Notes: generated by a model not told the origin, from the sequence alone. DNA of 32,000 nt from Puniceicoccales bacterium (GCA_031288595.1 JAITRB010000002.1:7739-39738); one strand, 5' to 3'. Counted from the stretch's first letter, positions 1-32,000 are shown. Translations and numbers: made by a program.

Positions 1-1342
1 CGTCGTACTGCTTCTCCAGTAAATGCGTTTCCATCTGCTTCATCGTTTCCAGAATAACGCCCACAGCGATCAGGGTTCCGGTACCTCCAAAGAACATCGC
101 CACGGTGTAAGGAATTCTGAACGAGAAGTAGAGAAAATCGGGGAAAAGGGCGATGACGGTCAGAAAGATCGCACCGGCCAGGGTCAAGCGGGTCATGATG
201 AAATCCAGAAACTCAGCGGTGGCGGAGCCCGGACGCACCCCCGGGATATACCCCCCGTTCTTCTTCAGATCATCCGCAATTTGGGTCGGGCGAAACATGA
301 TGGAGACCCAGAAGTAGCTGAATCCCAGGATCATGCTGCCATAGCTCAGATAATAGAACCAGGAGCCGTGCATCAGGATATAGGAGAGGCGCTGGAAGAG
401 CGTCACGCCTGTCGCAGCCCCTAGATAGGCGAATATCTGCTGCGGGAAGAGCAGAATCGCGCTGGCAAAAATCACTGGCATAACGCCGGCGTAATTCACC
501 TTCAAGGGCAAAAACGAGACCTGCCCGCCGTAGACCTTATGCCCTATGATGCGCTTGGCATACTGAATGGGGATCTTCCGCGTGGCCTGGGTCATGGCGA
601 TCATGGCCGCCATCACCGCCAGCAGCAGTGCGAGCATAAGCACCGCCTGAAACAGTCCATATTGCGGGCCTTCCACTCCGATCGGCTGATGGAACATCGC
701 CCAGGTCTGAGAAATGGCTCGCGGCAGAGAGGAGAGGATACCGACCGTGATCAAAAGCGAGATGCCATTCCCCACCCCATTCTGGGTAATGCGATCCCCC
801 AACCAGGTCAAGATCATCGTACCAGCTGTCAGAAAAATGGTCGAATTGATCAGGAACCAGCTATGGCTCATGACGACGATTTCGCCATACAGCTCCTTAT
901 TGAAGCCGGTGAATAATTTTTCCGGATAATTCATCAGGGCCAACACCAGCAAAATTCCCTGGATGAGGCAGATAAGAACGGTTAGGTAGCGGGTATACTG
1001 GGCGATGCGCTGACGCCCATTCTGCTCCTTCTGCACCCGCGCCAAGGTCGGCATTACCGCCGACATCAATTGCAGGATGATCGAGGCGCTGATATAGGGC
1101 ATGACCCCAAGGCCAAAGATGGCGCCTTTCAGAAAAGCCCCACCGGTGAACATGTTATAGAGACCGATCAGACTGGAGGTATTACCCGCCTGGGTCGCGA
1201 AGAAATCGTGCAGCGGTTTGGGATCGAGGCCGGGTAGGGGGATGCTCGCGCCGACACGGGCTACGAAGAGCAGCGACAGCGTGAACAAAATTTTACGCCG
1301 CAGGTCGGGCACTCGAATACAATCCACAAAGGCCGACAACAT
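1..1342 (-). CDS. secY: Preprotein translocase subunit SecY (C-terminus lies beyond the left window edge)
   Basis: The minus frame is open from ATG (1342-1340) to position 1. It is missing from the ORF track because no stop lies in the window. My translation is MLSAFVDCIRVPDLRRKILFTLSLLFVARVGASIPLPG...GVMPYISASIILQLM...NGISLLITVGI...FFGGTGTLIAVGVILETMKQ, typical SecY. It sits directly downstream of rplO, as in spc operons. Confidence 0.95.
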   Translation of the reverse strand, partial: MLSAFVDCIRVPDLRRKILFTLSLLFVARVGASIPLPGLDPKPLHDFFATQAGNTSSLIGLYNMFTGGAFLKGAIFGLGVMPYISASIILQLMSAVMPTLARVQKEQNGRQRIAQYTRYLTVLICLIQGILLVLALMNYPEKLFTGFNKELYGEIVVMSHSWFLINSTIFLTAGTMILTWLGDRITQNGVGNGISLLITVGILSSLPRAISQTWAMFHQPIGVEGPQYGLFQAVLMLALLLAVMAAMIAMTQATRKIPIQYAKRIIGHKVYGGQVSFLPLKVNYAGVMPVIFASAILLFPQQIFAYLGAATGVTLFQRLSYILMHGSWFYYLSYGSMILGFSYFWVSIMFRPTQIADDLKKNGGYIPGVRPGSATAEFLDFIMTRLTLAGAIFLTVIALFPDFLYFSFRIPYTVAMFFGGTGTLIAVGVILETMKQMETHLLEKQYD

Positions 1343-1348
1343 CCCCTG

Positions 1349-1987
1349 CTATTCCTCCGGTTGTTCCTGAGCTTTGGGGGCCAGTGCCTGCTCGGCTGGT
1401 GCCTTTTTCTTCGGAGTCCCTTCCTGCGAGGCAGCTTCCGAGAGCGATTCCTCTGGCTTCGGACTCCCAGAAACCCTCTTCCTCGCCGCAGACCTCTTCT
1501 GCTCGGCCACTCCCCCTTCCGGTGCAATATCTTTCACCTCCGGTTTGGGGCTCAACTCCTGAACTTCCCCGCCGGCGGCCAAAATTTTCGCCTTTGCGGC
1601 GCGCGAAAAGCGGTCCGCCACCACTTTACAGGGGCGATCCCAATCCCCTTCACCGAGAATCTTGACGAAGCGTGCGCTGGTCGACAGAATGCCCTTTTCG
1701 ACCAGTACTTGGCGGTCGATGAGCTCCACTTCACCACAGCGAGCCAAGTCCTTTAGATTTGCATAACCCTCGCCCAGAGCTGAGCGAGGATGTTTAAAGC
1801 CACGCTTTGGCAGGCGGCGATAGAAGGGGATACCGGAGGCGATAGGGGAGGGGGTATAACCTGCCCGCGCCTTGCCGCCCTTGTGACCGCGGCCACTCGT
1901 CTGTCCCAGACCGGAACCGCCTCCGCGGCCGACGCGTTTGCGCGCTTTGCCGGAATTCTTTCCGCGAATCAAGGTGTGCAATTTCAT
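1349..1987 (-). CDS. rplO: 50S ribosomal protein L15, with a ~65-aa charged low-complexity C-terminal extension
   Basis: ORF track 212 aa, ATG at 1987-1985. The N-terminus KRVGRGGGSGLGQTSGRGHKGGKAR is the L15 signature. It lies between rpsE and secY. Confidence 0.95.
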   Translation of the reverse strand: MKLHTLIRGKNSGKARKRVGRGGGSGLGQTSGRGHKGGKARAGYTPSPIASGIPFYRRLPKRGFKHPRSALGEGYANLKDLARCGEVELIDRQVLVEKGILSTSARFVKILGEGDWDRPCKVVADRFSRAAKAKILAAGGEVQELSPKPEVKDIAPEGGVAEQKRSAARKRVSGSPKPEESLSEAASQEGTPKKKAPAEQALAPKAQEQPEE

Positions 1988-1998
1988 CGTCTGCAGTA

Positions 1999-2556
1999 TT
2001 AATGAACCCCATCCGGCACAGCACAGCGCAGGGCCTGCACCTGCTCCAGCGTCCTCAACTGAGAAAGGGCGTTCAGGGTCGCATGGACCACCGAAGCTGG
2101 ATTACTGGAGCCCAGGGATTTGGAAAGAATATTTTTCACGCCGAGCACCTCCAGTACATGGCGTACGCTGCCCCCCGCGATGACGCCGGTTCCCGGGGAA
2201 GCGGGCCTCAAAATAACCCGTCCGCCATCAGCCCGACCCTCCACACTGTGCGGGATCGTGGCCTCCCGAAGCGCATAGGCGCGCAGATTCTGCTTCGCCC
2301 GCTCCGTCGCTTTGCGCACCGCATCGCTCACCTCCTTGGACTTACCTTTACCTAGGCCTGCCCGACCGGCCCGGTCGCCCACCACTACCAGGGCCGAGAA
2401 ATTAAAACGCCGGCCACCCTTCACCACTTTGGCACAGCGATTGATATGAATCAGCTTATCTACCAGTTTACCGGCTTCCCGTTCCCGAGGGACTCGACGA
2501 TCGACCCTTTCCCGTCGCCGCCGTTCCCGTCCTCCACTACCCTGTTCATTCATCAT
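1999..2556 (-). CDS. rpsE: 30S ribosomal protein S5
   Basis: ORF track 185 aa. INRCAKVVKGGRRFNFSALVVVGD and GTGVIAGGSVR are S5 motifs. Arg-rich N-terminal extension. Operon position fits. Confidence 0.96.
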   Translation of the reverse strand: MMNEQGSGGRERRRRERVDRRVPREREAGKLVDKLIHINRCAKVVKGGRRFNFSALVVVGDRAGRAGLGKGKSKEVSDAVRKATERAKQNLRAYALREATIPHSVEGRADGGRVILRPASPGTGVIAGGSVRHVLEVLGVKNILSKSLGSSNPASVVHATLNALSQLRTLEQVQALRCAVPDGVH

Positions 2557-2578
2557 AGAAGCTCAGTCATTTCGGGTA

Positions 2579-2941
2579 TTAAAAATCGAGACCCGCCTCG
2601 CGGGCCGCATCGGCAAATGCGCACAGTACGCCGTGATACCGACGTTCCCCACGGTCAAAGATCACCTTTGAAATGCCACAGGCAATGGCCCTTTTACCGA
2701 ATGCCTCTCCCAGGATCTTGGCCCCCGCCTGGTTGGCCTTCAAAGCCTGCTCCCGCAGTACCTTATCCAAAGTCGACAGAGCTACCAGCGTACGCCCCTG
2801 AATATCATCGATGCACTGGGCGTAGCCATGCCTATGGCTGAAATGCAGCGATAAGCGCGGCCGCTCAGCGCTCCCCTCGATCCGGCGTCTCACCCGCCAA
2901 CGGCGCCGTTGTGCGATACACTGCTTATCTTCCAATTTCAT
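2579..2941 (-). CDS. rplR: 50S ribosomal protein L18
   Basis: ORF track 120 aa. It has the RRRIEGSAERPRLSL...FDRGERRYHG pattern typical of L18 and lies between rplF and rpsE. Confidence 0.95.
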   Translation of the reverse strand: MKLEDKQCIAQRRRWRVRRRIEGSAERPRLSLHFSHRHGYAQCIDDIQGRTLVALSTLDKVLREQALKANQAGAKILGEAFGKRAIACGISKVIFDRGERRYHGVLCAFADAAREAGLDF

Positions 2942-2979
2942 GAAAAAGTTTCCCGATATTAATCATTTTCGCAAGCATT

Positions 2980-3516
2980 CTAGGCCGTCTTCTTGCCCTC
3001 CTTGTGCCGAACGAATTCACCCACAATCCTCACACCCTTGCCCTTGTAGGGCTCCACCGGATAGAAATGCTTGATGTCCGCAGCCACCTGCCCCACCAGG
3101 AATTTACTCGGGCTTTCGACGCGAATCTTCGTCGACTCCGACACATTCACCGTCACGTTAGACGGAATCTCGTAGCGAATGGGATGGGAGTAGCCGAGGT
3201 TCAGGTCGAGCATGTGGGCATTCACCGTGGCCTTGAAGCCGACACCCACGATTTCCAGTTCTTTGAAAAAGGGCTCCTGCACCCCCCGAATCATGGAGCG
3301 AATGATGGAGGCCGCCGTGCCATGCATCGCCCGAGCAAGACGGCTGTGTCCCCTAGGCCTTACCCAAATCTGCTTTCCGTCAGCCTCGATACTCACGGCC
3401 TCGGCGAATGCCTGTTCCAGCCTGCCCTTTGGCCCCTCAACCACCACCTTCGTTTCCTCGATACCGACCTTCACGGAAGGAGGGATTTCCAGAGGGGACT
3501 TTCCAATTCTGCTCAT
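2980..3516 (-). CDS. rplF: 50S ribosomal protein L6
   Basis: ORF track 178 aa. MSRIGKSPLEIPPSVKV...LNLGYSHPI...YKGKGVR is typical L6. GGAG lies about 10 nt upstream of the ATG. Confidence 0.96.
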   Translation of the reverse strand: MSRIGKSPLEIPPSVKVGIEETKVVVEGPKGRLEQAFAEAVSIEADGKQIWVRPRGHSRLARAMHGTAASIIRSMIRGVQEPFFKELEIVGVGFKATVNAHMLDLNLGYSHPIRYEIPSNVTVNVSESTKIRVESPSKFLVGQVAADIKHFYPVEPYKGKGVRIVGEFVRHKEGKKTA

Positions 3517-3530
3517 GTTTCAACTCCAGA

Positions 3531-3920
3531 TCACCAGACCTTGCAGAGCAGCTCTCCCCCAACGTTCTGCTTCCGCGCCTCCGCTCCTTTCAACACCCCA
3601 TGTGAAGTGCTCAGAATCGCCGTTCCCAAGCCGCCCAGTATCCGAGGGATGCGCTCGCGGCTGCAGTAGAGACGACAACCTGGCCGGCTACAGCGCTCGA
3701 TGCCCACCAGGGCGGAATTGCCCTGAACGTATTTCAAGAAAATTGAAAAGTGGCGGTGATGGCGCTCATCCTCATCCACTTTGAAGTCGGCTATGTAGCC
3801 CTCGTCCCTCAAAATTCTCAGAATTCCCTCCCGCAACTTGGAGGCCGGCGCACAGCAGGCCAATTTTTTGGCCCGACTTGCGTTGCGCAAAATACTCAAA
3901 AAATCTCCGACACTGTCCAT
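3531..3920 (-). CDS. rpsH: 30S ribosomal protein S8
   Basis: ORF track 129 aa. The DFLSILRNA start and GGELLCKVW end are typical S8. Confidence 0.96.
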   Translation of the reverse strand: MDSVGDFLSILRNASRAKKLACCAPASKLREGILRILRDEGYIADFKVDEDERHHRHFSIFLKYVQGNSALVGIERCSRPGCRLYCSRERIPRILGGLGTAILSTSHGVLKGAEARKQNVGGELLCKVW

Positions 3921-3929
3921 ATCACCTGC

Positions 3930-4235
3930 TCACCAGGATGCCTTTATTACCCCGGGCAATTTCCCAAAGGCGACCATTTCCCGTAACTGGATGCGAGAAA
4001 CTCCAAAGCGACCGAAGTAGGCCCGACCGCGGCCGGTGATGGCACAGCGATGGCGCACCCGCACCGGCGATGCGTCACGGGGCAGCTCGGACAGGCCCCG
4101 TCTAGCGGCAAAAAATGCCTCGTCCGTCGTCTCCGGATTCCGCAGGGTATCCTTTAATTCCTTACGGCGCTCCGCATAACGGGTGACCATCGCCTCCCGC
4201 TTCAAATTCCGCACTATCACCGATTTCTTTGCCAT
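3930..4235 (-). CDS. rpsN: 30S ribosomal protein S14 (long form without a CxxC zinc motif)
   Basis: The ORF track starts at a TTG (4244). The ATG at 4235-4233 gives MAKKSVIVRNLKRE...VSRIQLREMVAFGKLPGVIKASW, the canonical S14 N- and C-termini (101 aa). Confidence 0.93.
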   Translation of the reverse strand: MAKKSVIVRNLKREAMVTRYAERRKELKDTLRNPETTDEAFFAARRGLSELPRDASPVRVRHRCAITGRGRAYFGRFGVSRIQLREMVAFGKLPGVIKASW

Positions 4236-4262
4236 GTTCTCCAAAAAAATTCGTCCGCCCTC

Positions 4263-4814
4263 TCACTTCATCCGGAACGGTGCCCCCATGAGCCTCAAGA
4301 ACTCCAGCGCCTCTGCATCCGTCTTGGCCGAAGTGACCACCGTGACATCCATACCGACATTCTTTTTTCGCTCGTGATCAATACTTATTTCCGGGAAAAT
4401 CGTATGGTCGACGACCCCAAGGGTGTAATTGCCCCGTCCGTCGAACTTAGCCGACAGTCCCCGGAAGTCCCGAGAAACTGGCAGCGCGATATTCACCAAC
4501 CGCGACCAGAACTCGTACATCTGGCGGCCGCGCAGCGTGACTTTCACCCCATTCGGCATGCCTTTCCGCAGTTTGAAATTGGAAATACTCTGGCGGGCCC
4601 GCACGATGATGGGTTTCTGGGCCGCGATGAGACCGACATCCTTCTCCACCTCCGCTATCCAAGACTTCTCACTGTCAGCACTCAGGGCAGAATTGATGAC
4701 GATTTTTTCCAGCCAGGGTACCTGGTGACGGTTCTTGTAGCCGAATTTTTCCCGCAGCGCTGGCACGACCTTCTGCTCGTAGTGCTCCTTCATCGCCGAC
4801 TTCACCGCTTCCAT
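4263..4814 (-). CDS. rplE: 50S ribosomal protein L5
   Basis: ORF track 183 aa. It contains NRHQVPWLEKIVIN...FRGLS..FDGRGNYTLG...FPEI, all L5 motifs. Confidence 0.96.
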   Translation of the reverse strand: MEAVKSAMKEHYEQKVVPALREKFGYKNRHQVPWLEKIVINSALSADSEKSWIAEVEKDVGLIAAQKPIIVRARQSISNFKLRKGMPNGVKVTLRGRQMYEFWSRLVNIALPVSRDFRGLSAKFDGRGNYTLGVVDHTIFPEISIDHERKKNVGMDVTVVTSAKTDAEALEFLRLMGAPFRMK

Positions 4815-4840
4815 GTTCGCTTTCTCCTCGATTCACCGCT

Positions 4841-5131
4841 TCACAACCCCTCTTCACCAGGCGACAGCTCCGACCTCTGCCCTCGAGCGGCCGTTCTCGC
4901 CTCGAAATGGGACAACAGCATCACATTGGAGTAATGCACACTGCCTTCTTTTTCGATAATGGCACCCTCCGGATATTCCCGTGACTTCTTTATGTGGCGC
5001 TTATGCATCGCCACGCCTTCCACGACGACCCGACAACGCTCCCTCAGCACGCTCAGAACTTTCCCCCGCTTGCCCCTATGAGCACCGGAAATCACTACCA
5101 CCTCATCGTCCCGCTTAATCCTGTACTTCAT
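4841..5131 (-). CDS. rplX: 50S ribosomal protein L24
   Basis: ORF track 96 aa. It has the KOW-like [21 protein letters not shown]. Its ATG overlaps the rplN stop (ATGA). Confidence 0.94.
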
Positions 5132-5493
5132 AAGACCTCCGGCGCCAAGGACAGGATTTTCGTAAAGTTCTTCCGGCGCAATTCCCGAGCTACGGGTCCG
5201 AAAATACGCGTTCCCTTCGGATTGCCCTTGTCATCGATGATGACGCAGGCATTGGAGTCAAAGCGCAGCACACTACCATCCGCTCGCCGAATGGGGGCCC
5301 TCGTACGTACCACCACGGCCCGAGCCACACTGCCCTTCTTTACCGCTGCATCCGGTGTGCTCCTCTTGACCGCCACCACGATCACATCGCCCACCGAAGC
5401 CGTATCTGTTATCTGCCCCAGACGGCGAATCATCATCGCCTTCCGGGCGCCGGTATTGTCGGCCACTTCGAGCAAGCTCTGCTGTTGCAACAT
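5128..5493 (-). CDS. rplN: 50S ribosomal protein L14
   Basis: ORF track 121 aa. [18 protein letters not shown]...[12 protein letters not shown]...[12 protein letters not shown] is canonical L14. Confidence 0.97.
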
Positions 5494-5495
5494 GC

Positions 5496-5807
5496 CTAAA
5501 TCTCCTCCGCTTTCTCCGCTCTCGGCGTTCTCGCCAGTATTCGCACCACTCGCCAGCGCTTGAGATGGCTCAATGGACGGGTTTCCATCAATTCCACTTT
5601 ATCCCCACACTGGCATTCGTTATTCGCGTCATGGGCGTGCAGCACTGTCCGGCGTCGCATCTCCTTCTTATAGAGCGGATGAGGGGCCTTGTAGGCATAG
5701 GACAACTTCACCGTTTTATCCCCGCTGCGCCCGATGACCACCGCCACCAGCGCCTTCCGCCGACTCCTCGGTTTTTCCTCAGTTCTCACTCCTGTCTCTT
5801 CACTCAT
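5496..5807 (-). CDS. rpsQ: 30S ribosomal protein S17
   Basis: The first codon in the ORF track (5810) is GTG, and the adjacent ATG (5807-5805) is used here. GDKTVKLSY...HPLYKK...[24 protein letters not shown] is S17-like. Confidence 0.92.
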
Positions 5808-5816
5808 CACTCATTC

Positions 5817-6050
5817 CTACTTGTCGATCCTGTCCCCCATCTTCCCCATTTCCTTTTCCCTCATCCTGGAAAAGGTTTCCAGGCGGGCGATTTCCTTTCG
5901 CAGGGCCCGCAGCAGGTGCGGTTTACCGGACGTGCCCAGGCGCCTCTTCAGACGTAAGTCCAAAAGCTCGTCCCGGGCCTGCTTCAGGCGCTCGCCCAAC
6001 TCTCGCAAATCCAAATTCTTAAGTTCTGTCGTCACTGCAGGATTCCTCAT
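5817..6050 (-). CDS. rpmC: 50S ribosomal protein L29
   Basis: ORF track 77 aa. [22 protein letters not shown] is typical L29. ATGA overlap with the rplP stop. Confidence 0.93.
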
Positions 6051-6463
6051 TCTCCTTGGCTGATGAATCGGCAGCGAAAAGGAAGTTTCCTATCCGCTAG
6101 ACGCATCGCCTCTCGGGCCACCGTCGCCGACACACCGGAGAGCTCGAACAACACGCGGCCTGGTTTGATTACCGAGACCCAGTACTCGACGGGACCCTTG
6201 CCCTTGCCCATGCGGGTTTCGGCTGGCTTTTTCGTGACCGGTTTATGGGGAAAAATGCGCACCCACATCTTGCCCTTGCGCTTGAGATGGCGGTTAATCG
6301 CAACGCGGGCCGCCTCGATCTGAGACGAGCTCATTTGCCCTCGCGCTAGAGCCTGGATGCCAAAATCACCGAAGGACAACGCATCACCGCCCTTGGCATG
6401 GCCGCGATTTCGGCCTTTGAAAACCTTGCGGAACTTCGTTTTGGCGGGTGACAGCTTGGCCAT
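6047..6463 (-). CDS. rplP: 50S ribosomal protein L16
   Basis: ORF track 138 aa. It contains [11 protein letters not shown]...[36 protein letters not shown]. Confidence 0.97.
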
Positions 6464-6483
6464 ACCGATGCATTATTAAAGTC

Positions 6484-7122
6484 TCAAGAGACAGACTTCC
6501 CCTCCCGTGGATGGCAAATCCAGCACTTCACGCCGATGACCCCATAGACGGTCTTCGCCTCTATAAAGCCGTAATCGATATTCTCCTTCAAAGTGTGCAG
6601 AGGGACCCGACCGGCCCGCTGAGATTCCGTCCGTGCGATTTCCGCACCGCCCAAGCGACCGGAACATTGGACCCGAATACCCTCAGCGCCCAGGGCCATG
6701 GAGGTCTGAATCGCCTTCTTCAGCACGCGGCGGAAGGACATTCGGCGTTCCAACTGGGCTGCGATATTACTGGCTACCAGTGAAGCCTCTAAATCCGGCT
6801 GTCGCACCTCCTCCACATCCACCAAAACCTCGTGCCCGACCGCTTTCCGAAGCCCCTCCGTCAGTTTTTCCAAATCCTGCCCCCGACGGCCGATGATCAG
6901 GCCGGGACGGGCTGAATGCACCTTCACCCGCACGCGGCCCCCTGCTCGCTCGATGAATGTCTTTGAGCAGGAGGCGGATTTAAGCTTTTGGTTCAAAAAA
7001 TGGCGAATGATATGATCTTCCTTCAGGAAGGAGGCATAACTCTTCTTGTCCGCAAACCAACGGGATTCCCAGTCCCGACGAACCGAGAGGCGTAGCGCGA
7101 TCGGATTGGCCTTCTGTCCCAT
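6484..7122 (-). CDS. rpsC: 30S ribosomal protein S3
   Basis: The ORF-track entry (to 7356) overlaps rplV. The conserved start MGQKANPIALRL is the ATG at 7122-7120, 3 nt after the rplV stop. That gives 212 aa containing the KH and S3-C motifs. Confidence 0.95.
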   Translation of the reverse strand: MGQKANPIALRLSVRRDWESRWFADKKSYASFLKEDHIIRHFLNQKLKSASCSKTFIERAGGRVRVKVHSARPGLIIGRRGQDLEKLTEGLRKAVGHEVLVDVEEVRQPDLEASLVASNIAAQLERRMSFRRVLKKAIQTSMALGAEGIRVQCSGRLGGAEIARTESQRAGRVPLHTLKENIDYGFIEAKTVYGVIGVKCWICHPREGKSVS

Positions 7123-7124
7123 TT

Positions 7125-7493
7125 TCAATCCTCCAACTTCTCCGCAAGCACGAAGCGAATCCGACTCGATCTCCTGCGAATCGGGTGGGCAGAACCCCGT
7201 GCCGCCGGTATGAAGCGCTTCATCACCAAGCCCTGTTCGACGACCGCCTCCTTGATCCACAGATCGCGGCCGCTGAGCCCTCGGACATCGGCATTGGCCA
7301 TCGCACTGCGCAAGGTCTTTGCCGCATAAAAAGCCGACTTTCTCGGAATAAGGCACAGGTAATCCAGGGCTTCACCGGCCAAGCGTCCCGGAAGACAGCG
7401 CACCACCTCCCGAACCTTTTTCGGCGACATGCGCACCTGTCGCGCCAATGCCCGTGCCGCGATGATACCTGTATCCTCTTTAGCCGTCCTCAT
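7125..7493 (-). CDS. rplV: 50S ribosomal protein L22
   Basis: ORF track 122 aa. [14 protein letters not shown]...[11 protein letters not shown]...[20 protein letters not shown] is L22. ATGA overlap with the rpsS stop. Confidence 0.95.
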
Positions 7494-7765
7494 GATGCCT
7501 TTTGCGTATGCGGGTTATGTGCCTTGAAGCTGCGGGTCAATGAAAATTCACCCAACTTATGCCCCACCATGTTCTCCGTTACGAAGACATCGTGAAAAAT
7601 CTTCCCATTGTGTACCTGGAAGGTCAGGCCGACGAATTCCGGAGTAATGGTCGAGCGGCGCGACCAGGTCTTAATCGGCTTGCGGGAATTCGTCTTCTGG
7701 GCCCGATCGACCTTGTCCATCAGGCTGACATCGACAAAAAATCCCTTTTTCGCAGAACGAGCCAT
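7490..7765 (-). CDS. rpsS: 30S ribosomal protein S19
   Basis: ORF track 91 aa. It contains KKGFFVD...[37 protein letters not shown]. Confidence 0.97.
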
Positions 7766-7777
7766 AATTTAAATCTT

Positions 7778-8620
7778 CTACTTCACATGTCTCCCGTTAC
7801 GCCGAACGAGAATCCTGCTGTTGGAAGGCTTGCTCTTGCGACGAGTTGGATAACCCTTGGCCAATTGCCCCCAAGGAGAAACCGGATGTCCGCCGCCGGA
7901 GGAACGTCCCTCGCCCCCTCCCTGGGGATGGTCGACTGGATTCATGGCCACCCCCCTCACACGGGGCCGCCGGTTCAGCCAGCGATTGCGACCGGCTTTA
8001 CCCAAAGAGCGCTTATTATGGTCCTCATTGCCCACCTGTCCCAACGTCGCTCGACAGCGTGCATCCAGGAGACGGATCTCTCCGCTCGGCAGCTTGACAC
8101 TCGCCTTCGTCCCCTCCAGCGAGACCAGATGGCAGGCCGTTCCGGCACTGCGCACGAGCTTCGCACCCCCATTCGGCTCCATTTCGACGCAGTGGATCGG
8201 AACCCCCAGGGGAATCCGGTGCAGCGGCAATGAAGTGCCAAAATGAAAATCTTCCGGAGTTTCCGAAAGATTCACGACCTTATCGCCCGACTTCAAATCC
8301 CGCGGAGCCAGCATATAGCACTTCTCACCATCGATAAAGTGGAGCAAGGCGATGCGGGCCGAGCGATTAGGGTCATACTCAATGCGGGCCACCTTGGCCT
8401 CGATGCCGAGTTTCCGGCGGATGAAATCGATTCTCCGATAGGAGCGCCGATGGCCGCCTCCGCGGCGACGGGAAGTGATGCGGCCATAGCAGTTGCGCCC
8501 ACAGGACCTCCGGTCTCCTTCGAGCAGAGTACTCTCGGCCTTACCCTTCCACAAAGCCTGCACATTCTTAAGATGAAAGCGCTCAGAAGGAGTCTTGGGC
8601 TTGACTTGGACGATGGCCAT
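7778..8620 (-). CDS. rplB: 50S ribosomal protein L2
   Basis: ORF track 280 aa. It contains GRNCYGRITSRRRGGGHRR.YR.IDF...GNEDH......KAGRNRWLNRRP.VRGVAMNPVDHP.GGGEGR. Confidence 0.97.
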   Translation of the reverse strand: MAIVQVKPKTPSERFHLKNVQALWKGKAESTLLEGDRRSCGRNCYGRITSRRRGGGHRRSYRRIDFIRRKLGIEAKVARIEYDPNRSARIALLHFIDGEKCYMLAPRDLKSGDKVVNLSETPEDFHFGTSLPLHRIPLGVPIHCVEMEPNGGAKLVRSAGTACHLVSLEGTKASVKLPSGEIRLLDARCRATLGQVGNEDHNKRSLGKAGRNRWLNRRPRVRGVAMNPVDHPQGGGEGRSSGGGHPVSPWGQLAKGYPTRRKSKPSNSRILVRRNGRHVK

Positions 8621-8635
8621 TTTCGAAAATTCTCC

Positions 8636-8923
8636 CTATACCAGGTCAATCGTCTCGCCTTCCCGCAGGGACACATAGGCTAGTCGTCGAGACACACTGC
8701 GGCCATAACGGCCGCGTTTGGAACGATCGCGCTTCCATTTCCCGGAGCGATTGAGCACATTCACCCGCCGTACGTGAACCTGAAATTTCTCCGCCACGGC
8801 TTTGGATATCTCAAAGGAAGAGGTATGCGGATAGACCTCGAAAGTGTACTGTCCCTTGGCCGTTAGCGCCGTTGCCTTTTCGGTCATCCAGAGACCCTTC
8901 AAAACTCTTTCCGGAAAACTCAT
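8636..8923 (-). CDS. rplW: 50S ribosomal protein L23
   Basis: The ORF-track entry (to 8986) runs into rplD. The ATG at 8923-8921 forms an ATGA overlap with the rplD stop and gives a 95-aa protein MSFPERVLKGLWMTEKAT...FEV...KAVAEKFQVHV..VNVLN, which is L23-like. Confidence 0.9.
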   Translation of the reverse strand: MSFPERVLKGLWMTEKATALTAKGQYTFEVYPHTSSFEISKAVAEKFQVHVRRVNVLNRSGKWKRDRSKRGRYGRSVSRRLAYVSLREGETIDLV

Positions 8924-9558
8924 GCGACCGCCTTCCATGCCATGCGTCCGGACAAAACCGTCACCGCACGCTCTGTCAAGATGCAAAAATCATTGTAGAC
9001 CAAGTCCAGGGCATTCACCGCCACGGCATCTACCAAGGACAAGCGGGCCAGATTGCGTCCAGCCCGAATGACATCTCCCTCGAATTCCGTATCTACTAGC
9101 AGACATTTTCCCTGCGGACTCATACGGGACAAAATCGGGAGCAATGCCCGGGTCTTCGCTTGAGGTAGTTCCAGGCGCTCCACCACGCAGGCCGCCCTTT
9201 CCGATGCGCGTTCAAAAAACGCACGGGCTAGGGCTAAGCGCCTCACCTGACGATTGACTTTACCGCCATAGACCCGCGGCTTGGGGCCGAAACTCACCCC
9301 ACCACCGCTCCAAATCGGACTGCGGCGAGAGCCCTGGCGAGCCATGCCCGTCCCCTTCTGCCGCCAGGGCTTCTTGCCTCCGCCGCTGACCTCACCCCTC
9401 GTCTTGGTACAAGCATTGCCCTGCCGCATTGATGCCCGTAAGATCTGGATTACGAAGCCCAAGGCCTCTCGTCCCTTAGCGCCCTCCAGCTCGGGAAAAT
9501 CGGCGAACTCCCTCTCCTCGCACTGGGTCGCATCCGGACTATAAAATTTCAACTTCAT
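8920..9558 (-). CDS. rplD: 50S ribosomal protein L4
   Basis: ORF track 212 aa. TKTRGEVSGGGKKPWRQKGTGMARQGSRRSPIWSGGGVSFGPKPR is the L4 signature. Confidence 0.96.
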   Translation of the reverse strand: MKLKFYSPDATQCEEREFADFPELEGAKGREALGFVIQILRASMRQGNACTKTRGEVSGGGKKPWRQKGTGMARQGSRRSPIWSGGGVSFGPKPRVYGGKVNRQVRRLALARAFFERASERAACVVERLELPQAKTRALLPILSRMSPQGKCLLVDTEFEGDVIRAGRNLARLSLVDAVAVNALDLVYNDFCILTERAVTVLSGRMAWKAVA

Positions 9559-9577
9559 GGACTATTCCCTCCACGAC

Positions 9578-10234
9578 TCAACGCTTATCCGTCCCTTTCT
9601 TAGCCTTGCGGACGAAGACCGTCGCGCCTTTGATACCCGGGAAGCTGCCGCGAATCAGCAGGAGCTCCTCTTCTCGGATAATCCTCACGATTTTCAAATT
9701 CTGCACCGTGCGCCGCACGGCACCGTAATGTCCCGGCATCTTCTTGCCCTTGATGACATGACCCGGCCACTGGCGCTGGCCATAGGAACCACCCCGCCGG
9801 TGGAACATCGCCCCATGGGAAGCCGGACCGCCAGCGAAACCGTAGCGCTTCACCACCCCCTGGAAGCCGTGGCCCTTCGTGATGCCCACTACGTCGACCT
9901 TCTCCCCTTCTTCAAAGAGGGAAATACCGACCTCATCGCCCAGCTGGTAATGGGAAAAACATCCCCGTGTCTCGCGACAGGCGATGAGCCGCTTGCGTGG
10001 GTCGCAGCCCGCCTTTTCCAATCGGCCGACCGTGGGTCTATCATTGACTGTCCCGCTCTTCTTGCCCTGCAGGGCCAGTTGAACGGCTTCATAGCCATCC
10101 GTCTCCCGAGTCCGCTTCTGCAGTACCCGACAGGGCTGCATCTGGACGACCGTTACGGGAACTAGCTCACCTTCGGCATCGAAGATCTGCGTCATGCCGA
10201 TTTTTCTCCCCAGTGTTCCGAGTTCTTCTCTCAT
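9578..10234 (-). CDS. rplC: 50S ribosomal protein L3
   Basis: ORF track 218 aa. It contains GRKIGMTQIF...VTVV...GITKGHGFQGVVKRYGF.GGPASHG....HR..GS.G. Confidence 0.96.
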   Translation of the reverse strand: MREELGTLGRKIGMTQIFDAEGELVPVTVVQMQPCRVLQKRTRETDGYEAVQLALQGKKSGTVNDRPTVGRLEKAGCDPRKRLIACRETRGCFSHYQLGDEVGISLFEEGEKVDVVGITKGHGFQGVVKRYGFAGGPASHGAMFHRRGGSYGQRQWPGHVIKGKKMPGHYGAVRRTVQNLKIVRIIREEELLLIRGSFPGIKGATVFVRKAKKGTDKR

Positions 10235-10278
10235 GATTCCAGGAGGCAGGACGAGCCTGCATTGGAAGGTTTTTACTG

Positions 10279-10307
10279 ATTTCTGAAACGCTCGGGTCCC
10301 TTGTCAA
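10279..10307 (-). promoter_or_regulatory. Candidate sigma70-like promoter for rplC and downstream genes
   Basis: The minus strand reads TTGACA (10307-10302), a 17-nt spacer, then AGAAAT (10284-10279), about 45 nt upstream of the rplC ATG. The -35 box is perfect and the -10 box is weak. No experimental support. Confidence 0.25.
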
Positions 10308-10424
10308 GCGTTTTCCGGTATATTCCCGTATTTCGAAAAACTGCAGTAAGGGATAACCTGGGAAGTTCCAGGGAACAGGGAGAGAAGGAGTCGAGAAAAG
10401 CAAGGGCGATGGAGTGGAGATATT

Positions 10425-10520
10425 GGGCTGGCTTTGCCCGAGGGGGGAAAGAGGCCCCCCTTTTCCCCATCGGGCGGCCCGCGCAGCGGGCCCGATGCCT
10501 TCGGCATCGAAAGCCGGCCC
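10425..10520. repeat. Structured intergenic element, copy A (four-way junction: 11-bp closing stem plus three hairpins)
   Basis: Base pairing checked by hand. Closing stem 10425-10435 with 10510-10520. Arms are 10436-10475, 10476-10492 (ggcccgc-gca-gcgggcc) and 10493-10509 (cgatgcc-ttc-ggcatcg). There are no unpaired junction bases. Confidence 0.75.
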
Positions 10521-10596
10521 CAAATCAACGATTCCCCAACGAATACCTATCCTTCCGGCTTCGACCTTTCAGAAACCAGTTCCCCTAGATGCTGAA

Positions 10597-10902
10597 CTAG
10601 GCACTGATGCTGACTTCGACGCCAGAGGGTAGGTTGAGTCGTTTCAGGGCCTCGATGGTGTCCGCCGTCGGCTCGTGGATCTCGGCCAGACGCACATGCG
10701 TCTTCAGCTCGAACTGATCCATCGATTTCTTATCTTTGTGCGGCGAGCGGTTGACCGAAAAGCGCTCCGTATGCGTCGGCAGGGGCACCGGCCCCACCAC
10801 CCGCGCACCGGAGCGTTTCGACGCATCGACGATTTCCGCAGCGGACTGATCCACTAGCCGGTGATCAAATCCCTTTAGCTTGATCCGAATTTTCTGTGCC
10901 AT
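10597..10902 (-). CDS. rpsJ: 30S ribosomal protein S10
   Basis: The ORF-track start (10920) is a TTG overlapping fusA. The ATG at 10902-10900 gives [23 protein letters not shown]......GA...GP.PLPT, the canonical S10 N-terminus (101 aa), 4 nt after the fusA stop. Confidence 0.95.
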
Positions 10903-10906
10903 TTTT

Positions 10907-13060
10907 TCAAGAACGGGCAACTGTTCGCGTCGACGCTTCGATGATGCGCTGTAGAATACTAGCCGGCACCTGTTCGAAATGTGACGGTTCCATCGAATAG
11001 TTCGCCCGCCCCTTTGTCAAGGATCGCACGTCGGTAGCGTAGCCAAACATCATCTCAAGCGGCACCAGCACATCGATGTTGGCGAGAGTACCCTTCATCT
11101 CCATCTTCTGGATCTGTCCGCGACGGCGATTCAGATCCCCCATGATATCGCCTTGATACTCCTCCGGTGCCGCGACCTCCACATTCATGATCGGCTCCAG
11201 TAGGATGGGAATCGCCTTTTTCATCGCGTCCTTGAAGGCGAAAATCCCCGCCATTTTAAAGGCCAACTCGGAAGAATCTACCTCGTGAAAACTACCATCG
11301 ATGATACGCACCTTCAGGTCGATGACTGGATAGCCGGCCACAACTCCGTTGCGGGCGCCCTCCAGAATACCCTCCTGAGAGGGTTTGATGTATTCCTTCG
11401 GGATGACCCCGCCGACGATCTCATTGATCACCTCGAGGCCACTGCCCTTCTCCGCCGGCTCGATCCTGACGACCACGTGTCCGTACTGGCCACGCCCGCC
11501 CGACTGGCGGATGAACTTGCCCTCGCCGTCGGCTGGAGTCGTGATGGTCTCGCGGTAGGCGATTTGGGGACGCCCCGCATTGGCATCGACCTTAAATTCC
11601 CGGAACAGCCGGTCGCGAATGATGTCCAGGTGCAACTCCCCCATGCCGGCAATGATGGTTTGGCCAGTCTCCTGGTTGGAGGAAACCTGGAAGGTCGGAT
11701 CCTCCTCCGCCAGCCGCTGCAGCGCCAGGGACAGTTTTTCCTGGTCCGCCTTCGACTTCGGCTCGATGGACATGCTGATGACCGGATTCGGGAAAGTGGG
11801 TGGCTCCAGCGCCTCGTCCGAGGAACGCTCGCAGAGGGTATCGCCGGTAATCACCCCCTTCGCGCCGATGATGGCGCAGATGTCCCCCGCATAGGCCACA
11901 TCGATGTCCTCCCGCATGTCCGCCTTCATGACCATCAGGCGGCTGATGCGCTCCGTATGACGGGTGCGCGGGTTATAAAAGCTCTCGCCCTTGCGCAGCT
12001 GTCCGCGGTAGACGCGGCAGAAGACCAGCTTTCCCACGTAAGGGTCGGTCATCAGCTTGAAGCCCAAGGCGGACAGCGGACCTTTGTCATCCGGCCGGAC
12101 CTCGACGGTGGAACCATCGTCCCGAAACGCCTTCATCGGGGGCAGATCCAGGGGTGAAGGCAGGTAGTGCACTACCGCATCCAGCAGCATCTGGACCCCT
12201 TTATTCTTGAACGCACTCCCCGGGATGACCCCGATGAACTTCAGGGCGATGGTGGCCGAGCGAATCGCGCGGCGCATCTCGTCGGGCGACACCGCCGCCC
12301 CCTCTAAAAATTTCATCGCCAGCTCGTCATCGAAGTCTGCCAGCGCCTCCAGCAGGGATTCTCGCCACTGCTTCGCCGTTTCCAGCCAATGCTCCGGAAT
12401 TTCTGCCTCCTGATAGGCAACCCCTAAAGGATCCGACTCGTCGTAGATATAGGCCCGCATCTTGACCAAGTCGATCAGCCCCCGGAACTCCTCCGCGGAA
12501 CCGATGTTGAGAAAGAGCGGATGGGCATTGCCGCCCAGTTTTTTCCGAATATCCTCCACCGCACCGAGAAAATCCGCTCCGGTACGGTCCATCTTGTTGA
12601 TGAATGCGAGGCGCGGCACCTGGTACTTATCCATCTGGCGCCACACCGTTTCGGACTGGGGTTGCACGCCGGCGACGGAACAGAAGACCGCCACCGCTCC
12701 GTCCAGCACCCGCAGCGAGCGTTCCACTTCAGCTGTGAAATCCACGTGGCCTGGGGTGTCGATCAGATTGATCTGCTGGGGAATTTTGGCGAAAAGTCCC
12801 TCCTTCGTCGTCCAGCCGCAGCTGATGGCCGCCGAGGTGATGGTGATGCCGCGCTCCCGCTCCTGCTCCATCCAATCCGTTACCGTCGTCCCCTCGTGTA
12901 CCTCTCCGATCTTGTGAACGACTCCGGTGTAGTACAAAATCCGCTCCGTCGTCGTGGTCTTACCGGCATCGATGTGGGCCGCAATGCCGATGTTACGGGT
13001 GAACTCCAGCGGCACCTTGCGCTTCGGCGAGTTGACGGGGGAAATGTTCTTGGGATCCAT
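10907..13060 (-). CDS. fusA: Elongation factor G
   Basis: ORF track 717 aa. It contains [54 protein letters not shown] and DTPGHVDFT, with the usual EF-G domain order. Confidence 0.98.
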
Positions 13061-13093
13061 AGGGCGCAGGCGCTTCGGCGTCTTCGATTTTTC

Positions 13094-13567
13094 TTACCAG
13101 CGCAGGTGGACGAAGGCGCGGTTGGCTTGAGCCATGCGGTGCACCTCCGACTTCCTCTTCACCACATTGCCGGTGTTGTTGTAGGCGTCGATGATCTCCT
13201 GACCCAAGGCCTCTGCCATGCGCTTGCCCTTACGACCGCGGGCAGACTGAATCATCCAGCGGAAGACCAGTGCCTGCTGGCGAGTAGGGGGGATTTCGAC
13301 CGGAATCTGGTAGGTAGCTCCGCCCACGCGGCGACTCCGCAGCTCCAGCTTCGGCCGAGCATTTTCCAGCGCTCCCAATAGGAGGGCGACAGGATCACCC
13401 TTGCCGATCTCCTCACTGGCCCGTTCGATGGCCCCATAGACGATGCTGCAGGCCACGGAGCGTTTCCCCCGTTCCATGACCCGGTTGACCAACTGGCCCA
13501 CCAGGGGACTTCCGAAGCGCGGGTCCTCTGCGATGGGGCGTTTCTCGGCTCGGCGACGACGTGACAT
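13094..13567 (-). CDS. rpsG: 30S ribosomal protein S7
   Basis: ORF track 157 aa. MSRRRRAEKR...DP.FGS.LV..L.N..M..GK...A..IVY.A...RRVGGATYQ.P.E...HRMA.AN.AF.H.RW is S7. Confidence 0.97.
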   Translation of the reverse strand: MSRRRRAEKRPIAEDPRFGSPLVGQLVNRVMERGKRSVACSIVYGAIERASEEIGKGDPVALLLGALENARPKLELRSRRVGGATYQIPVEIPPTRQQALVFRWMIQSARGRKGKRMAEALGQEIIDAYNNTGNVVKRKSEVHRMAQANRAFVHLRW

Positions 13568-13573
13568 GATAAA

Positions 13574-13960
13574 TTACTTCCTTGCCGCCTTGGGCCGCTT
13601 CACACCGTACTTCGAGCGGCTCCGGCGGCGCTTGTCGACTCCGGAGCAATCTAGGGTGCCTCGGACGATGTGGTAACGCACGCCCGGAAGGTCCTTCACA
13701 CGCCCCCCGCGCACCAGCACCACGCTGTGCTCCTGCAACTTGTGCCCCTCATCCGGAATGTAGGCGATGACCTCATCGCCGCCATGGGTCAGGCGCACCT
13801 TGGCCACCTTGCGGATGGCCGAATTTGGCTTTTTCGGCGTGCGCGTCATCACCTGGATGCAGACGCCGCGGCGGAAGGGATTCGAGTCCAATGCCGGTGA
13901 TTTCGATTTGATCGCCTCCCGTAGACGGGGATGGCGAAGTAACTGGTTGATAGTGGGCAT
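13574..13960 (-). CDS. rpsL: 30S ribosomal protein S12
   Basis: The ORF-track start (13999) is a GTG. The ATG at 13960-13958 gives MPTINQLLR..., the universal S12 N-terminus (128 aa). It contains [17 protein letters not shown] and [17 protein letters not shown]. Confidence 0.96.
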
Positions 13961-14202
13961 GGGCCGCAGAGATAAAATTTCCTTATTCGAAATCGGCACG
14001 CTAGAACTCCCTCCTGGAGAAGCAAGCCTTTATTCGATAAAAATCACCCCAGACCCCCTGAAAATTCGAACTGCAGGCCCCGCCCTCCTAGGCTTCCTTT
14101 CCCTACACCCTTCCCCATAGGCCCATCGCGGTGGTCCTTTTCAGGCTCTCCGGGGCGATTAGTTCCCCAAATGGGATTGCTCATAAGCGGAGATCGCGCT
14201 GT

Positions 14203-14303
14203 GGCGCCGCCTTGGGGCCCCATAGGGGCCCTAGGCCCGCTTCGCGGGCCGTGCGGCCTAGGGCTGGAGAGGCCCTCCGGCCCTAGGCCGCAAAGGCGGC
14301 GCC
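14203..14303. repeat. Structured intergenic element, copy B (11-bp closing stem plus three hairpins)
   Basis: Perfect 11-bp closing stem ggcgccgcctt (14203-14213) with aaggcggcgcc (14293-14303). Arms are 14215-14231 (gggcccc-ata-ggggccc), 14234-14250 (ggcccgc-ttc-gcgggcc) and 14255-14289 (ggcctagggc ... gccctaggcc with inner ggag/ctcc). Confidence 0.75.
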
Positions 14304-14379
14304 TGGAAAATAAACACCGAAGTCTCCCGTTCCCTTCTCAGCCCTGTTCCGGAGCTTCTATCAGGCACCCTCAGCACCC

Positions 14380-18498
<4,119 letters not shown>

Positions 18499-18513
18499 AG
18501 AAAACGCGAGTTC

Positions 18514-22287
<3,774 letters not shown>

Positions 22288-22452
22288 AGCGACGAAAAAA
22301 TAACAGTACTCATCCCGAATGGACCCTTCGAGATGATTTTCCTAAAAAAGTAAAAGCAGACCCTTCCGCAGAATCGCCTTTAGACTGAACGGCGAAAGAT
22401 ACGAACGCACCCGATGCCAGAAACACGATAAATGAACCGAGCAATCGCGCCC

Positions 22453-22833
22453 CTACTTCAACTCAACTTTAGCTCCAGCGGCCTCCAACTTCTGTTTGAT
22501 CTCCTCTGCTTCCGCTTTAGAAACACCCTCTTTGATCGGCTTAGGGGCGGACTCCACCAAGTCTTTAGCCTCCTTCAGGCCGAGACCGGTGACCGCCCGG
22601 ACTTCCTTGATGGCATTGATCTTATTATCTCCGGCCGCCGTGAGGATGACGCTGAACTCCGTCTGCTCCTCCGCTGCTTCCGCCGGAGCGGCTGCCGCCA
22701 CCGCCGCAACGGCCACCGGAGCGGCCGCACTGACGCCCCATTTTTCCTCCAATTCCTTCACCAGAGTCGCCATTTCCAATACGGATTGACGGCCCAACCA
22801 TTCGATAACCTCTTCCTTCGTGATGTCTGTCAT
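22453..22833 (-). CDS. rplL: 50S ribosomal protein L7/L12
   Basis: ORF track 126 aa. Ala-rich hinge, then [49 protein letters not shown]. Confidence 0.97.
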
Positions 22834-22921
22834 GATTTCCTCCCTGGGGTATTTTAGCGATTTTCAAACCATCATTTAAGAGCAAGGCTCCTAAAACACA
22901 CCCGATTCAGATGAATAAAGT

Positions 22922-23431
22922 TCATCGGCTCCCCTTGGCCTTCAAAACGCGCAGCAGGCCCTGCGGAACGCCCTGGAAAACCGCCAGTATCCGACGAGCC
23001 GGTTCCTGCAGCAGAGCCAGAAAACGCGCCCGTAACTCCTCCAGTGGTGGTAATTCCGAGAGCAGCTTGACTTCCTCCGGACTCAGGAAGCGATTTGCCA
23101 GCGCACCGCATTTGAGCACCAGCTTATCCTCGTGCTGTTTGCGGAACTGCAGCAGAATCTTGGCCACTCCCGAAGGATTAGATCCACGGGTAACGATGGC
23201 CGTCGGCCCCGAGAGCTGCGGCTTCAAATCTAGGGAAACGATTCCCTGAAGCGCCAATTGCAAGATGCTATTCTTGACCACGTGAAAAACCGCCCCTTCC
23301 GCCCGCAAGGCCCGGCGTAGCTCCGCTACTTCCTCAACGCGCACGCGGGCAAAGTTGAGCAGATAGAGGTAATCCGACCCATGCAGATAAGTCACTGCCT
23401 CCTGAACGAGCCAATTCTTTTCCAGTCTCAT
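22922..23431 (-). CDS. rplJ: 50S ribosomal protein L10
   Basis: The ORF-track entry (to 23599) overlaps rplA. The ATG at 23431-23429 forms an ATGA overlap with the rplA stop and gives 169 aa, [16 protein letters not shown]...VEEVAELRRALRAEGAVFHVVKNS, which is L10-like. It lies upstream of rplL. Confidence 0.88.
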   Translation of the reverse strand: MRLEKNWLVQEAVTYLHGSDYLYLLNFARVRVEEVAELRRALRAEGAVFHVVKNSILQLALQGIVSLDLKPQLSGPTAIVTRGSNPSGVAKILLQFRKQHEDKLVLKCGALANRFLSPEEVKLLSELPPLEELRARFLALLQEPARRILAVFQGVPQGLLRVLKAKGSR

Positions 23432-24141
23432 GATGCACTGCGGTTCGATTCCATTCCCAAATACTCCTGGGCGTCTAGGCGAATCCCGGGCGACATGGTG
23501 GCGCTCAGGGTAGCGCTGCGGATGAAGCGCCCGCGAAAGGCATTTGGCCTCGCATGGCCCACCGCTTCGACAGCTGCTTGGACGTTGGCTGAAAGACACT
23601 CATCGTTCAGCGAGCGCTTGCCGACCACTACCGCGATGTTGGCGGTCTTGTCCATCTTAAATTCCACCCGACCTGCCTTGAGTTCTTGAATGATTGGCGC
23701 CAGATCGTCGGCCACCGTACCGGATCTGGGATTCGGCATCAGGCCACGCGGGCCCAAGACCCGAGCCAACGTCCGTACCTGTTTCATGGCGGAAGGGGTT
23801 GCCACCGCGACGTCGAAGTCCATCCAGCCTTCCTGCACGCGCTGGATGAGCTCTTCCAGACCAGCCACTTCGGCACCGGCCTCCAACGCTTCCTTCGGTG
23901 ATTCCGTAAAGGCGATCACGCGTATTTTCCGGCCGCTGCCGTGGGGCAGAGACACTGTTCCGCGCACCATCTGCTCGCTCAGCTTGGGATCGACGCCCAG
24001 GTGCAGCGAGAGCTCGACGGTCTCATCGAAACGGACCATCGGCATCTCCCTCAACAGCGCTACCGCCTGCTCCAACGAAAAGGACGACTGCGAGGCGAGC
24101 ATTTCCCGAGCTTTGCGCTGACGTCTACTTCCCCGTTTCAT
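23428..24141 (-). CDS. rplA: 50S ribosomal protein L1
   Basis: ORF track 237 aa. It contains [15 protein letters not shown]....Q.VRGTV.LPHG.G...[25 protein letters not shown] and related L1 motifs. Confidence 0.96.
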
Positions 24142-24578
24142 AACTTCTCCTCCTTGACCACAACTTCGATGCCCATACTGCGGGCCGTTCCCTCGATCAT
24201 GCGGGCCGCCGCCACTCTATCCTCCGCGTTGAGGTCGGCCTTCTTCAGCTCCACGATGCTCGCGATTTGCTGGGCCGTCACCTTAGCGACCTTGTTCCGA
24301 TTGGGCACACCGGAGCCCTTAAGCAGGCCGGCTGCCTTTTTAAGCAATACGGAGGCCGGCGGAGACTTCAGTTCGAAGGAAAAAGAACGGTCGGCATAGA
24401 CCGAGATAAGGGCCGGGATGATCATGCCCGCCTGATCCTTGGTACGGGCATTGAACTCCTTGCAGAAGGCCATGATGTTGACCCCAGCAGCCCCCAGAGC
24501 CGGACCCACCGGCGGTGCCGGATTCGCCGCACCGGCTGGCAACTGCAATTTAATCTTGTGGATGACTTTTTTCGCCAT
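24138..24578 (-). CDS. rplK: 50S ribosomal protein L11
   Basis: ORF track 146 aa. It contains [34 protein letters not shown]. Confidence 0.97.
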
Positions 24579-24597
24579 GGTTTCTCGCCCGAGAAAA

Positions 24598-25176
24598 TCA
24601 CTCGTCGACGGGCCCGACTTGTCCGAACTCTGCTTCTACTGGCGTCGAGCGACCAAATAGCAAGACTGAAATGATCAACTTCCCCTCTTCGGCGTCGATG
24701 GCCTCGACCTGACCCACGGAATTCACGAACGGTCCTGCCTGAATCTTCACCTTATCGCCCACAGTGAAGGAGGTCTTGGGCAGCGGATGCTCTTCGGAAG
24801 CCCGGATCTGCCCCTGAATGCGCTCGATTTCGGAGACCTTCAGCGGTACTGGGTTTTCGCCCCCCACGAAGCCCATGACACCCTGGGCGCGGCGGATCAA
24901 CTGCCACGGCCCCTGTAAAATCTGTCCAGCCTCGTCATAGAGACGCGCGCGGATGAAGGCGTAACCCGGGTAGAGCTTTTTATAGCGCAGGATTTTCTTT
25001 CCTTCCTTGACCTCCACGGTCTTCTCCATCGGGACGAGTACCTCCTGGATACACCCCTGGCCCTCGGTCCTGAGCATGCGCTCTAGATAGAGCTTCACCT
25101 TAGCCTCCTGATTGGAGAGGATCTGCAGGGCATACCACTGCCAGTCGCTCGTCGAAAGAGAGGCCATATCTCCCAT
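24598..25176 (-). CDS. nusG: Transcription termination/antitermination factor NusG
   Basis: ORF track 192 aa. NGN start WYALQ..SN.E.KVK, and a C-terminal KOW F.VGDKVKI..GPF....G.VE.ID. It lies between secE and rplK. Confidence 0.95.
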
Positions 25177-25179
25177 TTA

Positions 25180-25395
25180 CTAGCTCCCCAGCTTCCCTCG
25201 TACCCAGGTGCCCAGGAGATCCACTACTCCGTAGAGCGCGAAATCCGAAAGGCTGACGAAGCACCCCAAGAGCAGCATTCCCATCAATACCACGACGATG
25301 GACTGCCTCATCTCTTTCCGGTCGGGCCAGGTCACCTTCCGCAACTCCGTTACGGTCTCAGCGCTAAACCCCTGCACTTTTGTCCACCATTTCAT
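25180..25395 (-). CDS. secE: Preprotein translocase subunit SecE (single-TM form)
   Basis: ORF track 71 aa. ELRKVTWPDRKE motif followed by one hydrophobic helix. Canonical position between tRNA-Trp and nusG. Confidence 0.9.
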   Translation of the reverse strand: MKWWTKVQGFSAETVTELRKVTWPDRKEMRQSIVVVLMGMLLLGCFVSLSDFALYGVVDLLGTWVRGKLGS

Positions 25396-25453
25396 AGACT
25401 GATGATTGCCAATAAAAATTTAGGCCAGAAAGCCCTCATCCTCCAAACAAAAC

Positions 25454-25529
25454 TGGCAGGAGAAGAGGGACTCGAACCCCCAACTTACGGTTTTGGAGAC
25501 CGTTGTTCTGCCAATTGAACTATTCTCCT
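25454..25529 (-). tRNA. tRNA-Trp (anticodon CCA), CCA end encoded
   Basis: The reverse complement folds by hand: AGGAGAA TA GTTC AATTGGCA GAAC A ACGGT CTCCAAA ACCGT AAGTT GGGGG TTCGAGT CCCTC TTCTCCT G CCA. All four stems pair. Confidence 0.95.
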
Positions 25530-25583
25530 ACACCCAATATGCAAGGCGACCTAAGTCTCCCCTTCGCCTCCATTAAGCAGCTT

Positions 25584-26774
25584 TCAGGTCACTACCTCGA
25601 CGATGCGTCCCGCACCGATGGTATGCCCTCCCTCGCGAATAGCAAAGCGCTGCCCCTTCTCCATCGCTATCCTCTTCTGCAGCTCGATCTCGATTCCCAG
25701 ATTATCCCCGGGCATCACCATCTTCGTTTCGGGCGGCAGATGGACGACGCCGGTCACGTCGGCGGTGCCGAAGAAGAATTGCGGGCGATAACCGCTGAAA
25801 AAGTGCGTATGGCGCCCTCCTTCCTCCTTGGTCAGGACGTAGATCTCGGCCTTGGCCTTGCAATGTGGGGTAATCGTCCCGGGTTTGGCCAACACATGGC
25901 CGCGTTCCACTTCACTCTTCTCGACACCCCGTAGCAGAATACCGACATTATCCCCCGCCTGCCCTTCATCCAGGAGCTTGCGAAACATCTCAATTCCGGT
26001 GCAGGTGGTCTTGCGCGTCTCGCTGAGACCGACGATCTCCACCTCTTCACCGACCTTGATCTTGCCGCGCTCGATACGGCCGGTGGCCACCGTTCCACGA
26101 CCGGTGATGGAGAAAACATCCTCCACCGCCATCAGAAAGGGTTTATCCACATCCCGCTTCGGCTCCTCAATCTCCCGATCCAAAGCATCCAACAACTGTC
26201 CGATCGCACTCACCCCCTCCGGTTTGCCCTCAAGAGCCGCCAGCGCCGAACCTCGGACGATGCTGATCTTGTCGCCCTTGTAGTCATACTTATTCAGGAG
26301 TTCCCGAATCTCCATCTCCACCAGTTCGAGCAGTTCGGGATCATCCAGGAGATCGACCTTGTTGAGGAAGACGACTAGGTTGGGAATGCCCACCTGACGG
26401 GCCAATAGGATATGCTCCCGGGTCTGGGGCATCGGTCCATCAGCGGCGCTAACCACCAGAATACCGCCATCCATCTGAGCCGCACCGGTGATCATGTTCT
26501 TGACAAAGTCCGCGTGACCCGGGCAGTCGATGTGGGCATAGTGACGCCGGTCGCTCTCATATTCCACATGGGACACTGCAATCGTCACTGTTTTGGAGGC
26601 GTCGCGAATCGTCCCGCCCTTCGTCACATCCGCATAGGATTTAAATTTCGCCAGACCCTTGTCCGACTGGACCTTGAGGATGGCGGTCGTTAGCGTCGAT
26701 TTCCCATGGTCGACGTGACCAATTGTGCCGACATTGACATGCGGCTTCGTTCTCGCGAAGGTTTCCTTAGCCAT
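25584..26774 (-). CDS. tuf: Elongation factor Tu (divergent switch I region)
   Basis: The ORF-track entry (to 26849) reads through tRNA-Thr. The ATG at 26774-26772 gives [25 protein letters not shown]..., 396 aa. [12 protein letters not shown] and GSAL motifs are present. Canonical locus tRNA-Thr / tuf / tRNA-Trp / secE. Confidence 0.95.
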
Positions 26775-26804
26775 GTATCTTCCTGTTCTGATTAAGAGAC
26801 ATCC

Positions 26805-26880
<76 letters not shown>

Positions 26881-27061
26881 AACGAATACGATCCGCCTTT
26901 CGCCGAACTCCAGCGACGACCATCTGGCAGAGAATCTGTTGAGCGATAAAACGCTGGTCAATCTTAAAATGATGCCTTTAGGAAGACACTCCAGTTTCAA
27001 GCCTCTCCCAGATCCCCCTCTGGCGCTTCTCGGTGCCTTTCTACAGAAGGTTCGGAAGATC

Positions 27062-27157
27062 GCGCTGTCTTTGGCTCCCTCCGGGAGCCGCCCGCTGCGC
27101 GGGCTCCAGCCTGAAAGAGGAAGGATCCCTTCCTCTTTCAGGCTCTAAAGACAGCGC
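27062..27157. repeat. Structured intergenic element, copy C (11-bp closing stem plus three hairpins)
   Basis: Perfect closing stem gcgctgtcttt (27062-27072) with aaagacagcgc (27147-27157). Arms are 27073-27089 (ggctccc-tcc-gggagcc), 27090-27104 (gcccgc-tgc-gcgggc) and 27108-27144 (a perfect 17-bp stem agcctgaaagaggaagg-atc-ccttcctctttcaggct). Confidence 0.8.
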
Positions 27158-27275
27158 CGAGCCTCCCTTCCCCCTCATCTCTCCGCTCTCTTTCGCAATG
27201 TCCGGCCTTCGGACCGTTTCGCCATTTTCTCCTTGTCAAGGAAAGGCAGCCCCTCAGGATGGCGTCGATGGCGAT

Positions 27276-27352
27276 GCGCCTCTAGCTCAATTGGATAGAG
27301 CATCTGACTACGGATCAGAAGGTTGCAGGTTCAAGTCCTGCGAGGCGTGCCA
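27276..27352 (+). tRNA. tRNA-Arg (anticodon ACG), CCA end encoded
   Basis: Folds as GCGCCTC TA GCTC AATTGGATA GAGC A TCTGA CTACGGA TCAGA AGGTT GCAGG TTCAAGT CCTGC GAGGCGT G CCA. The first acceptor pair is G1-U72. Confidence 0.9.
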
Positions 27353-27414
27353 TGGGGATTGATCCTTTTCAATCCCTGCTGCGCGGGTCCTAGCCAGGAC
27401 TTCGCAGGAGACCA

Positions 27415-27490
27415 GGGGCCGTAGCTCAATTGGGAGAGCGCCACAATGGCATTGTGGAGGTCGTCGGTTCGATCCCGATCGGCTCCACCA
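27415..27490 (+). tRNA. tRNA-Ala (anticodon GGC), CCA end encoded
   Basis: Folds as GGGGCCG TA GCTC AATTGGGA GAGC G CCACA ATGGCAT TGTGG AGGTC GTCGG TTCGATC CCGAT CGGCTCC A CCA. It has the G3-U70 alanine identity pair. Confidence 0.95.
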
Positions 27491-27817
27491 GGGAAGAGGG
27501 TTGAAGTTTAAACCAAGCATCGGAGGAGACGAAGATCTTGAAGAACTGACGCGTTGGGAGCCGAGTGCCGTTAAGCGGGGACTCGGGGATGGGGTTTCGC
27601 AAAAGGCCCTTAGGGCCGTGAAAGGTATTTTTGGCGGGAATCAGTGCAAATCACAGGGAATTTCAGCGTTTATTTCCGGAAGAAATTCTCAAGGCGATAC
27701 TTTATTTTTGAAGGGGCATTCAAGTAGTACTTCAAATGCAGAACTGAAAAAAACTACTGCTTAGGAAAGGGATGGTCAGGCGTTTTTTGCCGACGTCGCC
27801 TCATGCCCCGGTGCCAT

Positions 27818-27844
27818 GCATTTGCCCCTCATTACGCATTTGCC
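27818..27844 (+). repeat. Direct repeat GCATTTGCC x2 (18-nt period) upstream of the 1242-aa ORF, a possible operator or promoter element
   Basis: GCATTTGCC occurs at 27818-27826 and 27836-27844. A TAAAAT -10-like hexamer follows at 27852-27857, 22 nt before the ATG at 27879. Function is not shown. Confidence 0.3.
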
Positions 27845-27878
27845 TTCCCTCTAAAATTTTCTAAACTAGCCCGCTAGG

Positions 27879-30800
27879 ATGGTGCTTATGGACATCAGGG
27901 AGTCGTTGGGACTGAAGGAAGATGGGGGACGGGTGGCAGTATCGCAGGACAGGGCGCTCATCGAATACATCCAGCTGCGGCTCCTGGCGATGGGGCAGCC
28001 TGTCGAGAAGGATGGGGACGATCCGCATTCCGTGAGCCGCATCGCGGCTCCGCTCTTCGCCAATGCCGGAGAGATACGGAGGCATCTGGCCCACTACCGC
28101 TCTCCGGTCGACCGGAGAATCACGGACTTCCTCGACCGATTTCTCGCCGAAATCCCACCGGAGGACAAGCACGAGTGGATCCCGCTCCAGAGCTTTGAGA
28201 CCGACCGCTACGGCATCGCCCGTGTCCTGGCTCTGCCCTTTAACGGCGACGAATTCCATTCGGATTACATCGATTCCTATCGCGTCGCCCAGGGGATTCT
28301 GCATAATCCTAGGGAGGACAAGCGGACGACGAAGGACGTCTTCCACATCGTCGAAGGCGGGCCCGTCGTGCCGGATGACAAGATAGCGGTGCCGAAAATC
28401 GCCTTCGCGCGGCTCCTGCGAGCAGCCTGCCATCCGCCCCAGACGCTTTTGGAATTTCCCTTTACCGCCCATCAGAAGCGCAAAGCCCATGGTTTCGTCT
28501 CCAGCTACCTGCGGCCCGTCGTCTGTCCCGAAGTTCCGGGATTCTGCCGAGGGAAGCGGATGGAGATCCGCTTCTTCGCCCCCGCTTCGCTCGTCCATTT
28601 CATCGACTGCGTCGAGAGCATCTTCGGAACGGCCGGCTCGCCCTCGCTGCCCGAGAACAATGCCGCGCTGGAGCCCGAGACCTGGACGGGGCACAGCGGT
28701 TGTATCCTCATCGCTCCACACCTGACCCAGCTCCGGAAGAAGGAGCTCGGCCTGCCGCACATCTCGGAGGCCAGCGAGCGCCAGAAGCGCGATGGCATGT
28801 GTTGGGCGGACGAGCAGGAGCGCTACCACGACGGTCGGCCCTTCAAGCTCATGGCCCGTACGCTGGAAGGCGTCATTGTCTCCCTCATCGCCGACAGCTA
28901 CAACGGCTATGGCAAAAAGGAGATCAAGACCCAGCTCAGCTATTCCGCCAACCTCTACGGCCAATGTGAGGAGGAGCATTCCGGCGGTACCTTGGCCTTC
29001 GCTGCCTACGATCTCGGCGACGAGTTCTGTTTGAAGAAAATAGAAGAGACTTCGCATACCCTGGCCGATGTTCTGAAGACCCAGGCCGACAGCGTCATGC
29101 CCCAGGCCGAGGGCTACGCCATTGACCGCCGCTATCCGGACATCTTCTATGTGCCGGAGGACGCGAATTTCACGCTGCAGCCGCTGGAAGTCTGCTGGAA
29201 GCAGGGCGGGCAGGAACAATCCCTTCCGCTGGAACCGGACAAGAGCTACCTGTTGCCCTCGGGCTATCGGGTCGAGTTGCTGGCCCCGACAGCGGGGAGC
29301 GACGAGTGCTGGCGCCTGATCGGTACCCGGGGGGATTGCGTCTTCTGCCACAAGCCCTCTACCGTTTCCGGCGGCGGGAAGTCAGAGATGGCAAGCCCCC
29401 TCACGGGCAATATCTCCCGCGGTACGGTGCTGAGCGAAGACCTGGAGGAAGATTTTCGGCAACTGCAGGGCATTCTGCGCCACGATCTCTCCCATCGCTA
29501 CCGCCGACCGGAGAAAGAAGAACGGCCGATTCTGGACTCTCGCCGCTCGCTGGGCTCGGTGATCAAGATATTCCACCCACAGCCGGATTATACAGAGGAG
29601 CACAAGCGCTGGGTCGCGTCGATCCCTCCCCACATCAAAGATCTCCTCTTCGTCCTGAAGGCCTATTACAAGCCTGCCTGGGGAGAGGATTGGCCGCGGC
29701 ACTTCTCGGTCGACTGGATCAACGGCCATTCGGGCCATGCCCTCAAATACCTGGGGAACCGGCTCGTCGCCCGCTACCTGCGGGTCGGGTTCACGGACCA
29801 GCATACCGGTCGGCTCTTCACCCTACGGCAGGACTTTTATCCGGCCTGCAAGTGGCAGATGGAAGACGACATCACCGCCTCCATCCTCGTGCCGGCAGGG
29901 AGATTGGCTGGCTTCAACGCCGAGGGGCACCCATCCCTCAAGTGTGTCAGCAATGGGGAATACCGTCTCTACCAACGGCCGGACGAGGCCATCATTCCGG
30001 GCAATGACCCCAAGGCGGAACTCCTCATGACCCTGCCTGAGACCTTTTGCTGCAACCTGCACCCCATCACGAAGACAGAGGCCAGGGGTATGCTGGCCGA
30101 CCGCATCGCCTTTTCCCGCTACAGCGAAGCGATGCAGCGCTTCCTGAAGAACTTCGCCGAGCGGAGCGACGGCCCCCGTTTCGCCGCATGTCCTTCCGTC
30201 CGGCGCCACATGCCCAATGGCTCCCTCAGCACGAATCCGCGCTACCTGGAGGATCGGGAAGACCTGACCCAGCCGCGCAAGGCCTATCTCCTGGAGCAGG
30301 CGACCCGCCTCGCCAGACGATTACCGGAAGACAGGCCAGTGTCCTACGCCGTCCAGGCCATCATCTCCGGCCGCCGCAACAACCCACCGGAGGAGAACAT
30401 CCCCCCGCTGTCCGTCCACAACCCGCTCCACTACCTGGAACTGCCGGAGCTCTTCATGGAGTATGCCTCCAACGCGACCGGCAAATCGCCCTCCACCACC
30501 GGCAGCGGACTGGAAGGGGCCATGACCAAGCGGCCCTTCAACGGCCTGAGCACGGTCACTGACCTCAATAATGCCCTGACCAGTTTCCTTCTGAGCGGCT
30601 ACCAGGGCTTCATCTCCTCGGCCAGTTACCTCGGACCACGGTATGCCATCGGTCACGACATCAGCTACCTCATCCCCGAGCTCTGGTGCCGCCTGTCCGC
30701 CCAGGAACGCGACGCGAACTTCCTCATCGCCCATGGCTACCTGGAGCCCTGCCGCGACTTCCAGCACCGGGGGCAGTGCGTCGAGGCCAGTCGTCTGGGC

Positions 30801-31607
30801 TATCGCATCACCGATAGCTTCGTCAAGACCTTCCTGGGCCGCATCGTGTCGAGCCCAGAAACGCTCTTCTGCGATGAGATGCTTCGGCCAGAGCTTCAGG
30901 ACTTGGATCTCTTCGCCAGGAGCATGGCGAATATCGTCGACGCCCAGCGCCGCGCGGCCGAGATCTTTTTTCACGACGGCTCCATCGAGGGCGCCTGTCC
31001 GCCGCTCCGAGCACTTCTGGAAATCATGGCCTACGGCGAAGCCAATGGCCTGCGGCGCTCTGCTCCGGAATTCCGCCAGATGTTTGAACCCCAGGCCCTG
31101 CGCTCCCAAGACTGGTACCAGCAGCGCCTTGAGGCCTTTCGCCATCAGCAGATTCAGCACTGGGAGCGCTGTCGCAGGGAGATGCAGGCCCTTCGCGCCT
31201 CTACGGGGGCGGCACCGGACGGCCATGGCTTTTCCATTCCGAGTCCCGGCGCAAACAGAACTGCTGAACCTTCCAGTTTCCCCCTTCAGATATCGGCATC
31301 TCCCGCAGCGTCCGGCTCTTCGGCAAGACACTCCGGAGCAGGGACTTCCGGAATAGCGGCTTCCGCCGTTCCCCATTCCCCTGGAGATCAAAGCTCAAGA
31401 TCGGCTTTCCCAAGCTCCGCTTCCCAAGGGAAAGATTCCCTGCCGAGGAATCCTGTCCCGAACTTCTCCTCCCCATTTCCGGTCGATCCACTGCGTCTGG
31501 ACGAGCGCATAGCCCACGCCGAGCAGCAGCTCGCTACCCTGCATTCTCAGGCCTTCTTTTCCTCTCTCCAGGGTTGCCTAGGCCTAGATCCCTATGTCGC
31601 CGCATGA
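27879..31607 (+). CDS. Large protein of uncertain function (1242 aa); possible PPi-type phosphoenolpyruvate carboxykinase-like enzyme with an S/P/A-rich C-terminal tail
   Basis: Longest ORF outside rpoBC, with protein-like composition (W, H, Y, C, F throughout). The alternative start ATG 27888 has AGGA 8 nt upstream. PEPCK-like motifs occur in the canonical order: KRTTKDVFHIV (aa 148-158), YNGYGKKE (341-348), EEEHSGG (364-370), SGGGKSE (497-503), VLSED (517-521). The family call comes from motif recall only. Confidence 0.6.
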   Translation: MVLMDIRESLGLKEDGGRVAVSQDRALIEYIQLRLLAMGQPVEKDGDDPHSVSRIAAPLFANAGEIRRHLAHYRSPVDRRITDFLDRFLAEIPPEDKHEWIPLQSFETDRYGIARVLALPFNGDEFHSDYIDSYRVAQGILHNPREDKRTTKDVFHIVEGGPVVPDDKIAVPKIAFARLLRAACHPPQTLLEFPFTAHQKRKAHGFVSSYLRPVVCPEVPGFCRGKRMEIRFFAPASLVHFIDCVESIFGTAGSPSLPENNAALEPETWTGHSGCILIAPHLTQLRKKELGLPHISEASERQKRDGMCWADEQERYHDGRPFKLMARTLEGVIVSLIADSYNGYGKKEIKTQLSYSANLYGQCEEEHSGGTLAFAAYDLGDEFCLKKIEETSHTLADVLKTQADSVMPQAEGYAIDRRYPDIFYVPEDANFTLQPLEVCWKQGGQEQSLPLEPDKSYLLPSGYRVELLAPTAGSDECWRLIGTRGDCVFCHKPSTVSGGGKSEMASPLTGNISRGTVLSEDLEEDFRQLQGILRHDLSHRYRRPEKEERPILDSRRSLGSVIKIFHPQPDYTEEHKRWVASIPPHIKDLLFVLKAYYKPAWGEDWPRHFSVDWINGHSGHALKYLGNRLVARYLRVGFTDQHTGRLFTLRQDFYPACKWQMEDDITASILVPAGRLAGFNAEGHPSLKCVSNGEYRLYQRPDEAIIPGNDPKAELLMTLPETFCCNLHPITKTEARGMLADRIAFSRYSEAMQRFLKNFAERSDGPRFAACPSVRRHMPNGSLSTNPRYLEDREDLTQPRKAYLLEQATRLARRLPEDRPVSYAVQAIISGRRNNPPEENIPPLSVHNPLHYLELPELFMEYASNATGKSPSTTGSGLEGAMTKRPFNGLSTVTDLNNALTSFLLSGYQGFISSASYLGPRYAIGHDISYLIPELWCRLSAQERDANFLIAHGYLEPCRDFQHRGQCVEASRLGYRITDSFVKTFLGRIVSSPETLFCDEMLRPELQDLDLFARSMANIVDAQRRAAEIFFHDGSIEGACPPLRALLEIMAYGEANGLRRSAPEFRQMFEPQALRSQDWYQQRLEAFRHQQIQHWERCRREMQALRASTGAAPDGHGFSIPSPGANRTAEPSSFPLQISASPAASGSSARHSGAGTSGIAASAVPHSPGDQSSRSAFPSSASQGKDSLPRNPVPNFSSPFPVDPLRLDERIAHAEQQLATLHSQAFFSSLQGCLGLDPYVAA

Positions 31608-31761
31608 CTATTTTTTCTCTCTTCATGATTTTTCTCTTGCCAGCATTGCTCTCATCGTCTTTTTTTATAGCCTGCGTCATGAGGAATTTCATGGTTCGGA
31701 ATTACACCGCGTTGGCCTCTTGCCAGAAAAAGAGAGGCTCCTGATTTTACCCCGACATCCC

Positions 31762-31821
31762 TTGACATTTTCGATGAGCTTCGCAGAATGAGCATTCTCT
31801 ATTGACAGCCGCTCCTATAAT
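31762..31821 (+). promoter_or_regulatory. Promoter-like boxes in the AT-richer spacer upstream of the terminal ORF
   Basis: TTGACA (31762-31767), 16 nt, then CAGAAT (31784-31789). A second TTGACA lies at 31802-31807 and a perfect TATAAT at 31816-31821, but that pair is only 8 nt apart. The true combination is unknown. Confidence 0.25.
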
Positions 31822-31864
31822 GCGATGAAAGGCAAAAAAAACTTTGAAAATAATGACTAAATAG

Positions 31865-32000
31865 ATGAGACTTATGAACAAAATCAAAAATAGGCTGAAA
31901 GCGCTAATAATGGGGGCGATATTAGTCGCAGCAAGTGAAGGCGCTTGGGGAGTGGAAGTGGTAGGACCGGAGCTATTTCCAAGGGGAACGCTTTCCTGGG
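31865..32000 (+). CDS. N-terminal fragment of a putative secreted or membrane-anchored protein (continues beyond the window)
   Basis: The frame is open from ATG 31865 (or ATG 31874) to the window end. My translation MRLMNKIKNRLKALIMGAILVAASEGAWGVEVVGPELFPRGTLSW has a basic n-region and a hydrophobic h-region like a signal peptide. Only 45 codons are visible and there is no clear SD. Confidence 0.35.
   Translation, partial: MRLMNKIKNRLKALIMGAILVAASEGAWGVEVVGPELFPRGTLSW

Follow-up and report, generated by a model that had tools for sequence, protein, structure and literature searches.

A previously undescribed family of four-way-junction DNA repeats in Puniceicoccales

What kind of element occupies the spacer between rpsJ and rplC in a Puniceicoccales bacterium, where 96 nucleotides can fold into a four-way junction, and why do two further elements of the same plan lie within the same 32,000-nt stretch of DNA (referred to here as the window; GCA_031288595.1, JAITRB010000002.1:7739-39738)? 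A preliminary description, made from the sequence alone, had treated these elements (copies A, B, and C) as three special copies associated with the ribosomal supercluster, sharing one plan of arms in which pairing is kept while most stem sequences change. Based on the analyses reported here, we conclude that they belong to a previously undescribed, lineage-specific DNA repeat family of a clade within the Puniceicoccales (Verrucomicrobiota).

The sequences read from the window at the three sites match those given in the preliminary description, and the sequence of copy A agrees with the anatomy claimed for it (Table 1). RNAfold returned a closing stem and three hairpins, with all junction bases paired, for both strands of every copy. 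The folding energies of the two strands were -73.8 and -67.8 kcal/mol for copy A (z-scores of -6.4 and -4.6 against 200 dinucleotide shuffles), -95.6 and -89.6 kcal/mol for copy B (-8.7 and -8.5), and -72.7 and -73.3 kcal/mol for copy C (-11.1 and -9.4). Shuffled sequences, which had been named beforehand as a control, never reached the native energies (0 of 200 for every copy and strand), and the fully paired junctions claimed for the three sites are thus confirmed. The same core was retained when DNA energy parameters and 90-nt flanks were used. The G-rich left flank of copy A pairs weakly with its C-rich right flank. All three copies share the plan of arms that had been proposed, with one correction: the short arm of copy B has 8 bp, including a G:T pair, and not 7 bp. 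The suggestion that copy A is inverted relative to the other two was also correct, since the order short-middle-long is read on the minus strand in copy A and on the plus strand in copies B and C; the covariance model R1 (described below) matched copy A on the minus strand (75.7 bits, E = 2e-13) and copies B (59.1 bits, E = 7e-10) and C (71.3 bits, E = 2e-12) on the plus strand. The window holds one copy each of three subfamilies, which we have designated A-type, B-type, and C-type. Close C-type kin of copy C are present in the Puniceicoccales MAG Pcl387_bin38 (L098).

Table 1. Positions of the repeat copies and of a neighboring motif in the window, with the sequences that distinguish the subfamilies
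Feature	Position	Strand	Description
Copy A	10425..10520	minus	A-type subfamily; element orientation short-middle-long
Copy A closing stem	10425-10435 / 10510-10520		gggctggcttt / aaagccggccc; 10 Watson-Crick pairs and one T:G
Copy A arms (plus-strand coordinates)	long 10436-10475; middle 10476-10492; short 10493-10509
Copy B	14203..14303	plus	B-type subfamily; antisense to its neighbors rpoC and rpsL
Copy B closing stem and arms	stem 14203-14213 / 14293-14303; short 14214-14232; long 14252-14292
Copy B middle arm	14234-14250		GGCCCGC-TTC-GCGGGCC
Copy C	27062..27157	plus	C-type subfamily
Copy C closing stem and arms	stem 27062-27072 / 27147-27157; short 27073-27089; long 27108-27144
Copy C middle arm	27090-27104		GCCCGC-TGC-GCGGGC
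Promoter-like motif	10279..10307	minus	TTGACA-N17-AGAAAT; upstream of rplC and outside the repeat; copy A lies upstream of the motif
A-type			GGCYGGCTTT with short arm CGATKCC
B-type			CCGCCTT(T) with short arm GRGCCC
C-type			GCTGTCTTT with short arm GGMTYCC

A seed pattern (CTTT-N30-60-GCCCGCGNAGCGGGC-N17-23-AAG) run over a genome collection gave at least 114 loci, each of which was then folded. Among the matches listed, true four-way copies came only from three termite-gut Puniceicoccales MAGs (JAIRRP01, JAITIW01, and JAITKE01); the family may extend to taxa other than these. The covariance model R1, built from 35 copies found outside the window, was run on 232 kb of sequence from the window, its relatives, and the three MAGs and detected 69 copies at E < 1e-6; additional copies, whose absence the preliminary description had named as a refuting result, thus do exist. 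Twenty-eight MAG copies without a match to the seed pattern were found in 196 kb (approximately one per 7 kb), and the window has three copies in 32 kb (one per 10.7 kb); the resulting density of approximately one copy per 7 to 10 kb of sampled sequence has an upward bias, because the sampled MAG loci were picked for containing a copy. These copies are interspersed in either orientation and in every intergenic context, and the rpsJ-rplC site itself is empty in three relatives, findings that do not support the proposed tie of three special copies to the ribosomal supercluster. No copies were detected by R1 in viral contigs or in 561 kb around rpsJ of 80 other bacteria, loci that came from a metagenome S10 scan in which the best match was 64% identical and that serve, therefore, as a negative control only. 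BLAST searches against plasmids and phages gave no matches.

At the gathering thresholds of Rfam 15, the window contained four tRNAs and nothing else, and at E < 10 the three spacers gave miRNA-like hairpin noise of 10 to 21 bits, against thresholds of 35 to 200. The earlier statement that the element belongs to no known class thus stands with respect to Rfam, but the family is best filed with the REP/BIME/MITE-type repeats, as a new and unusually elaborate form. In the searchable literature, outside which most subscription journals lie, we found no earlier description of the four-way architecture. The host lineage, which comprises termite-gut and related Puniceicoccales, has been poorly studied. 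Among named relatives, a Puniceicoccales MAG has the L3 protein closest to that of the window (78% identity), and proteins from Opitutales and Coraliomargarita come next (55 to 59%).

Units of the family are 85 to 115 nt long. The closing stem has 11 to 18 bp, often with GGTTTG/CAAACC at its outer end and, in nearly all copies, with CTTT/AAAG at the junction; its center and the short arm (6 to 8 bp, with a loop of 3 to 4 nt) define the subfamilies. The middle arm is near-invariant (GCCCGC-NNN-GCGGGC), as is also usual in copies that were not selected by the seed pattern, and its exceptions are compensated (GCTCGC/GCGAGC, GCCCGT/ACGGGC, GCTCAC/GTGAGC, and GTCCGC/GCGGAC). Loop sequences vary freely. 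The long arm (12 to 22 bp) differs in sequence between copies and retains its pairing; 63 of the 69 copies have a purine-rich 5' strand in this arm (mean, 0.76), a polarity that is the same on both DNA strands because this arm is a palindrome. Indeed, since every part of the element is palindromic, either DNA strand, or its RNA copy, folds into the same junction.

In the alignment of the 69 copies, 97.7% of the cells were standard pairs, a value that is somewhat inflated because the alignment was fitted to the covariance model, and double-sided changes were seen in 27 of the 31 pairs. No shuffle out of 500 matched these values, and slid registers gave at most 54% pairing. A MAFFT alignment presented the same picture, with compensation in 21 of the 31 pairs. 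Covariation, which the preliminary description had named as a check, is consequently in favor of a real element, one in which pairing has been kept despite changes in sequence, as had been claimed. The idea of a small peptide (AAGGA...ATG in the long arm of many AT-richer copies) was dropped, because the ATG belongs to the palindrome AATGAA/TTCATT and the window copies lack it.

As a general caution for genome scans, an RNA function does not follow from strong covariation and extreme fold stability alone. In this family the evidence points to a DNA-level element and not to an RNA role, which is argued against by the occurrence of copies between genes of every arrangement, the lack of orientation bias, the lack of strand asymmetry in folding, the lack of target duplications, and the frequency of inverted pairs. 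The element strand was the more stable in 30 copies and its complement in 37 (Wilcoxon test, p = 0.71), with 52 versus 34 G:U pairs. According to crude ORF calls, the copies lay in 22 tandem, 8 convergent, and 7 divergent spacers, and those in the tandem spacers were sense in 12 cases and antisense in 10. There were also 19 apparent ORF overlaps, mostly with short (104 to 196 aa) or probably overextended ORFs in GC-rich DNA, and most of these overlaps are taken to be spurious. A scan of both strands at the three window sites revealed no U-tract after any copy, and no intrinsic terminator or sigma-70 promoter was found at the copies by consensus scanning. Identity with tRNA or tmRNA was rejected, as ARAGORN called only the four real tRNAs and the copies have 3-nt loops with no conserved loop sequence.

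The genes of the region lie on the minus strand in the order tRNA-Thr, tuf, tRNA-Trp, secE, nusG, rplKAJL, rpoBC, rpsL, rpsG, fusA, rpsJ, and rplC onward. Copy A is located inside the 362-nt rpsJ-rplC spacer (as delimited by Pfam S10 and L3 calls on the contigs of relatives), at the 3' end of an rpsL-rpsG-fusA-rpsJ unit, and its element strand is the sense strand of rpsJ and rplC. Copy B lies between rpoC and rpsL, and copy C occupies the spacer between the divergent tRNA-Thr/tuf (minus) and tRNA-Arg/tRNA-Ala (plus) genes, where it need not be transcribed at all. The places occupied by the window copies, at the ends of two operons and in a spacer between divergent tRNA units, are tolerant of insertions. 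The TTGACA-N17-AGAAAT motif upstream of rplC, which fell below the threshold of a simple sigma-70 scan, may function as a promoter, as judged from its sequence. Also preceding rplC, like the motif in all relatives, is a small hairpin, GCAGG-N5-CCTGC (window 10235-10320, minus strand; L201:9904-10000; L204:810-912). The genes rpsL-rpsG-fusA run on into rpsJ, and tuf does not lie between them. Together with the motif and the hairpin, this order suggests that the S10 operon is split after rpsJ in this clade. Farther along the window, a predicted 1,242-aa ORF on the plus strand (27879-31607; the start is as predicted), overlapped by long ORFs on the opposite strand, had no Pfam match and no exact record in the assembly collection.

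The history of sites A and B was followed in relatives that were fetched by exact-protein lookups and scanned with the covariance model with its filters off. A copy is present at site A in the window, L119 (from the same population), L001 (coding DNA 91% identical), L200, and L203, whereas the site is empty in L201, L202, and L204 (L3 78 to 80% identical), whose spacers of 97 to 103 nt still contain the promoter-like motif and the small hairpin; the motif is present in the spacer of L200 as well. In L200 (L3 88% identical), two A-type copies in direct orientation flank a Phd/YoeB toxin-antitoxin pair. The rpsJ-rplC spacer of this contig (L200:8453-10001; JGI 3300042590) measures 1.5 kb, with the copies at 8645-8739 and approximately 9633-9797; the second copy carries an extra hairpin within its middle arm, and the downstream flanks of the two are partly similar. 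The site A copy of L203 (L3 78% identical) has an expanded middle arm. Site B holds a copy in the window and in L001, L200, L201, and L203. Neither the subfamily nor the orientation changes across relatives at either site. Between orthologous copies, the core (the 5' strand of the closing stem plus the short and middle arms) has an identity of 0.77 to 1.0 in most pairs and of 0.62 to 0.67 in pairs with L203, whereas the 100-nt flanks show near-random identity and the long arm has been rewritten yet remains paired. The copies at sites A and B have thus been resident for a long time and are constrained in some way, the source of which could be selection for pairing, arm-to-arm correction, conversion from other copies, or a host function.

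Over the sampled loci, the family behaves as a repeat. Target-site duplications were absent from 64 of 68 copies, and the other four had 2-nt matches, which is the chance level. There were 11 pairs of neighbors less than 300 nt apart, 9 of them inverted. Nearly identical 100-nt copies are found in the MAG Ct408_bin121 at more than 20 loci whose flanks are unrelated; these copies have a 30-nt left extension, CGTCTCC-N10-CCGGCGG, with CGTCTCC approximately 20 nt upstream of the closing stem and not abutting a hairpin. This extension was considered as an empty target site and rejected: all 17 of its true occurrences precede a copy, and it is therefore part of the element in that subfamily. The arm next to the extension is the short one in 15 cases and the long one in 2, and the core can therefore be reversed with respect to its flanks. 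Flipped forms of the sub-hairpins were also seen, in the tip of the long arm (GAAAGCTCCCGCTTTGC versus GCAAAGCGGGAGCTTTC) and in the loop of the middle arm (TGC versus GCA). The sequence available for the neighbor search was 232 kb, with the three MAGs represented by 8-kb pieces. All-against-all BLASTP of the ORFs from 28 loci revealed no recurrent neighboring protein or transposase, with few orthologous pairs between MAGs, and at the sampled loci no transposase was bracketed by half-elements. One filled and empty orthologous pair (L086 and L110) was too divergent for alignment.

Several of these properties are shared with the REP, BIME, and REPIN elements. Like them, the present elements are high-copy-number, extragenic, GC-rich palindromes that fold on either strand; they lack target-site duplications, commonly form inverted pairs and clusters, comprise several subfamilies per genome, persist vertically at orthologous sites, and occur at operon ends, where upstream mRNA can be stabilized. 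REP, BIME, and REPIN elements are mobilized by the RAYT Y1 transposases. Unlike a REP, which is a hairpin of 20 to 40 nt, or a two-REP hairpin, the elements described here are 85 to 115 nt long, with three hairpins set in a stem of 11 to 18 bp; moreover, an unpaired GTAG or CGTC tag is lacking from the window copies and from their orthologues, and no RAYT gene was found beside the copies in the 8-kb MAG pieces. The closest published precedent that we found is that of the related Opitutus terrae, in which GTAG REPs are abundant and form hairpin dimers 1 to 2 bp apart (Di Nocera et al., PMC3733652).

Bacterial MITEs (Correia/CREE, ERIC, RUP, Nezha, and BOX) are similar in being intergenic, approximately 100 nt long, and near-identical at many loci, in having terminal inverted repeats (here the closing stem, often GGTTTG...CAAACC), and in the possibility of cotranscription into a stably folded RNA. 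They differ in that target-site duplication is missing here from nearly all copies, that no related full-length insertion sequence was found at the sampled loci, and that the interior consists of three perfect hairpins at a junction instead of one long imperfect hairpin. The inverted terminal repeats of the parvovirus AAV, which are recognized by the HUH endonuclease Rep, likewise form a branched, fully paired DNA hairpin with small palindromes inside a larger one and with internal palindromes in flipped and unflipped states; they are, however, three-way (T-shaped) structures at the ends of a linear viral genome, as opposed to four-way, chromosomal, and apparently high-copy-number ones, and they are alike in form but not in sequence. 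Integron attC sites are conserved in structure, work as a folded single strand, and have a variable, sometimes branched center, and a further point in common is the toxin-antitoxin pair between two copies in L200. In contrast to attC sites, the copies are scattered among housekeeping genes, have perfect stems with GGTTTG...CAAACC or variable termini, and show no R-box, extrahelical bases, cassette arrays, or nearby integrase.

The elements are probably a selfish or semidomesticated family of nested-palindrome repeats, noncoding, nonautonomous, and similar to REP/BIME/REPIN elements and MITEs. It can be envisioned that they are spread by an enzyme acting in trans on the folded single strand, for which the candidates would be HUH/Y1 transposases, such as those of the RAYT and IS200/IS605 types, and other recombinases with a specificity for structure. 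The middle arm and the CTTT/AAAG junction would then be the recognition and cleavage sites, and the remaining stems would be needed only as helices. An HUH/Y1-type enzyme is suggested by the lack of target duplication, the conserved tetranucleotides at the feet of the hairpins, and the presence of a single sequence-conserved arm; it is a hypothetical enzyme, because no transposase or recurrent protein adjoins the copies in the 232 kb. Transcribed copies, such as copy A, which is sense to rpsJ, could block 3' exonucleases or impede RNA polymerase in the manner of E. coli REPs, although such effects on transcripts would be a side effect and not the reason that the elements exist. Other findings also stand against this reading: no insertion event with a clean empty site was seen among the compared loci, and copies A and B have kept their subfamily and orientation over a deep divergence (L3 identity of 78%), with a core far more conserved than the flanks. 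This conservation would also fit with a host function or with continual gene conversion among copies. More tentatively, and with considerable doubt on our part, the junction itself may be the substrate of a dedicated enzyme, either a single-strand transposase with a specificity for structure or a recombinase that recognizes junctions, which would read the invariant middle arm and the CTTT/AAAG corner. In that case the family would represent a new, Holliday-junction-mimicking class of REPIN-like replicators, and the host would have retained some copies, such as those at the rpoBC and str-rpsJ operon ends, over millions of years as operon-boundary structures.

A host role could be pictured in which the junction, as a cruciform or as single-stranded DNA, is a domesticated site bound by a nucleoid protein, gyrase, a Holliday-junction-binding protein, or a site-specific recombinase and serves in chromosome organization or in recombination that captures cassettes, with a loose resemblance to integron attC sites. 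The constancy of copies A and B across relatives, their conserved cores, and the bracketing of the Phd/YoeB genes of L200 by two direct copies would all accord with such a role, as would the restriction of sequence conservation to the middle arm and the CTTT/AAAG ends while other stems are conserved in pairing only; moreover, E. coli REP and BIME elements bind gyrase, IHF, and Pol I (PMC2817692, PMC3733652). We nevertheless consider it unlikely, since no recombinase or integrase was found near the copies in the 232 kb, most copies lie beside genes of ordinary size and not in cassette arrays, the attC R-box consensus (RYYYAAC/GTTRRRY) is absent from the closing stems, and the occurrence of near-identical copies at unrelated loci, together with presence and absence among relatives, looks like proliferation. 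Domesticated host sites are in any case compatible with a selfish origin, and the two readings are not exclusive.

An RNA function would have to take one of two forms. If copies A and B acted in cis as terminators, insulators, processing sites, or 3' stabilizers at the ends of rpsJ and rpoC, their location at old sites at operon ends, the placing of copy A upstream of the conserved promoter-like motif of rplC, its sense orientation in all five orthologues, the extreme stability of the folds, and the lack of an ordinary intrinsic terminator at either boundary would be accounted for. The same hypothesis is argued against by copy B, which is antisense in all relatives, and by copy C, which lies between divergent tRNA promoters; by the sense and antisense counts and the folding symmetry of the family as a whole; by the three relatives that have retained the promoter-like motif at an empty site A; by the missing U-tracts; and by the finding of the element at 0 of 80 rpsJ loci in other bacteria. 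We therefore regard a cis-acting RNA as improbable. Independent genes for a small structured noncoding RNA, or for a tRNA-like or ribozyme-like RNA, would explain the strong covariation and would need no fixed orientation relative to their neighbors, but in these elements every junction nucleotide is paired, which leaves no conserved sequence in a single-stranded core, bulge, or loop, neither strand folds better than the other, flanking promoters or terminators are not conserved outside one subfamily, and the Rfam and ARAGORN searches were negative, all of which makes such genes very improbable indeed.

The preferred reading, that of a REP- or MITE-like repeat, has several implications. The elements constitute a structurally new type of bacterial palindromic repeat, distinguished by a closed four-way junction, a division into sequence-conserved and pairing-only parts, and a purine-polar long arm. 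This modular conservation predicts which parts are read by a partner protein, so that a search for the protein is directly testable. As is the case for E. coli REPs, the copies may shape the mRNA ends of the most highly expressed operons. In addition, the repeats break short-read assemblies of this clade at ribosomal marker-gene clusters: short-read contigs from the population to which the window belongs stop within copy A, and contig ends lie in or next to repeats at L002:2484, L003:2452, L004:2028, L119:1, L001:1-160, and L203:1333-1416. L001 begins with homopolymer-ridden sequence inside copy B, and the site B copy of L203 contains a run of N.

The seed pattern also matched sequences from the Acidobacteriota, Pseudanabaena, and other groups, which were rejected as family members because they share only the GCCCGC-TNC-GCGGGC hairpin and form no four-way junction on folding. 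In several phyla, this hairpin lies approximately 10 nt from a GTAG-REP-like hairpin (CCCACGGC-TTGC-GCCGTGGG-CTAC), making a two-hairpin repeat that was seen in Acidobacteriota, Planctomycetota, and Armatimonadota (L005, L022, L024, L027, L028, L043, L044, L047, L061, L077, L094, L096, L104, L111, L115, and others), with three tandem repeats in L043. Pseudanabaena (L014, L023, L030, L072, and L101) and the uncultured bacterium CAZVXA01 (L018, L037, and L091) have a long, near-perfect hairpin repeat of approximately 100 nt (TAAGTAGCTAGGC...) that is tipped with GCCCGC-TRC-GCGGGC. This repeat resembles a MITE and, its tip aside, is unrelated to the four-way family.

Three further arrangements were observed among the family members. 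At several loci (L110:7130-7420, L083:1290-1600, L021:5000-5260, and L086:1490-1680), copies are centered in a longer inverted repeat of approximately 90 nt per side (TCTCTCTTTT...CCTCTAGG / CCTAGAGG...AAAGAGAGA), which, since it recurs, may be a separate family or a larger composite element. In L010 (407-2032), near-identical A-type repeats come after each of two paralogous genes of approximately 165 aa, as if a unit of approximately 1.3 kb, made up of gene and repeat, had been duplicated in tandem. Finally, L046:3000-6260 and L059:136-3900, from different Puniceicoccales MAGs, carry an orthologous gene pair that in both MAGs has repeats, though of different subfamilies, in the spacers on its two sides, which suggests that the same spacers have been used repeatedly or that copies have been replaced.
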